64,000 nt of DNA from an uncultured delta proteobacterium (lineage in GTDB: Bacteria; Desulfobacterota; Syntrophobacteria; BM002), in NCBI GenBank assembly GCA_963712115.1, contig CAVQGX010000030.1, positions 64,001 through 128,000 of the forward strand, given 5' to 3'. Made by a program: the position numbers and the translations under genes. The notes below the pieces were generated by a model. That model was not told where the DNA came from. It worked only from the letters and a program-made list of their open reading frames with translations, and searched no databases. Of this stretch, positions 1 through 64,000 are shown one piece after another (within the stretch, counting starts at the first letter, position 1; each line of letters starts with the position of its first letter).

Positions 1-164
1 CTGCTTTGTTTCGGCTGGGCAATGCTCTTTATTGCTCCGGCAACCCGGATGATGTCCGCACCAGCCTCAACAAGTTCTTGTTCAGCGAGGAATTTGGCGA
101 GTGAATCATGGAGACGAAAATCCATACAATAGACCAGACAAGCCTTGCATTGGTGTGCTCCCAT
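1..164 (-). CDS. Putative carbonic anhydrase-like protein (beta-class-like), 5' part; runs off the window edge
   Basis: Not in the ORF track. My translation from ATG 164 reads MGAHQCKACLVYCMDFRLHDSLAKFLAEQELVEAGADIIRVAGAIKSI..., with the C-x-D-x-R Zn motif and a purine-rich RBS-like GAAAGGATTAAGGG upstream. Confidence 0.6.
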   Translation of the reverse strand, partial: MGAHQCKACLVYCMDFRLHDSLAKFLAEQELVEAGADIIRVAGAIKSIAQPKQS

Positions 165-685
165 TACCCTTAATCCTTTCGTTGGCGAATGTGGTTGAGC
201 GATATTTTTCCGGGAAAAACCAGAAAAGGAAACAAGTGCTAAAGCTTATACTCGTTATAGGAAGTTCGCTGGAGTTTACCCCAAGTTGACGAAAACATGC
301 AAGAGTCAAGACTCCAGGAGTTTTCCCAAAAAAGAGTCGATCATTCTTCTTGCCTGTGTTTAAGAGCCGGTTTACCTTGGTGTGTCAATAAAAGTGGTTT
401 TGCTGATGTCTCTTCTGTTGTTCCCTCCGGGGCTTAGACCCCTACGGGCCGGAGGCCAGAGCTCATCGGCCTGCGCGGAGTCACTTCTAGCCCTGCTGTC
501 ACCGGAGGCAGACTGCAGGGGTCATCAATTGCTCGTTGCCGAGTAGCTTTCCCGTAGCCTAGGTGACAAAAATATTTTTGGGAAACTTCTGACGATTTAA
601 AGGTTGAATATTTTTCCAAATGGGGTAAAAGAAACAGTTGACTTTGAGGAGGATTTTAGTTGGCTTTGATAAGGAGTAACTCATA

Positions 686-1651
686 ATGCGCATTCTTTCA
701 GGTATTCAACCTTCAGGCAGCCTGCACATAGGCAACTACTTCGGCATGATGAAACCCATGATAGCCTATCAAGAGGAAAACGAGCTCTATTGCTTTATTG
801 TGAACTATCACGCCATGACTTCAGTGACAAGCAGAGAACAACTTGCTACGGGGACCATGGAAGCGGCAGTCGACTTCCTTGCCCTCGGATTGGATCCTGA
901 CAGGGCAATCTTTTGGGTACAATCAGATGTGCCTGAGGTGACCGAGTTGACCTGGATCCTTAACAATGTTACCCCCGTTGGCCTCTTACTCAGGAGCCAT
1001 TCCTACAAAGATAAAATCGCCCAGGGGATATCGCCAAGTCACGGCCTTCTTTCTTATCCGGTACTTATGGCCGCAGATATTCTTCTTTACCAGTCACAGA
1101 AGGTACCAGTGGGGCAAGACCAGCAGCAGCATTTGGAAATTGCACGAGACATCGCCATTAAGTTTAATCATTTGTTCGGGGAGACCTTTGTAATTCCCGA
1201 GGCGGAAATCAATCCCAATATACCTACTGTTTTGGGGATAGACGGCAGGAAGATGAGTAAGTCGTACGACAATACCATTGAAATTTTCGCTGAAGAGCAA
1301 GTGCTACGAACAAAAATTGCCTCCATAGTGACCGATTCCAGCCCTGTGGCCGCACCCAAGGACCCGGACAAATGTAACCTCTTCGCCATTGTCTCCTTGT
1401 TTCTAACTGAGGGGGAAAAGGCTGAGCTAGCGGACCGGTATCGTCGTGGGGGTCTAAAATATAGTGATATCAAGGAAAAACTTTTCAGTTTGATTTGGGA
1501 TTTTTTTGCAGAGGCCCGTAGCAAGCGTGAGCGATTGCAGCGCAATCCTGACCAGATTCGTGACATCTTGAAAGCCGGCGCTGAGAAAGCCAGGAGAAAG
1601 GGTCTTCCAACCCTAGAGATGGTAAGAAAGAAGGTAGGACTGGCTTACTAA
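686..1651 (+). CDS. trpS: Tryptophanyl-tRNA synthetase
   Basis: SGIQPSGSLHIGNY (HIGH-like), VPVGQDQQQHLE and KMSKS motifs; AAGGAG RBS. Confidence 0.97.
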   Translation: MRILSGIQPSGSLHIGNYFGMMKPMIAYQEENELYCFIVNYHAMTSVTSREQLATGTMEAAVDFLALGLDPDRAIFWVQSDVPEVTELTWILNNVTPVGLLLRSHSYKDKIAQGISPSHGLLSYPVLMAADILLYQSQKVPVGQDQQQHLEIARDIAIKFNHLFGETFVIPEAEINPNIPTVLGIDGRKMSKSYDNTIEIFAEEQVLRTKIASIVTDSSPVAAPKDPDKCNLFAIVSLFLTEGEKAELADRYRRGGLKYSDIKEKLFSLIWDFFAEARSKRERLQRNPDQIRDILKAGAEKARRKGLPTLEMVRKKVGLAY

Positions 1652-1689
1652 GGAATAAAATATGAAGGGATAAACTGTTTCAGCCGATA

Positions 1690-2463
1690 TTACTCATCTT
1701 CAAGTTGATTTATATCCTCTACCATGCGCTTTGTATGCCAATCAATCTGACGGCAGATGCCGCGAATTATCTTAACATCCCGCGCTTGAAGTCCCACCCT
1801 GGAAAAGAAACGTCGGATGTTTTGCATCCAGTAGTCCGGGTTTTCCGTATTGATAAAGTTGATCTTGAGAAAGGTCTCCTTTAACTGTTCATACATGCCG
1901 TCGAGCTCCCGCCGGGTTGCCAGCCGTGGGACGAACTGCTCAACCGGTTGGTTTCCTGCCAGCCTGAGTTCATAGCAGAGGATCATAACTGCCTGTGCCA
2001 GATTCAGCGAGGAAAAGGTTGAAGTGGGAATTGTAACCAGGGAGTGACAATAGCGTAGTTGAGCGTTGGTGAGCCCCCGATCCTCGGGACCGAATAGCAA
2101 GGCAACCCTGTTGTTGTGGCAGATTGGTACCAACTCTGATGCTATTTCCCGAGGGGTTTCCAATTGCCTCCGGTGCCCTCCGGTACGAGCCGTGGTTCCA
2201 ACCACGTAATTGAAGGATTGCAGGGCGGTGCGCAGATCTGAAAACAGCTCCATATTTTCCACTAGGTCGGCCACCGAAAGAGTCGCCACTTTAAGTATTC
2301 GAGTAAGGTCACAATTCTTCGGAGAAACCAGTATTAGCCGGGAGATCCCCATGTTAGCGGCTGCCCGCGCTACAGCTCCTATATTTTCAGGGATTTGCGG
2401 GCGATGCAACACAATCGCTATCTGGTCTAAGTAAGATGTAGAGTCTTTCATGGATCGCCTCAT
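1690..2463 (-). CDS. trmJ: SPOUT tRNA/rRNA methyltransferase, TrmJ/LasT family
   Basis: PENIGAVARAAANMG, VGTTAR, FGPEDRGL and SLNLAQAV motifs. The start may be ATG 2451. Confidence 0.85.
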   Translation of the reverse strand: MRRSMKDSTSYLDQIAIVLHRPQIPENIGAVARAAANMGISRLILVSPKNCDLTRILKVATLSVADLVENMELFSDLRTALQSFNYVVGTTARTGGHRRQLETPREIASELVPICHNNRVALLFGPEDRGLTNAQLRYCHSLVTIPTSTFSSLNLAQAVMILCYELRLAGNQPVEQFVPRLATRRELDGMYEQLKETFLKINFINTENPDYWMQNIRRFFSRVGLQARDVKIIRGICRQIDWHTKRMVEDINQLEDE

Positions 2464-2567
2464 TGTAAGTACAGGTTAGCTCAGGGTAGTATACCTCAGC
2501 TTCACCTTTGTTTTAAAGCCGTCAGCCGAGCTTAGTGGGAAGTGAGATGCTGTGGAACTTCCATGGG

Positions 2568-2676
2568 CAGAAGACAGCTGGCAGCAGGTACAACTTAGAG
2601 GTCAGAGATCAGATGTCGGAGGTCAGGGTTAAAGCTGATCTCTGACTTCTGACCTCTGTGATGGACGCCTTCAACT
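2568..2676. repeat. Family A palindromic heptamer element (CAGAGGT/ACCTCTG arms), gene-less
   Basis: agaggtcagagatcagatgtcggaggtcagggttaaagctgatctctgacttctgacctctgtgatggacg. It is near-identical to 4394-4488 and to the reverse complement of 53339-53433. Confidence 0.9.
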
Positions 2677-2687
2677 TGGAGACCTTG

Positions 2688-2717
2688 TTGACATGAATCA
2701 GACCTCCCTATTAGAAT
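2688..2717 (+). promoter_or_regulatory. Candidate sigma70 promoter for the amrB/A-amrS genes
   Basis: TTGACA-N18-TAGAAT about 90 bp upstream of the CDS. Confidence 0.4.
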
Positions 2718-2808
2718 AGGATCGATTCATCAGCGCTGAAAATAAATGTTACTTATCTCGCCTCGCTCCTAGCCTGCCCTCAAAGACACGAAAGGTTGCG
2801 CTGACAAG

Positions 2809-4338
2809 ATGGCTCTCCGATTTCTATTTGTTGTCACCCTGGCCGTCTCATTTGTATTGTTCACCAGCTCCAACACTCCTGACGCGGCCGCCATGGAGGG
2901 TAATACTATGCCGTTGGAACAAACCCGTGAGTCGGTGATTGCCGGGTCGTGGTATCCGGGGAATGCCTCTCTTCTGCAGCAAGAAGTCCAGGCCTATCTG
3001 AGCCAGGCTTCGGTTGCGGATTTCAAAGGGCAACTGATCGCACTCATATCGCCCCATGCTGGTTACCGCTATTCTGGACAGGTTGCTGCCTATGCTTACA
3101 AGACCTTGGAAATGCACAAATTCGATACTGTAGTGGTAATTGCTCCTAGCCATCGGGCCTACTTTAAGGGCGTATCAGTGTATGACCGAGGGGGCTACCG
3201 CACGCCACTTGGAGTGGTGCCACTAGACAGGGAATTGGTGGCAGCACTCAAACAACGAGAAAGTAGAATTAGCTATGTTGCCAAGGCCCATAGCCAGGAA
3301 CATTCCCTTGAGATCCAGCTTCCCTTTCTTCAGGTTGTCATGCCTGAAAGCAAACTTGTTCCTCTTGTAATGGGGGATCAGAGTTTTGACACCTGTCAGT
3401 GGTTAGCCCAAGCGCTGGCGCACTGCATCAGGGACAAATCGGTGGTAGTGGTAGCCAGTTCTGATCTGTCCCATTTCCATCCTTACAACGAGGCAAAAAT
3501 ACTGGATCAGGTGGTGGTCGACAGGGTAAATGAATTCGATCCGCGGGGGCTTAGCAATGATCTTGCCGGGGGCAAATGTGAGGCCTGCGGTGGCGGTCCT
3601 ATGGTTACTGCCATGCTGCTTGCCCGTGAGTTAGGGGCAAATAAGAGCCGCGTGTTGCACTACGCCAATTCTGGCGACGTTACTGGTGATCACAGCGGCG
3701 TGGTGGGATACATGGCTGCTGCCTTGTGGGCGAATCCTAAGAAAGCCAGAGGGCAGAAGCAGGGAGATCAACGGGTTGGTGTGGATTTGGGGCTCACCTC
3801 AGGGGAGAAAGTGCAGCTGTTGAAAATTGCTCGAGATGTTGTGGAGACCTACTGCCGGGGCGGGAAGCCCCCTAAACTCGAGGTTGACTCTCCCACTCTG
3901 AATGAGCCAAGGGGTGCATTTGTGACCCTCCACAAGGATGGAAAGCTCAGGGGGTGCATAGGTCACATACGGGCGCGAAAACCTTTGATTGAAACCATTG
4001 TCGAGATGGCAGAGGCCGCTGCCTTCCAGGATCCCCGTTTCCCCCCCGTAACTTCAGAGGAATTAGGCCAGCTGGAATATGAGATCTCTGTTCTCACCCC
4101 ACTTCGACGAATAAAAGATGTGGAAGAAATACAAGTTGGCATACACGGAATCTATATGAAACGTGGGGTCTCAAGTGGACTGCTACTGCCGCAAGTGGCA
4201 ACTGAATGGGGCTGGGACCGTACCACTTTTTTGAAGCACACCTGCACCAAGGCCGGCTTGCCGGAGGATGCCTGGAAGGATAAGAAAACAGAGATCTATA
4301 TCTTCTCTGCTGATGTGTTCTCTCCAGATGATCTGTAA
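2809..4338 (+). CDS. amrB: AmmeMemoRadiSam system protein B (MEMO1-like) fused to protein A (AMMECR1-like), with a signal-peptide-like N-terminus
   Basis: MEMO motifs IAGSWYP, PHAGYRYSG, EHSLEIQLPFLQ, SSDLSH, CGGGP and VVGY; AMMECR1 motifs GAFVTL, LRGCIG, DPRF, EISVL, LLPQVA and KAGLP. Confidence 0.92.
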   Translation: MALRFLFVVTLAVSFVLFTSSNTPDAAAMEGNTMPLEQTRESVIAGSWYPGNASLLQQEVQAYLSQASVADFKGQLIALISPHAGYRYSGQVAAYAYKTLEMHKFDTVVVIAPSHRAYFKGVSVYDRGGYRTPLGVVPLDRELVAALKQRESRISYVAKAHSQEHSLEIQLPFLQVVMPESKLVPLVMGDQSFDTCQWLAQALAHCIRDKSVVVVASSDLSHFHPYNEAKILDQVVVDRVNEFDPRGLSNDLAGGKCEACGGGPMVTAMLLARELGANKSRVLHYANSGDVTGDHSGVVGYMAAALWANPKKARGQKQGDQRVGVDLGLTSGEKVQLLKIARDVVETYCRGGKPPKLEVDSPTLNEPRGAFVTLHKDGKLRGCIGHIRARKPLIETIVEMAEAAAFQDPRFPPVTSEELGQLEYEISVLTPLRRIKDVEEIQVGIHGIYMKRGVSSGLLLPQVATEWGWDRTTFLKHTCTKAGLPEDAWKDKKTEIYIFSADVFSPDDL

Positions 4339-4533
4339 GCAGAGGTCAAAGGTGAGAGGACAGAAAACAGCTGGCAAGAGGCAGAAGGCAGCCGGCAGCA
4401 GGTAGAACTTAGAGGTCAGAGATCAGATGTCTGAGGTCAGGTTTAAAGCTGATCTCTGATCTCCGACTTCTGATCTCTGTGATGGACGCCCTCAACGACT
4501 TGAACGATTTCAAGGGTTTCAACGGTTTTAAAC
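4339..4533. repeat. Composite intergenic repeat: family A element plus (AACGAYTTN)n tail
   Basis: Tandem heptamers cagaggt/cagagat with an inverted arm, followed by ctcaacgacttgaacgatttcaagggtttcaacgg. Confidence 0.88.
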
Positions 4534-4535
4534 AA

Positions 4536-5699
4536 ATGAAAGAAAGGATTAGTAGGCGAGATTTTTTGAAAAAATGCGGCCGCTGCGCCCTCCTAAGTTT
4601 GACCCTGGAGTCCGCTGTCTTAATAGCCACGACCTCCCATTCGCAGGCTTTGGGGTTAAAGAAAGGTTACCTGGGCCGCAAGCTTTCGCCTTTTTTCACT
4701 CCCCTCGAAGACGGTAGCGTGCGCTGCGAGCTTTGCCCCCACCTCTGCGAAGTGGAAGAGGGAGAAAGGGGTTATTGTGAAGTGCGGGAAAACATTGGTG
4801 GTCGTTACTATTCACTAGTCTACGGTAACCCCTGTGCAGTGCATGTGGATCCCATAGAAAAGAAGCCATTTTATCATGTCCTTCCCACCAGTCGGTCTTT
4901 CTCCATTGCCACCGCGGGATGCAATTTCGATTGCAAATTTTGTCAAAACTGGGAAATCTCACAAGCCCGGCCGGACGACACCCACAATTACGACCTGCCC
5001 CCTGAACAGGCGGTGGAGTTGGCCTTACAGTATAAATGCCAATCAATCGCCTCCACCTATGTAGAGCCCACAATCTTTACCGAATACATGATCGACATTG
5101 GTATGCTTGCTCAGAAGCATGGGGTTTTGAAGGTCATGCATTCCAACGGGTACATCAACTGGGCCCCTCTTCAGGAACTAGGTAAGTATCTGAACGCTGC
5201 CTGCATTGACCTGAAGGGTTTTAGTGAGTCCTACTATCGAAATCTTACCGAGGGATCTCTTGAGCCCGTTCTGGAGACACTTAAACGGCTGAAGAATTTG
5301 GGTATCCACACTGAAATTGTCAATTTGGTAATTCCGGGAAAGAATGATGATATGGAAGAGGTGGCTGCCATGTGCAGGTGGATCAAAAAAGAACTGGGGC
5401 CAGATGTGCCGCTGCACTTCAGTCGGTTTTATCCCCTCTACAAACTGAAGAGTTTGCCGCCAACCCCGGTATCTACGCTGGAGCGGGCTCGTGACACGGC
5501 CCTCAAGGAGGGCCTCTATTTTGTCTACATTGGAAATGTGCCCGGTCATCCTGGCGAACACACTGATTGTCCCCGATGCAAAACCAGGATTATTCAGCGC
5601 TGGGGATACAAGGTTCAGGTGTTACATTTAAAAAAAGACCGCTGTGACCAGTGCGGTCAGCCAATACCCGGGATTTGGCAACTTCCTCAGAAGACGTAG
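4536..5699 (+). CDS. amrS: AmmeMemoRadiSam system radical SAM enzyme with a twin-arginine-like N-terminus
   Basis: CNFDCKFC radical SAM motif, CELCPHLC, DPIEKKP, PLHFSRFYP and VYIGNV. The N-terminus MKERISRRDFLKK is followed by a hydrophobic stretch. The ORF-track extension 4479-4535 is repeat-derived. Confidence 0.93.
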   Translation: MKERISRRDFLKKCGRCALLSLTLESAVLIATTSHSQALGLKKGYLGRKLSPFFTPLEDGSVRCELCPHLCEVEEGERGYCEVRENIGGRYYSLVYGNPCAVHVDPIEKKPFYHVLPTSRSFSIATAGCNFDCKFCQNWEISQARPDDTHNYDLPPEQAVELALQYKCQSIASTYVEPTIFTEYMIDIGMLAQKHGVLKVMHSNGYINWAPLQELGKYLNAACIDLKGFSESYYRNLTEGSLEPVLETLKRLKNLGIHTEIVNLVIPGKNDDMEEVAAMCRWIKKELGPDVPLHFSRFYPLYKLKSLPPTPVSTLERARDTALKEGLYFVYIGNVPGHPGEHTDCPRCKTRIIQRWGYKVQVLHLKKDRCDQCGQPIPGIWQLPQKT

Positions 5700-5727
5700 T
5701 TTCTCAACTGCCAAATAGCCCGGCTAC

Positions 5728-6705
5728 CTAGTCTACTCCTTGAAAGAATTCTTTGGCCAGGTCAGTTGCAGTCGCCAGGGAATCCGCATTGTGGACCAGA
5801 CTCCATAGGGTGTGACCAAAGGCATAGTTTTGGGAGAAGTAAAAAGTAAACCGCTTGAGGAGAGGAAGGGTATATTCAGGTTCCATTGAGTTTTCCAAGA
5901 GTGAAATAAAACGGTTAAAGGCCTCGACCGGATCTGGACATTTGTTGTGGTAAAGCTCAGGTGAGAGCAAATTGGCTATTTGGTGGAAGAGCCATGGGCT
6001 CTGGACCGCAGCGCGGCCAATCATAACCCCGTCGCACCCAGTAAACTCGAACATGCGCATGGCAGCCTGGGGTGAATTGACGTCGCCGTTTCCGATAACA
6101 GGTATATCCAGAAGTTCTTTTATCCTGCCAATATACTCCCAGCGAGCCGGCCTCTTGAGCCTATCCTGCTTCAGCCGTGGGTGTACACAAACCGCATCCA
6201 CCCCATTGTCCTGAAGCATGAAACAAAAATCCCGCAGCCCGTTCCAGTTCAATGTCCAACCCAAACGGATTTTTGCGGTGAGCGGCAGGTCAGTGGCTTT
6301 GCGGCTAGCTCTGACTATGGCTTGTGCCCGCTTTGGCTCTTTCATCAAGGCGATGCCGCCTCCGCGTTTGGCTATCAATGCGGTGGTGCATCCCATGTTC
6401 AGATCGATGCCATCTCCGCCGCAGGACTCGACCTTTTCTATGGCAGCTGGCAGTTCCTCGGGGTGGGATACCAGTAATTGGTAAGTAATTGGCCGTTGTT
6501 GAGCGGTGCTCCGCAGCCAGGGCGATGAATCGGGCGCCTCTGAGGGAAGAGCTCGGGCGCTAAGCATTTCGGTGTAGAAGAGACCGCAACCACCTAATTC
6601 AGCCACTAGCTGTCGCAAAACAGTGTGAGTAAGCCCACTCATGGGAGCTAGCATCAGAGGTGGATCCACTTTGAGGTTTTTGATGTAAAAAGATTTTGCT
6701 TGCAT
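5728..6705 (-). CDS. tRNA-dihydrouridine synthase family protein
   Basis: LAPMSG, IDLNMGC, AKIRLGW, VIGNGDV and GVMIGR motifs. Confidence 0.9.
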   Translation of the reverse strand: MQAKSFYIKNLKVDPPLMLAPMSGLTHTVLRQLVAELGGCGLFYTEMLSARALPSEAPDSSPWLRSTAQQRPITYQLLVSHPEELPAAIEKVESCGGDGIDLNMGCTTALIAKRGGGIALMKEPKRAQAIVRASRKATDLPLTAKIRLGWTLNWNGLRDFCFMLQDNGVDAVCVHPRLKQDRLKRPARWEYIGRIKELLDIPVIGNGDVNSPQAAMRMFEFTGCDGVMIGRAAVQSPWLFHQIANLLSPELYHNKCPDPVEAFNRFISLLENSMEPEYTLPLLKRFTFYFSQNYAFGHTLWSLVHNADSLATATDLAKEFFQGVD

Positions 6706-6776
6706 CGAGCTTTATCCAGCCAATTATCGGCTGTTTTCTGGTATTATCGTCCCTACGGCGCTTCACCGATAAAATG

Positions 6777-6893
6777 GCGAGACGGGCGAGACGGGCGAGA
6801 CGGGCGAGGCGGGGGAAACGGTATCAAACTATTGTCTAAAGTATCCACGCTATTTTCTCTCGTCTCGCTCGACCTCTCGACCTCACGTCTCGT
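6777..6893. repeat. Family B palindromic nonamer element (GCGAGACGG / CCGTCTCGC arms), gene-less
   Basis: (ggcgagacg)x3 ... ctcgtctcgctcgacctctcgacctcacgtctcg. These are the same arms that flank the CDS at 58747-59139. Confidence 0.85.
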
Positions 6894-6965
6894 ATGGCAA
6901 AACGCTTCGTGTTTTGCCATAATAGTTTAAGTAGTAACCAACCAAGAGTAAAGAGTGAGGTGTAT

Positions 6966-7793
6966 ATGTTTTGGCTTCTTTTGCTCCTGTTATTTTGGTT
7001 AATGGGTGTTGCTTTTACCTATGTGCTTTTCTATTACGAGTCTGCCAATGGTCCACACCTGGAGGTTCTGCGCTCACGAGGTTCGGTGCCTATTATGATT
7101 CTCAGGGGTTTTCTCTGGAGTCTATACAGCCATTTGCTCGTCTTAGTGACCACAGCAACTGCTTTACACCGCAAATACTACAGCTTGCCACCTGGCCCAG
7201 CCAATAGAACTCCGATTATTTTTGTCCATGGACTTTATCACAACCACACGGCCTGGTACCTTTATCTCCGCTGGTTTCGCCGCTGGGGTTGGAGCCATAT
7301 GAAAGCTATTAACCTGCGGAGAAAATTTCGAACGATCCACGAGTTTGCCCGGATTCTGGCGGACGAAGTTGAAAAGGTAATGGCCGAAAGCCAAAGTGAC
7401 CAGGTGGATTTGGTCGGTCAGAGTATGGGCGGACTTGTGATCAGATCCTATCTGGCGGAAGGCTCTAGCCGAGCTAAAATCCGCAGAGTTGTTACCCTTG
7501 GAAGCCCACACGGAGGCACAAAGCTGGCAGTTTTCGGTCTGGGTCAAGCAGCAAAAGAAATGGTTCCCGGGAGTGCATTTCTGGAATCACTGAATCAGGG
7601 TGTCCAAATTCCAGAAGGTGGTCGTTTTTACGCTATTTACACTATTGTGGACAACATGGTTCTGCCCAACGAATCCACGAAGCTTGCTTGGGATGGGGTG
7701 AAGAATCTGGAGACTAGAATTGTAAATCACGTAGGCTTGGCGTATTGCAAACATACGGCACGGTTAGTAAAAGAGTGCCTGGATGAGGATTAA
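6966..7793 (+). CDS. Membrane-anchored alpha/beta hydrolase (lipase/esterase-like)
   Basis: N-terminal TM helices, IFVHG, GQSMGG nucleophile elbow, LGSPHGG, D-x-x-V and H-x-G. GAGGTG RBS before ATG 6966. Confidence 0.85.
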   Translation: MFWLLLLLLFWLMGVAFTYVLFYYESANGPHLEVLRSRGSVPIMILRGFLWSLYSHLLVLVTTATALHRKYYSLPPGPANRTPIIFVHGLYHNHTAWYLYLRWFRRWGWSHMKAINLRRKFRTIHEFARILADEVEKVMAESQSDQVDLVGQSMGGLVIRSYLAEGSSRAKIRRVVTLGSPHGGTKLAVFGLGQAAKEMVPGSAFLESLNQGVQIPEGGRFYAIYTIVDNMVLPNESTKLAWDGVKNLETRIVNHVGLAYCKHTARLVKECLDED

Positions 7794-7974
7794 CCCGGAT
7801 GTTTCATGAATTGCTTACTACGACCACGGATATGGGCATCCTTCCGTGCGTCCTCGGGTGTTGGCCCCTGCGACGTACCGTTCAGGTACGCCTCGGGACC
7901 AATACCCTGCGGTTGCCCGGTGGCACGCCCATCTTCCTGGTCTCGTGACAGCAATCCATGAAACATCCGGGTTA
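7791..7974. mobile_element. MITE-like element, family M, copy 1 (184 bp)
   Basis: Terminal inverted repeats TAACCCGGATGTTTCATG ... CATGAAACATCCGGGTTA; homologous copies start at 17983, 41751 and 54802. Confidence 0.8.
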
Positions 7975-7989
7975 GGACAGGAGCGGAAA

Positions 7990-8160
7990 ATGGATCGATT
8001 CCAGTGCGCCCAGTGCAATGAAATCTTCTACTTTGATATGGAACTGGAGGGTATGGAAGCTAAAGCGGGTGAGAAATTGTCTTTGGCCTGTCCTCATTGT
8101 GAGCATCAGTGGTCGTATTATATGCCGGAAGATGTTGACAGGGAGATTACTATTCACTGA
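7990..8160 (+). CDS. Small zinc-ribbon protein (56 aa)
   Basis: MDRFQCAQC...CPHCEHQW with two CxxC pairs; AGGAG RBS. The ORF-track extension from 7846 lies inside the MITE. Confidence 0.65.
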   Translation: MDRFQCAQCNEIFYFDMELEGMEAKAGEKLSLACPHCEHQWSYYMPEDVDREITIH

Positions 8161-8274
8161 GTAAAGCGGAGGAATTTATAAGTCAGCTGGTCCGCGCGAG
8201 ATCCGCAGTTTAAGAAAAGAAGACAGGTCTGAAGGAAATGTCAATAGAGATACTAGCTGAACTAGTAACCAATT

Positions 8275-8466
8275 TTAGGCAGCGCGAAGACGGGCGGAAA
8301 ACCAGTGTACTTTCTCTTCTTGAAACCTTACCATGGCTCTTTGAAAGGCCGCTAGTTTGTCACACTCTCTCATGCACAGTTCTCGATCTTCATCTAGCCT
8401 AGGGCAGCCGCGGCAAGGACTCTCAACGGTCTTGATGATCATCCTTTCATTGTAGTCCATATCCAC
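8275..8466 (-). CDS. Small Cys-rich hypothetical protein
   Basis: SPCRGC...LCMREC (4 Cys); G-rich RBS; fills an otherwise empty gap. Confidence 0.55.
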   Translation of the reverse strand: MDMDYNERMIIKTVESPCRGCPRLDEDRELCMRECDKLAAFQRAMVRFQEEKVHWFSARLRAA

Positions 8467-8580
8467 CCCCTCTCGCCCCTAAAGCGAGTTTGGGGTTCAC
8501 AATCATTTAATCTTTTTTCATTTTAGCAAACCTGTTATTTCTGTCAATAGAAACAGGAGAACAAACACCACCTGGACTAA

Positions 8581-8642
8581 GGTTTCAGTATTCAGGTTTC
8601 AGCCTCTCTGTCTCTTCCTCCTGACACCTGAAACCTGACACC
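8581..8642. repeat. Family D heptamer element (GGTKTCA / TGAMACC arms)
   Basis: ggtttcagtattcaggtttcag ... ctgacacctgaaacctgacacc; related copies at 18973 and 22500. Confidence 0.8.
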
Positions 8643-8820
8643 CAGAGTGCTGAGATCGGAAATTTGATGCAGTGGAGGCTTCTATTGTTAGGGTAGGGCA
8701 ATTTTGTTATAGTGAGCCCGCTCTAAGCTACTAGGCCGCATCGAGACAATCTACTTAGTGGCCTTGGCGTCCTTTGCCGATTAATTTTTAAGACTGGTAA
8801 ATTCTGATAGGACGAAAAAA

Positions 8821-10542
8821 ATGACCGAGTGGCAGCAGAGATTGGCCAGGAGGATTGAAGCGGCCAGGGGTGATAGACCCGTGGATCTCCTTTTTCGGGG
8901 GGCAAAGGTGGTCAACGTCTTTACAGGCGAGCTGGCCTCAATCTCAGTTGCCGTATACGATGGCGTGGTTGTTGGCTTTGATGATCGTCGAGCAAAGGAG
9001 GTTGTAGAACTCAATAATGACATTCTCTCACCAGGTTTTATTGACGGCCATTTTCACCTGGAAAGCACCCTTCTTGTGCCAGGCGAATTTGCTAAAGCAG
9101 TACTTCCCCATGGAACCACTACGGTGGTGGCTGATCCTCATGAGATAGCCAATGTTGCCGGTGTCTCCGGTGTTGAATTTATGCTCGAGGCAAGCGAGAA
9201 CATCGGGCTTGAAATTTTCTATATGGCCCCTTCCTGTGTGCCGGCAACTCACCTGGAGACAGCCGGAGCGCAATTAAACGGGAATGATATTGAGAAATTA
9301 GCCCAAAATCCTAGAGTTATAGGACTGGCGGAGATGATGAATTTCCCGGGTGTGATTTGTGGAGACCCTGCAATTTTGGACAAACTCGAGCGTTTTCGGG
9401 ACAAGGTAATTGATGGACATTCGCCGGGTCTTAGCGGAGCTTCACTGGATGCCTATTTGTGTGGTGGGATTGGGTCGGATCACGAGTGTACTCGGTTGGA
9501 AGAGGCAAGGGAGAAGCTCGCCAAAGGGATGCACATTATGTTGCGGGAAGGGAGCCAGGCCCGAGACCTAGAAGCACTAGCTCCTTTGGTAACCGCTCAA
9601 ACAAAACACCGTTGTATGTTGGTGAGCGACGACTGTCATCCGGAAGATCTACTAGAACAGGGGCATATGAATCGGGTTCTGAAGAGGGCTATGGAGCTGT
9701 CCATCGACCCAATAAGCGCTATCCAGCTGGCCAGTCTTAATCCGGCCCGCTACTTTGGCCTGCGCAAGCTTGGTGCAATTGCTCCTGGCTATCAGGCGGA
9801 TATAGTGGTGCTCGGATCACTGGCATCCTTGGAAGTGTCCAGGGTTTACAAGAAAGGTCGACTGGTTGCCAAAGATGGCAAATGTTTGCTGCCCGAGGTC
9901 TCAGCAGCAAAAGAGAGTAAACTTATTTCTATGAAACTCGAGGAAGTGAAAGAAGAAGACCTGCGCATTCAGGTTGCAGGCTCGGGGGTAAGGGCTATCC
10001 GAGCTGCAGCCAATACCCTGATAACAGAAGAGGAGATTCTCCCCGTGGGGGGCAAAGGAGGTGAGGCCGCGAGTGAGCCGGACCGGGACTTGCTCAAGAT
10101 GGCTGTTATAGAGCGACACCACGGGAGCGGTCGCAAGGGTTTTGGTTTCATCCGCGGTATTGGTCTCCGCCGGGGAGCACTTGCCTCAACCGTGGCTCAT
10201 GATTCGCACAATTTAATTGTAGTGGGGGCTAATGACTCGGATATGGTAGTTGCGGTGAATGCCTTGCGGGAGTTGGGAGGCGGTCTGGTGGTGGTCGAGG
10301 GTGGCCAGATTCGAGCACAGCTACCCCTGCCTGTTGCCGGTCTTATGTCTACTTCTTCCTTGGAACGAGTGGTGGAGTTGAAAAAAGAGGTCAACCAAGC
10401 TGCCCTAGCGCTTGGGGCCACCCTGGAACAACCATTTATGGCCCTGTCATTTATGGCCTTGCCGGTTATACCTAAACTCAAGCTAACAGATCAGGGACTT
10501 GTTGATGTTGAAAGCTTCAAACATGTACCACTGTTCGTCTAA
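8821..10542 (+). CDS. ade: Adenine deaminase
   Basis: PGFIDGHFHLES, DPHEIANV, GLAEMMN, DGHSP, SDHE, SDD and AHDSHN motifs. Confidence 0.95.
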   Translation: MTEWQQRLARRIEAARGDRPVDLLFRGAKVVNVFTGELASISVAVYDGVVVGFDDRRAKEVVELNNDILSPGFIDGHFHLESTLLVPGEFAKAVLPHGTTTVVADPHEIANVAGVSGVEFMLEASENIGLEIFYMAPSCVPATHLETAGAQLNGNDIEKLAQNPRVIGLAEMMNFPGVICGDPAILDKLERFRDKVIDGHSPGLSGASLDAYLCGGIGSDHECTRLEEAREKLAKGMHIMLREGSQARDLEALAPLVTAQTKHRCMLVSDDCHPEDLLEQGHMNRVLKRAMELSIDPISAIQLASLNPARYFGLRKLGAIAPGYQADIVVLGSLASLEVSRVYKKGRLVAKDGKCLLPEVSAAKESKLISMKLEEVKEEDLRIQVAGSGVRAIRAAANTLITEEEILPVGGKGGEAASEPDRDLLKMAVIERHHGSGRKGFGFIRGIGLRRGALASTVAHDSHNLIVVGANDSDMVVAVNALRELGGGLVVVEGGQIRAQLPLPVAGLMSTSSLERVVELKKEVNQAALALGATLEQPFMALSFMALPVIPKLKLTDQGLVDVESFKHVPLFV

Positions 10543-10702
10543 GGCAGAGAGCATAGAGCAGAGGGAAATACAGCTGGCAGCCCTTCGACAGGCTCAGGGG
10601 AAGCTTGCAGCTGGCAGTTGGCAGGACGCAGAGATCAGAGGTCAGAGTTAAGTCTGATCTCTGATTCCCGACTTCTGACCTCTGGAATAGACGACTTGAA
10701 CG
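10543..10702. repeat. Composite repeat: (CAGYTGG)n plus CCCTTCGACAGGCTCAGGG palindrome plus family A element
   Basis: cagctggcag-cccttcgacaggctcaggg-...cagagatcagaggtcagagttaagtctgatctctgattcccgacttctgacctctg. Confidence 0.8.
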
Positions 10703-10706
10703 GTCG

Positions 10707-13604
10707 ATGAATATGCAAAGTTTTATCGAATTTCTCAAGACGGCCCAGCTTCCGGGAGCGCGCTTGGTGCATCATGAGTTCATCCCAAGTCGGAAAGCCG
10801 TATATGGGAATGTCCAGCCACCTCTTACCCCGCCACTGAAGTCCGCTTTGGCCAAGCTAAATATCACCAGATTGTATAGCCATCAGGCGGAAAGTCTCAC
10901 TAGCTTGCGCAAGGGTGAAAATGTGGTGGTAGCCACGCCCACCGCCAGTGGCAAATCTCTCATCTACAACCTAGCTCTAGTGGAGTTGCTAAGCCAGCAA
11001 GCTGCTGGCCACGGACTTTACCTTTTTCCTCTCAAAGCTCTGGCGCAAGATCAATACCAGGCCTTTGTCGCACTCAATCAAGAGCTGCCAAGGGAACTCC
11101 AATTGGAAGCTGCTGTTTATGATGGGGATACCCCCTCGAGTCAGCGCCGTCGAATTAAAGAAAACCTGCCCAATTTGCTCATTTCGAACCCAGATATGCT
11201 TCATTTGGGGTTTTTGCCCTTCCATCAACAATGGGAGAGTTTTTTTCGTAATCTCCGTCTTGTGGTAATCGATGAAATACACACATATCGAGGTATTTTT
11301 GGCTCACATGTGGCGCAGGTTCTGCGAAGACTACAAAGGGTCTGCCGGCTCTATGGATCGCAGCCCAGGTACATTTTGCTCTCCGCTACCATCGAGAACG
11401 CCAGAGATTTCGCTAGTCGATTAACCGGCCTGGAATTCCGGGCGGTGGAGCAAAACGGTGCACCCCAGGCAGGAAGGCATTTCTTTTTTGTAAATCCTGA
11501 TATAAGCGCCACTACTGTGGCCGCCCGTCTGTTCGTCAAAGCACTGCAAAGTAACCTTAAAACGATCGCTTTTACCCAGGCTCGAAAGCTCACCGAAATC
11601 ATCCACATGAACGTGGCTGAAGCAACCCCGGCACTTGCCTCTAAGGTCAGCTCATATCGGGCTGGTTTTCTTGCTGAAGAGAGGCGAGATATAGAACAAG
11701 GTTTGGCTAGCGGTTCAGTGGCCGGAGTAATCTCCACCAGCGCTTTGGAGATGGGCATCGACATTGGCGGTCTGGACGCCTGCATTTTAGTTGGATATCC
11801 CGGCACTATCATCAACACCTGGCAGCGCAGTGGCAGGGTTGGGCGAGGGCGGAGCGATTCGTTGGTGATTCTCATAGCCCAGCCAGATGCTCTCGACCAG
11901 TACTTCATGCGCCATCCTGCAGATTTTTTCCAACGTTCTTTCGAGGCGGCGGTGGTTGATCCAGATAATCCTGAAGTTGTGGACGCCCATCTACCTTGTG
12001 CTGCCGCTGAGATTCCTCTGAATGGAAGTGATGACCTTTACAGTAATGGAGGTCTTCTAGCTTCTCGAGCACCGGTGCTTGAGGCAAGCGGTGCCCTGTT
12101 ACGAAGCGCAGATGGCAATGTCTGGTATGCAGCTAAGCAACGGCCTCAGCGTTTGGTGGATATAAGGAGCGTGGGCGAAGGTTATGTCATCCTAGATAAG
12201 TCCAGTGAGAAAGCGGTAGGCAAGAACGACGGAGTCAGGGTTTTCAAAGAATGCCACAAAGGGGCAATTTACCTCCACAGGGGCCAGCAACACCTGGTGA
12301 CCCATTTAGACCTGAAAAGGAAAAACGTTTTTGTGAAGCCCACCAAGGTTCGCTATTATACCCGGGCCCTAAGTGAGAAAGAGACTGAAATCTTAGCGGT
12401 GGAACTGAGCCGGCCGGTTGCCAATTTCATCGTCCGGTTGGGTCGTGTCCGAGTTACCGAGCAGGTTGTTGGGTACGAGAAGCGCAATCTCTACAGCGGA
12501 GAGCTTTTGGATAGTCTATCTCTAGAGCTGCCTTCGCAGAGTTTTGAGACCATCGGTTTCTGGCTGGAGATCGAGGACATTCTCCAGGAAATGGTGCGGC
12601 AAAGGGCGCTCCATTTCATGGGGGGGATCCACGCCCTTGAGCATGCCCTGATCAGCATGTTTCCCCTCTTCGCCTTGTGCGACCGCAATGACATTGGGGG
12701 CATTGCCGTGCCCCGCCATTTGCAGTTACAAAAGAGTGCGGTTTTTATTTACGACGGATACCCCGGGGGGGTTGGTTTAGCGGCAAGAGGATTCGACATG
12801 ATAGAGGAACTCCTAAAAAAGACTGTCGAACTTATTGCAGCTTGCCCGTGTGATTTGGGATGTCCTTCCTGCATTCATTCACCAAAGTGCGGTGGAGGCA
12901 ACAAGCCCCTGGATAAAACCGCGGCTTTATTTCTGGCCAGGGGTTTGCTTGGCGAATTTCCCTTAGAACTGAAGCTTAAAGAGGACGATCATTTAGTTGT
13001 GGCCCATGAAGTCGCGGCAGAAAAAATCAGTAGTGAACCGAATGTGGCCTTTTTTGACCTTGAAACACAGCGGTTGGCTGAGGAAGTGGGCGGCTGGGGA
13101 AACGTCCACCTGATGCGCCTGGCGGTGGGGGTACTTTACGATAAGGGTGCCAATGGATTCGAGGTCTTTGCAGAGGAGCAGGTTGAAAACTTGATCGAAC
13201 GGTTAAGGGGGTTCGATCTGGTGGTGGGTTTTAATGTCAAACGGTTCGATTATCGGGTGTTGGGAGCTTATACGGGTTTCGATTTCCGCCAGTTACCCAC
13301 CTTCGATATCCTGGAAGATATCTACCAACGCTTGGGGTTTCGCCTAAGCCTGGGGCACCTGGCTGAACAGACCCTGGGAAAAACCAAGATAGCCGATGGC
13401 ATCCAGGCGGTTCGCTGGCTCAGAGAAGGAAAACTTGATGCAGTGGTTGAATACTGTAAAGATGATGTGGCCATTACCAGAGATCTCTTCGACTTCGGTC
13501 TCAGCCAAGGTTATCTAGTCTATCAGACAAAAAATGGGCAACCGGTCCGACTGCCGGTAAATTGGAATTTGGACGATATCCTTAGGGAAGCAATTCGGAG
13601 CTGA
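10707..13604 (+). CDS. DEAD/DEAH-box helicase with DUF1998 Zn domain (YprA/MrfA/SftH type) fused to a C-terminal RNase H-like (YprB/MrfB type) exonuclease
   Basis: TPTASGKS, DEIH, SAT, QRSGRVGR; CPCDLGCPSC; C-terminal FFDLET, GFNVKRFD and YCKDDV exonuclease motifs. Confidence 0.9.
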   Translation: MNMQSFIEFLKTAQLPGARLVHHEFIPSRKAVYGNVQPPLTPPLKSALAKLNITRLYSHQAESLTSLRKGENVVVATPTASGKSLIYNLALVELLSQQAAGHGLYLFPLKALAQDQYQAFVALNQELPRELQLEAAVYDGDTPSSQRRRIKENLPNLLISNPDMLHLGFLPFHQQWESFFRNLRLVVIDEIHTYRGIFGSHVAQVLRRLQRVCRLYGSQPRYILLSATIENARDFASRLTGLEFRAVEQNGAPQAGRHFFFVNPDISATTVAARLFVKALQSNLKTIAFTQARKLTEIIHMNVAEATPALASKVSSYRAGFLAEERRDIEQGLASGSVAGVISTSALEMGIDIGGLDACILVGYPGTIINTWQRSGRVGRGRSDSLVILIAQPDALDQYFMRHPADFFQRSFEAAVVDPDNPEVVDAHLPCAAAEIPLNGSDDLYSNGGLLASRAPVLEASGALLRSADGNVWYAAKQRPQRLVDIRSVGEGYVILDKSSEKAVGKNDGVRVFKECHKGAIYLHRGQQHLVTHLDLKRKNVFVKPTKVRYYTRALSEKETEILAVELSRPVANFIVRLGRVRVTEQVVGYEKRNLYSGELLDSLSLELPSQSFETIGFWLEIEDILQEMVRQRALHFMGGIHALEHALISMFPLFALCDRNDIGGIAVPRHLQLQKSAVFIYDGYPGGVGLAARGFDMIEELLKKTVELIAACPCDLGCPSCIHSPKCGGGNKPLDKTAALFLARGLLGEFPLELKLKEDDHLVVAHEVAAEKISSEPNVAFFDLETQRLAEEVGGWGNVHLMRLAVGVLYDKGANGFEVFAEEQVENLIERLRGFDLVVGFNVKRFDYRVLGAYTGFDFRQLPTFDILEDIYQRLGFRLSLGHLAEQTLGKTKIADGIQAVRWLREGKLDAVVEYCKDDVAITRDLFDFGLSQGYLVYQTKNGQPVRLPVNWNLDDILREAIRS

Positions 13605-13620
13605 GGTTTTTCGAGGGGGA

Positions 13621-14229
13621 TCACCTCTGGCAGGCGGGAGTCCACTGCCAGGCCGGACAACCTAAGACACTGAACCAGAAACCATTGCGGACCATCCACT
13701 GACCATGGGTACTCCATTCTGGAGGGCCTTGTGGATTCTCCCGGTTGAACATCTTGAAACTGTACTGGTAATCTGTCAGGCCGTTGTTGTGGAAACCCTC
13801 GTTGGTCCGCAATGATAATACCAGGGTCTGGTCGAAGAGTTCTGGCGTTTGTACATTTACAGCCTTGATCCTGTAACCACGATGGCTGTCAGGCTGGAAC
13901 CCCATGGCGAGTTCCGGAATGAAATATTTGCCTGAGGAAGCAGGACGGTCGGATGGGCTCCAGCCGATCTCGATTACCGCCCCTGATTCGCTGGTCTTCT
14001 CACCGGGTTTTAGAGGGTAGAAGTTTTTATTGTCCTGATAATACAAATCCTGAGCACTGAGAAAGTCGATTACCGAAGTGCGGCATTGAATCTTGCGCTG
14101 TCGGAGGGAATAGGCGGTGAAGGTCGGCATTGCCAGCGCCACTAGCAGCCCCACCACTCCCAGGGTCACTAGCAGTTCCAAGACGTTAAAACCGCCGTTT
14201 TTTTGGCACCCCAGATGCTTTCTGGACAT
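13621..14229 (-). CDS. Type IV pilin / pseudopilin-like protein
   Basis: Class III signal G|FNVLELLVTLGVVGLLVALAMP with E5. Confidence 0.8.
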   Translation of the reverse strand: MSRKHLGCQKNGGFNVLELLVTLGVVGLLVALAMPTFTAYSLRQRKIQCRTSVIDFLSAQDLYYQDNKNFYPLKPGEKTSESGAVIEIGWSPSDRPASSGKYFIPELAMGFQPDSHRGYRIKAVNVQTPELFDQTLVLSLRTNEGFHNNGLTDYQYSFKMFNRENPQGPPEWSTHGQWMVRNGFWFSVLGCPAWQWTPACQR

Positions 14230-14235
14230 GGTGGA

Positions 14236-14835
14236 CTACTTTTCTGTCTGTATAGGATATATATCCAGTTTGGTGGCAACCAGATTCTCGCCGGACAAAG
14301 GGGAATCCGACTTGATTCGCATTAAGTAACCATTCTTCGCGTCGAGATTGTATTCAAGATGACGCAAGGCCGTCCTATTTCCTCCTAAATCGGGTAAATA
14401 GACCGGAATAAGTTCGTAGAGACTATCGGGATAACTATTTCCGTGATCAACTGCATAGTGTTCCAGTGTTCCCTGCAAAGCGGCAAGAAGTTCCACCGGG
14501 GCACTGATGTCCAAAATAACCTGGGGCCTGGGTTCGGTCTGACTCCAGTACAATCTTAGGGCCAAGAGAATAAGTATCCCTGCTAGTCCAACCGCAAGAA
14601 CCAAATTAATGTAAGTGGGGCGCCACTTCTCCTGAAGACCTACAAGGCGATCCTCTTCTTCCTGTTCCCTCAAAGTCGTTTCGCTTTTCACATCTTCGAG
14701 GGAAACTGCCAGCATGCACCTGTGACATAAGGTCCGACCGTCCTCAAGGCGTATGATGCAGCCTTCACAGAGGGCTGCCTCGCAATGATCACAGAATGCA
14801 ATATTGTCTCGATCTGGGTGATAAACACAGCTCAT
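14236..14835 (-). CDS. B-box zinc finger membrane protein with a pseudopilin-like C-terminal domain
   Basis: CVYHP...CDHC...LCEGC...LCHRC; one TM helix; LEHYAVDHGNSYPDSLYELIPVYLP resembles a GspG-like globular part. Confidence 0.7.
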   Translation of the reverse strand: MSCVYHPDRDNIAFCDHCEAALCEGCIIRLEDGRTLCHRCMLAVSLEDVKSETTLREQEEEDRLVGLQEKWRPTYINLVLAVGLAGILILLALRLYWSQTEPRPQVILDISAPVELLAALQGTLEHYAVDHGNSYPDSLYELIPVYLPDLGGNRTALRHLEYNLDAKNGYLMRIKSDSPLSGENLVATKLDIYPIQTEK

Positions 14836-15000
14836 AGGTCCGGCCCCAGGTTCAGGATGAATCAAGACAAGGTAACTGCTGCTAATAACAAATATTATTG
14901 GTAAAATCAATAAGTTGTTCGATCAGCTGATCTTCTTGGGCCAAATCGTCAAACTGTATTAGTCAGGGTGTGACTGCGATTCTCGGCCAAAAACGAGTCT

Positions 15001-15110
15001 TTGCAAGTTGCAAGCCAGCCAGTCCAGAGATCAGATGTCAGAAGTCAGAAATCAGAGGTAAATCTGCTGTCAGATCTCTGACCTCCGACTTCCGACCTCT
15101 GACGCCTGCA
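15001..15110. repeat. Family A element, gene-less
   Basis: cagagatcagatgtcagaagtcagaaatcagagg ... ctctgacctccgacttccgacctctgac. Confidence 0.85.
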
Positions 15111-15129
15111 GGCTGGTTTCTGGAAGGGG

Positions 15130-16302
15130 CTATGAATAGAGTAAATAGGGTCCACGGAGTTGGCGAAACTCCTTTAATTGGGGTTCCCAACTTCGCTCCA
15201 GTTCCTCTATGGGCACACCTGCCTCCAACTGGGTGTGCAGGTCAGTGCTGCCGAGAATAATCTCTATGGGAAGGTGGTTGAATTCGTATTCATAAGGAGG
15301 TGAGATCCATTGGAACTCTTCCCCGTGGCAGGTTACAACTGTCTGAAGCAGGGTAAGAGAGGTTGTGTAGGGGCGGTAGGTTTCGGGATTGGTGAGGTGG
15401 ATTTGGAACCCGGCGCAACTCTCACCTTGCCATTTGTCAAAAGATGGCGTGAAACGAGAGGCTCGTAATACAAGACCGGAAAGTTTCTTATCGGCGAGAA
15501 ACTCCAGAAGCGGTTCTGGCTTGAGATATGGTGCACCCCACAGTTCGAAGGGGGTGGTGGTGCCACGACCCTCTGAAAGGTTGGTTCCCTCCAGAATAAC
15601 TTGGCCTGGATACACCAAGGTTGACTCGGGGGTAGGCAAATTAGGTGAGGGAGGCACCCAATACAGATCCGTCTGGCGATAGAGCATGTCACGTGTCCAG
15701 CCATGCAAGGTAAATACCTGCAGAGGAGCGCCAATATCGAAAGCTTCATTGTAAAGACGAGCCATTTCGGCCATGGTAAGGCCATGGCGCATGGGAATTG
15801 GGAAACGGCCCACGAAAGAGCGGAGCTCGAGATCAAGGAGGTTTCCTTCACAGTGGTGTCCGCCGATGGGATTTGGCCGGTCAAGAACCGCCACCAAAAC
15901 GTCATGACTCCGAGCAGCCTCCATACACAGAGCCAAAGTGGTACCGAAGGTATAGACTCTTGTTCCTACGTCCTGGAGATCAACTAGCAAAACGTCAATG
16001 TATGAAAGCATGTCCTCCGTGGGTTTACGGGTCTGACCGTAGAGGCTAAACACCGGGATACCAAGGCGATGATCGACGAAATCGTCCGACTCTATCATGT
16101 TGGCCTGCTGTTCACCGAAATAACCATGCTGCGGGGCAAAAAGTGCTGTGATTCTAGCACCGGCTTCGAGGAGTCGATCTTTGCTGTGTCGAAGACTACC
16201 ATCAACTGATGCCTGATTGGCGAGCAGGCCAATCCTGGCGGTTTTTAACCAGGCCGGCTGAGTTACAAGCAGGTTATCTATGCCTAACTGGACAGATGCC
16301 AT
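15130..16302 (-). CDS. DUF1343 / NamZ (YbbC)-family exo-beta-N-acetylmuramidase
   Basis: FAPQHG, SLYG, DLQDVGTRVYT, LDRPNP, RHGLT, WVPPSPN and SEGRGTT motifs. Confidence 0.9.
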   Translation of the reverse strand: MASVQLGIDNLLVTQPAWLKTARIGLLANQASVDGSLRHSKDRLLEAGARITALFAPQHGYFGEQQANMIESDDFVDHRLGIPVFSLYGQTRKPTEDMLSYIDVLLVDLQDVGTRVYTFGTTLALCMEAARSHDVLVAVLDRPNPIGGHHCEGNLLDLELRSFVGRFPIPMRHGLTMAEMARLYNEAFDIGAPLQVFTLHGWTRDMLYRQTDLYWVPPSPNLPTPESTLVYPGQVILEGTNLSEGRGTTTPFELWGAPYLKPEPLLEFLADKKLSGLVLRASRFTPSFDKWQGESCAGFQIHLTNPETYRPYTTSLTLLQTVVTCHGEEFQWISPPYEYEFNHLPIEIILGSTDLHTQLEAGVPIEELERSWEPQLKEFRQLRGPYLLYS

Positions 16303-16374
16303 GAGTTAAACTCCCTATGCAAGTGAGCACTAGACACTCAACCCTAGAACTCGAAATGGGCAACGCTCAATATC

Positions 16375-16513
16375 AAATTCGAAATCCTAAGCACCAAGCA
16401 CTAAACAAATCCTAAATTATAATGCTCCAATGCTCGAAACAACAGAAACCAAAATGCAGTCAAAGCAGGTTTTGGTCATTGGAATTTGAGAATTTTGAAT
16501 TTGTTTCGGATTT
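16375..16513. repeat. Family C element (AAATCCN / NGGATTT arms), gene-less
   Basis: aaattcgaaatcctaagcaccaagcactaaacaaatcc...gaaaca [~27 bp] gttttggtcattggaattt...atttgtttcggattt. Same architecture as the arms around 57529-57894. Confidence 0.85.
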
Positions 16514-16640
16514 ATTAACAATTTCCGCGTGACGACTTCCGCGTTCTTGTCCCTACTTCCTATATCCTGCTGGGCTCAGCATCATGCTGCTCCCAGAGTT
16601 ATTATAGGAAAGCTTGTTCTGCAGTCAAGGGCAGTATCAC

Positions 16641-16669
16641 TTGACCTTTTGGGTATTATCTAGTAGAGT
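16641..16669 (+). promoter_or_regulatory. Candidate sigma70 promoter
   Basis: TTGACC-N17-TAGAGT upstream of the 16762 CDS. Confidence 0.35.
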
Positions 16670-16761
16670 CGCCTTGTTTCTGGGATGAGCTGAGTGGGCC
16701 TCTAGAAAACACCACTATTATTAGGGATACTCCGCCAACGGATGTCTGATTGGAAGTATGC

Positions 16762-17985
16762 ATGGCCCGCAAGTCCACCTATAACATTCTCATGTATTCC
16801 CACGATACTTATGGCTTGGGGCATATTCGTCGGACCTTAGCCATTGCCTCCCATTTGCGGACACCCAATGTTAACATCCTCATCATCACAGGATCACCTA
16901 TAGTTGGCCGATTCTCTTTTCCCCCCCAGATCGATTTCGTCCGCGTCCCAGGCATGATCAAAATGACCAATGAAGAGTACCTGCCCCTGTCCATTAAAAT
17001 CAATACCCAGCACGCCCTTAAAATACGCCAAACTATAATTACCAGTACCGCCAAGGCCTTTCAACCACGACTGTTTATTGTGGATAAAGCACCTTTGGGT
17101 CTCAAAAGGGAAATTATCCCCACTTTGCAGTGGATCAATCGTTGCCATGGACATACTAAGACCGTACTCGGACTCAGGGATATCATGGACGATGCTGCTA
17201 GCACAAAAAAGGACTGGGAAGAAAAGGGCGTCTATGATGTGCTGGATCGTTACTACTCAGAAATCTGGGTGTATGGCAATCAGGAGTTCTATGACCCAAT
17301 CCGTGAATACGATATCCCGAAAAACATCAGTCAAAAAATGATCTTTACTGGATACATACCTCGAGCGTTGCCCAAAGCGGGAGAGATAAATGAGGTGAGA
17401 AGGGAACAGCGTCTTGACCGTGGCCAGAAGCTTGTGGTGGTCACCACTGGAGGTGGTGGGGACGGCTATGACCATATGGACGCCTACCTCAGAATGCTTG
17501 AGGCATGGGGCGAGTCGCCTCCTTTTCGAACAGTCATGGTTACGGGACCCTTTATGCCCAAAAAGAGAAGGACGGAGATTTTCAACAGAGCAAGGCGGAT
17601 TCAGGTGCGCACTTACCGGTTTTACAGGCGCATGGAGAGATTAATAGGGGCTGCCGATGTTGTCGTGTGCATGGGCGGATACAATACAGTTTGTGAAATT
17701 TTGAGCCAGGGGAAGCCTTCGCTTATTATTCCCAGGGAGCAACCCCGTCGGGAGCAGTTAATTCGAGCTCAGATTTTGTACGAGCACAACCTGGCAGATT
17801 TCATTCCTTGGTATCAGGTGGACCCAAATCTTTTGCGACATAAGCTCCTTGCTATGATCGAGAAGCCGGAACCCTATCACCAAGCAATAAGTAATTTCCG
17901 CTTCACAGGTCTGGAAGTAATGAGCGAGCGATTGGCCGAGTTCCGCGGCGAGGTTTCCGGGGAGAAGAAGGTATTACATCTTTAA
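16762..17985 (+). CDS. GT-B glycosyltransferase (COG4671-like, GT28 C-terminal type)
   Basis: YSHDTYGLGHIRR, LGLRDIMD, TTGGGGDG, MGGYNT and EQLIRA. Confidence 0.88.
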   Translation: MARKSTYNILMYSHDTYGLGHIRRTLAIASHLRTPNVNILIITGSPIVGRFSFPPQIDFVRVPGMIKMTNEEYLPLSIKINTQHALKIRQTIITSTAKAFQPRLFIVDKAPLGLKREIIPTLQWINRCHGHTKTVLGLRDIMDDAASTKKDWEEKGVYDVLDRYYSEIWVYGNQEFYDPIREYDIPKNISQKMIFTGYIPRALPKAGEINEVRREQRLDRGQKLVVVTTGGGGDGYDHMDAYLRMLEAWGESPPFRTVMVTGPFMPKKRRTEIFNRARRIQVRTYRFYRRMERLIGAADVVVCMGGYNTVCEILSQGKPSLIIPREQPRREQLIRAQILYEHNLADFIPWYQVDPNLLRHKLLAMIEKPEPYHQAISNFRFTGLEVMSERLAEFRGEVSGEKKVLHL

Positions 17986-18334
17986 CCAGGATGTTTCACG
18001 AATCGCTTACTGCGACCACGGATATGACCGCCCTTCCGTGCGTCCTCGGGCGTCGGCCCCTGCGACGTACCACTCAGGTACGCCTCGGCTTCGATCTTGG
18101 ATTTTGGATGTCGGATTTTTGACTACAATTGATGATATCGAGCTTAACAGTTCAGATTTCGGCATTTGTTCTCTGGTTCTCAAGAGCTTTTCAGTAAATT
18201 TTCAATCCGCGTTCCGCAATCCGCATTCCGCAATCGTCGACCCGGTGGCCCGCCCGCCTCGCCTTGCTCGCATGGCGGGCAGGCACGCCCATCTTCGTGG
18301 TCTCGTGACAGCAATTCATGAAACATCCTGGTTA
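17983..18334. mobile_element. MITE-like family M, copy 2 (352 bp), carrying an internal heptamer-flanked insert
   Basis: TAACCAGGATGTTTCACG ... CATGAAACATCCTGGTTA; the internal core is shared with copy 1. Confidence 0.8.
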
Positions 18335-18378
18335 GCACTAGAATTTTAAAGAGTTATAGATAGCAAATTTGCAAATAG

Positions 18379-18402
18379 AGTCCGCCGCGGCGGACTTTTT
18401 TT
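18379..18402 (+). terminator. Rho-independent terminator
   Basis: Perfect palindrome AGTCCGCCGCGGCGGACT followed by a T-run, between convergent genes. Confidence 0.7.
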
Positions 18403-18406
18403 GTTG

Positions 18407-18778
18407 CTAAGGAATCAACATTACACCTGATTCTCTCTGGACAGCAGCAGAGATAAGCCAACTGCTCTTGTCGGAGATATCGGTAAAGCTTATACCTATC
18501 TCATAATATGCGGGTTTATCACAAGCACTGCAGTGGATTACTCGAGCAGGAATATTTAGCGGACGGACTAGGGAGGGTACATGGATAGTGATATCAACTT
18601 TCTCTTCTGGCTCTAAAGGCTCCTGACAGAGGATGAGGGCTCCATCTACTGTAATGTTCAGTGTTTCACCTTTGATTTTCCCTTGATCGGTCTGGACGAT
18701 CACGGACCATCTGACTTTAGCTCTGGGACGTTGGCGCTTTTCGCTGTCGTATGACACGGTTATGCCTCTCTGGAACAA
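18407..18778 (-). CDS. PilZ domain protein
   Basis: EKRQRPR (RxxxR) and NITVDGA (D/NxSxxG-like) motifs. The start may be GTG 18757. Confidence 0.85.
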   Translation of the reverse strand: MFQRGITVSYDSEKRQRPRAKVRWSVIVQTDQGKIKGETLNITVDGALILCQEPLEPEEKVDITIHVPSLVRPLNIPARVIHCSACDKPAYYEIGISFTDISDKSSWLISAAVQRESGVMLIP

Positions 18779-18919
18779 CCAAACTCGTCAATTGGCATCG
18801 GAGCAATGGAGCGGTCAAGTGAATTGGCACACCTTAACAGAAAGTTACAAACCATGTAAGTTAAAAGATATGATCCAGAGTCAAAAATCGATGGCTTTAT
18901 CGCTAAAGACGGCGAGCTG

Positions 18920-19102
18920 TTTTGGACTACTGTCATAATGGAGGAATAGAAATTCCAAATCACAATCACTAAGGTGTCAGGTTTCGGGTGTCAGGTGTCA
19001 GGAAAAAAACCACAAAGACTAAAAGCTGAAACCTGAACACTGAAACCTGAAACCCGGAAATCTGGTGCTTGGAGTTTGAGATTTCATAGAATCCATCACT
19101 CC
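18920..19102. repeat. Nested element: family D inside family C inside TGGAG/CTCCA-type arms
   Basis: aaattccaaatcacaatcac [ggtgtcagg...ctgaaacc, 18973-19054] aatctggtgcttggagtttgagattt. The outer arms match the element at 37773-37960. Confidence 0.8.
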
Positions 19103-19284
19103 GGCTGAAGGAAAGCCTCTAAAATGTTCCTCTCTGGACTGGAGATTTACTGCGTGATAGTATCGAGGACTCTGGTTTCAATTATAGTGAAGAGAGAGTT
19201 CGTAAATCTCAAATCCCAAGCACGAAACAAGTCAGATGCCCGATGTGGGATATGAGATGTGAGATATGATAAAGGTCAAGGAAT

Positions 19285-20547
19285 TTGAGCAAAATCCAAA
19301 AGACAACTATCGGTTACATCCTCAAGGGTTATCCCCGTATTAGTGAAACCTTTATTTCAAATGAAATATATTTGCTGGAACAACTCGGTTTCTCACTTCA
19401 TCTTTTTTCCATGCGCGAGCCCCGCGAATCGTTCACTCACGAGAGTGTGAACCAAATTCGGGCAGCAGCGGACTATCTTCCTTCCACTCTTCTCAAGCCT
19501 TTGCCGCGCCTGCTCTACCACAATTTCAAACTGGCGAGACAGCGTCCCGAAGCTTATTCTGAAGCCTTACGGTTGATGATCACCCGCTTTCGGCGGACCA
19601 GGAAAATCGCCACCATTAAGCACTTACTCCAGGCAGGCTACCTCGTCCATGCTCTGCTTCCAGGTACAGGTGTTCGCCACCTGCACGCTCACTTTGCTCA
19701 TTCACCGACATCAGTGGCATTGTTTGCCCACAAACTATGCAATCTACCCTTCAGCTTCAGCGCCCATGCCAAGGATATCTATACTTCCGACCAACGTCAG
19801 CTCCAAGAGAAAATCGCTTTGGCTAAATTCGTCGTTACCTGCACTGAATACAACCGTCGTTTTCTGCAAGAATTGGCTTCAGATGGGCCCTCTATTCACC
19901 GAGTCTACCATGGCATCGATGCCGGACTTTTTTCAGGGCAATCTGAGTCTCGGAAACCTTCACCTCCATACCGGATCCTCAGCATTGCCCGTCTGGTTGA
20001 GAAGAAGGGTCTACCCACTGTTTTTCGTGCACTGCGGAATCTCCTCGACCATGGATATTCGCTACACTACACTCTAATCGGCGATGGCGAAGAGAGACGA
20101 TCAATCTTGAATCAACTACATAATCTGGGGCTCGAAACTATTTGTACTTGGCTGGGCACCCAGCCTCACCACAGGGTCATTGATGAGTACAGGAAAGCTG
20201 ACCTTTTCGTCTTGGGATGTGAAGTGGCAAGCAACGGCGACCGGGATGGTATTCCCAATGTTTTTCTGGAGAGCATGGCCATGGGAGTACCAGTTTTGGC
20301 CACCCGAGTCTCGGCTATCCCAGAACTTGTGGAGGATGGTCGAACTGGACTCCTAGTGGACCCTGGTGAACACGAGGAAATGGCGCAATGCATGGTTAAG
20401 TTGCTAGGTGATGAGGAACTGCGGCACAGGATAATTGCCGCAGCGCGCCGGCGTGTCAGGAAAGAATTCAATAACCGAGAGCTCATTCAACAGTTAGCGG
20501 CGGTATTTGAAGAGGCTGGACTAAAGAGGACAAGCAAGGGAGATTAA
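19285..20547 (+). CDS. Glycosyltransferase family 4 (WcaL-like)
   Basis: YPRISETFI, HLHAHFAH, AHAKDIY, RLVEKKG and DRDGIPNVFLESMA. Confidence 0.9.
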   Translation: MSKIQKTTIGYILKGYPRISETFISNEIYLLEQLGFSLHLFSMREPRESFTHESVNQIRAAADYLPSTLLKPLPRLLYHNFKLARQRPEAYSEALRLMITRFRRTRKIATIKHLLQAGYLVHALLPGTGVRHLHAHFAHSPTSVALFAHKLCNLPFSFSAHAKDIYTSDQRQLQEKIALAKFVVTCTEYNRRFLQELASDGPSIHRVYHGIDAGLFSGQSESRKPSPPYRILSIARLVEKKGLPTVFRALRNLLDHGYSLHYTLIGDGEERRSILNQLHNLGLETICTWLGTQPHHRVIDEYRKADLFVLGCEVASNGDRDGIPNVFLESMAMGVPVLATRVSAIPELVEDGRTGLLVDPGEHEEMAQCMVKLLGDEELRHRIIAAARRRVRKEFNNRELIQQLAAVFEEAGLKRTSKGD

Positions 20548-20571
20548 TCCGTTTTTCATCGGAGGTAAGCG

Positions 20572-21786
20572 TTGGATCCCGAACCATCCGGTGTTCTTCA
20601 GGGCAGGACGCATGCTCGTATGCGCATTGCTTTTTATGCCCCTTTAAAACCGTTGGACCACCCCCGTCCCTCCGGGGACCTGGTAATAGGTACCGGTCTT
20701 TATCATTTTCTGCAAGGTCGTGGACATGGGTTAGGAAAAATCAGCCGGCTCCGCGCTCGCTGGATTTACTGGAAACCTTGGCTTTGGCCCCAGGTTGTTC
20801 GACATCGAAATCGGTCCTTTTACCATTGCCGCAAAATGGCAGCTGATCTTTGGCTGACCTATCACAGCTATTACAAAGCACCGGACCTACTTGGTCCACA
20901 CTGTTGCCGCCGTCTCGGCATACCCTATGTGATCTTTCAAGGCATCTACTCAACTAAGCGGCGAAAGCACTGGACTACTTGGGGTGGGTTTGTCTTGAAT
21001 CGGCAAGCACTTTTGGCTGCGCACCACGTTTTTACCAACAGGAAAGAAGATTTGGTCAACCTGGCAAGAATAGTGCCCGAAAAAAGTCTTACCTATGTGG
21101 CGCCTGGTATCTTTCCCGAACAGTTCTGTTTTGATTCGTCGTCTCGTAAGCAACTGCGGCGGCATATGGACATTTCTGAAGGGATAGTAGTGGTTACCGC
21201 TGCCATGTTCCGACCAGGGATCAAGACCGAGGGACTCTCTTGGGTAATTCGCTCATGTGGCGAGCTTTATAGAGAGAATGTTCCTTTGTATTTGCTCATA
21301 GCTGGCGATGGTAAAGAAGGCCCCCGTCTTCGCCAGATGGCCGATCACTGGCTCCCAGGGCGAGTTCGATTTCTTGGCAAGGTGGCACGAGAGGAGATGT
21401 ATCGTTTTTACAGCGCCGGAGATTTATTTGTCTTTCCCGGTATTCGTGAGTCCTTGGGTATGGTTTATTTAGAGGCTCAGTCCTGCGGTCTACCGGTAGT
21501 GGCCTTTGCTGACGGGGGTGTACCGGAGGTGGTTGAAGATGAAGTGAGCGGATTTCTGGTGCGGCCCTTCGATCTAAGGGGATTCAATCAAGCTATTGCT
21601 CGGCTAATGAATGATTCCGGCATGAGAAGACAAATGGGAAAGGCTGCGAGCAGTTACGTTCGGAGTCGGCACGATCTGAATAAAAATTATCGAATCGTGG
21701 AGGATATTTTGCTGGGGCTTGTTCAGGACCAGAGATCAGAGGTCGGAGGTCAGAGGTCAGAGGTCAGGGTTAAAGCTGATCTCTGA
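20572..21786 (+). CDS. Glycosyltransferase family 4
   Basis: RIAFYAPLK...PSGD, YYKAPD and ESLGMVYLEAQ. The last ~18 codons are family A repeat. Confidence 0.88.
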   Translation: MDPEPSGVLQGRTHARMRIAFYAPLKPLDHPRPSGDLVIGTGLYHFLQGRGHGLGKISRLRARWIYWKPWLWPQVVRHRNRSFYHCRKMAADLWLTYHSYYKAPDLLGPHCCRRLGIPYVIFQGIYSTKRRKHWTTWGGFVLNRQALLAAHHVFTNRKEDLVNLARIVPEKSLTYVAPGIFPEQFCFDSSSRKQLRRHMDISEGIVVVTAAMFRPGIKTEGLSWVIRSCGELYRENVPLYLLIAGDGKEGPRLRQMADHWLPGRVRFLGKVAREEMYRFYSAGDLFVFPGIRESLGMVYLEAQSCGLPVVAFADGGVPEVVEDEVSGFLVRPFDLRGFNQAIARLMNDSGMRRQMGKAASSYVRSRHDLNKNYRIVEDILLGLVQDQRSEVGGQRSEVRVKADL

Positions 21787-21848
21787 CATCCGACCTCTGA
21801 CCTCTGGGATGGACGACTTGAACTCATTGACCAATTGACGAACTGACT
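21730..21848. repeat. Family A element overlapping the GT4 stop codon
   Basis: cagagatcagaggtcggaggtcagaggtcagaggtcagggttaaagctgatctctgacatccgacctctgacctctgggatggacg. Confidence 0.9.
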
Positions 21849-21862
21849 TTTAGCAAGGAAGA

Positions 21863-22465
21863 GTGAGCCAAATGGTTACCCGTTTCGCCCTGCTGCGGCA
21901 TGCTGAGACCGAATGGAACCGAGAGAAACGCATCCAGGGTCAACAGGATGCACCTCTAACATCCCACGGGCGACAGCAGGCACAGCGGTGGGGGCTAGCT
22001 CTTGCACGCTATGAATTGGATCATATGATTACCAGCGACCTGGGGAGAGCGAGCCTTACAGGCACATTGATAAACCTAAATCTGGATCTGCCTCGCTCCG
22101 AGGAACCCAGGCTAAGAGAGCAGGACTGGGGTCGCTGGGCAGGCCTTAATTTTTCTGATCTTCTCAAGGTGAAAGAACTCAGAGCACAGGAAAAAATGGG
22201 ATGGCATTTCCGGCCACTTGAGGGTGAGAGTCGTCTGGAGGTTCTTGAGCGAAGCCGTCAGGCACTGATGGATGCTGCTAGCAGATTGAAAGGTAAACGG
22301 GTGCTGGTAGTCACCCATGGAGGAGTAATTAAATGTCTCCTTTATCGGCTTTTTCGCAGAGATTTCTTGCCAGAGGAACCTCCATTGCTGGAACCATATC
22401 GCTTGCATTGGCTGAGTTACGATGGCCGGGGTTTTCAAATTGATCGGTTGAATGAAGAAATTTAG
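21863..22465 (+). CDS. Histidine phosphatase (phosphoglycerate mutase family)
   Basis: LRHAET..N, SDLGRA, LREQDWG, GES and VTHGG. Confidence 0.9.
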   Translation: MSQMVTRFALLRHAETEWNREKRIQGQQDAPLTSHGRQQAQRWGLALARYELDHMITSDLGRASLTGTLINLNLDLPRSEEPRLREQDWGRWAGLNFSDLLKVKELRAQEKMGWHFRPLEGESRLEVLERSRQALMDAASRLKGKRVLVVTHGGVIKCLLYRLFRRDFLPEEPPLLEPYRLHWLSYDGRGFQIDRLNEEI

Positions 22466-22499
22466 AATAGTACGCCAAGCTCCAAATCCCAGTATTCTT

Positions 22500-22615
22500 G
22501 GTGTCAGGTATCATTTAGCTACCAGGTCTCGGGTGTCAGGGCTGTGGGTTTCAGGTTTCGGGTGTCAGGAAAAAGAAAAATAGAGGGTAAAACCTGACAC
22601 CTGAACACTGAAACC
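22500..22615. repeat. Family D element
   Basis: ggtgtcagg/ggtttcagg arrays ... aaacctgacacctgaacactgaaacc. Confidence 0.8.
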
Positions 22616-22729
22616 TTAATAATTGTGATTTGTCTGAAATTTTCACTTACCCTCGTGCTGTAATGCTCTAGGAAACTTCAACCATGGTACATGGGTTGTT
22701 TACACATAAGAGGTTTTAGCGGGAAGCGG

Positions 22730-23905
22730 ATGAGAATCATCCAATATTGCCAACATGTCTTGGGTATTGGCCACTATTTTCGCAGCTTAGAGATTGCTCG
22801 GGCTCTCCACCGTCATGAGATTGCGCTGGTGACCGGTGGTCCCCCATTGGAGGTCAATTTGCCAAGCCATGTCACCGAATACAGGCTGCCGGGATTGCAG
22901 ATGGATGGAGCTTTCACTGTTGTATCCCCAACCGATGCAAACCGCTCCTTGGATGAGGTGAAGGAGGAGAGAAAGACACTCCTCTATTCACTTTTCGAAA
23001 AAACCGCACCTGACCTTTTTCTGATTGAGCTCTACCCCTTCGGACGAAAAAGTTTCGGCTTTGAGATACTGCCCCTATTAGAGGCTATTCACCGGGGTGA
23101 CTTCTCCTCAACCAAAGTAGTCTGCAGCCTGCGTGACATTTTGGTGGAAAAGAAAAGTCAGAAAACTTACGAGCAAAGGGTATTGGATGTCCTTAATAAA
23201 TATTTTGATGGACTATTAGTGCATGCCGATGAAACCCTGGTATCTCTAGGCGAGACCTTCGAAAGCACAGACAGAATCAAAATTCCTGTAGTCTACACAG
23301 GCTTCGTCACTCCTCGGCCAAACGCTGATCGAGGGAGAAAAATCAGAAAACGCTTGGGCCTTAAAAGGGATGAAGCCTTAGTTGTAGCCAGCGCCGGGGG
23401 AGGAAGAGTAGGGGATAGTCTTCTCAGGGCAGTGGTTGAGGCCTATGCTCGGTTGACTGGCGAAAGACGATTACGCCTCTGCGTTTTCACCGGTCCCTTT
23501 ATGGCAGAGGCGGATTTCTCGGCCCTCTCAGACCGGGTAGCCTCATTGCCTGGCGTACAGTTGGAGCGATTCACTGCCGATTTCCTTTCCTATCTGGCTG
23601 CGGCAGATCTTTCTATTAGTATGGCGGGCTACAACACTTGCATGAATATTTTGGCAGCGGAGGTTCCTTCACTGGTCTTTCCATTTGCTCAGAATAGGGA
23701 GCAGCGAATTAGGGCGGAAAAGCTCGCAGCCCTAGGGGGTTTGAGTCTACTAAAGGAGGAGGATCTGGAACCGTCACGTTTGGCGAGCCTCATGGCTGAA
23801 GTCCTCAATTCAGGAATAAAGGTTGTCAGGGTAGCAGTCAATCTGGATGGAGCCCGAGAGACAGCACGGTGGCTTGAGCATTGGCATGAAAGCACATCCC
23901 CATGA
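22730..23905 (+). CDS. GT-B glycosyltransferase (COG4671-like), paralogue of 16762-17985
   Basis: YCQHVLGIGH, ELYPFGR, CSLRDIL, SAGGGRVG, MAGYNT and EQRIRA. Confidence 0.88.
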   Translation: MRIIQYCQHVLGIGHYFRSLEIARALHRHEIALVTGGPPLEVNLPSHVTEYRLPGLQMDGAFTVVSPTDANRSLDEVKEERKTLLYSLFEKTAPDLFLIELYPFGRKSFGFEILPLLEAIHRGDFSSTKVVCSLRDILVEKKSQKTYEQRVLDVLNKYFDGLLVHADETLVSLGETFESTDRIKIPVVYTGFVTPRPNADRGRKIRKRLGLKRDEALVVASAGGGRVGDSLLRAVVEAYARLTGERRLRLCVFTGPFMAEADFSALSDRVASLPGVQLERFTADFLSYLAAADLSISMAGYNTCMNILAAEVPSLVFPFAQNREQRIRAEKLAALGGLSLLKEEDLEPSRLASLMAEVLNSGIKVVRVAVNLDGARETARWLEHWHESTSP

Positions 23906-24711
23906 GTTGGAACAAAAATTCTCTCCCCCTATACCGTCGGGTACCTTTTGACATCGAGCATCTTTTGCACAGGTGCCTGGAGGAAGCTGCAGCTAAACTT
24001 CAAAAAGGCACCAGAGTTAGCGTTTTTTTTAGGGCGGATGACATTGGTGTGCCTGGAGAAGGCTTTGCTAAGCTGGTTGATCTTTTTCGCCGTAAGCGGG
24101 TTCCTTTAACTCTCGCTGTAGTCCCGGCTTGGCTTACCAGACCTCGCTGGCAACAGCTGCAAGACCTTTGTGGTAAAGACCGGCGGTTGTGGTGTTGGAC
24201 CCAGCATGGCTGGCGCCATGTCAATCACGAGCCCCGGGGAAAGAAGCTGGAGTTCGGCCCTAGCAGACCAGCTTCCCGAAAGCGGGAAGACCTTTGGTTA
24301 GGTTTTCAGCGGTTGAGCGAACTTATGGGTGAGGTATTCGTTCCCGCCTTTACTCCACCCTGGAACAGGTGCGACGAAGAAACTCTCAATGCTCTACAGG
24401 GGTTGGGTTACCAGGCCCTATCCAGGAGCTTGGGTGCGCAACCACCTGCTCCAGTCACAGTTACTGAGTATCCTGTAAGCGTAGACCTCCACACCAGAAA
24501 AGAACAAGATGCTGGCGATGGCTGGCAGAACCTTTGTGGAGAACTTAGAGAGAATTTGGCTAATGGCTTCTGCGGAGTTATGGTTCACCATCAAAGGATG
24601 AATCAGGAGGCTTTTGTTTTTTTGGATCTACTTTTGGATAAGCTCAAGCGATGGCACTATGGGCGACTTGTCCATCTGGGTACCCTGATGGACGAAGATT
24701 ATAAACCGTAG
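23902..24711 (+). CDS. Polysaccharide deacetylase-like (NodB fold) protein
   Basis: FRADD, LAVVP, QHGWRH, FTPPWNR and MVHH; overlaps the previous stop (ATGA). Confidence 0.82.
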   Translation: MSWNKNSLPLYRRVPFDIEHLLHRCLEEAAAKLQKGTRVSVFFRADDIGVPGEGFAKLVDLFRRKRVPLTLAVVPAWLTRPRWQQLQDLCGKDRRLWCWTQHGWRHVNHEPRGKKLEFGPSRPASRKREDLWLGFQRLSELMGEVFVPAFTPPWNRCDEETLNALQGLGYQALSRSLGAQPPAPVTVTEYPVSVDLHTRKEQDAGDGWQNLCGELRENLANGFCGVMVHHQRMNQEAFVFLDLLLDKLKRWHYGRLVHLGTLMDEDYKP

Positions 24712-24798
24712 GAGGTAGGGAGTTGATTCGCTGTTTCCCCCGTATCCCATTTATGTTATTTTGATCATCTTTGACCTATTAATATTTAGAGCAGCGAA

Positions 24799-25488
24799 GT
24801 GGTCATGTTAAATAAAGCCACAGGTAAGAAAACAGAGATCTCCAGGCAGGTGGTCCTTCCTTTTAAGAAATCTCTAGAAATCAGTTTTAAAAGCATCCGG
24901 GTTAGATTTTTTCGCTCTATGATTACCACCATGAGTCTGGTACTGGCTGTTTCATTTCTGAGTTTTGTGCGGGTTGGTACGGATGCAGCCAATGGCCTAC
25001 TGGCGACTGGAGATCCAGAACTGCATCAGAGTTTGTTAAATGCCGGTTATGACTTGGAACCGGGGGTCACTTCCACAGGAAGCAGTGCCAAGGAACGTTG
25101 GATCGTTATTCTCTCACTGCTCGTTTGTGTGGTGGGTATCGTTAATGCCCAGCTCATGGCAGTGACTGAACGTTTTCGTGAAATTGGCACTATCAAGTGC
25201 TTGGGGGCATTGGACAGTTTTGTCTTGCGCCTTTTTGTTTTAGAAGCAGGGATGCAAGGATTGGCAGGTGCCGGTCTCGGCTCTCTCTTGGGAGCTGTGG
25301 CTGCTTTGCTCAGTGGCCTTATTCGTTTCGGATTTGTGGCCTGGCAGAATATCTCCTGGTTGGCGGTGTTGTTGTCCATTGCCTTTGCTACAGCCATAGG
25401 CTGTCTTCTGAGCCTGCTGGGTGTCATGTATCCAGCCATGGTCGCCGCCCGGATGCAACCAGTAGAAGCCATGAGGGTTGAGCAATGA
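24799..25488 (+). CDS. Small FtsX/MacB-type ABC permease
   Basis: GIVNAQLMAVTERFREIGTIKCLGA...PAMVAARMQPVEAMR; about 4 TM helices. Confidence 0.88.
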   Translation: MVMLNKATGKKTEISRQVVLPFKKSLEISFKSIRVRFFRSMITTMSLVLAVSFLSFVRVGTDAANGLLATGDPELHQSLLNAGYDLEPGVTSTGSSAKERWIVILSLLVCVVGIVNAQLMAVTERFREIGTIKCLGALDSFVLRLFVLEAGMQGLAGAGLGSLLGAVAALLSGLIRFGFVAWQNISWLAVLLSIAFATAIGCLLSLLGVMYPAMVAARMQPVEAMRVEQ

Positions 25489-25505
25489 GGCTATGGCAAA
25501 TGAGC

Positions 25506-25567
25506 TAAAATGAAGCAAAGCATTTAAAATGCCTAAAGTGTCTAAAATGCCTAAAGTGTCTAAAATA
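25506..25567. repeat. Nonamer tandem repeat (CTAAARTGY)n, single arm
   Basis: taaaatgcctaaagtgtctaaaatgcctaaagtgtctaaaat. Confidence 0.7.
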
Positions 25568-25611
25568 GTCATGTCAACAAATTTGATGCTTACTGTAGCG
25601 ACCGAATAGAT

Positions 25612-26349
25612 ATGACAGAAATGCACAACATAGTTCGAGTTTCTGCTGTTACCAAAGTCTTCAAGCTCAAGAAGCACAGAGTGGAAGCCCTCCGTGGTGT
25701 TGATCTGGAAATCCGTTCCGGTGAGTACCTCTCAATCATGGGGCCGTCGGGATCAGGCAAAAGCACACTTTTCAACATGATCGGAGGCTTGGACAAGCCC
25801 ACTTCCGGTAAGGTTTTTATCGATGAAGTGGATATCGCCCAACTGGATGCCTACGAGTTGGCCTGGCTGCGCTGTCGAAAAATTGGCTACATTTTCCAAA
25901 CATTCAACCTGATCCAGGTTATGACTGCCCTGGAGAACGTAACTCTGCCAATGATCTTTGGCGGAATGCATAATGATGCTGCGGTACAAAAAGGTTTAGA
26001 TTTACTGGGCCTGGTGGGTCTGGGAGATAGATTCAACCACAAACCCTCCGAGCTATCTGGAGGTCAACAGCAGCGTGTGGCGATTGCCCGGGCAATGGCA
26101 AACGACCCAGCCATTATCCTGGCGGATGAGCCTACGGGAAATCTGGATCTGACTACAGGCGAAGAAATCATTGAATTGCTGAAACGGTTGAGTGAAGAGA
26201 AAGGTGTCACCATCATTTCGGCCACCCATGACTTCAAAATGCTTAGCGTCTCTGATCGTGTCGTCTGGATTCGAGATGGCCGAATAGATAAGGTCGAGGA
26301 GCGAGAACAACTGTCCATCTCGGTGGGTGAAATAGCCCACCGCCCCTAA
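25612..26349 (+). CDS. ABC transporter ATP-binding protein (LolD/MacB-like)
   Basis: GPSGSGKS, LSGGQQQR, ILADEPTGNLD and ATHD. Confidence 0.95.
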   Translation: MTEMHNIVRVSAVTKVFKLKKHRVEALRGVDLEIRSGEYLSIMGPSGSGKSTLFNMIGGLDKPTSGKVFIDEVDIAQLDAYELAWLRCRKIGYIFQTFNLIQVMTALENVTLPMIFGGMHNDAAVQKGLDLLGLVGLGDRFNHKPSELSGGQQQRVAIARAMANDPAIILADEPTGNLDLTTGEEIIELLKRLSEEKGVTIISATHDFKMLSVSDRVVWIRDGRIDKVEEREQLSISVGEIAHRP

Positions 26350-26396
26350 CCCAACATCCCTAAACGGGAGCAATCCCGGATAGCAATAACCGTGAC

Positions 26397-29300
26397 ATGG
26401 GCAAATTCACTGAGCTATTTCGCAGGTCCAAAGTCTGGCAGGTAATCAGTCCCTTGATTTTGATCGGTGGATTATTTTGTTTTGCCGCCCAAGTTGTCTG
26501 GGCCGCTGAGACCAGTGAAGATCTGATCAGACAACTAGCTGAACTAGGGGACCGGAGTACAGGAACTCCCGGCTGCAGTAAGGCGGCAGACCAGATTGAA
26601 AAGGCTTTTAAAGCTCTGGGAATTGAACGCGTGGGCCGGCAACGTTTTCTTCTGCCAGTCACCCAATACCAGCCTTCCTATCTCACCCTAAAGGGGCAAC
26701 GCACGCCGATAAAACCACTTCGGCTCAACGCACTGAGCCCACAAGCTACCCCGGCGACGGGTATTGAAGGACCTCTTTATTATGTGGGACGAGGCCAACT
26801 CCAGGATTTCAACTCCATCAAGGTGGCAGGTAGCATCATCCTGATGGAGTTGGATTCTGGGAAGAATTGGCTAAATGCTCCTATGCTGGGAGCAAGGGCC
26901 CTGATCTACGTGGACCGCGGTCCTACTTCCAAATGGTTCTTTGAAGATAAACGTGAGCTGACCTCCCTGGAATTTCCCCGCTTTTGGCTGCCACTTTCCC
27001 AGGCAAGATCGTTATTTGGCTCTTTTGAAACCGCAGCGAATGGTTTGATTGCTTCTAAGGTATTGCTCAATTCCAGTGGCGGATGGCGGCGAGTTCAGGG
27101 GGAAAACATCTACGCACTCATCGAAGGAAAAAGCCCAGAGCTCAAAGAGCAGCTTCTTGTGGTGGAGGCGTTTTATGACAGCACGGGTTTGATACCAGGT
27201 ATGTCTCCTGGTGCTGACGAGGCTAGTAGCATCTTCTCCCTGCTAAATCTGGCCCGTAGTCTCAGTGATAATCCTCCAGGAAGATCTGTACTTCTATTGG
27301 CGACCAGTGGGCATGCCCAAACCCTCGCTGGGATGAGAGAGTTTACTTGGCCTCTTCGATCCAAAAGAAGAGATCAAAAAAAGGTGGAGAGCGAACTGAA
27401 AGACCGCATCAAGCGAGCCAATGAGGCTCTGGAAGTCCTAGAAGAGCCTCTGGTTCTTGAGCAAGCGAGGGGAGAGGCGGCTGACCGCTTGCGCAAAACT
27501 TTGGCAGAGCAGATCAAAAGCGAGGTGGATTCACTAAGTCAGAGGCTGATAAAGCTTCGCCTGGAGCAGGGTGGGGAGAAAAATCAAAGACTGATAGATG
27601 AGCTGGCTGAGCGGCGCCTTCTTCTGCGCCGGCTTGGCTGGCGTAGTTCTTACCAGGGTATTGAGGGTGAAGAGCTGAAGCTATTGGAGGAGTTGATTCC
27701 GGCGGCAATCGAGGAAAACCAGACCATTCTCGAGGACGGTCGGGAGCAAATGAAATGCTGGCGGAGCACTGGTCGGTTGCGAAGGCTCATGAGCGATTTT
27801 GAACTCACCGCCTTCATTTCACTGCATCTTTCCAGCCATGGCAACGGAGTTGGCGCTTTCAATTACGGTTTTATGTATGATTTGAAACCACAAATTAATC
27901 GCACAGGGATCTACGCACCCATCAACCGTATATTGAATCGTCTGAGTCAAGAGGTTGAAAAGGAACTGGGCCTGAGCAATCTTTTTCAGGACACCTTGCG
28001 GCCTAGCCCATTGCGACCATGGCAGAGCTACCTTCCCGACCGACCTGCCCTGGGTGGAGAGGTAAGTGCACTGGCGGGATTTCTGGGACTTACCTTGGCC
28101 ACCCTGAACGACGCCCGCCCATTCTGGGGAACACCCTATGATATGCCAGGGAAGTTGAACCTGGCTTATCTGGAGCAACAAAGTCGATGGATTTCTTCTC
28201 TGATTGAGAAGCTGACCTACGAGCCGGAATTGGTTTCTGATCGTCTTCCCCTGAGGGGTTTTTCATCCCTTGTCGGTCGGGCAAACTTTATTCGCCAGGG
28301 AGAACTGTTCGCTGATCAACCTGCCCCTGGAACTCTGATTCTCGCTTATCAGGGACCCAGCCTGTTTTACACCATGGTAGACTCCGGCGGTTTGTTTAGT
28401 GTTAGAGGTCTTGTCGACCGCAAAAACACCAGTCACAAAGCTATTCTGGAAGGTTTTCGTTTCAGTCAAAAGAGCGGACAGATCATTTGGGCTATTGACA
28501 AGGCCGCGACCGGCAAAGACGCCTACCGGATCAAGATGACACGCAGCTTAATGGAGGCGGACCTAGTCATGTTCGCTTGTCGGGCGACCACCTTGTTCAA
28601 TCTCCTGGAGCCCCGCACTTTCAGCTATATGACAAGGATTAACTTGATAGACGGGAGGAGCGAGGCTAAACCACTGCGCTACTGGTGGAGCAGAATCGAT
28701 ACCCGCGCTTCCACTCTGGCCAACATATTTTTAGAGCCTATTACACCATTCAAGCTGACCCTTTCGGATACAGTGCTCAAGAGGAAACTTATTTTGCTAA
28801 ATTCCGATGCCTCCAAACCAGAGGGCAGAGGATATCGAGTTGAGCAGTGGCCAATCATTGCTGCCACAGAATACCGGGTTGCAAGAGATATGTGGCACCT
28901 CCTGCTACCGCGTATAGCCAATTTGGAGAATCACGGTATCAAGAATGAACGAATTCGCGCACTTCAAAGGGAAGGCATTGAGGCTCTGGAACGCGCCGAG
29001 GAAGCACTGGAAAATCTGCGTTACGATCGCTTTATGGAAGAGGCCAGGACCTCCTGGGCTTTGGCCAGCCGTATTTACAATGATATAGAAAAAACACAGA
29101 AAGACGTTCTCTTCGGGGTGCTATTCTACATAGCCCTTTTTGTTCCTTTCGCCTATTGCCTCGAACGTTTGCTTTTTGCTTTGGTTGATATCCACAAAAG
29201 AATCGTTGCCTTCTTAGCGATTTTGGGGCTGATTATCGCAGTGATTTACCTGGTCCATCCGGCATTTCGGCTCACCTACAGTCCTTTAGTGGTAATACTT

Positions 29301-31232
29301 GCCTTTTTTATCCTCGGTTTATCGGCGCTCGTGGCTCTAATTATCATTGGCCGGTTCGAGCAAGAGATGGTATTGCTCCAACAGCGAGCCCGCCAGATGA
29401 GAGGCTCGGAGATAAGCCGGACCAAGGCATTCATAGCTGCCTTTGTTTTAGGTGTTAGTAACTTGCGACGTCGACCTATCCGGACAGTACTCACATGCGT
29501 CACCCTGATTATCCTCACCTTCACCATCATGAGCTTCACTGCTGTTAAGAGTTTGCGTCATCGTGGTCGGCTTCGCTTGGAGGAAGGATCCCAGTATAAA
29601 GGTTTACTCATGAAGATCCTCAATTGGGATAGCCTGCCGCCTGAAGCTCTGGCTACAACCGAGAACAAATTCAACGGCGAGGCCCTAGTGGTGCCAAGAG
29701 TTTGGCTGGAAAATGAAGATCGCACACAGGCGCCGGTGGTTTCCATCCGATTGGGCGGAAAAGAAATTTTGGCTAAAGGTGTAGTGGGTTTGAGTGCTCA
29801 GGAACCAAAAGTTAGCAATCTCGGGGGCACACTTAGTTGCGGGCGCTGGTTTCGACCGGATGAGCGGAAAGCTGTGCTTCTTCCTGACAGGGTTGCAAGA
29901 AGCCTGGGAGTTTCGCTCGAGGAACCTGAGAAGGCTATAGTGTCAATCTGGGGGACGGATTTTCGCGTGGTGGGTTGTTTCAGGGGCGAAGGATTGGAGA
30001 GTCACCTAGATCTAGATGGTGAGCCCCTAACTCCAGTGATCTTCCCCAGCGAAGCGGTGATGGAGGTCACCGAGGTGGAGATGGAGGCCATAGAGGCCGG
30101 GGAGGAAGTACAGGTTTTTCAAAGCCGTTATCAGCATATTCCTGGCGATCTGATCGCAATAATGCCTTTTCAGACTCTCATGGCTTTAGGCGGCAAGCTC
30201 AAGGCCCTCGCTATCCGACCACACTCCCCTGAGGATACCAGCGGACTTGCCACAAAGCTGGTGGACCGTTTTGGTTTAACCCTTTTTGCCGGAGAAAAAG
30301 AGGGCACCTTTATGTATTACGCCTCTGATGCTCTCAGTTACAGCGGGGTACCCAACATCCTCATCCCTTTATTGATATCCGTGCTTATAGTTTTAAACAC
30401 AATGATCGGCAGTGTATATGAACGAAAGCGAGAGATTGCGGTTTACACCTCGGTAGGGTTGGCACCTGTTCACGTTTCTTTCCTTTTCATCGCCGAAGCG
30501 CTGGCATTCGCGGTCCTCAGCGTGGTTTTGGGTTATCTACTGGCTCAGACCAGTGCCGAAATTTTTGCTGGTACTTCTCTCTGGCAGGGAATTACGGTGA
30601 ACTATTCGTCCCTGGCCGGAGTGGCAGCCATGGTACTGGTAATCTTGGTGGTGTTGGTATCAGTGATCTATCCGTCTCGGGTGGCGGCGTCCATTGCCAT
30701 TCCTGATGTAACTCGTGCTTGGACTTTGCCAGAGCCTGAGGGCAGCGCAATGAAACTCACCCTGCCATTCTTGATGAAATACAAGGAGCAACTGGGAATT
30801 GGAGGGTATCTGCGCGAATACTACTTCGCCCATAAGGACGTTTCACACGGGCTCTTCACCACCGATGACATTTCCTTGGAGTTTTACTGCCCCAGTGAGC
30901 AATTGTCTGGGCTCAGCGGTCCAAATCACTGTGAAAAGGACTGCATCCAGGTCAAGACCAGGGTCTGGCTTGCACCTTTTGATTTCGGGGTAAAGCAGTT
31001 CATTCATTTGGAATTCTGCCCGTCAACAGAGGACCCTGATAACTACGTGGAGATTCAGGTAACCTTGCAGCGTGAGGCCGGTGAGGCCAACTACTGGAGA
31101 CGGATCAACAAGGCTTTTATAAACGATTTACGAAAACAGTTACTCATTTGGAGATCTCTCGACAACGAAGCACAGGCCCATTATGCTACATTGCTGGCAA
31201 CTGAACACGCTCTCGAGGGGACCACTACCTAG
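26397..31232 (+). CDS. 1611-aa exported M28 peptidase-like domain fused to FtsX-like permease domains
   Basis: Signal/TM N-terminus; RSTGTPG, PA-like insert, AFYDS, PGADEASS; TM blocks; SNLRRRPIRTVLT; LNTMIGSVYERKREIAVYTSVGL. Confidence 0.85.
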   Translation: MGKFTELFRRSKVWQVISPLILIGGLFCFAAQVVWAAETSEDLIRQLAELGDRSTGTPGCSKAADQIEKAFKALGIERVGRQRFLLPVTQYQPSYLTLKGQRTPIKPLRLNALSPQATPATGIEGPLYYVGRGQLQDFNSIKVAGSIILMELDSGKNWLNAPMLGARALIYVDRGPTSKWFFEDKRELTSLEFPRFWLPLSQARSLFGSFETAANGLIASKVLLNSSGGWRRVQGENIYALIEGKSPELKEQLLVVEAFYDSTGLIPGMSPGADEASSIFSLLNLARSLSDNPPGRSVLLLATSGHAQTLAGMREFTWPLRSKRRDQKKVESELKDRIKRANEALEVLEEPLVLEQARGEAADRLRKTLAEQIKSEVDSLSQRLIKLRLEQGGEKNQRLIDELAERRLLLRRLGWRSSYQGIEGEELKLLEELIPAAIEENQTILEDGREQMKCWRSTGRLRRLMSDFELTAFISLHLSSHGNGVGAFNYGFMYDLKPQINRTGIYAPINRILNRLSQEVEKELGLSNLFQDTLRPSPLRPWQSYLPDRPALGGEVSALAGFLGLTLATLNDARPFWGTPYDMPGKLNLAYLEQQSRWISSLIEKLTYEPELVSDRLPLRGFSSLVGRANFIRQGELFADQPAPGTLILAYQGPSLFYTMVDSGGLFSVRGLVDRKNTSHKAILEGFRFSQKSGQIIWAIDKAATGKDAYRIKMTRSLMEADLVMFACRATTLFNLLEPRTFSYMTRINLIDGRSEAKPLRYWWSRIDTRASTLANIFLEPITPFKLTLSDTVLKRKLILLNSDASKPEGRGYRVEQWPIIAATEYRVARDMWHLLLPRIANLENHGIKNERIRALQREGIEALERAEEALENLRYDRFMEEARTSWALASRIYNDIEKTQKDVLFGVLFYIALFVPFAYCLERLLFALVDIHKRIVAFLAILGLIIAVIYLVHPAFRLTYSPLVVILAFFILGLSALVALIIIGRFEQEMVLLQQRARQMRGSEISRTKAFIAAFVLGVSNLRRRPIRTVLTCVTLIILTFTIMSFTAVKSLRHRGRLRLEEGSQYKGLLMKILNWDSLPPEALATTENKFNGEALVVPRVWLENEDRTQAPVVSIRLGGKEILAKGVVGLSAQEPKVSNLGGTLSCGRWFRPDERKAVLLPDRVARSLGVSLEEPEKAIVSIWGTDFRVVGCFRGEGLESHLDLDGEPLTPVIFPSEAVMEVTEVEMEAIEAGEEVQVFQSRYQHIPGDLIAIMPFQTLMALGGKLKALAIRPHSPEDTSGLATKLVDRFGLTLFAGEKEGTFMYYASDALSYSGVPNILIPLLISVLIVLNTMIGSVYERKREIAVYTSVGLAPVHVSFLFIAEALAFAVLSVVLGYLLAQTSAEIFAGTSLWQGITVNYSSLAGVAAMVLVILVVLVSVIYPSRVAASIAIPDVTRAWTLPEPEGSAMKLTLPFLMKYKEQLGIGGYLREYYFAHKDVSHGLFTTDDISLEFYCPSEQLSGLSGPNHCEKDCIQVKTRVWLAPFDFGVKQFIHLEFCPSTEDPDNYVEIQVTLQREAGEANYWRRINKAFINDLRKQLLIWRSLDNEAQAHYATLLATEHALEGTTT

Positions 31233-31330
31233 GTCCAAGGGCTCTGCATTGCAATTTTAGACTACTGGGCACCAGGCCGGCTCTCGTCTCTTTGTTGAAG
31301 TGATTATCAGCAGCAGAAACAGAAGCGAAA

Positions 31331-33310
31331 ATGGATCAAAATAGGGTAAGAATACGGGCTATAATCCTCGGCGTTATGCTGGGAATCATAATTTGCGCCC
31401 TTACCCCTTTTAACAATTCCTACCTCAATGCAACGCCTCTTGGGGGCGGACATTTTCCCCTGGCTGCGTTTTTTGTTTTTTTCTGGCTATCCATTGGAAT
31501 CGCAGCCCTCGGCAGATTTCGCTTTTCTGCCAACTGGCTGAGTGGTCGCGAACTGTTCGTCGTCTGGATTCTTATGGTCATAGCTTCTGGCATTGCCTAC
31601 ACTGGTCTGGTTCGCACTTTCTTTATCAACCTAACCGCTCCCTACCATTTTGCCAGCGTCGGCAATCGCTGGGCGGAGGCGATTCAGCCCTTACTGCCTC
31701 GGGGTTGGTATCCGGGCGACCCGAACTCCATTAGTCTTCTTTACAATGGACTGGAGGGAGGCAGTCAGATGGGTTGGTGGCAAGTTGTCCAGAAAATTCC
31801 CTGGGGTTGCTGGCTGCCACCCCTCCTTACCTGGGCAGGCTTTGTTCTGCTGTGCTATTGGGTAATGCTCTGTTTGGTTGATATCTTTAGTGAACAGTGG
31901 ATAACCAACGAAAAGATGAATTTTCCTCTCCTCCGGGTGCCTCAGCTCATGGAAGAGGCTCTGGCCGAAAAAAGGCTATTCCGTTTGCTCGCCAACCGTT
32001 TTCTGATATTGGGCTTGCTGGCCACTTTTACCCTCCATCTCATAAACGGACTCCATTTCTATTTCCCTTCAGTACCGCAGATTCCGACCTTGATCCTTGC
32101 CGGTCCGTATTTCCCCAAACATGGCCTGTTTTCTGGCTTCCACAAGCTGAAAATCTTCATCTACCCCGCCTTTATCGGGTTTGCCTTTGTAACCTCTCGG
32201 CAGATTTCTTTCAGTTTCTGGTTCTTCTTTTTCTTGGGCGGCCTATTGTTTGGCTTGCTGGGTGTTTTGGGTTACAACATACCCACCGCTGCTTTGGGTG
32301 TGACCTTTGGTCCCACCCTTTCACGTCCGGAAGAAACTCAGGTAATAGGCGCTTACGCTGTCTTCTTTATCTTCATCCTCTGGCTGGCTCGCTATCACCT
32401 GCTGGATGTTACGCGGCAGTGCTTCTTCATAGGCAAAAGGAAAGAATCCGAGGTGAGATGGGCTTCTTCGAGGATTTCCGGTTGGGGATTTTGGCTGGGA
32501 ACATCAATGCTTGTCTTCTGGTGTCTAAAGTTCGGCATGCCTCTGAAAGTGGCACTCCTCCTTCTAGGCGCCTTCTTTTTTATTATGCTGGTGACCAGCA
32601 AGGTGGTCTGTCAGGGGGGTATTCCATATTTCACCCTTTCTGCCGCTCCTACAGATGGACTGCTCTCCTTTTTCGGCTCGCGTTTCTTTACTAGTCTGGG
32701 GCTGACCATGGCAGCGGTTATGCAAAAGGTGATGTTTGTGGATCTGCGGGAATCCATGATGCCTTCGCTGGTTCATGGTGCCAAGGTAAGTGAAGGCGTC
32801 CGCAACAGGGGGATTATCTTTACAGGGATTATCCTAGCGGTTATTGCTGGGGTAGTGGTCTCCTTCGTGGCAATGCTCGCTCTGTGTCACAAATACGGAA
32901 TCCGCGGACTCCAGATGGATTGGGCCACTCGCACGACACTGGGCGTATACGAAAATGTCCAGCGTCTCCTGGATGCTCCCGGTGAACCGCGTCAGTGGGT
33001 GCTAATATTCTCAGCTGTCGGTGCGGTTATTATGCTGGTTCTGGTGATTTTGTATCAACGTTTTTACTGGTGGCCAATCCATCCCATAGGCTACCTAACG
33101 GCCTACAGCTCAGCAATGCGGATTCTCTGGTTCAGCTTCGTGGTGGGCTGGCTCTGTAACCATTTGAGTCTCAGATACGGAGGAGTATCGCTCTTCAAGA
33201 AGGTGCGATTATTCTTCATTGGCTTGATTATAGGGGATTTTCTCATGGCAGGCTCCTGGGCTCTGGTAGGTCTGTTCACCTTTGCAAGCTACCAGGTCTT
33301 ACCAACTTGA
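31331..33310 (+). CDS. Polytopic membrane protein, OPT-superfamily-like (DUF6785/DUF6784-like)
   Basis: Many TM helices; QWITNEKMNFPL and WWPIHPIGY motifs. The family name is recalled from resemblance and needs an HMM check. Confidence 0.7.
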   Translation: MDQNRVRIRAIILGVMLGIIICALTPFNNSYLNATPLGGGHFPLAAFFVFFWLSIGIAALGRFRFSANWLSGRELFVVWILMVIASGIAYTGLVRTFFINLTAPYHFASVGNRWAEAIQPLLPRGWYPGDPNSISLLYNGLEGGSQMGWWQVVQKIPWGCWLPPLLTWAGFVLLCYWVMLCLVDIFSEQWITNEKMNFPLLRVPQLMEEALAEKRLFRLLANRFLILGLLATFTLHLINGLHFYFPSVPQIPTLILAGPYFPKHGLFSGFHKLKIFIYPAFIGFAFVTSRQISFSFWFFFFLGGLLFGLLGVLGYNIPTAALGVTFGPTLSRPEETQVIGAYAVFFIFILWLARYHLLDVTRQCFFIGKRKESEVRWASSRISGWGFWLGTSMLVFWCLKFGMPLKVALLLLGAFFFIMLVTSKVVCQGGIPYFTLSAAPTDGLLSFFGSRFFTSLGLTMAAVMQKVMFVDLRESMMPSLVHGAKVSEGVRNRGIIFTGIILAVIAGVVVSFVAMLALCHKYGIRGLQMDWATRTTLGVYENVQRLLDAPGEPRQWVLIFSAVGAVIMLVLVILYQRFYWWPIHPIGYLTAYSSAMRILWFSFVVGWLCNHLSLRYGGVSLFKKVRLFFIGLIIGDFLMAGSWALVGLFTFASYQVLPT

Positions 33311-33317
33311 GTTAACC

Positions 33318-33386
33318 CGGAACTCGGATCGCGGAATTGGGAATTATTTTGTTCCCCTCCGCATTCCGCGTTCCGAATTCCCACTT
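33318..33386. repeat. CGGAATK / ATTCCGC heptamer palindromic element
   Basis: cggaactcggatcgcggaattgggaat ... ctccgcattccgcgttccgaattccc. Confidence 0.75.
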
Positions 33387-33392
33387 AAAAAG

Positions 33393-35354
33393 ATGTACGA
33401 CGATAAAGAGCTGCGAGAGTACCGAGACCTTTTGAAGGTGCCGGATCATTTTGAGGAAGGCTTCGACTGGAAAACAATTGTTGGCGCCATTTTCATCGGC
33501 TTCCTCATGATGCCAGGCAGCATGTACCTGCAGCTTGTAATAGGTACGGGCATCGGTCCAGCAGCCCGTTGGGTGACCATAATTCTTTTTGCTGAGCTGG
33601 CCAAAAGGTCTTACAGCGAACTAAAGCAGCAGGAGATTTTCCTCCTCTACTACATGGCGGGGGCTGCCCTGGCATCACCCTTTCAGGGGCTGCTCTGGAA
33701 CCAGTATCTGGTCCAGTCAGATGCCGCCAAGATGTTGGGACTCACTGAATTCATCCCTCAGTGGGTGGCACCGCCCATAGGTTCTGAATCTCTCCTGGAA
33801 CGCACTTTCTTTCACCGCGATTGGATGATCCCCATTTTACTTCTGGTTGGGTCTCAGATCATTCAACGTATCGATCATTTTGGTCTCGGCTATGCTCTTT
33901 TTAGGATTACCTCTGATGTGGAAAAACTTCCTTTCCCCATGGCACCGGTGGGAGCCCTGGGGACAATGGCTCTGGCCGAATCCACAGAAGATAAGCAAAA
34001 GAGTTGGAAATGGCGCGTTTTCTCCATTGGCGGAGTCATTGGCTTGGCTTTCGGCTCCCTGTACGTGCTTTTGCCAGCTGTCTCCGGCTTGCTTTTGACT
34101 GAACCAATCCGTCTCATTCCTATTCCTTGGATTGATTTAACCCGCCACACTGAGGATGTATTGCCGGCAGTAGCCACTGGCCTGCAGTTCGATCTGGGGC
34201 TTATATTCATTGGTATGGTCTTACCATTTTGGGCGGTAATGGGCGGACTGGTGGGATTGATAATCACGGTAGCGGCTAACCCGGTTCTTTACAAACATGG
34301 GATACTCCACCGCTGGCGCCCGGGCATGGCTACCGTTGATACCGTTTTCGCCAACAACTTCGATTTTTATATGAGTTTTGGTATTGGCCTGGGACTCGCC
34401 ATTGGCCTGATAGGCGTGTGGTATGTTCTGCGCTCTTTTTGGAATAGCGGTGGAGGTCAACGGGTTAGTTTTAAAGAACTCTTTAAGCCGCCACCCGGCA
34501 GGGGTGATTTCAATTTTTGGATCTCCATAGGCATCTATGTTTTCTCCACTCTGGCCTATACGGGCCTCTGTGTCTGGCTGGTTCCCAAATTTCCCTGGAT
34601 TTTCTTCCTTGGCTATGGCTTCATCTATACGCCGGTCATCTCTTACATTACCGCCCGCATGGAGGGCATTGCCGGACAGTTCGTCAGTTTACCCCTGGTG
34701 CGAGAGGCGAGTTTCATTGCAGGGGCCAAATTCTTTGGCTATCAGGGAATTGAGATCTGGTACGCCCCCATTCCCATTCACAACTACGGGGCGGCCACTG
34801 TAGAGTTTCGCAAGATAGAACTCACCGGAACAAGCATCCGGGGTATCATCAAGGCGGAGATTGTGGTTTTTCCGGTTGTTATGGTGGCAAGCCTTCTTTT
34901 TTCGCAGTTCATCTGGCGGTTGGCGCCTATACCCTCCAGTAGCTATCCCTATGCCCAGGAGCTTTGGCATCTGCAGGCCTTAAACACCTTGCTTATGCAA
35001 ACTTCGACTTTGGAGGGAAATTCCCTTTTCTTCCAGGCGCTGAAGGGAAGTTACGTTTTGGGTGGATTGGGCTTTGGTATAGTGACCTATGTCGTACTCA
35101 ATCTGGTGGGCTTACCGGTACTCCTGGTGTACGGAGTAGTTCGTGGCTTGGGCCAGTCTACCCCCCATGGCATGATCCTGGAGGTGGTGGGTGCCTTCCT
35201 GGGGCGCTTTTTTTTCCTCAAGCGCTACGGTACAATGTGGCGACAGTATGCACCTGTTCTATTGGCGGGTTTTTCCTGCGGAATGGGTCTTACCGGTATG
35301 TTCGCCATGGGAGTAACCCTCATTCTCAAATCCCTCGGCAAGCTGGCCTATTAG
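33393..35354 (+). CDS. OPT-like (oligopeptide transporter superfamily) membrane protein
   Basis: Polytopic; DVEKLPFPMAPVGA motif. Start set at MYDDKEL because the ORF-track extension crosses a repeat. Confidence 0.75.
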   Translation: MYDDKELREYRDLLKVPDHFEEGFDWKTIVGAIFIGFLMMPGSMYLQLVIGTGIGPAARWVTIILFAELAKRSYSELKQQEIFLLYYMAGAALASPFQGLLWNQYLVQSDAAKMLGLTEFIPQWVAPPIGSESLLERTFFHRDWMIPILLLVGSQIIQRIDHFGLGYALFRITSDVEKLPFPMAPVGALGTMALAESTEDKQKSWKWRVFSIGGVIGLAFGSLYVLLPAVSGLLLTEPIRLIPIPWIDLTRHTEDVLPAVATGLQFDLGLIFIGMVLPFWAVMGGLVGLIITVAANPVLYKHGILHRWRPGMATVDTVFANNFDFYMSFGIGLGLAIGLIGVWYVLRSFWNSGGGQRVSFKELFKPPPGRGDFNFWISIGIYVFSTLAYTGLCVWLVPKFPWIFFLGYGFIYTPVISYITARMEGIAGQFVSLPLVREASFIAGAKFFGYQGIEIWYAPIPIHNYGAATVEFRKIELTGTSIRGIIKAEIVVFPVVMVASLLFSQFIWRLAPIPSSSYPYAQELWHLQALNTLLMQTSTLEGNSLFFQALKGSYVLGGLGFGIVTYVVLNLVGLPVLLVYGVVRGLGQSTPHGMILEVVGAFLGRFFFLKRYGTMWRQYAPVLLAGFSCGMGLTGMFAMGVTLILKSLGKLAY

Positions 35355-35369
35355 CTCATAGTAAAGAAG

Positions 35370-35737
35370 TTGATTAGTCAAATCGTCAAATCGTCGAATA
35401 GTCAATTCGTTCAAATCGTTGAAGCCGTTCAAATCGTTTAAGTCGTTAAAGCCGTTGAAATCGTTGAAACCGTTCAGGTGGTTAATTAGTTAATTAGTCG
35501 ATTAGTCAATTCGTTCAAATCGTTAATTCGTCATTGAGGCCATTCATAACCATTTGACTATTCGACAAATTGACGATTTGACTTGCTGCCCTCTGACCGC
35601 TGACCTCCGACTTCTGACTTCTGTTTTCCTTCGTCTGTCTTCTACCTTTTACAACAAATGACAGCGCAGCGTAGTGACCTAATGACGCCGAAGGCAAATG
35701 ACTGTTCTGTCTTCTGCCCCCGTCTCGCTCTTCTCGC
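35370..35737. repeat. Large composite repeat: AATCGTT/AACGATT, AATTAGT, family A, a 62-bp GTCATT core and a family B half
   Basis: 35467-35624 is the reverse complement of 40776-40933. 35641-35702 is the reverse complement of 43257-43318 and of 47490-47551. Confidence 0.9.
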
Positions 35738-35745
35738 ATTATTCC

Positions 35746-36333
35746 CTACCACGCATGCGGTCGAATCCAGTCTGTAACAGCGCCCGATGACTGGTAACCC
35801 TCAAGTCGGCTCAGTTCCTTGCCGGATTGGAACAGGACCAAAGTGGGCGTTCCACCTACTCGATATAAAGTCGGAACATACTGATTAATATCCACGTTCA
35901 AGGAGCCGACGCTAAGGCGACCTTCGTAATCTTTAGCTATTTTGTTAATGGTGGGGCTAAGTAACTTGCAAGGACCGCAATTGGGCGAAAAGAAGTTGAC
36001 TAAAGCAGGGATAGGTGAACGCAATACAGTTTCAGTGAAGTTTTGATCTGACAGCAACAAAGGTGCACCTTGGGTAGAAAAGTTCAAGGCAAGAGGGGCC
36101 TTGCATTTCCCGCAGATCGGCTGATCTCCAACCCTCTTGATAGGGATTTTGTTGCTAGTTTGGCATTGCTTGCAGGATAGGATCAATGCACCAGTACGAA
36201 TCGGAGATGACTGGGAAAAAAGTTGTCCCTTACATTTACCACAGTTGGGACTCTGCGCCAGCCTAGATGCTGACAGCTTGTTTCTTGTGCCGCAATTGCT
36301 GCATCTAATGTAGTAATCTGTGTTGTTTGCCAT
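35746..36333 (-). CDS. Thioredoxin (TrxC/Trx2-like) with two N-terminal zinc-ribbon modules
   Basis: CSNC..CGKC, CKQC..CGKC, then a thioredoxin domain with CGPC and the cis-Pro TPT motif. Confidence 0.85.
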   Translation of the reverse strand: MANNTDYYIRCSNCGTRNKLSASRLAQSPNCGKCKGQLFSQSSPIRTGALILSCKQCQTSNKIPIKRVGDQPICGKCKAPLALNFSTQGAPLLLSDQNFTETVLRSPIPALVNFFSPNCGPCKLLSPTINKIAKDYEGRLSVGSLNVDINQYVPTLYRVGGTPTLVLFQSGKELSRLEGYQSSGAVTDWIRPHAW

Positions 36334-36637
36334 ATCTGTGAATCACCCCTGAGTTAAGAATCCAGGCCCGGCCACCGGCCCAGAGGGCCTATGGGAATAC
36401 CTGCTCAGCTAGCAGCGGGCAACTGGCAGCTGGCAGAAGTCAGAGATCAGAGGTCGGAAGTCAGTGGTTTCTATCCCTTTTCAGATCCGCAATCCGCAAT
36501 CCGAAATGTCGCCCTTTGCTCCATGCCCTCAGCCCATGGAAGATCTCACTGTGCAAAGGAGGACCAGGTTTCCGAGACTGTAATCAAATATAAATTACAT
36601 TAAGAATGAGATTGGTTCTGTCAAGAAGGGAAGGGGG

Positions 36638-36790
36638 GATTGGAGATTGTGGATTTTAGATTGCAGAATCCTGAAACTTATAGTTTGGACCAGCACACTT
36701 GATTCGAACTGGATAGGCTGTTCCCCCGGGCACTAGGGGAAAGATGGCAGGGTTCCTAAATCTACAATCTTAGATCTACAATCTAAAATC
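36638..36790. repeat. AGATTNT / ANAATCT heptamer palindromic element
   Basis: gattggagattgtggattttagattgcag ... aaatctacaatcttagatctacaatctaaaatc. Confidence 0.75.
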
Positions 36791-37558
36791 TTAGGCTAGG
36801 TCCAAATCAGGCGGTTGGGTCTTGGCGTATTCTTCATCCTCATCCGGCTCAACTTCAGGCTCGGGCCCGATGTTATCTTTGACATCATCGGGCAAAGCGC
36901 CATAGTTGATTCGGAGATAGGGAGCACCTATGCCGGGCGGGCGGTTCTTGTCGTATTTTACTGGCTCTCCCAGTTGTTGTTCGGTGGTAATGATTCGAAC
37001 TCCTTCACTTCCACCTGCCACACAGACTGAGACCTGGTCATCTGGGAAGCGGGCCCAGAAGATATTCACTTGGGCTGCTCCTTCTTTGGACCAACCGATG
37101 ACCCGTCGCTCCTTCTGATCTTTACTGAGAATCAGCCATACCTCATCGCTCTTGTGGATGTCAGAGAGAAGGCGAACCTTTTCCTTTTTTTCCTTTCTAG
37201 AGGTGTCTACCCCGACGTCGTAAAAGAAGGTGTTGACTATCTTTAAAACATCGGGAGGTAGGTCACGAGGCTCTAGAGATATGTGGCTCAACATCCATCC
37301 AGGTGGGAGGTCTTTTTCTTCTGGGTTGAAAGGAACAGTTTCCTCCGAGTTGGCCAGGATGCGCAGACCCGCGTCACCGCCGACCACCAACAGATCGATG
37401 AAACCACTAGACAATTCAGCCCAAAACACGCTTAGGTCGCACGGTCCGGACTTGGACCAACCAACCACAATTCGATGGAGCCGGTCTTCTAAGCTAGGAA
37501 GAATAAGGTATCTAGTTTTATACGCGTTTGAAACAGGAAATATAATTTCTTTCGCCAT
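36791..37558 (-). CDS. Hypothetical protein made of two tandem homologous ~95-aa domains
   Basis: Repeated GWSKxG, FWA, GG..G.RI, PPG and LP.DV motifs; acidic tail. Confidence 0.75.
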   Translation of the reverse strand: MAKEIIFPVSNAYKTRYLILPSLEDRLHRIVVGWSKSGPCDLSVFWAELSSGFIDLLVVGGDAGLRILANSEETVPFNPEEKDLPPGWMLSHISLEPRDLPPDVLKIVNTFFYDVGVDTSRKEKKEKVRLLSDIHKSDEVWLILSKDQKERRVIGWSKEGAAQVNIFWARFPDDQVSVCVAGGSEGVRIITTEQQLGEPVKYDKNRPPGIGAPYLRINYGALPDDVKDNIGPEPEVEPDEDEEYAKTQPPDLDLA

Positions 37559-37649
37559 TGCCCAGAACCCATCGGATTTGATCAGACAGAAATACTAGCA
37601 GAGGTTAGGGATTTTTGCCAACAGGTAAATGGTCTTCCCTCGATTCGTT

Positions 37650-37665
37650 TGCAATGCTTGTGCCA
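37650..37665 (-). promoter_or_regulatory. Sigma54 (-24/-12) promoter
   Basis: Minus strand reads TGGCACAAGCATTGCA, an exact TGGCAC-N5-TTGCA match about 90 bp upstream of 37558. Confidence 0.7.
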
Positions 37666-37772
37666 GTCACGAGAAGCTAAGGCTCAATATAAGTTTATTT
37701 AATTCTAGCAAACCTGGTCCTCCGGGTCAGGTCAGTTCTCAATGGCTTCGCCGGTAAAGATGGCGAGGGCTT

Positions 37773-37960
37773 TTGGAGTTTTGGAGTACTAGAGGGATAG
37801 AAATTCCAAATCACAAATCACAAATTTCAAATAAATCACAATAACCAAAATTCAAAATTCCAAACCTGTTTCGGTCATTTGGTATTGGAATTTAAGATTT
37901 GTTTGTAATTTGGTGCTTGGAGTTTGGGATTTCAGTGACTTCACCACTCCATTACTCCAG
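37773..37960. repeat. Family C element (37801-37932) nested in TGGAGT/ACTCCA arms
   Basis: aaattccaaatcacaaatcacaaatttcaaat...ccaaacc|tgtttcggtcatttggtattgg...gtttgggattt. Confidence 0.85.
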
Positions 37961-38162
37961 CATACCGCGGCAAGAGCGAAAGACCTTGGCTCCCCTTCGG
38001 GGGATGGCAAGGGCCCGGATTCTTTATTTTACTCTTGCTCTTTAAGGTCTTCTGGGGATAAATGTAGAAGGACGCATAGCGCTTTAGGCACCCTAACAAA
38101 ATACTAATTCTTGCTACGCGATCTTTCGGGATTTGCGCTTGCCCTGCTGGGACAGAGGTCAA

Positions 38163-39071
38163 ATGAATAGTGTGAATTTGGATTCTTGGAAAACTGTGGC
38201 CTGGAACGGAATCAGTATGAGAGTGCCTTCTCAGTGGGAGGTAAGCTCTTTGGCAAAATCTTACCTTCAGCTTGATGACGGCATGGGCCCTGTACTTGAG
38301 CTGAAGTGGCAACAAGTGAAAGGTGTTTTTTCCCACCAGGATCATCTGAAAAAGCTGGCTCGCCATTCCAGATCTGTTCCTGGACTAAGTTTCCAGCAAA
38401 CTTCTTTGCCAGAGGAGTGGCGGCAAGCTCTGCGTCATTTTGAGACTCAATGCTTTGAGTGGCAGGGTGGAGAAATAAATGGGAAAGGGGTTGTTTTGTA
38501 TTGTCCGGCGAGTCAACAGGCCAGCCTGCTGCAATTTTATCAGCAGAGGGGTTTAGGCGGCTCTGAGGTACACTTGGGCGTGTTAGATTCATTTCGGGAC
38601 CATTGTGAACAAGACATGGTAAGATGGTCATTATTCGGCCTCAATGCGCTTATGCCAAAATCATTTGGGCTGGTACGATATCGTTTTGAGCCGGGCCACT
38701 ACCAGTTGGAGTTCAAAGATCGTCAGGAGTGTGTCGACCTTAATCGCTGGGGGCCAGCTGATTTGCTTCTCAGGAAGAGTGATCTTCGTCACTGGTTTGA
38801 AAAGAGGTGCAACGAATTAGACTGGTGCAAGTTGGCAAGCATCCGAGAGCATAATTATCAGGGGAGGCCTGCTCTTTATGGAGAAAACCGAGGTCCGGAT
38901 ACCCTCTCAGTGAGGCTTTGGGCAAGGATATCCAGGAAATTGCCCAATGTGTGGATTCGCATCTGGCACCTTTCTTCACAGAACCAGATCCTCGGTGTGG
39001 CGGCACGTGGCTTGAAATCTTTGGATGAATACTTGCTTGAGGAAATCTGCAGAAACTATGATATGGCCTAG
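38163..39071 (+). CDS. Hypothetical protein with a Trp-rich, internally repeated pattern
   Basis: Long ORF with GAGGT RBS; WNGISMRVPSQW / WSLFGLNALMPKSF repeated pattern; overlaps the next gene. Confidence 0.7.
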   Translation: MNSVNLDSWKTVAWNGISMRVPSQWEVSSLAKSYLQLDDGMGPVLELKWQQVKGVFSHQDHLKKLARHSRSVPGLSFQQTSLPEEWRQALRHFETQCFEWQGGEINGKGVVLYCPASQQASLLQFYQQRGLGGSEVHLGVLDSFRDHCEQDMVRWSLFGLNALMPKSFGLVRYRFEPGHYQLEFKDRQECVDLNRWGPADLLLRKSDLRHWFEKRCNELDWCKLASIREHNYQGRPALYGENRGPDTLSVRLWARISRKLPNVWIRIWHLSSQNQILGVAARGLKSLDEYLLEEICRNYDMA

Positions 39072-39492
39072 AAGGAAAAAGCTGCAGAAACATCACCTCA
39101 TGAGCGAACCTTCCACTAGGGCAGAGGCTTTTGCCTATTGTCCAGTTAAAAATCGAGAGGTGCTGGAAGAGGAGCTGGAAGGGGGTGCAATGGTGCTAAC
39201 CTATCCCCTAGTGATACGGCCTTGGCTGGCAGGTGTCGCTCAGAGGCTTGGGCTGCAGTCCAGTGAACCTCTAACCAGAAGGCTTGAACTTGATGAAATG
39301 GGGAGTCTCACCTGGAGTCTTCTAGACGGTAAACGTACTGTGCAAGATGTTGTGGACTTCTTATGTCGTCGCTATAAACTAAACCGTAGGGAGGCAGAAG
39401 TTGCAACGACCGGATTTCTTCGCGAGCTTGGTAAGCGAGGTCTTATTGGACTACGATCACCCCATGAGGAGGATAGAGAGAAATCCACTTGA
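39058..39492 (+). CDS. PqqD-family (RiPP recognition element-like) protein
   Basis: LELDEMGSLTWSLLDGKRTVQDVV...FLRELGKRGLI is typical of the PqqD/RRE winged helix. Confidence 0.78.
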   Translation: MIWPRRKKLQKHHLMSEPSTRAEAFAYCPVKNREVLEEELEGGAMVLTYPLVIRPWLAGVAQRLGLQSSEPLTRRLELDEMGSLTWSLLDGKRTVQDVVDFLCRRYKLNRREAEVATTGFLRELGKRGLIGLRSPHEEDREKST

Positions 39493-39550
39493 CAAAGAGA
39501 TGAACCTCTCGGCACCATGTTAAACCCTTTGACCAGGTAGGAGGTGTACA

Positions 39551-40474
39551 ATGCGTATAGTAGTGGTTGGGCAGGCGCCCTTTGGTGCCAAAGTACTGGA
39601 GGGACTGCTGGAAAAGGGAGAAGAGGTGGTGGCAGTATATACCCCTCCTGACAAAGGGAGTAGACTGGACCCTCTAAAGGAAGCAGCACTTGCCAAAGGA
39701 ATTGCGATTTATCAACCAGCAACCTATAAAGATGATCAAGTTTTCGCCGAATACAAAGACCTCAAACCTGACCTGACAATTTTGGCTTTTGTAACTGACA
39801 TTATTCCTGAAAAGTTTTTCACTGAACCCTCTCTCGGCACCATCTGTTACCATCCCTCTCTTCTCCCCCTGCACCGTGGCGCTAGCGCCATAAACTGGGC
39901 GATCATTATGGGTAGAGCCAAGACTGGTCTGACCATTTTTTGGCCGGACGGTGGAATCGATACAGGCCCAATTCTTCTCCAAAAGGAGGTGGAGATCGGA
40001 CCGGATGATACCACCGGGTCCATCTACTTCAATTATCTTTTCCCCATGGGAGTTGATGCCATCCTCGAGTCTGTAGATCTGATCAAAGAGGGCAAGGCCC
40101 CCAAAATTCAACAGGCGAAAGAAGGAGCCACTTACGAGCAGCCGTGCAGTGGTCGTGTGGCTGCCATAGACTGGGAAAGATCTGGCCAAGAAGTTTACAA
40201 TTTAGTGCGAGGCTGTGATCCTCAACCCGGGGCGTACAGTAAATTGAAGGAAGAAAAAGTCTGTTTTTACGGCGCTAGGCTCTTGCGGGAGTCCACTGAA
40301 GAGGTTCCTGGTACGGTAGTAAAAATAGACCCGGAGGGCTTTCAGGTAGCTGTGGAGGGAGGAAAACTGGCTGTCAGTAAAGTAAGGCCGGAGACTGGGG
40401 GCAAAATGGAGGCTGCGGCCTTTGCCTCGGAAAGAGGATTAGAAATAGGAGATCGATTTAGCAATGACGGGTGA
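39551..40474 (+). CDS. Formyltransferase family protein (10-formyl-THF dehydrogenase N-terminal/Fmt-like)
   Basis: GQAPFG, YHPSLLPLHRGASAINW, IDTGPILLQ and GCDPQPGA; GGAGG RBS. Confidence 0.88.
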   Translation: MRIVVVGQAPFGAKVLEGLLEKGEEVVAVYTPPDKGSRLDPLKEAALAKGIAIYQPATYKDDQVFAEYKDLKPDLTILAFVTDIIPEKFFTEPSLGTICYHPSLLPLHRGASAINWAIIMGRAKTGLTIFWPDGGIDTGPILLQKEVEIGPDDTTGSIYFNYLFPMGVDAILESVDLIKEGKAPKIQQAKEGATYEQPCSGRVAAIDWERSGQEVYNLVRGCDPQPGAYSKLKEEKVCFYGARLLRESTEEVPGTVVKIDPEGFQVAVEGGKLAVSKVRPETGGKMEAAAFASERGLEIGDRFSNDG

Positions 40475-40718
40475 GACAGAACCAGACAAAGGGGAGATGG
40501 AGGAGGAGAACCGCCGAATACGGACCCTAAGACTCTTGGTGGATTTCTCTCTGGCTTACCTCGCCCAGACTAACTTGCCCCTGGAAGAGGCGCAGGCAGT
40601 CGTGGAAGGAGTTAAAAAACAGGCCTTGCGCCTTTTTCCAGAAAAGGAGGAGACCTTCGACCTGATTTACCTCCCAAGGTTTCGCCGTTTACTGAGGGAA
40701 AAGTATCACTTGCATTAG
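40464..40718 (+). CDS. Small helical hypothetical protein
   Basis: Overlaps the previous stop; LFPEKEETFDLIYLPRFRRLL looks like a conserved motif. Confidence 0.65.
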   Translation: MTGETEPDKGEMEEENRRIRTLRLLVDFSLAYLAQTNLPLEEAQAVVEGVKKQALRLFPEKEETFDLIYLPRFRRLLREKYHLH

Positions 40719-40754
40719 CGCAGAGCGAATAGCGCTCTGCGCGGCGGGACGGGG

Positions 40755-40985
40755 ATAGAGGTCAGAGGGCGGAGGACAGAAGTCAGAAGTCGGAGATCAG
40801 CGGTCAGAGGGCAGCAAGTCAAATCGTCAATTTGTCGAATAGTCAAATGGTTATGAATGGCCTCAATGACGAATTAACGATTTGAACGAATTGACTAATC
40901 GACTAATTAACTAATTAACCACCTGAACGGTTTGAACGATTCAACCACCTGAACGGTTTGAAGGCTTTGAAAGACTGCAACGGAT
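40755..40985. repeat. Composite repeat (family A arm plus AACGATT/AATTGAC arrays)
   Basis: 40776-40933 is an inverted copy of 35467-35624. Confidence 0.9.
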
Positions 40986-40998
40986 AGCACTTAAAATC

Positions 40999-41769
40999 AT
41001 GAAAGAAATCTACCTACGCTTGATGAACGAATCGCGCTGCATTGCTTCTCGTTACGAGTTACCTGAATTCTACCGGCGATTCAAGCCTTCACTGGCAATT
41101 TCACGGCGTATTTTTTTTGATAACCCGTTGCTTATTCATTGCAGAGAGTTAGTTACCCCGCAATATCCGGGTGATTTTGGTCATGGACTTCAACATGCCA
41201 CCAAGGTGAGTGTTGATGCAGGTACCATTGTTCTTTTGGAAGGTGAGAAGTATTTTACTGTTCAAGCAGAATTAGAGCGTGCGGTTGTGCTGGTTCAACT
41301 CGCAGGACTTCTCCACGATTTAAAAAGGATGGAACACAAGCACGCCTCCGCCGGCGCTAAGGCGGCCAGAAAACTCCTATATGATTTTCCCCTCAGTCAC
41401 CCAGAGGTAAATTGCGTGGCAGAGGCCATAGCTAATCATGAAGCATTTTCTGAGCCCCAAATGTGCGAAACGCTAACAGGCCAACTGGTAGCCGATGCGC
41501 TCTATGACGCAGACAAATTCCGCTGGGGCCCGGACAATTTTACCCATACAGTCTGGTACATGATGAGTTACCACCAAGTAGACATAGCCGAGCTGTTTGG
41601 TCGCTTCCCATGGGGTGTAGATGGTATCGTCAGGATCAAGGATACTTTCAGAACGAATATAGGGGTTCAGTACGGCCCGGAGATCATCGATTTAGGAGTA
41701 AGGATCGGCAAAGAGATCTATCAACATCTGCAGAAATATCTACACTCGTTTAACCCGGATGTTTCATGA
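40999..41769 (+). CDS. HD-domain phosphohydrolase-like protein
   Basis: HGLQHA, LLHD, NHE and LYDADK. The last codons (NPDVS*) come from the MITE end. Confidence 0.82.
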   Translation: MKEIYLRLMNESRCIASRYELPEFYRRFKPSLAISRRIFFDNPLLIHCRELVTPQYPGDFGHGLQHATKVSVDAGTIVLLEGEKYFTVQAELERAVVLVQLAGLLHDLKRMEHKHASAGAKAARKLLYDFPLSHPEVNCVAEAIANHEAFSEPQMCETLTGQLVADALYDADKFRWGPDNFTHTVWYMMSYHQVDIAELFGRFPWGVDGIVRIKDTFRTNIGVQYGPEIIDLGVRIGKEIYQHLQKYLHSFNPDVS

Positions 41770-42101
41770 ATCCGCCTAAGGCGGACCACGGATATGGCCG
41801 TCCTTCTCTCCGAGCAGTAGGCTCTACGAGCCGGACGCCGTGCGTCCTCGGGTGTCGGCCCCTGCGACGTACCATTCAGGTAGGCCTCGGCTTCGATCTT
41901 GGATTTGGGATTTCGGATCTCGGATTCTTGAGTACAATTAATGATATCGAACTTAACAGTTCAGATTTCACCATTTGTTTTCTGGTTCTCACGTACTCTT
42001 CAGCAAATTTTAAATCCGCAATCCGCATTCCGCAATCGTCGACCCGGCGGCCCGCCCATCTTCGTGGTCTGGTGACAGTAATTCATGAAATATCCGGGTT
42101 G
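41751..42101. mobile_element. MITE-like family M, copy 3 (351 bp), with the same insert as copy 2
   Basis: TAACCCGGATGTTTCATGAAT ... ATTCATGAAATATCCGGGTTG. Confidence 0.8.
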
Positions 42102-42138
42102 AGAGAGTTGGGAGGAGACTCTAGAGAGTAGTCTTCAA

Positions 42139-43164
42139 GTGGACATGGAGACGGAGGGTAAGATTGCCCAGGGTGAAAGGGATGTGATGGTTTTCAATGA
42201 AAGCGAAGGCATCGACGGACTTCGCATAGGTCAGGTGACAGACAAAGAAAATAACACTGGTTGCACCGTTGTGCTGGCCGAAAATGGTGCTGTTGCAGGA
42301 GTTGATGTACGTGGAGGGGCACCAGGAACACACGGAACCGATGCCTTACGACCGGAAAACCTGGTAGAGCGACTACACGCAGTGGTCCTTACCGGTGGTA
42401 GTGCTTTTGGGTTAGCCTCGGTACAGGGAGTTATGCGATACCTACGTCAAAGGAATTGTGGTTTTCAAACCGAATACGGAGTGGTTCCTATTGTAAGCGG
42501 TGCAGTAGTTTTCGATCTCGGTCTAAACAGAAGTGAAACGCTTCCAGACGCCGATATGGGCTATCGAGCATGTGAAAATTCTTCAAAAGCGGGTGCTGAA
42601 CAGGGATGCGTGGGTGCAGGTACCGGTGCGACAGTGGGAAAGCTTTTCGGACTTGAACGTGCCATGAAGGGCGGACAAGGCTTCGCCTCTCTTGTTTCCC
42701 CCAATGGACTGAGGCTTTGGGTCCTGGCAGTAGTTAATGCTTTCGGTGACATTCGCAACCATGAGAATGGTCAGTTACTGGCAGGGGTGCGCACTAGAGA
42801 CGGACGGCGACTGGCAAATGCAGCTGCAAGCCTGACTGAGTTGGAAGTTTTGAGGGGTTTCTCGGCCACAAACACTGTCTTGGGTGTAGTGAGCACCAAT
42901 GCCACCCTTTCAAAAGCTGAACTCACGAGGGTGGCTCAAATGGCTCATGATGGTATTGCTCGTGCCGTTGTTCCTTCCCACACTCTTTACGATGGTGACA
43001 CCATCTTTGCCTTGAGTACGGGGTCTCATGGGCGAGTTGAGACAACTGTTGTTGGCGCGATTGCTGCCCAGTTAATGGGCCAAGCTATTGTCAACGCGGT
43101 TGTCCATGCTGTTGGGGTGGATAACCTTCCCGCCTACCAGGACCTTTTTGGAAATAGCCCATAG
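42139..43164 (+). CDS. Peptidase P1/S58 family (DmpA-like)
   Basis: GVDVRGGAPGT, LTGGSAFGL, GAGTGA, VVNAFGD, NTVLG and DGDTIF. Confidence 0.9.
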   Translation: MDMETEGKIAQGERDVMVFNESEGIDGLRIGQVTDKENNTGCTVVLAENGAVAGVDVRGGAPGTHGTDALRPENLVERLHAVVLTGGSAFGLASVQGVMRYLRQRNCGFQTEYGVVPIVSGAVVFDLGLNRSETLPDADMGYRACENSSKAGAEQGCVGAGTGATVGKLFGLERAMKGGQGFASLVSPNGLRLWVLAVVNAFGDIRNHENGQLLAGVRTRDGRRLANAAASLTELEVLRGFSATNTVLGVVSTNATLSKAELTRVAQMAHDGIARAVVPSHTLYDGDTIFALSTGSHGRVETTVVGAIAAQLMGQAIVNAVVHAVGVDNLPAYQDLFGNSP

Positions 43165-43183
43165 CGCAAAGCGCTTCGCGGCT

Positions 43184-43480
43184 GGTAAACAGTAAACGGT
43201 GAACGGTAAGCAGCGAGACGGGCGAGACTTGCGAGACGGGGGCAGAAGACAGAGTAGTCATTTGCCTTCGGCGTCATTAGGTCACTACGCTGCGCTGTCA
43301 TTTGTTGTAAAAGGTAGAGGACAGACGACGGAAAACAGAAGTCAGAAGTCGGAGGTCGGAGGTCAGAGAAAAGCGAGTTATTGGCTGATCTTTTGCTTAT
43401 AACGTATAACAAATAACGAATAACAACTCGTACCGTTCACCGTTTACCATTTAACGATTTCAACGACTTGAACGTTTTTA
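43184..43480. repeat. Nested composite repeat: GTRAACG arms enclosing a family B half, the 62-bp core, family A and an ATAACRR array
   Basis: ggtaaacagtaaacggtgaacggta ... taccgttcaccgtttacc; 43346-43447 is near-identical to 48519-48620. Confidence 0.88.
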
Positions 43481-43546
43481 ACCAGTGGGAGAATTGACAA
43501 CCGCACTGCAAATTCCTCTGGAATTAATGGAAATAGGAGTAAAAAC

Positions 43547-44113
43547 TTGAAGTCGATTATAAACTTTTTTTTTGAATTAGGCATGTTGAAGAAAACTCCA
43601 AGGAGTGGGTACCAGTTTCTCGGTTCAGGACGAGAGTCTGTAGCTGATCACGCTTTTCGAGTGGCGACAATTGGCTTCACCATGGCGAGGCTGGACAAGG
43701 AAGCCGACGCCTTTACCGTAATGCGGATGTGTTTGTTTCACGATCTTCCTGAGTCCCGCACGGGTGACCTAAACTACGTAAACAAACGCTATGTTGAAGT
43801 TAAGGAGGACCAGGCTATAAAGGATCTGGCCAAGACACTTCCCTTCGGCGAAGAAATTCAGGATTTGTTGGAAGAGTTTAAAGGAGGAAAGACCCGAGAG
43901 GCCCAGTTGGCTCGGGACGCAGATCAATTGGATCTCATTTTGGAACTGAAGGAACATCAGGATTTAGGCAACCGCTATGCCAAGGATTGGATCCAATTCG
44001 CCCTTAAACGGCTGAAAACGGATTTGGGCAAACGGTTGGCGGTACAGGTTTTAGAGACTGATTCTACCGCCTGGTGGTTCGAGGGGAGGGATCATTGGTG
44101 GACTGCTGAATAG
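43547..44113 (+). CDS. HD-domain protein (YfbR/HDDC2-like 5'-deoxynucleotidase family)
   Basis: LKKTPRSG, ESVADH, FHDLPE..GD and DADQLD; AGGAG RBS with a TTG start. Confidence 0.88.
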   Translation: MKSIINFFFELGMLKKTPRSGYQFLGSGRESVADHAFRVATIGFTMARLDKEADAFTVMRMCLFHDLPESRTGDLNYVNKRYVEVKEDQAIKDLAKTLPFGEEIQDLLEEFKGGKTREAQLARDADQLDLILELKEHQDLGNRYAKDWIQFALKRLKTDLGKRLAVQVLETDSTAWWFEGRDHWWTAE

Positions 44114-44122
44114 CAAGCTGTC

Positions 44123-44197
44123 GGCGAGAGGCGCGAGAAGAGATCATTCAATCCTTTTCATCCCAGACCTCTCGTCTCGCCCGACATCCCGTCTCGT
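44123..44197. repeat. Family B element, gene-less
   Basis: ggcgagaggcgcgagaagag ... ctctcgtctcgcccgacatcccgtctcg. Confidence 0.7.
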
Positions 44198-44214
44198 AGC
44201 GCCACGTAGTGGCG

Positions 44215-45276
44215 CTAGGCGACCGTGATGGAATTCTTGCCCACATCTTTGCTTCTGTAGAGAGAGTTGTCTGCCAGTTGTAGCAGTTCTTTCTTGTCTG
44301 AGGCATCAGTGGGATAATTGGCTATACCGAAGCTGGCGGTCAATTTGATAGCGAGGTTCAGGTCCTGGAGGAAAGTCGCATCCGCCAATGCCTTGCGGAT
44401 GGCAACCACTTTATCAAAGGCCGAATTTTTGTCCTGGCCCGGCAAGATTATTACATATTCATCCCCACCGTAGCGCACCAACCGATCATCTTGTTCTAGC
44501 TTTGAATCTATAACCTCAGCAGCCTCTCGTAAAATTTTGCTCCCGAGTAGGTGTCCGTGCTTGTCTACGTGTTCCTTGAAGTTATCCAAGTCAAGGAACA
44601 CCAAGGAAACTTCCTGCCCTTGGTGCAGCAACAGGTCCAAGTGCTGATGCATGAAGCGGGTGTTGTAATAACTCGACACGTCGTCAGTGATGCTCAGGGA
44701 CTCGATCTTTCTGTAGGTGCGAGCATTATGGATGGCGATGGCTACATAATCGGCTAGGATGGATAGCAGGGGCATGAAATTGTCCTGGAAGAGAGACATG
44801 TCTTCAGGGTTTATTATTTCAATGACGCCAATTACCGCACCCTGCATTTTAAGAGGAAGACAAATGATAGAGCGAGTGACGAAGCCGGTGAGATCGTCCA
44901 CTTTATTACTGAAGCGAGGGTCACGTCGAACCTCCGGCACCAACATTGGCTCACCGGAAAGGGCAACGGTACCTGCTATTCCTTCGCCAAGCTGTATTCG
45001 CACGTCGGCCAAGGAACCTTTATCTAAACCAACTACCACCTCGAAATATAGCTCCTGTGTCTCAGGATCCAGCAGGAACAAGGTCCAGTTTTTCGCCTTA
45101 ATAAGCTCACTTAATCTTTTAAGTATGATTATTAGTATCTGGTCCATGTTAAAAGTTGAGGTGAGAGCCTTGCCAATCTCAACGCAGGTCATCAGCTGTT
45201 GAATGTAAATGGAACTCTCTTCAGGTGAATTGGTGTGGGTGGGTAACAGATCTACTTCTTTGAATAGCTCATCCAT
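44215..45276 (-). CDS. GAF-GGDEF diguanylate cyclase
   Basis: GAF domain (GEGIAG, DPRF), DLDNFK, RYGGDEY and SFGIA. Confidence 0.92.
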   Translation of the reverse strand: MDELFKEVDLLPTHTNSPEESSIYIQQLMTCVEIGKALTSTFNMDQILIIILKRLSELIKAKNWTLFLLDPETQELYFEVVVGLDKGSLADVRIQLGEGIAGTVALSGEPMLVPEVRRDPRFSNKVDDLTGFVTRSIICLPLKMQGAVIGVIEIINPEDMSLFQDNFMPLLSILADYVAIAIHNARTYRKIESLSITDDVSSYYNTRFMHQHLDLLLHQGQEVSLVFLDLDNFKEHVDKHGHLLGSKILREAAEVIDSKLEQDDRLVRYGGDEYVIILPGQDKNSAFDKVVAIRKALADATFLQDLNLAIKLTASFGIANYPTDASDKKELLQLADNSLYRSKDVGKNSITVA

Positions 45277-45322
45277 GGGCGATCCACTGCCTTTGTTATT
45301 GCTTATACACCGAATTAGGTAA

Positions 45323-45338
45323 AGCAACCTTCATGCCA
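45323..45338 (-). promoter_or_regulatory. Sigma54 (-24/-12) promoter
   Basis: Minus strand reads TGGCATGAAGGTTGCT (GG-N10-GC), about 47 bp upstream of ATG 45276. Confidence 0.65.
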
Positions 45339-45351
45339 ACACCAAAGTTTA

Positions 45352-45505
45352 AGAGGACAGAAGACAGAAGACAGAAGACAGAAGTCAGAGGTCAGAGGTC
45401 AGAGATCAGTGAGTTATAGGCTGATCTTTTGCGTATAACGAATAACGGATAACGGATAACGGATAACATCTCATACCGCTCACTGCTCACCGCTACCGCT
45501 TACCA
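45352..45505. repeat. Composite repeat: CAGAAGA/CAGAGGT, ATAACGG and TACCGCT arrays
   Basis: (cagaaga)x3, (ataacgg)x3 and accgctcactgctcaccgcttacc-like units. Confidence 0.85.
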
Positions 45506-45580
45506 TAAGGACTACCTCTTGAATCAATTGTAACACCTATGCTACTTAGGATGGACACTATAGTGAAAAGGAAGTGCTAA

Positions 45581-46270
45581 ATGAGCAAGAGTGATCTCGA
45601 CGAGCACCTTCAGGATATCGAGAAGGATTACAAGACTGAGATTGTTCCCATAACCGTATCCGGGCTGTCCTTGCGCTGTCTGAGGATAGCCGACTTAGAC
45701 GAGATAATCCTCGACCAGCTAGGCACGGGTGATCTCAATGGGGCAGAGCTTCCCTACTGGGGAAAAATCTGGGAGGCGAGCATTCTCCTGGCGGCTTACT
45801 TGATAGCCCAGCCTGTAGTGCCAGGGAGACAGATCCTTGAGATTGGCACGGGTCTTGGGGTTAGTGGCCTTTTTGCGGCCGCATGCGGCCATGATGTAAC
45901 ACTATCTGATCATAAAAAGGAGATCATCAGATTCATCAGGGCAAATATTTTATTGAACAAATTGGACAATGTGGACGTTATTAATGTTGACTGGACCAAA
46001 CCAACCTCAAACCAACTCTACGACTGGATTGTGGGCTCGGAGGTGGTATACCACCGGCCAACCTATGATTCCTTGGTGCAGTTTTTTCAACAGGCGCTGA
46101 AGCCTCACGGTACTATTTTTCTCGCCAAGAGCACGAGTCTACCGGCCAACGCTTTTTTTTCAAAACTCACACAGTATTTTAAGTTTAAAAAACTGGACAA
46201 AGTAATGCGTTCTGGGGATCAACAATATGCCATCAGTCTCTATGCAATCAAGAGGAAGGATGAGACTTAG
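45581..46270 (+). CDS. Class I SAM-dependent methyltransferase (Methyltransf_16, protein-lysine MT-like)
   Basis: PYWGKIWEAS, LEIGTGLG, DW and GSEVVY. Confidence 0.85.
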   Translation: MSKSDLDEHLQDIEKDYKTEIVPITVSGLSLRCLRIADLDEIILDQLGTGDLNGAELPYWGKIWEASILLAAYLIAQPVVPGRQILEIGTGLGVSGLFAAACGHDVTLSDHKKEIIRFIRANILLNKLDNVDVINVDWTKPTSNQLYDWIVGSEVVYHRPTYDSLVQFFQQALKPHGTIFLAKSTSLPANAFFSKLTQYFKFKKLDKVMRSGDQQYAISLYAIKRKDET

Positions 46271-46297
46271 CTCACAGCTCATAGCTCGAAAGGAGTT

Positions 46298-46478
46298 CGT
46301 CAATTAGTTAATTAGTTGATTAGAGAACTAGAGAATTAGTTAATACAGTTAAGCAGTTGACCGTTTACCGTTCACCATTTACGATTTGAACGACTTTAAC
46401 GACTTCAACGATTTGAACGATTTGAACGGCTGCAACGAATGAACTAATTCTCTAATTACCTAATTCTCTAATTGACCT
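46298..46478. repeat. Composite repeat: AATTAGT/ACTAATT arms enclosing ACCGTT and AACGAYTT arrays
   Basis: gtcaattagttaattagttgattagag ... ctaattctctaattacctaattctctaattgac. Confidence 0.85.
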
Positions 46479-46519
46479 TGACTGTCTGCTGCGAGCTGCC
46501 TGCTGCTTTGGGGTGATCA

Positions 46520-47428
46520 ATGAGATTAACCTTCTTGGGAACAGGTTCTGCCTGGTCCCTACCTGAGATAGGTTGTGACTGCTTGATATGCCGGCAAATG
46601 CATAAAAACGAAGAGACTCGTCTCCGCACTTCTTTTTACCTGGAGGGGCGAGAGAAGTTATTGATTGATTGCGGGCCGGACATAGTGCGGCAATGGTGGA
46701 CTAACGGCTTGAAGTCACTAGACGGAGTGCTCATAACTCACGAGCACGGAGATCATTATCTGGGCCTCGATGAGTTGGTTGCTTTACGACGTTCCACTGA
46801 TCCCGGTAACTGGCATCCCATTCCCACCTACGCCACGGAAAGTTCCTGGGAGACCATTGAGCTTCGTTTCGGGTATCTTCTGGAGAAAACCCTGGAGAAA
46901 AGATTGGTTGTCCCCGGCGAACCGCTGCCTGGATTGCAAACCAGGGTGGTTCCTTTCAAAACTTACCACGGGCCGATGGCAAAGGGGGCGGTGGGCTACG
47001 CGTTTGAGGACGGAGGAAAAAGGCTGGTTTACACTTCTGATCTGCTCCATCTCGAGGGGCAAGAGGACATATTGCGCCACCCAGATGCACTAGTCATTCA
47101 GTCTCACTGGCTCAATGAACCTGAGTTTAACCGGCCATCACTGCTTAGCTTGCAGCGGGCATTGCCGATGATTCGTGCCTGGCAACCTAGAGAAAAGGTT
47201 TTTCTGGTTCATATCTCGGACGCCGATCAGGTGCCCGGTGACCCGGCCAACCATTACCTCAAAAAGATACCCCCTGCAGCTCCGCTCAAGGACCCGCAGA
47301 CAGGCATTGCATATCCCGTTCCGACCTGTCAGGCGGAATGGCAAGAGACAGCTGAGAGAGCCTTTAAAGACAGCGGTATATATATACCAGTGCAGGTCGC
47401 TTATGATGGACTAGCGGTCGAAATTTAG
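46520..47428 (+). CDS. MBL-fold metallo-hydrolase (PhnP-like)
   Basis: FLGTG, CDCLIC, LIDCGPD, THEHGDH and YTSD. Confidence 0.9.
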   Translation: MRLTFLGTGSAWSLPEIGCDCLICRQMHKNEETRLRTSFYLEGREKLLIDCGPDIVRQWWTNGLKSLDGVLITHEHGDHYLGLDELVALRRSTDPGNWHPIPTYATESSWETIELRFGYLLEKTLEKRLVVPGEPLPGLQTRVVPFKTYHGPMAKGAVGYAFEDGGKRLVYTSDLLHLEGQEDILRHPDALVIQSHWLNEPEFNRPSLLSLQRALPMIRAWQPREKVFLVHISDADQVPGDPANHYLKKIPPAAPLKDPQTGIAYPVPTCQAEWQETAERAFKDSGIYIPVQVAYDGLAVEI

Positions 47429-47459
47429 CACGCAGAGCTCTCGGGGCATAGAGTAAGAA

Positions 47460-47745
47460 ATCAGGGGTCGGGGGTTAGAAGACAGAGCAGTCATTTGCCT
47501 TCGGCGTCATTAGGTCACTACGCTGCGCTGTCATTTGTTGTAAAAGGTAGAAGACAGAGGGCAGAGGACAGACGACAGAAGTCAGAGGTCGGAGATCAGA
47601 GGTCGGAGATCAGAGGTCGGAGATCAGAGGTCGGAGATCAGAGGTCAGAGATCCTAAGTTAGAGATTAACGAATAACGAATAACAAATAACATCTCATAC
47701 CGCTCACTGCTTACCGCTTACTGCTTACAATTTGTAACAGATAAC
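47460..47745. repeat. Composite repeat with the 62-bp GTCATT core and a (CAGAGGTCGGAGAT)x4 array
   Basis: 47490-47551 is identical to 43257-43318; 14-bp tandem unit. Confidence 0.88.
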
Positions 47746-47763
47746 GAACTTGGGCTTTCGGTT

Positions 47764-48471
47764 ATGAAAGAACAACATCTCGAAATACTCTCGGATGGCC
47801 TGAAAATTCGAGCTGTACTACACACTCCGGATACCGCTTCCTGGCCCTTGGTTATATTGTGTCACGGGTTTTTGAGCTACAAAGACAGCTCAAAATACAG
47901 ACAGCTAGCCCAGGTATTTGCTCGAGAATCAATCGCCACGGTTAGGTTTGACTTCAGAGGCTGCGGTGAAAGTGAAGGGTTATTGTCTGAAAGCTCGATT
48001 TCCAGACGGTGGAGAGATTTGCAAAGGGTGATTGACGAGAGCGTGGACTTAAAGGATTTTGATGGACGTCTGGGTTTATTGGGAAGCAGCTTAGGTGGTT
48101 ACCTGGCTCTCCTGGAGGTAAGTCATAATTCTAAAGTTCGCTGTGCTGCGGTATGGTCCACCCCTTCCCACCTCCTCGATCTGGCGAAACGACTCCCTAA
48201 AGTTTCTCCAGTGGAATTCTCCCAGGAATGCTACGAAGACCTGCTCACAGTGGAGCTCCTTCCTCGCTTAAAAAATGTCCAGCGTGTTCTCATCGTACAT
48301 GGCCAGGAGGACCAACAGGTTCCGCCCGAACACGCCTCGAGATTGTATGAAGTGCTAGATGAGCCCAAGGCTCTTCATATCTTAGAGGGAGCTGATCACC
48401 GGTTAACTGCGTCAGAGTGGAGAGAGGAGGCTATTCGCCTCACCATGGAATGGTTCAAGAGGTTCCTTTGA
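47764..48471 (+). CDS. Alpha/beta hydrolase
   Basis: LCHGF, FDFRGCGES, GSSLGG, HGQED and GADH. Confidence 0.9.
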   Translation: MKEQHLEILSDGLKIRAVLHTPDTASWPLVILCHGFLSYKDSSKYRQLAQVFARESIATVRFDFRGCGESEGLLSESSISRRWRDLQRVIDESVDLKDFDGRLGLLGSSLGGYLALLEVSHNSKVRCAAVWSTPSHLLDLAKRLPKVSPVEFSQECYEDLLTVELLPRLKNVQRVLIVHGQEDQQVPPEHASRLYEVLDEPKALHILEGADHRLTASEWREEAIRLTMEWFKRFL

Positions 48472-48726
48472 GTCAGGGGTCGGGGGTCAGGCGTCAGAGG
48501 GCAGAGGACAGAGGTCGGAAGTCAGAGGTCGGAGGTCAGAGAAAAGCGAGTTATTGGCTGATCTTTTGCGTATAACGTATAACAAATAACGAATAACAAC
48601 TCGTACCGTTTACCGTTCACGACTTAAAGGCTTTTAACCATTTGACTACTCGACCAATCGACGAGTTGACTAATTCTCTAATCAACCAATTGACGAACTC
48701 CTGTGAGCTTTCAGCTGTGAGCTGAC
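48472..48726. repeat. Composite repeat
   Basis: 48519-48620 matches 43346-43447; 48630-48695 matches the reverse complement of 53265-53329. Confidence 0.85.
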
Positions 48727-51700
48727 TTACATTATCTTGCCAGTCAGTTTGTAACGTGCGTCCAAAACCAGGCTGAAAAGTGCTGGAATCAGGAAAAGGG
48801 TGAATATAGTGGAAAGGGCAAGGCCACCCACAACCACGCTGCCCAGTCCCCGATAGAGCTCAGAGCCGGCGCCGCGGAAAAGCACTAGGGGCAGCATGCC
48901 GAAAACACTGGTGGTGGTGCTCATGAATATGGGTCTGATTCTGTTCCTCACCGCTTCACGGATAGCCTCCCGCCTCTCCAATCCTTCTTGCCGCATGTGG
49001 TTGAGACTCTGGTGCACTATTAAGATGGCGTTGTTCACCACCGTGCCGATTAGGATGATGAAGCCCAACATGGTGAGCACGTCCAGAGCCTGATATTCGA
49101 TAAAAGTGCTTACCAACCACAAGCCGGCGAAACCCCCGGCGGCCGCCAACGGAACGCTGAACATAATAACGAAAGGGTACAAAAAGCTGGCGAATAGCGC
49201 CGCCATAAGCAAATAAGTGATCACCAGCGCCAGGATGAAGTTCCACTGCAAAGCTCTCCGGGTGACCACAAGGTCGTCAGCGGTGCCGGCAAGGTTAATA
49301 TTGTAAAGGCTGCCGAGTTCTCCGCTGTTCTTGAGGGGGGGGATTATCTGATTTTCTATGATCTGCATGGCCGTTTCAAGAGGCGTCTCCTTTGGCGGCC
49401 GCACCTGAATGGTGATAGCTCTCTGGCGCTCTATGTGGTTGATCTGGGTGGGACCGGCCACCCAACGAACATCTGTCACTGACCCCAGTGTGATCAACTG
49501 GCCGTCACGAGTTCGCAATAAAAGATTGTCGAAGTCCTGAGTGCGTTGGGTGGAGGAGGACCGACCCATCAGAGTTAGGTCGATTTCTTTGCCCTCGTGC
49601 TGGTAGTCGCTAACCTTGCGACCGTCCAGCAGGGTGTCCACTGCTTCGCCGATGTCCCGAGCTGCAAGTCCTAGGCTGGCAGCTCGGACACGGTCAGGAA
49701 TTATCTGGATTTCTGGATTGCCCAGATCGAGACTAGGAATGGGACGTATCTGAGAACCTGGTAGCAATTGCATGGACTGACCGAAGATGCGGGCTCCGAT
49801 CTGCACCAACTGCACCATGTCCGGTCCAGTGATGTCTATGTCGATGGTTCGGCCTGAGCTGATGCCCCGGCCGAACAAGCTGCTCTGATAGGAAGTAGCG
49901 TAGAATCCAGGAATCTTGGTCAGCTCTTGTTTGAAAATTGGAACCAGGTCTCTGGCTTTGAGCGGATCCTCAGTGGAGGCACCGGCAAACATTAGGCGAC
50001 CGAGAGCCACATAGAAAAGATTGCGGATCCGGGGTTCGCGAAATTCGGTCGTTGCCTCCTTAGTCTCCACTCCCTTCCAGTAAGGTTCGAGGTTCTCAAC
50101 GATTTCTTTTCCAATGTCGTCCAGCTCTTCGAGATTGTAACCGGGTGGGGGGAGCAGAAAGTTGAAGACAAAATTCCGGTTGCCCTCGGGTAAATATTCA
50201 GAGGGTGGCGATAGCCATAATGCCATGCCCAGAGACAAGCCCGTCAGCACAAGGACGACCGCCAACCGAGCCGGTACGGACTCTGTAACTTTATAATTAA
50301 AGTTGGCCACCCATTCGGTAAATCTGTGAGCAAAGTTGTCGAGTCGCCTAAGTGCTTTGCTAAGAGCGGAAACTTGTACCACTGAGTCGTAGGTGTCGTT
50401 CCCAGCCGGTTTGGATCCCGGATTGGCTGATACACCGTGCATTTGTTGATATTTCACTGCCAATTTGGCCTTGCGCCTTTCACGGAAAAACCCAAGGATT
50501 TTAGCTGCAAACGTGGGAATAACCGTGATGGAAACGATCAGACTCAGGGCCACGGCACAGCTGATGGCAATAGCGATGTCCTTGAACAGCTGGCCGGCTT
50601 CTTCCTGTACATAGACCACAGGGATAAAGACCGCCATGGTTGTCAGGGTACTGGCCAGCACCGCGCCCCAAACCTCAGTGGTGCCCCTGTAAGCTGCAAC
50701 AACTCGGGATTCTCCCAGTTCTCGGTGCCGGTCAATGTTTTCCAGCACTACAATGGCTGCGTCCACCACCATGCCCACGGCAAAGGCTAGTCCAGCCAGG
50801 CTGATGACGTTAATGTTGCGACCAAAGAAGGTCATCATCAGGAAAGTGCCCACCACGCTTATAGGAATGGCGGTGGCAATGATCAAGGTGCTGTTGATCG
50901 AACGGAGAAAGAGGATGAGCACCAAAACTGCCAGCGTGCCTCCCACAAACAAGTTCTGGCGCACCAGATCAATGGCGCTTTCGATGTATTCGGTCTCGTC
51001 ATAAACCTGGCGAAGTCGCATTCCCCGCTCTTTGAGAAGACCTGCATTCAATTCGGTAATGGCCTGCCGAACCCCCTTCATCACCTGGATGACATTGGCA
51101 CCTGTCTGGCGCTTACAATTGACAGCAATGGTTGGCCGGTCCTTCTCATGAACGGTGGCGGTAGGCTTTGCGTAACCGAGGCGAACCTCGGCAACGTCAT
51201 AGACATAGATAGGAGCGCCGTTGATGTATTTGATCACCACATTTGCCACATCCTGTGGCGACTGGTACTGACCAACAGTTCTGGCAATGAACTTACGTTT
51301 ACCCTCATCAAAATCCCCGGCACTGATATTTTCATTTTCACTATTCAGTGCAACGGCAACTTCGGCTATGCTGATGCGGTGCGCAGCCAGGGAGTCGGGG
51401 TCAAAGATGACCTGCATTTCCGGCTCGACCCCGCCATAAATTTCTGATTCAGCGACTCCTGGGATCCTCTCAAACCGCGGCTTAATGAAGTCTTTGATGA
51501 ACTGGTACTCGGTGGCAATATTGGTGTTGTCACCGCTGAGACGCTCGAGAACAATCCAGGCAATGGCGTTTTGCTGACTTCCGGAGGAGACCAGCACGGG
51601 CTCTTCGGCCTCATCCGGGTACTCCGGCACTTGGTTGAGATTGTTGGATACTTTTAAGAGAGCGGCGTTAGGGTCGGTGCCTACCTGAAATTTGAGAGTA

Positions 51701-51972
51701 ATCGTGCCGCGACCATAGAAACTCTCGCTTTTCATTTCCACGAGGCCTTCGACGCTCTTGAGGACATCCTCCTGTTCGTCGATGATCTCCCGTTCAACCT
51801 CTTGAGGGCTTGCTCCCGTCCAGATGGTATTAACAGTAATCTCGGCTTTGTCCACATTCGGTGTGAGTTGCACTGGAATGCGGAGAAGGGCAATCAGCCC
51901 AAACATCACCAAGAGAATGACTCCCACGATCACGGTGATAGGATTCTTTATGGAGGCATCTACTAGTTTCAT
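48727..51972 (-). CDS. RND efflux transporter permease (AcrB/AcrD/AcrF family)
   Basis: 1081 aa; GMVVDAAIVVLENI, GTVVNNAIL and RIRPIFMST motifs. Confidence 0.95.
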   Translation of the reverse strand: MKLVDASIKNPITVIVGVILLVMFGLIALLRIPVQLTPNVDKAEITVNTIWTGASPQEVEREIIDEQEDVLKSVEGLVEMKSESFYGRGTITLKFQVGTDPNAALLKVSNNLNQVPEYPDEAEEPVLVSSGSQQNAIAWIVLERLSGDNTNIATEYQFIKDFIKPRFERIPGVAESEIYGGVEPEMQVIFDPDSLAAHRISIAEVAVALNSENENISAGDFDEGKRKFIARTVGQYQSPQDVANVVIKYINGAPIYVYDVAEVRLGYAKPTATVHEKDRPTIAVNCKRQTGANVIQVMKGVRQAITELNAGLLKERGMRLRQVYDETEYIESAIDLVRQNLFVGGTLAVLVLILFLRSINSTLIIATAIPISVVGTFLMMTFFGRNINVISLAGLAFAVGMVVDAAIVVLENIDRHRELGESRVVAAYRGTTEVWGAVLASTLTTMAVFIPVVYVQEEAGQLFKDIAIAISCAVALSLIVSITVIPTFAAKILGFFRERRKAKLAVKYQQMHGVSANPGSKPAGNDTYDSVVQVSALSKALRRLDNFAHRFTEWVANFNYKVTESVPARLAVVLVLTGLSLGMALWLSPPSEYLPEGNRNFVFNFLLPPPGYNLEELDDIGKEIVENLEPYWKGVETKEATTEFREPRIRNLFYVALGRLMFAGASTEDPLKARDLVPIFKQELTKIPGFYATSYQSSLFGRGISSGRTIDIDITGPDMVQLVQIGARIFGQSMQLLPGSQIRPIPSLDLGNPEIQIIPDRVRAASLGLAARDIGEAVDTLLDGRKVSDYQHEGKEIDLTLMGRSSSTQRTQDFDNLLLRTRDGQLITLGSVTDVRWVAGPTQINHIERQRAITIQVRPPKETPLETAMQIIENQIIPPLKNSGELGSLYNINLAGTADDLVVTRRALQWNFILALVITYLLMAALFASFLYPFVIMFSVPLAAAGGFAGLWLVSTFIEYQALDVLTMLGFIILIGTVVNNAILIVHQSLNHMRQEGLERREAIREAVRNRIRPIFMSTTTSVFGMLPLVLFRGAGSELYRGLGSVVVGGLALSTIFTLFLIPALFSLVLDARYKLTGKIM

Positions 51973-51981
51973 CTGGTCTTA

Positions 51982-52071
51982 GTTCCAGGTTCCAGGTTCA
52001 AAGTTTCAAATTATGATCCTCATTAGGTTTTTATAGATTAAACTTGAAACTTTGAACTTGGTACTTTGAAC
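51982..52071. repeat. GTTYMAR / YTKRAAC heptamer palindromic element inside the efflux operon
   Basis: gttccaggttccaggttcaaagtttcaaa ... aaacttgaaactttgaacttggtactttgaac. Confidence 0.78.
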
Positions 52072-53166
52072 TCATTTGATAATTTGTACAGGCTGTCCAG
52101 GACGGAGCCTTTCATTACCCCTGGTGACCACCTGCATACCTGGTTCGAGCGGCCCTTTGACTTCTATCAAGCTATCCGAGGCATTACCCAGTTCGACTGG
52201 CAGCGGCTGTGCTGTTCCCTCGCGCACCACAAAAACTAGGTGCTTTTGACCCACATTTACCACTGCGTCTTTGGGCACCGCCAGTACTGAGCCTGGTTTG
52301 CCAATGGCCAGGTTAACCCTGCAAAGCATGCCGCCCTTAATGTGATTGTCGCTGTTCTCAACCGAGACTTTGATTGGGAAAGTCCGACTGGCTGAGTCGC
52401 CCACAGGAATGATAGCCGCAATCTTACCTTTGAATTTCTCCGGGTTCAGGGCATCAACCTGAACATTGGTACTTCCTCCCAACACGAGCTTGGGCACGTA
52501 GCGCTCGGGTACGTCCACCAAAATGTCCATGATGCTGAGATCGGCAACTGTGACTATCGGTCCGCCCTTTTCTACCCACTGACCAACTTCAGTATATTCT
52601 TTCACCACAAAGCCGGAGAAAGGCGCGCGGATGATTTTTTTGGCGATAGAGTCCTCTTTGTGCTCTATCTCAGCCTCTAAGCTACGGACCCTCGCCTCCA
52701 GGGATTGGACCTCGGCTAGATTGTCTGTGTACTGTTTGTCAGAAATGGTTTCTGTCGCCAGCAACTTAGATGACCTGGTCAAATCTGCGCGAGCCCTGCT
52801 CAATTGAGATTGGGTGTCGGCTTTATTGGCCTGGGCCCCTTTGAGTTCAATTCTGAGAAGACTGTCTTCTAAACGAGCAAGAATGGCTCCCTTTTTTACA
52901 AAATCTCCCTCACTCACATCGAATTTTTCTACGATACCCTCAATATCTGAGGCCAGTACGCTGGTCAACTTTGGTTGAGCCGTGCCAATGAGCTGAACCT
53001 GTGGCGCAATCTCCACTCGGGTTACTTCGGCGACTTTAACCAGAGCAGCTGGAGGTGCTTTTTCTTGAGCTTGACTTGTGGAGATCTGCATAACAGAAAA
53101 GTGGAAAAACGCGGCAATTAAAAGCAGAGCGATCCGCAAAGTATTCCCCGGTATCAACTTGGTCAT
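52072..53166 (-). CDS. RND efflux periplasmic adaptor (MFP) subunit
   Basis: Signal region, lipoyl halves (EGDFVKKG; IRAPFSG..GQWV) and SRTF. Confidence 0.93.
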   Translation of the reverse strand: MTKLIPGNTLRIALLLIAAFFHFSVMQISTSQAQEKAPPAALVKVAEVTRVEIAPQVQLIGTAQPKLTSVLASDIEGIVEKFDVSEGDFVKKGAILARLEDSLLRIELKGAQANKADTQSQLSRARADLTRSSKLLATETISDKQYTDNLAEVQSLEARVRSLEAEIEHKEDSIAKKIIRAPFSGFVVKEYTEVGQWVEKGGPIVTVADLSIMDILVDVPERYVPKLVLGGSTNVQVDALNPEKFKGKIAAIIPVGDSASRTFPIKVSVENSDNHIKGGMLCRVNLAIGKPGSVLAVPKDAVVNVGQKHLVFVVREGTAQPLPVELGNASDSLIEVKGPLEPGMQVVTRGNERLRPGQPVQIIK

Positions 53167-53264
53167 AGAGGGCTCCTAATCTGCCTTGGAACGTTTGAAT
53201 ATCCAAAACAAATAGTTTAGCACGCACCATGCCTAGTTACAAGAAGCAGAAGCAGAGCGTATAG

Positions 53265-53433
53265 CGTCAATTGGTTGATTAGAGAACTAGTCAACTCGTC
53301 GATTGGTCGAGTAGTCAAATCGTTAAAGCCAATGAAGACGTCCATCACAGAGGTCAGAAGTCGGAGATCAGAGATCAGCTTTAACCCTGACCTCCGACAT
53401 CTGATCTCTGACCTCTAAGTTCTACCTGCTGCC
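53265..53433. repeat. Composite repeat: AATTG/GTCAA arm plus an inverted family A element
   Basis: 53339-53433 is the reverse complement of 4394-4488, near-identical. Confidence 0.88.
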
Positions 53434-53461
53434 AGGTAAAATCTGTCATCTGTCGTCTATC

Positions 53462-53995
53462 CTAGACGTTTATATCGCAAAGATGGAGGGATGGTAGGTT
53501 GCGATAGAGCTGCCTGTAATCCATGCCGTAACCCACCACGAAAACGTCGGGAATGTCGAAGCCGGTGAAGCTTATGGGAAGGGGTACTATGCGACGAATG
53601 GACCGATCCAGCAATGTACAAATCTTAATACTCTCAGGATTTCTCGCTTCCAGGTGCCGAATGAGGTATCCGAGGGTGAGACCGGTGTCTATGATGTCCT
53701 CTACAATGACTACGTTTTTGCCGGTGATAGACTCGTCTAAGTCTTTTAAAATCTTTACAGCGCCCGGGGAGCCCTCAACACCTTCATAGCTGGAGATTGC
53801 CATAAAATCGAGTGAGTGAGGGATTTCAATATTTCTGACCAAGTCAGCCAAAAAAACGAAAGAACCCTTTAGTATACCCAAGAGAACCAACTCCTTGCCT
53901 CGGTAGGCAGCGGAAATCATTTTGCCAAGTTCTTTAACGCGACCTTGGATCTGTTCAGCGCTGAAATAGACTTCACCTAGTGGATCCTTTTTCAT
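53462..53995 (-). CDS. hpt: Hypoxanthine phosphoribosyltransferase
   Basis: GILKGS, VEDIIDTGLT and FVVGYGMDY. Confidence 0.96.
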   Translation of the reverse strand: MKKDPLGEVYFSAEQIQGRVKELGKMISAAYRGKELVLLGILKGSFVFLADLVRNIEIPHSLDFMAISSYEGVEGSPGAVKILKDLDESITGKNVVIVEDIIDTGLTLGYLIRHLEARNPESIKICTLLDRSIRRIVPLPISFTGFDIPDVFVVGYGMDYRQLYRNLPSLHLCDINV

Positions 53996-54067
53996 AATAT
54001 TTCCTCATTGACGCGTAGGCTTCTAAAAGGGTGGCAGAAGGATTTGTCTTCTAAGGATTCCTGCGGC

Positions 54068-54691
54068 CTATTCTTTTTTTGGCGTGTGCGATCCGATATT
54101 ATTCGCAGAAATTCCAAATTTGACCAATAAAGCTTTGTAGTCTTTGCCGTAAAACAATTTGATAGGGATGTCAGGATAATGTTGTTCAAAAAGACGGACC
54201 TTCCGATTCTTCTTGGTTACCAGGGACTGTTTCATCGTGGTTAGTTCGATGAAAATGCCGTAATCGGGAAGATAGAAGTCGGGTGTAAAAGATTCTCGAA
54301 CATAACCCTCAGCATCCCAGGCAATGGGGAAAGTTGTAGGTTCATATTCCCAGCTTATTTTGTAGAAATCGAGAATGCGGGCAAACTCCTGCTCACTCTC
54401 ATTGGCAAAAGGGAGTGTGCGGCTCTGCTGGTAGGCCTGAGCATTGTCGTAGTCATCAAGTTCGCCCCTATCGGAGAGTATTGTTTCTATTTCATTTATA
54501 GCTCGTTTCATCTCAGGTAGCAGAGCGACTGGGATAGATGTCCTTGATTCTACCACTGCTTCACCATCTCCATTCTTCTCGGTTTGCAGCTGTAGAAAAA
54601 GACCCTGTTTGGACTCCAGTAGACTCACTGTAGCTTCCTTGTTTGCACCTATGGTGAACTTCTTTTCAAAAAGTGAAACTTCAGCAGACAC
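54068..54691 (-). CDS. Hypothetical protein with a C-terminal PD-(D/E)xK-like nuclease domain
   Basis: SEQEFA, WEYEP, FTPDFYLP..IFIELTT; AGGAG RBS with a GTG start. Confidence 0.75.
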   Translation of the reverse strand: MSAEVSLFEKKFTIGANKEATVSLLESKQGLFLQLQTEKNGDGEAVVESRTSIPVALLPEMKRAINEIETILSDRGELDDYDNAQAYQQSRTLPFANESEQEFARILDFYKISWEYEPTTFPIAWDAEGYVRESFTPDFYLPDYGIFIELTTMKQSLVTKKNRKVRLFEQHYPDIPIKLFYGKDYKALLVKFGISANNIGSHTPKKE

Positions 54692-54801
54692 GGGTATCTC
54701 CTAATGGCAGGACCATAGTGAGGTTATCTTGTTGAAAAGTTCTCTATCTAAGTTCACAGTCTTTAATTAAACTTAGAGGCTGTTGTCAAGCAAAAGTTCA
54801 C

Positions 54802-54985
54802 TAGCCCGGATGTTTCATGAATTGCTGTCACGAGAGCACGAAGATGGGCGGGCCACCGGGCAACCGCAGGGTGTTGGTCCCGAGGCGCACCTGAATGGTA
54901 CGTCGCAGGGACCAACACCCGAGGACGGCAGGAAGGATGCCCATATTCGTGGTCGCAGTAAGCGATTCATGGAATATCCGGGCTA
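54802..54985. mobile_element. MITE-like family M, copy 4 (184 bp, opposite orientation)
   Basis: TAGCCCGGATGTTTCATGAATT ... GATTCATGGAATATCCGGGCTA, flanked as CTAG...CTAG. Confidence 0.8.
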
Positions 54986-55234
54986 GATCACTCGAAGCCT
55001 CGATTGTTTGGTTTCTAGCCCGGTAAAGACTGACCTCCCCTTCTTGATCGGGCTTTTCGTGCATGTTATAGTTCCTCTTATACTTTTTATATTCGGTTTT
55101 CTCGTCACTAATAAAGCACTCTGCTCCTAGGACATGGAGGACCCATAAGGGATAATCCCACAGCGCTGTGGGGTGCTATATTTTTTTCCGTATTACAGGT
55201 CATACAAAAATAGTCATTAAGGACGGAGCAATCA

Positions 55235-55576
55235 ATGTCCAAAGAAGGTGACCTGGTACTAGTGCATGTAGAAGATAGTCCGGCCTTTTTTGCCCGAATC
55301 GAATGCATAAGTCCAGATGTTAAGCGCGACTGGTACCAGGTAACCCTGCTGGTTCTGCAGGTGCCGCTAGTTGAGGTTACTTGGATATTGAAAGAGGAAT
55401 ACATTAGCGGAGTCTCTTTCACCATGGGAGGGAAAAGGGTGGTTATGGAGCGTGTTGTGGCTCCTCCCAAAATGCTACCGCCAGACGAGGATAGTAAATC
55501 GCAAAAATATCCCAAGAAAAAGCCAAGTCCTGACAGGGAGACAGGCAAAGTCATATCTTTGTTTGAAAGGAAATAA
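55235..55576 (+). CDS. Conserved-looking hypothetical protein
   Basis: GDLVLVH..FFARIE.I.PDVKRDWYQV...WIL...FTMGG; C-terminal KVISL; GGAG RBS. Confidence 0.72.
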   Translation: MSKEGDLVLVHVEDSPAFFARIECISPDVKRDWYQVTLLVLQVPLVEVTWILKEEYISGVSFTMGGKRVVMERVVAPPKMLPPDEDSKSQKYPKKKPSPDRETGKVISLFERK

Positions 55577-55619
55577 TTGATCCATGCCCTCGCCCCCCAC
55601 CACACAAATTCCCCATCAA

Positions 55620-55848
55620 GAGTAAGTTGTAAGCAGTCAGCGGTAAGCGGTATAATTTGTTATCCGTTTCCGAAGAACCTCAGCCTTTTACTCTCAGTCC
55701 TCTGACCTCCGATCTCTGTCTTCTGCCAGCTGCCTGTTTAGCCAGTTGAGCCAGTTTAGCGCGTTTAGCCCGTTGGCCATCAGAACAAGAAAGAATTCCA
55801 CGTTCCGCCTTTAAATCCTCGTCTCGCCCGTCTCGCTCATCTCGCCAC
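55620..55848. repeat. Composite of half-arms (GTAAGCG, family A, TTTAGCC, family B)
   Basis: gtaagcagtcagcggtaagcgg; ctctgacctccgatctctg; ctcgtctcgcccgtctcgc. Confidence 0.7.
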
Positions 55849-55896
55849 CCTTACACTAAACCATTGTAATTCTGCATGATTTGCGCTATATTGCAC

Positions 55897-55968
55897 TAGT
55901 CTGGGTATTTCGCAAAGGAAAATAAATATCCACGGTCGGAGCAAGCGATTCATGAAACATCCGGGCTA
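55897..55968. mobile_element. Truncated family M element (one intact end)
   Basis: atatccacggtcggagcaagcgattcatgaaacatccgggcta is a family M terminus; tagtctgggtatttc is a degenerate other end. Confidence 0.6.
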
Positions 55969-55982
55969 TATGAGGTGACGGG

Positions 55983-56522
55983 ATGCCCGACTTCTTTGAA
56001 TTCCCCCAAATCGAAGGCGAGAGGCGGATCAACTCGCGTGTCTACTTGCGCGAGATTAAAGGTAGGGTTGAGGTTTTTAAGGATGGGGAAGTATATGCTG
56101 TTTTTGCTGAAAACGACAGGGAATTTCGTAAGGCGGTTATGATTCAGTTAGCTCGTCTTGGTGCTGCAAGTTTCCGGGAACTCTGTGCTGGTTTTCAGGT
56201 TGACCGTGAGACCTTGGAAAGATACCTCATTCGCTCTCAGGAAAGTGGTCTCCGTGCTGTGATGGACGACAAGCCCGGCCCTAAAGGCCCGTGGAAGGCT
56301 GATGATGTTACGCGCCTGGAGGTGATCAAAGAATACGTCAATGAACCCGGAATCTCTGACAGTGAGATTGCTCGACGAGTCTCGGCACGACGGCCTATTC
56401 AAGTAGACCATAAAATGGTAAACCGTATTCTTCGTCATGCCGGTCTGAAGGCCTCACCGGAGGTTGATTCCGTGAGCGACGAATCCCCAGCCAACCAACT
56501 CGCCCTCCGTTTCAAGACCTAA
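55983..56522 (+). CDS. Helix-turn-helix protein resembling a transposase N-terminal DNA-binding region; no DDE domain
   Basis: ELCAGFQVDRETLERY..ESGLRAVMDDKPGPKGPWK...SDSEIARR..VDHKMVNRILR (two HTH-like modules); GAGG RBS. Confidence 0.65.
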   Translation: MPDFFEFPQIEGERRINSRVYLREIKGRVEVFKDGEVYAVFAENDREFRKAVMIQLARLGAASFRELCAGFQVDRETLERYLIRSQESGLRAVMDDKPGPKGPWKADDVTRLEVIKEYVNEPGISDSEIARRVSARRPIQVDHKMVNRILRHAGLKASPEVDSVSDESPANQLALRFKT

Positions 56523-56529
56523 CCTTAGG

Positions 56530-56752
56530 GTTAATTTGTCGATTAGTTAATTAGTTGATTCGTCAATTAGTTGATTAGGGAATTTGATAATTAGTTAAAT
56601 AGTTCCAATACTTAACCGCTTACGGCTTACTGCTTACGGCTTACCAATACCGTTTACCGTTCACCGTTTACGACATAACGACTTCTATGATTTTTACGAC
56701 TTTTACGATCTCCGAACGATTTGACTATTCGACCAATCGACCAATTGACGAA
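56530..56752. repeat. Composite repeat: AATTAGT arms enclosing GCTTAC, ACCGTT and ACGAYTT arrays
   Basis: gtcgattagttaattagttgattcgtcaattag ... ttgactattcgaccaatcgaccaattgacg. Confidence 0.85.
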
Positions 56753-56753
56753 A

Positions 56754-57071
56754 TTAATAATACGTCTCGACAAATTTCTCTAGGTAGGCATAATAGATGG
56801 GCTGCATCTCGGTGAACTCGATGGCCATACCATCTGGTTCGCTTCTTCTGACAACACCTTTGGCCACAATGGGAAGGTATTGGGACTCGAGTGGAATTTG
56901 GAACTGAAGATTCACCTCAGTGTCCACTGGGAGGGGCTTGGCTGTTTCAATGAAGCATCCCAGGGGATTCAAATCCCTGATCATCCAGTCTTTCTCTTCG
57001 AAGACCCTGATGCCAAATTCCAAGCGTGGATAGCGTCTCCTGCTTTCGATATCCAATGATTCCTCCGCCAT
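56754..57071 (-). CDS. PilZ domain protein
   Basis: RRRYPR, DLNPLGCFI and GMAIEF; GGAG RBS. Confidence 0.85.
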   Translation of the reverse strand: MAEESLDIESRRRYPRLEFGIRVFEEKDWMIRDLNPLGCFIETAKPLPVDTEVNLQFQIPLESQYLPIVAKGVVRRSEPDGMAIEFTEMQPIYYAYLEKFVETYY

Positions 57072-57232
57072 ATGAAACTCCCCATATCACTCTGCAAATC
57101 AAGGGCCTCTGACTTGCGCCACTCCCGAGCATATAATTAAAGCTTGTTTGAAGGCAAACAAATAAAACAATTTTATCTAAATTTTGATTGTTTCCCTTGG
57201 CCCATATTTTGGGCCTCACGGTGGTGTAGTTA

Positions 57233-57248
57233 TGCAATCGGTATGCCA
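57233..57248 (-). promoter_or_regulatory. Sigma54 (-24/-12) promoter
   Basis: Minus strand reads TGGCATACCGATTGCA, upstream of the PilZ gene. Confidence 0.65.
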
Positions 57249-57443
57249 TAAATCCCGGATGTATAGAAAATAATTCGAATTTTTTGAATCGATTTTTCCA
57301 CAATATTCACGAACCACCATTTACAAATTAAAGGTTTCTACGGCTTCCTGTGAGCTATGAGCTTTCAGCTGTCAGCTAACTTGACGCCTTCAACATTTTG
57401 AACGACTTGAACGCTTTGAACGACTTGCCCCCCTCTTTCCCCC

Positions 57444-57473
57444 TTGACTTTCACCTAACTTTCACCCTATAAT
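57444..57473 (+). promoter_or_regulatory. Sigma70 promoter of the SOS operon with a candidate LexA operator (direct repeat)
   Basis: TTGACT-N18-TATAAT; ACTTTCACC is repeated at 57447 and 57458 (11-bp period) across the -35 box and spacer. Confidence 0.6.
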
Positions 57474-57488
57474 TCAAACATAGTTTGT

Positions 57489-57960
57489 AAATCCGAAATC
57501 CCAAGCACGAAATCCTAAACAAATTCAAATGTCCAAAGCACAAAATTCAAAACAATACGATTTGGAAGATCGCACTCTGGCTTTTGCTAAAGATGTACGC
57601 AGTTTCGTGAAAAAACTGCCGAAAACTTTAGCCAATATCGAAGACGGCAGACAGCTGATCAAAGCCCCCGGCTCCGTTGGTGCCAATTACATTGAAGCTA
57701 ATGAAGCTTTAAGCAAAAAAGATTTCATTATGAGAATTAAGATATGTCGCAAGGAGGGGAAAGAAAGCCGATATTGGCTGAGGTTGATTAGCACGGAAGA
57801 CATTAGAGAACTTGAAGAAGAAAGACGAGATTTGGAAAGAGAAGCCAGCGAGCTCACCAGTATTTTTGGTTCCATCCTGACTAAAAGCTCATGATGTTTT
57901 GGTGATTTGAAATTGGGATTTGGGATTTGTTTAGGATTTAGGATTTAGATATTGGGATTT
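57489..57960. mobile_element. Family C cassette carrying four-helix-bundle gene 1
   Basis: Inverted arms 57489-57554 and 57895-57960 share the exact IR AAATCCTAAACAAAT (57510-57524 / 57925-57939). Mobility is inferred. Confidence 0.65.
57529..57894 (+). CDS. Four helix bundle protein (TIGR02436 / 23S rRNA IVS-like family)
   Basis: DLEDRT..FA, QLIKAPGSVGANYIEA, DF..RIKICRKEGKESRYWL and EASEL. Confidence 0.9.
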   Translation: MSKAQNSKQYDLEDRTLAFAKDVRSFVKKLPKTLANIEDGRQLIKAPGSVGANYIEANEALSKKDFIMRIKICRKEGKESRYWLRLISTEDIRELEEERRDLEREASELTSIFGSILTKSS

Positions 57961-58038
57961 TCCCTAATCACCGTTTACCGTTCACCATTTACGAATTGAC
58001 TAATCAACGAATTGACCAATTGACTCAGAGGTATACCC

Positions 58039-58641
58039 ATGCAACTCACAAAACAGCAAACCCGAGTCTATAGCTATCTGGAGACCTATCTTCGCCGGAA
58101 AGGTAGGCCGCCATCTTACCAAGAAATCCAGGATTACTTTGGCTTTGGTTCCCTAAACTCAGTGGTCAAGCACCTCAAGCAGCTTGAACGCAAGGGCTAT
58201 CTGGAGAGTCCCTGGGGTAATCAGAAACGGGCTTTTCGCCTTCTACCTCTGCGAACAACTGCGGCTACCATACCCTTTCTCGGGAGGGTAGCTGCCGGCG
58301 CTCCCATCGAGGCTGTAGATATACCCGAAGCGGTGGAAGTGCCCGAAAGCCTGCTTGCCGGCGGTAACAACTTCGCCCTTCAAGTGCAAGGAGAGTCGAT
58401 GATCGATGAGGGCATTCGCGACGGGGATGTACTCATAATCCGAAAACAGGACCATGCTGACAATGGTCAGACCGTGGTGGCACAGATCGAAGGGGAGGCC
58501 ACAATAAAGAAGTTTTACCAGCGGGACGGTAGGGTGGAACTACGACCGGCGAATGAGGAACTGAAACCTCTCGTGGTTCCCGCCGAAAAGGTAGAAATCA
58601 TCGGCGTGGTTGTAGGGCTAGTCCGGCATTATAAGAGATAA
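58039..58641 (+). CDS. lexA: SOS repressor LexA
   Basis: PPSYQEI...HLKQLERKGY wHTH, VAAG cleavage site, GESM catalytic Ser and TIKK catalytic Lys. Confidence 0.96.
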   Translation: MQLTKQQTRVYSYLETYLRRKGRPPSYQEIQDYFGFGSLNSVVKHLKQLERKGYLESPWGNQKRAFRLLPLRTTAATIPFLGRVAAGAPIEAVDIPEAVEVPESLLAGGNNFALQVQGESMIDEGIRDGDVLIIRKQDHADNGQTVVAQIEGEATIKKFYQRDGRVELRPANEELKPLVVPAEKVEIIGVVVGLVRHYKR

Positions 58642-58657
58642 CGCAAAGCGTTTTCCG

Positions 58658-59200
58658 GCGAGACGAGCGAGACGGGAGGTCGAGCGAGACGGGGATTAAA
58701 TATCAAAATGATTACGCAGGTAATTACATGAGAAAGGGGCGCCATTATGAGTAAAAGCAAAAAGGTTAGTCGGTTCGAAGATTTGGAAGTTTGGCAGGAA
58801 GGATGTGATCTCGCTGTTCAAATTTACAAGCTGTCGAGAGAAGGAAAACTTGCAAGGGATTATGGTCTCAGGGATCAGATGACTAAATCCGCAGTTTCTA
58901 TTCCCTCAAACATAGCCGAGGGTAAGGAGCGTGAGACGGCACCAGAACTTATCCGCTACCTTTACATTGCCAAAGGCTCTACTGGTGAGTTGCAAACACA
59001 AATATACATAGCTCAGAGAATCGGCTACGTGGACGAAGGAACATCCTACAACCTTATTCAGCAAACCAAAGTTTTGTCCAAAAAACTAGGCAGCTTCATT
59101 CAATACCTTAAAAGAAACGTTGAGCTAGCGAGAAAGTGAGACAAGATAAAAAGGTCTGATCATTACTCGTCTCGCCCGTCTCGCTCGTCTCGCGTCTCGC
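58658..59200. mobile_element. Family B cassette carrying four-helix-bundle gene 2
   Basis: Exact 19-bp IR GCGAGACGAGCGAGACGGG (58658-58676) / CCCGTCTCGCTCGTCTCGC (59175-59193). Mobility is inferred. Confidence 0.65.
58747..59139 (+). CDS. Four helix bundle protein (TIGR02436 / 23S rRNA IVS-like family)
   Basis: FEDLEVWQ, LRDQM..SAVSIPSNIAEG and LYIAKGSTGELQTQ. Confidence 0.93.
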   Translation: MSKSKKVSRFEDLEVWQEGCDLAVQIYKLSREGKLARDYGLRDQMTKSAVSIPSNIAEGKERETAPELIRYLYIAKGSTGELQTQIYIAQRIGYVDEGTSYNLIQQTKVLSKKLGSFIQYLKRNVELARK

Positions 59201-59210
59201 GAAAATTGCT

Positions 59211-60446
59211 ATGCTTCGCGAAAAGATGATAAGCGAAATCTTACACTTAGATATCCGCGACTTCTGCATTGCCCTGGAACGGCAGCGACGGCCTGATCTG
59301 AGGGAATGGCCGGTAGTCGTCGCACCGGGGCAGGGGCGAACGGTGGTCCAGGCTGTCTCTCCCGAAGCCCGAGAGGAAGGCATACATCCGGGTATGGTCG
59401 TGGCTCGGGCCCGACAGTATTGCCGCCGTCTTACTGTGCTGCCTCCGGATTTCTCGCTCTATCGGCAAGCCCAGGAAAAGATAGTGACCGCTTTAGGAAG
59501 GTTTTCGCCCTTGGTGGAGCCGGCCTCCTGGGGACATTTCTTTGTTGATGCCACCGGGACTCGTCGCCTCTGGGGGGGGTTGCTCGATAGGGCTGATCTG
59601 ATGCGGCGATTGGTGGATACAGAATTTCAACTGGATACTGCTGTGGGTGTGGCCAGCAACAAACTGGTGAGCCGGGTTGCCTCCCGGGTGGTGAAGGCTC
59701 GGGAATTGTGTGATGTTTTTCCTGGACTGGAGGCTTCTTTCCTCTCACCTCTGGCGGTAAATGTTCTTCCCGGGGTGGGGGAAGTGACCACCGCCAGATT
59801 GCTAGCCGAACTTAATCTTCAAACCGCGGGAGAATTAGCCCACGTCTCCCCAATGCTTTTGAGTCAGATATTTGGAGCCGTGGGGCAAAGGCTTCGGAGC
59901 ATGGCTTTGGGAGAAGATCCCTCACCGGTGCTAACACCGAAAGCCGTGCCCATGTTGCGGGAAGAGGTTCAACTGCCGGAAGATGATAATCACCGGCATA
60001 GGTTGTTGGGTTATCTCTATGGGCTCGTTGAAGCACTGGGCCGCCGGTTGCGTTCCCAAAATCGCTGTCCCGGTGAACTGGCCCTTACAGCGACCTATGC
60101 AGACGGTGTTCAGGCGAGGGCGCGGGAGCGACTTGCTGTTGCCGGCTGTGAATTTCATTTGGACAGTTTTCTATATGAGGCAGCGTTACGGCTTTTCACT
60201 CAGGCTGTTCAGCGACGTATACGCTTAAGACGTTTGTCTCTAAACGTCGCCCATCTCCAGACCCCTTTCGGCCAACTGGCCTTATTCCCCTGGGACGACC
60301 CCGGCCGGGGCAAAGAGGTCAAGCTACTACGGGCTATCGACCAAGTCCGCCACCGTTTCGGTAACGAGGTGCTTTACTATGGACGCACGGAGGTCAGACG
60401 ACGGAGGACAGAGATCAGACGTCAGAGGTCAGAGGACAGAACTTAA
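59211..60446 (+). CDS. imuB: ImuB-like Y-family polymerase homologue (probably catalytically inactive)
   Basis: Y-family fold (LHLD, EAREEGI.PGM, GVASNKL.S, LPGVG). The SIDE catalytic motif is replaced by SWGH; clamp-binding-like QLALF; lies between lexA and dnaE2. Confidence 0.82.
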   Translation: MLREKMISEILHLDIRDFCIALERQRRPDLREWPVVVAPGQGRTVVQAVSPEAREEGIHPGMVVARARQYCRRLTVLPPDFSLYRQAQEKIVTALGRFSPLVEPASWGHFFVDATGTRRLWGGLLDRADLMRRLVDTEFQLDTAVGVASNKLVSRVASRVVKARELCDVFPGLEASFLSPLAVNVLPGVGEVTTARLLAELNLQTAGELAHVSPMLLSQIFGAVGQRLRSMALGEDPSPVLTPKAVPMLREEVQLPEDDNHRHRLLGYLYGLVEALGRRLRSQNRCPGELALTATYADGVQARARERLAVAGCEFHLDSFLYEAALRLFTQAVQRRIRLRRLSLNVAHLQTPFGQLALFPWDDPGRGKEVKLLRAIDQVRHRFGNEVLYYGRTEVRRRRTEIRRQRSEDRT

Positions 60447-60915
60447 GGGGTGACCAAAAATGCGCATTAATTCTGCAAAAGAGCTGAAGGTCTATCAAGA
60501 AGCTTACAGCTTGGCGATGGAGATTTTTGAAATCAGTAAGCAATGGCCACCCGAAGAGAAGTATTCTCTCATAGATCAGGTCAGACGATCATCCCGCTCA
60601 GTCTGTACAAATTTGCGTGAGGCCTGGTCGAAGAGGAGATATAAAGCACATTTCGTCAGCAAATTAACTGATTCCGATGGTGAAAATAGTGAGACTGATA
60701 CCTGGTTGGATTTTGCAAAAGATTGCGGATACGTGGAAAAAAGTGATCACACTCGACTGACGGAGAGATGTACGCGTGTCGGAAAGATGCTTGGGTCTAT
60801 GCTCAACAACCCTACACCGTTTTTAAGACGCTGACTTCTGATCTCCGATCTCCGATTTCTTATTTGCTGACCTCTGACCTCCGACTTCTGACCTCTGTGA
60901 TAGACGATTTTAACG
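60388..60915. mobile_element. Family A cassette carrying four-helix-bundle gene 3
   Basis: Left arm (CAGAGGT-type) 60388-60441 and right arm (CTGACCT-type) 60831-60897. It ends ctgacctctgtgatagacg like the gene-less copies. Mobility is inferred. Confidence 0.65.
60460..60834 (+). CDS. Four helix bundle protein (TIGR02436 / 23S rRNA IVS-like family)
   Basis: ELKVYQ, PPEEKYSLIDQVRRSSRSVCTNLREAW, FVSKLTDSDGENSET..WLDFA and GKMLGSM. Confidence 0.93.
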   Translation: MRINSAKELKVYQEAYSLAMEIFEISKQWPPEEKYSLIDQVRRSSRSVCTNLREAWSKRRYKAHFVSKLTDSDGENSETDTWLDFAKDCGYVEKSDHTRLTERCTRVGKMLGSMLNNPTPFLRR

Positions 60916-60933
60916 GCTCGGGACCGGAAGCCA

Positions 60934-63903
60934 ATGTTTATTCATCTCCACACTCACTCCTGTTACTCGTTGATGCGCGGCGCCAGTCAGCTGGAAGCAC
61001 TGGTCACAGCAGCGCGCCGGCGCGGTATGACCCATCTGGCCATCACTGATACCAATGGCTTCTATGGTCTCCCCAATTTTCTTGAAATAGCCAGAAAACA
61101 TAAAATCTCTCCCATTGTGGGAGTTCAGGTAACCGCCCGGGACGGAGAAGCGGTACTGCTGGCCAGGACCCCTGAAGCCTATCCGTACCTGAGCGAACTG
61201 GTAAGTTGTCGACATCTAGAGGATACTTTTTCCCTGACTTCAGCTCTGGCTTCCGGTCTTCCCGGCTTGGCTGTGCTTAGTTCTGATTTGGAGCTGCTCT
61301 CAAGGCTACAAGGGTGTGCCGAGCTCTATGTGGAAATACGTCCTGGTGCAGAAGGGGAGGGGCCTTTAAGATTTGCCCGGGAACGCCAGTTACCCAGAGT
61401 GGCCACCAATGCAGTCTACTTCGCCGATCCGGAAGGCTATTCCTTGCACCGATTGCTGCGCGCCATTGATTTGAACACCACCCTTACCAATCTACCCGAG
61501 GATGAAGTGGTCCACCCGGGACAGTGGTTAAAATCTACCGGACAAATGGCAGTCCACTTTCCCCATTGCCCAGAGGCTATGGCTGAAGCTATTCACCTTG
61601 CTCATCGCTGCCACACGGAGTGGAACTTCAGTGGCCAGATCTTTCCTCACTACCGGGATCAGGAGCGGGATCACTTTCAACTCTTACGACAAAAATGTTT
61701 GGAAGGAGTGAACTGGCGCTACGGTGAGATGAATCCGGCGGTGGCCGAGCGTCTGGAAGAAGAGCTTTCCCTTATTCGGGACAAAGGTTTCACCGACTAT
61801 TTCTTAATCGTAGCAGACATTGTCCAGGATGCACCAATAACCTGTGGACGGGGCAGTGCTGCCGCAAGTCTGGTGAGCTATCTTCTCGGCATTACCCACG
61901 TTGATCCCATCCGCCACCAGCTTTTCTTTGGCCGATTTCTCAGTCCCAATCGGCGGGACTTTCCCGACATTGACGTGGATTTCCCCTGGGATGAGCGGGA
62001 TGAAATACTCGATTCTGTGGAACGTGCCTATGGCAGTGAACGAACCGCCATGGTGGCCAATCACGTAGGTTTTCGCAGCAGGGCTGCAGTTCGGGAGGTG
62101 GCCAAGGTATATGGAATAACACCGGCGGAAATCAAAGAGGTAACCAGGCGGCTTTCCTTTTTCGGTCGCCCCACAAAGATCCCGGAGCGAATGGCCCGCC
62201 ACCCCAAATTCAGGAATTTACACCTGGAACCACCATGGCCTGAAATTTTCCAGTTAGCCGGTCGGTTGGAAGGTATTCCCCGCCACCTTTCCGTGCATTG
62301 TGGCGGCACTATTATTGTTCCAGATCAGGTTCAGCGCTATGTGCCTGTGCAGCGGGCCACTAAAGGGGTGCGAGTAATTCAGTGGGAAAAGGATCAAGCC
62401 GAGGCGGCCGGTCTGGTAAAGATCGATCTATTGGGTAATCGCTCTTTAGCAGTGATTCGTGACACCCTTGCTGCTATTCGCCACAACACCGGGAGAAATA
62501 TCTCTTATGCCCAGCTCAACCCTGTTGATAATCCTGCCACCCAGGAGTTGATTGCCAGGGGTGAGACCATGGGTGTTTTTTACGTGGAATCACCTGCCAT
62601 ACGCCAGCTACAGCAAATGACCGGGCGGGGTGACTACGAGCATTTGGTCATTCACTCATCGATTATTCGCCCGGCAGCCAACCGCTACATTTTGGAATAT
62701 GTGCGACGCCTCAAAGGTGGTTCATATAGGAGCCTACATCCGGTTCTGGATGAGGTGCTCGCCGAGAACTATGGCATCATGGTGTACCAGGAGGACGTCT
62801 CCCAGATTGCCATGAAACTGGCGGGGTTCGATCCTGCCGAGGCTGACACTTTGCGCAAGATTTTGTCCTGGAAAAGTAAAGAACGACTGGCCGACTATCG
62901 CACCCATTTTTTTGAAGGCAGCCGCCAAAGAGGGGTGAGCCGCGAGGTAAGCGAAACTGTTTGGGAAATGATCGAATCTTTCGGGGGCTACAGCTTCTGC
63001 AAGCCTCATTCGGCCAGCTATGCCCTGGTGAGCTTCAAGTCAGCTTATCTCAAGGTACATTATCCTGCCGAGTTCATGGCTGCGGTGATTTCCAATGGCG
63101 GGGGGTATTATTCCACTTTTGCCTATGTTTCCGAGGCCAGGCGGATGGGGCTACAGGTTCTGGGGCCGGATGTCAACGGTAGCGCCATCGAATACACAGG
63201 CAAAGATCGAACTTTGCGGGTGGGATTGATGCAACTTCAAGGATTTCCACGTGATGTTGCCGAGACCATCGTCAGCGAACGGCTTGAGAATGGGCTTTTT
63301 AACTCCCTGGACGATTTTTGTCTGAGAGTTAATCTTGAACCTGCCGCCGCCCGAATTTTAGTGCAAAGTGGGGCTTTAGACAGCATCTCCGGCGGGCTAA
63401 ATCGGCCGCAAATGCTCTGGCGGTTTTATGGTGAACCGAAAGATCAGGCCGTTGGCCAATCCTTTTCCCTTGTGCCCGTTGCCATCGATCCATCCCAATG
63501 GCCCCAGGTTGAAGACTATGATCGCTCTACCAAACTGTCCCATGAACGGGAGACCCTGGGTTTCATACTTTCAGTTCACCCTTTGAGGGTTTATGGTCGA
63601 AAGATTGCTGCCAGTGGGCGCAAAATCGTGCCGGCCAGTGAGCTCTCCAGATACGTGGGCCGAAGAGTAACCCTTGCAGCATGGTCCATAACCGGAAAAG
63701 AGGTAGTTACTAAAAAGGGCGACCCCATGGAGTTTGTCTCTTTCGAGGATGAGACCGCCATCTTCGAGACCACCTTCTTCCCCAAAGCTTACCAACGCTT
63801 CTGCCAGATACTGGATATGAACCGCGCCTATCTCCTCACCGGTCTAGTTCAAGAACAGTACGACACGGTGAGTGTTAATGTGGAGCAGATCCAGCGATTG
63901 TAG
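60934..63903 (+). CDS. dnaE2: Error-prone DNA polymerase III alpha subunit (DnaE2/ImuC)
   Basis: PHP domain HLHTHSCYS, GRGSAA, PDIDVDF, KIDLLG, YSFCKPHS and an OB fold; context with lexA and imuB. Confidence 0.92.
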   Translation: MFIHLHTHSCYSLMRGASQLEALVTAARRRGMTHLAITDTNGFYGLPNFLEIARKHKISPIVGVQVTARDGEAVLLARTPEAYPYLSELVSCRHLEDTFSLTSALASGLPGLAVLSSDLELLSRLQGCAELYVEIRPGAEGEGPLRFARERQLPRVATNAVYFADPEGYSLHRLLRAIDLNTTLTNLPEDEVVHPGQWLKSTGQMAVHFPHCPEAMAEAIHLAHRCHTEWNFSGQIFPHYRDQERDHFQLLRQKCLEGVNWRYGEMNPAVAERLEEELSLIRDKGFTDYFLIVADIVQDAPITCGRGSAAASLVSYLLGITHVDPIRHQLFFGRFLSPNRRDFPDIDVDFPWDERDEILDSVERAYGSERTAMVANHVGFRSRAAVREVAKVYGITPAEIKEVTRRLSFFGRPTKIPERMARHPKFRNLHLEPPWPEIFQLAGRLEGIPRHLSVHCGGTIIVPDQVQRYVPVQRATKGVRVIQWEKDQAEAAGLVKIDLLGNRSLAVIRDTLAAIRHNTGRNISYAQLNPVDNPATQELIARGETMGVFYVESPAIRQLQQMTGRGDYEHLVIHSSIIRPAANRYILEYVRRLKGGSYRSLHPVLDEVLAENYGIMVYQEDVSQIAMKLAGFDPAEADTLRKILSWKSKERLADYRTHFFEGSRQRGVSREVSETVWEMIESFGGYSFCKPHSASYALVSFKSAYLKVHYPAEFMAAVISNGGGYYSTFAYVSEARRMGLQVLGPDVNGSAIEYTGKDRTLRVGLMQLQGFPRDVAETIVSERLENGLFNSLDDFCLRVNLEPAAARILVQSGALDSISGGLNRPQMLWRFYGEPKDQAVGQSFSLVPVAIDPSQWPQVEDYDRSTKLSHERETLGFILSVHPLRVYGRKIAASGRKIVPASELSRYVGRRVTLAAWSITGKEVVTKKGDPMEFVSFEDETAIFETTFFPKAYQRFCQILDMNRAYLLTGLVQEQYDTVSVNVEQIQRL

Positions 63904-63962
63904 TATTGGTCAACTGGTCAACTAGTCGATTGGTCAAAGGTCGGTGAAGGAACGGTAAACGG
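63904..63962. repeat. TGGTCAA and GTRAACG arms after dnaE2
   Basis: ttggtcaactggtcaactagtcgattggtcaa...gaacggtaaacgg; loosely inverted relative to 57970-58024. Confidence 0.7.
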
Positions 63963-64000
63963 ATCAAGCAGAGACTGGTCTATCATGGCTCAAGCTTTGA

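Follow-up and report, generated by a model that had tools for sequence, protein, structure and literature searches.

Three PF05635 genes in the lexA-imuB-dnaE2 operon

The window, i.e., the whole stretch of 64,000 nucleotides that was analyzed, comes from an uncultured delta proteobacterium. Its forward strand carries the host genes lexA (58039..58641; profile match), an imuB-like gene for a Y-family polymerase (59211..60446; ORF and profile match) and a dnaE2-type polymerase gene (60934..63903; profile match). The leader of this operon and both of its spacers are each occupied by one gene of the PF05635/TIGR02436 family, and each of the three genes is flanked on both sides by arrays of a 7- or 9-base repeat in inverted orientation. 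The inverted arms were located by inverted-repeat and tandem-repeat searches; the genes were recognized as ORFs with profile matches. An earlier note had described three IVS-like genes bracketed in this way, with an exact inverted repeat of 15 bp around gene 1 and of 19 bp around gene 2, the start codon of gene 1 and the stop codon of gene 3 lying inside arms; all of this was recovered.

Cassette 1 begins with AAATCCN heptamers (57489..57536), which contain the ATG (57529) of the first gene and continue as degenerate repeats into its first ~9 codons. This gene, 4HB-1 (57529..57894, 121 aa), is a divergent family member and is followed by the inverted AAATCCN array (57913..57960). The arms match at 71% over 48 nt, include the exact 15-bp core (57510-57524 / 57925-57939) and yield TTGGGAT x7.3 as tandem unit. 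Cassette 1 has no Shine-Dalgarno-like motif, since the arm reaches the ATG; the other two cassettes have strong ribosome binding sites of their own. A promoter-like site, TTGACT-18-TATAAT, which matches 11/12 consensus positions in a consensus scan, lies just 5' of the cassette (57444..57473), and an identical sequence precedes lexA in the congeneric genome G002. Judged from this motif, the position of cassette 1 would be the lexA leader.

The arms of cassette 2 consist of GCGAGACGR nonamers on the left (58658..58693) and CGTCTCGCN on the right (59166..59201). They contain the perfect 19-nt inverted repeat (58658-58676 / 59175-59193, 100% match), with tandem units GCGAGACGA x3.9 and CGTCTCGCC x2.9. 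The gene 4HB-2 (58747..59139, 130 aa) is preceded, 3 nt from its ATG, by the strong Shine-Dalgarno-like motif GAAAGGGGCGCC (58732..58743); on inspection, variants of GAAAGGGGCGCC precede the start codons in most cassettes of several clades.

Cassette 3 overlaps its upstream host gene, in that imuB ends in ~20 codons of left-arm sequence. This arm (60386..60447) is built from TC-R-GA-N-R heptamers (GAGGTCA and similar), the gene 4HB-3 (60460..60834) encodes 124 aa, and the right arm (60831..60899) has two blocks, the first of which (60831-60854) includes the TGA (60832-60834). Here the inverted arms (60408-60447 / 60859-60898) match at 83% over 40 nt, with tandem units GAGGTCA x7.3 and CTGACCT x4.4.

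All three proteins belong to the family: PF05635 is matched by 4HB-1, 4HB-2 and 4HB-3 with 44.5, 117.3 and 114.0 bits (cut-off 33.8; E-values 2e-11, 4.4e-34 and 4.6e-33) and TIGR02436 with 64.8, 113.4 and 101.3 bits (cut-off 24). A profile made from 8 paralogues matches the structures 2gsc and 2rld at about 1e-26, and both of these relatives have five chains per entry. The cassette proteins are basic (pI about 9 in 24/27) and share the invariant residues Q, S, N, E and E. 4HB-3 is under purifying selection, with dN/dS of 0.08-0.10 vs 0.19 for imuB. Profile searches of the cassette genes gave PF05635 only and no transposase domain, and PF00078 has 0 matches in the genome; this agrees with the earlier view that the cassettes encode no transposase, integrase or reverse transcriptase. 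To our knowledge, neither a function nor a catalytic motif is known for this very large family.

Gene and arms as one unit

The present genome (G000) was binned from a metagenome, with 94.4% completeness and 5.99% contamination. An inverted-flank score of at least 12 was reached by 13/13 of its PF05635 loci and by 20 of 1500 sampled control ORFs (1.3%), which bears out the expectation that these genes have inverted arrays more often than other genes. Ungapped scores were used, as the duplex energies of 120-nt flanks failed to separate the loci from controls, which already had a median of -43. Inverted flanks also occur at 23/27 PF05635 loci in 17 congeneric genomes and at 22/51 cross-phylum loci vs 13/255 mismatched pairs. 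In all of these counts, related loci are non-independent samples.

The repeat goes with the protein clade. The nonamer GCGRGAN3 is present at 19/21 loci of the 4HB2 clade and 0/67 of the 4HB3 clade, the heptamer TC-R-GA-N-R at 63/67 loci of the 4HB3 clade and 0/21 of the 4HB2 clade; another group of 30 loci has neither (0/30 for each). The proposed match of protein subfamily and repeat family thus holds without a crossed case, although common descent of the whole cassette could by itself be a sufficient source of the association. In the heptamer profile of the 4HB3 clade, four positions are conserved at 92-100% and three are variable. Arrays in this clade are direct instead of inverted at 6/62 loci, and at 23/62 loci one of the two sides has no strict double unit. 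The gene keeps its clade-specific repeats in other phyla as well as next to other genes. A general link with the SOS operon was rejected: lexA, imuB or dnaE2 occurs within 2 kb at 0/54 cross-phylum loci, and 66/70 4HB3-clade loci are in gene contexts other than this operon.

The same operon sites in genomes of the genus are empty or hold arms without a gene, cassettes that have decayed or cassettes of unrelated types. The lexA/imuB spacer, which carries the GCGAGACG cassette in G000, has a 68-nt gene-less hairpin of the GCGAGACG family in G011, a cassette with an internal deletion in G010, arrays alone in G002 and, in G013, G005 and G006, unrelated cassettes whose proteins are 29-50% identical and whose repeats differ; it measures 25 nt in G008 and 3 nt in G020. 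Turnover in the imuB/dnaE2 spacer is similar. In G007 and in G010 both spacers hold one same cassette type, and the imuB/dnaE2 hairpin of G011 has 34 nt identical to the left arm of 4HB-2. The orthologous sites are polymorphic. Homology between copies ends with the outermost units of the arrays, and paralogous copies have gene plus arms in common. Site turnover and the reciprocal clade-repeat match together indicate that gene plus arms is one unit, as had been suggested, which is gained, copied and lost.

Comparison of these genomes shows that it is the arm-gene-arm unit which appears, is duplicated into new positions (in many cases the adjoining spacer), is exchanged for another and disappears, and that cassette genes decay into two-armed or one-armed remnants, which now fill the spacers of the genus. 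There are 11 gene-less, two-armed copies of the cassette-1 type, 119-227 nt long, with arms 86-97% identical, termini AAATCC...GGATTT and about 26 nt of the ORF retained. Their centres are unalignable despite ~90% identical arms, a feature which copying and decay alone do not explain well. A target-site duplication was not seen at the ends of these 11 copies or of the duplicated cassettes in G010 and G007, and no insertion event was caught among the compared loci. The upstream neighbour is co-oriented with the cassette in 12/13, 17/18 and 44/48 cases in three sets of loci.

Arrays of this kind are abundant. G000 has 2573 period-7 TRF rows and 4110 merged array loci, which make up 2.4% of the genome. 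Its three commonest heptamer families (AAATCCG, GCATAGA and CAGAGGT) are all arm families of resident cassettes. The observation of a different repeat for each of the three genes stands, but no family is private to its gene; for each arm family, the copies without a gene in G000 number from tens to hundreds. AAATCCN x3 arrays number 275 in G000, 213 in G002, 181 in G011, 167 in G013 and 245 in G008, compared with at most 19 in controls, and G002 has a single PF05635 gene, which is of another clade. Because the arrays are similarly common without a cognate gene, their number is independent of a resident cognate protein; the idea that abundance needs such a gene was dropped, with 167-275 arrays in all five genomes searched.

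Pairing of the arms and RNA processing

The earlier note had read each cassette as a long RNA stem with the ORF in the loop, excised from the transcript or spread by an RNA- or hairpin-mediated route. The model for such an element is the 23S rRNA intervening sequence (IVS). According to PMC4990558, the Coxiella burnetii IVS has a 28-bp terminal stem, is excised by RNase III and carries 2-3 tandem heptamers (GACAGAT) before its ORF; the cut falls at the first of these. The same source cites an ORF-bearing 23S IVS in Leptospira; it describes IVSs as sporadic and horizontally acquired, with an often decayed ORF, and mentions an old proposal that the ORF has a role in mobility (PMC4990558). The cassettes likewise have an S23p-family ORF between terminal inverted repeats, with tandem heptamers at the 5' end. 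They are not inserted in a 23S rRNA helix (9, 25 or 45); their neighbours are lexA, imuB and dnaE2, and a search of 56500-61500 gave no Rfam match at E up to 1. Unlike the IVS, the cassettes lie in a protein-coding operon; each arm is an entire array of units specific to the clade, the protein shows clear conservation (dN/dS about 0.1), and copies without the gene are scattered over the genome.

If the arms were selected to pair in the transcript, RNase III would cut the stem and free the ORF loop. The predicted minimum free energy folds do pair the arms, with 29, 24 and 46 bp in cassettes 1, 2 and 3 and z values of -3.8, -4.6 and -3.5 relative to mononucleotide shuffles, and the cassettes are sense-oriented in transcription units. 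However, the complementarity of the arms does not exceed that of unit-order shuffles at any locus in two sets (0/18 and 0/19), and G-U-type mismatches (177) are not in excess over A-C-type mismatches (167; p 0.63). The 4HB3-clade loci with direct arrays also speak against a selected stem. The part of the proposal which stands is that the arms can pair; a co-evolving stem is not supported, given the unmirrored order of units and the lack of G-U excess.

Neither PF14622 and PF00636 nor an RNase III protein from a congener detected the enzyme in the cassette-bearing assembly G000, which may have an assembly gap here, or in its closest relative G002; six other congeners carry it. The genes flanking rnc in G007 find matches of just 29-53% in G000. 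With PF00078 a reverse transcriptase was not found in G000, and retro-mobility was rejected. Two RNA runs and two DNA runs (Logan contigs) were compared with 57300-61300. The arms attract contigs from many loci, and RNA contigs span them without an excision-specific joint. The joints that span cassettes 1 and 2 rest on sides of just 19-50 nt, and they appear in RNA and DNA runs alike. Those across cassette 2 have 20-40 other letters between their two sides; together with their presence in DNA runs, this indicates that they stem from other loci and not from spliced RNA. Overall, the unit and the clade match survive from the earlier reading, and we consider an IVS-type RNA element unlikely. The unmirrored unit order, the absence of G-U bias and the negative search for RNase III shift the focus from RNA processing to recognition of the repeats by protein.

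Proposed recognition of the arrays by the cassette protein

We favor the explanation that a widespread single-gene cassette has inserted three times independently, the arms being predicted recognition arrays for its own protein; we put its probability at roughly 0.6. Each cassette is a promoterless PF05635 four-helix-bundle gene, sense-oriented inside a host transcription unit, and its arms are two inverted arrays with about 4-7 copies of a 7-9-nt unit specific for the protein clade. The basic protein may recognize these units in the manner of the subterminal binding repeats at transposon ends; we hold the odds that the arms are recognition arrays for the cassette's own protein to be about even. 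Pairing of the arms would then be a by-product, one that permits RNase III excision where an element has inserted in rRNA. Copying might conceivably proceed by host replication or by recombination between arrays. Several findings weigh against this explanation as a whole: the abundance of arrays where the cognate gene is missing, the lack of a known catalytic motif and of a target-site duplication, the unalignable centres of the gene-less copies, and the 4HB3-clade loci with direct or one-sidedly incomplete arrays.

Within the SOS operon, the cassettes are passengers and not parts of the mutasome; they behave like a small mobile element of an undescribed kind, not like repair machinery. Even so, they lengthen ImuB by about 20 residues, and their co-transcription with lexA is expected. 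Annotation should accordingly treat genes and arms as passengers and the array-encoded ImuB tail as something other than a native domain. The locus and its relatives join the PF05635 family with two old observations for which we know of no explanation, i.e., tandem repeats of 7-9 nt in spacers and ORF-bearing rRNA IVSs. The predictions are that each protein clade binds its own unit, TC-R-GA-N-R or GCGRGAN3, and that the arm-gene-arm unit is mobile. More tentatively, there might be a new class of mobile elements that have no known transposase and whose ends are recognized, sequence-specifically, by PF05635 proteins, which could even be the agents that move them; the spacer arrays of many bacteria (2.4% of the genome in G000) and the ORF-bearing rRNA IVSs would be footprints of this class. 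The cassette class as such was not found described in the literature searched, which included few subscription journals.

The proteins could instead be domesticated host regulators, with the paired arrays as genome-wide operators and the cassettes autoregulated and immobile. A precedent is Geobacter metallireducens, in which arrays of 3-5 tandem 7-9-nt units, paired on opposite strands, were proposed as sites of unidentified global regulators (PMC2700814). Like our arms, those arrays have variable spacing within the pair and lie in spacers such as proB/proA, and one class, MTYCTGA, is similar to the 4HB-3 unit when the latter is reverse-complemented (PMC2700814). In that paper the arrays are regarded as regulatory sites, with no mention of four-helix-bundle or IVS genes; neither 'four helix' nor 'intervening sequence' occurs in its text (0 hits for each). 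The thousands of arrays in G000 spacers, the identity of its commonest families with resident arm families and purifying selection on the intact gene would also suit regulators. A regulator fits poorly with the 1 to 14 PF05635 matches per genome within the genus, with the state of the 14 in G000 (3 with in-frame stops, one truncated, one gene split), with unrelated cassettes swapping at orthologous sites and with arrays that stay abundant without a cognate gene. We judge it improbable, more so than the RNA element.

That small genes came by chance to lie between arrays in an array-rich genome is very improbable: G000 does have 92 same-family inverted array pairs 150-1500 nt apart, many around non-PF05635 ORFs, in addition to the array load given above, but the enrichment over control ORFs and the repeats that follow the gene across phyla and contexts speak against coincidence. 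Least probable of all is a diversity-generating retroelement with the genes as Avd accessory proteins. Avd (structure PDB 4DWL, PMC10053308), to which PF05635 is likened in that source, has a homologous four-helix-bundle fold and is small and basic like the cassette proteins, and 4HB-3 weakly matches bAvd (PF22296) and NF033474; these matches stay below both cut-offs (38.3 vs 40 and 32 vs 80 bits), and neither a reverse transcriptase in the genome (PF00078) nor a template/variable repeat pair was seen.

Parallels to a mobile cassette with recognition arrays are also found among transposable elements. REP/REPIN sequences with RAYT and MITEs with autonomous partners comprise a single gene between inverted copies of its own repeat and many gene-less two-armed derivatives dispersed in spacers; the IS200/IS605-RAYT group moves without target-site duplications. 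As in transposons with terminal inverted repeats and MITEs, the cassettes have such repeats and gene-less derivatives with both ends (the 11 copies), whereas neither a target-site duplication nor a recognizable transposase was found. The cassette gene, matching only PF05635, encodes a 120-aa helical bundle and not a Y1/HUH or DDE enzyme, and the arms are tandem arrays where RAYT-type arms are single palindromes. Four Y1_Tnp (PF01797) genes elsewhere in G000 were rejected as RAYT-like partners, as they have palindromes of their own and other flanks. The ends of Tn7, Mu, Ac/Ds and En/Spm consist of several short, inverted transposase-binding units, of which the sequence and not the pairing is conserved; the cassettes differ from them in lacking a recognizable transposase. 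Cyanobacterial STRR heptamers are abundant tandem heptamers in spacers, with few families per genome; we know of no gene partner described for them, and no paper linking them to the PF05635 family was found in the literature searched. Integron cassettes, finally, have a single attC at the 3' end and form an array beside intI, whereas the present cassettes have two arms and occupy dispersed sites.

The three cassettes and their neighbours

The region of interest (window 57489-60915, + strand) contains three small genes, 4HB-1 (57529-57894), 4HB-2 (58747-59139) and 4HB-3 (60460-60834), all of which passed both the PF05635 and the TIGR02436 models. They alternate on the same strand with lexA (58039-58641), a gene for an imuB-like Y-family polymerase (59211-60446) and dnaE2 (60934-63903). 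Avd-specific models scored the three small genes under their cut-offs, and an identity as Avd is very unlikely. Inspection of the sequence confirmed what an earlier note had described: each gene stands between two inverted arrays built from a short tandem unit (the arms), with exact inverted repeats of 15 and 19 bp, and the arms include the codons at which gene 1 starts and gene 3 stops. No Rfam family matched the cassette region, a cassette being a gene with both of its arms.

A promoter-like site (57444-57473, 11/12 consensus match) is located directly upstream of cassette 1, so this cassette probably lies in the lexA leader. A palindrome, CAAACATAGTTTG (57475-57487), separates the -10-like hexamer from the left arm; the congeneric genome G002 keeps it as CAAACGTAGTTTG, and it may be a LexA operator. 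Outside both cassette-1 arms (57353-57427 and 57970-58024) there are tandem arrays of other families (AGCTATC, TTGAACGAC, ACCGTTT and AATTGACC) that look like layers of older arms, and similar mosaics occur in the spacers of relatives. The final ~20 codons of the ImuB C-terminus are also arm sequence (TEVRRRRTEIRRQRSEDRT; 60386-60446). In every genome of the genus the ImuB tail after the conserved YYGR is encoded by an array, which differs from genome to genome; the tail in G020, a relative from another genus, is unrelated.

The arm-gene-arm unit and its repeat families

The window's own genome, G000, is 4.9 Mb in 70 contigs (94.4% complete, 5.99% contamination) and contains 13 PF05635 loci with 14 matches in all. 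In-frame stops interrupt three of the matches, one is cut short, and a GIY-YIG ORF splits one gene. The split gene (L012:1071-1742, i.e. contig C14, about 38441-39065) contains an 84-aa ORF (PF01541, E 3.4e-15) and is thus a case of a small nuclease gene inserted within a cassette gene. An inverted-flank score of at least 12 was obtained for 13/13 PF05635 loci of G000 vs 20 of 1500 sampled control ORFs. The same score was reached by 23 of 27 loci from 17 congeners, and one of the four exceptions is N-masked. Among these congeners one protein clade carries one repeat family across different loci and genomes; for example, the MAKFRFQDL clade carries GCATAGR and the MIRTFKDL clade GCAGCRG.

The association extends beyond the genus. 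We collected 54 loci related to 4HB-2 from several phyla, 51 of them with usable flanks, and 22 of the 51 scored at least 12, vs 13/255 mismatched flank pairs. Around the 21 relatives with 54-72% identity to 4HB-2 (Desulfobacterota, Nitrospirota and an alphaproteobacterium), the motif GCGRGA was counted 65 times upstream in sense and 53 times downstream in antisense; around the remaining 30 it was counted twice upstream and once downstream. For 4HB-3 we kept 80 of 450 metagenome relatives (70-100% identity). A reciprocal test, which required a double unit within 130 nt, found the 4HB-2-type nonamer (GCGRGAN3) in 19 of 21 loci of the 4HB-2 clade and in none of 67 loci of the 4HB-3 clade; the 4HB-3-type heptamer (TC-R-GA-N-R) was found in 63 of those 67 and in none of the 21. 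The 30 loci of other clades had neither. These counts overstate the significance because related loci share ancestry and are not independent, but the pattern is clean. Four heptamer positions are near-invariant (T.92, C.99, G 1.0, A.94) and the other three are variable. Together, these results bear out the earlier proposals that gene plus arms is a single unit and that protein subfamily is matched to repeat family; each unit comprises the gene and an arm on either side.

The proteins are basic, with a pI of about 9 (above 8 in 24/27 relatives), and eight paralogues have an invariant Q, S, N, E and E in common. Two structure entries of solved relatives contain five chains each. Purifying selection on 4HB-3 is indicated by dN/dS values of 0.10 and 0.08; imuB gave 0.19 in these genome pairs. 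In one genome pair, G000 and G007 (window vs L018), 4HB-3 has a smaller dS (0.37) than the adjacent imuB (0.62), which hints that the cassette was exchanged more recently than the host gene. Most cassettes have a strong GAAAGGGGCRCC-like ribosome-binding motif ahead of the ATG and are co-oriented with the upstream gene (12/13, 17/18 and 44/48); this fits a promoterless, translated gene.

The repeats themselves are abundant. TRF returned 5070 rows for G000, and period 7 (2573 rows) far outnumbers periods 6, 8 and 9 (223-633; period 8, 501; period 9, 633); 90% of the period-7 arrays fall in the 30 largest unit families. The merged array loci number 4110 and occupy 2.4% of the DNA, and the three commonest heptamer families are AAATCCG, GCATAGA and CAGAGGT. 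Because such repeats are so widespread in the genome, the window's arm families are not private to their cassettes. G000 has 92 inverted pairs of same-family arrays 150-1500 nt apart (22 at 150-300 nt), and many surround non-PF05635 ORFs, whose N-termini suggest housekeeping proteins.

Stem pairing and arrays of units

The earlier note's reading of the arms as halves of a long stem was only partly supported. Predicted minimum-energy folds do pair the arms of cassettes 1, 2 and 3 (29, 24 and 46 bp; z -3.8, -4.6 and -3.5). However, when the units of one arm were reordered, the native complementarity was better than 190 of 200 shuffles in 0/18 loci of the 4HB-3 clade and in 0/19 loci from G000 and its congeners. 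Across the best alignments between the arms of 118 loci, mismatches of G-U type (177) are as frequent as those of A-C type (167; p 0.63), so there is no signature of selection on an RNA helix of the transcribed strand. Of 62 4HB-3-clade loci, 31 have inverted arrays, 6 direct and 2 mixed ones, and 23 count as incomplete under a strict rule; the downstream array is nearly always antisense (204 vs 10). The arms behave, then, as arrays in which a clade-specific unit is conserved rather than as co-evolving stem halves.

RNase III gave no match in G000 or its closest relative G002 (PF14622, PF00636 and a congeneric RNase III protein), and it is present in G005, G006, G007, G008, G011 and G013 (81-84% identity to the congeneric query). 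This reflects either loss in the sub-lineage or an assembly gap; a piece may be missing from the G000 assembly, because the neighbours of rnc in G007 also have no close counterparts there.

Because the arms behave as unit arrays, our preferred reading is that the cassette's own protein recognises the units. Transposon ends that carry subterminal binding repeats may be an analogue for such arms. Pairing of the arms would then be a by-product, and would account for the excision of the same design from rRNA. AAATCCN arrays are about as common in genomes without the cognate gene, which argues against a simple dependence of arrays on that gene.

Distribution among spacers and related systems

We read the spacers next to the imuB orthologues of nine relatives (61-92% identity). 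Between lexA and imuB, G000 has the GCGAGACG cassette and G011 a gene-less hairpin of 68 nt of the same repeat family. G013 has a cassette with GCGCATAGCG arms (29% protein identity to 4HB-2), and G010 the same type with the gene mostly deleted (193 nt). Cassettes with GGTCATG arms (50% protein identity) and GTAAACG arms (39%) occupy this spacer in G005 and G006; it contains only arrays in G002 (143 nt) and measures 25 nt in G008 and 3 nt in G020. Between imuB and dnaE2, the 4HB-3 cassette is found in G000, G002 and G007 (92-95% protein identity), a relative (56%) in G005, a GCGCATA cassette in G010, only arrays in G013, G008 and G006, and a gene-less hairpin in G011, whose left arm has 34 nt identical to the left arm of 4HB-2. 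The G020 spacer is array-free (53 nt). In G002 both AAATCC arms remain upstream of lexA, with ~85 unrelated nt at the position of the gene.

In G007, and likewise in G010, one cassette type occupies both spacers; homology between the duplicates stops at the outer ends of the arrays, with no target-site duplication. A further example of one repeat family in neighbouring spacers is found on contig C42 of G000 (about 157500-160900), where successive spacers of one operon contain two decayed cassettes and one more array, each belonging to nonamer family GYCTAAART; the operon's membrane-protein ORFs are presumably nuo genes, judging from their N-termini.

Cassette ends also occur elsewhere in G000 (blastn matches to left and right ends: cassette 1, 68 and 25; cassette 2, 37 and 22; cassette 3, 22 and 100). 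Eleven copies of the cassette-1 type (119-227 nt, on 9 contigs) have both arms but no gene. The 86-97% identity of their arms takes in ~26 nt of the ORF and the stretch right after the stop codon; no alignment of the centres among the copies was possible. The copies terminate in AAATCC...GGATTT and have no target-site duplication. A search of G000 for reverse transcriptase (PF00078) found none. The lack of transposase, RT and target-site duplication and the frequency of copies in the adjacent spacer are weak pointers to copying between arrays by host recombination or replication.

The cassettes have colonised the operon as passengers. None of the 54 cross-phylum loci lies within 2 kb of lexA, imuB or dnaE2, and a general link to SOS was rejected; 66 of 70 4HB-3 relatives lie away from imuB/dnaE2. 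PF05635 matches range from 1 to 14 per genome across the genus.

In the main texts of the literature searched, the cassette was not described as a class. PMC4990558 describes the Coxiella IVS as bounded by a 28-bp terminal stem, removed by RNase III and bearing 2-3 tandem heptamers upstream of the S23p ORF; it also cites a 1993 idea that the ORF serves mobility. PMC2700814 treats paired tandem repeats of 7-9 nt in Geobacter metallireducens as putative regulator sites and does not mention the PF05635 gene family. PF05635 is described as similar to Avd in PMC10053308. G000 also encodes two identical IS200/IS605-type Y1 transposase genes (C64:8012-8374 and C48:16547-16906), which have their own GC-rich palindromes (CCCCGCAGCTTGCTGCGGGG) and appear unrelated to the heptamer arms.
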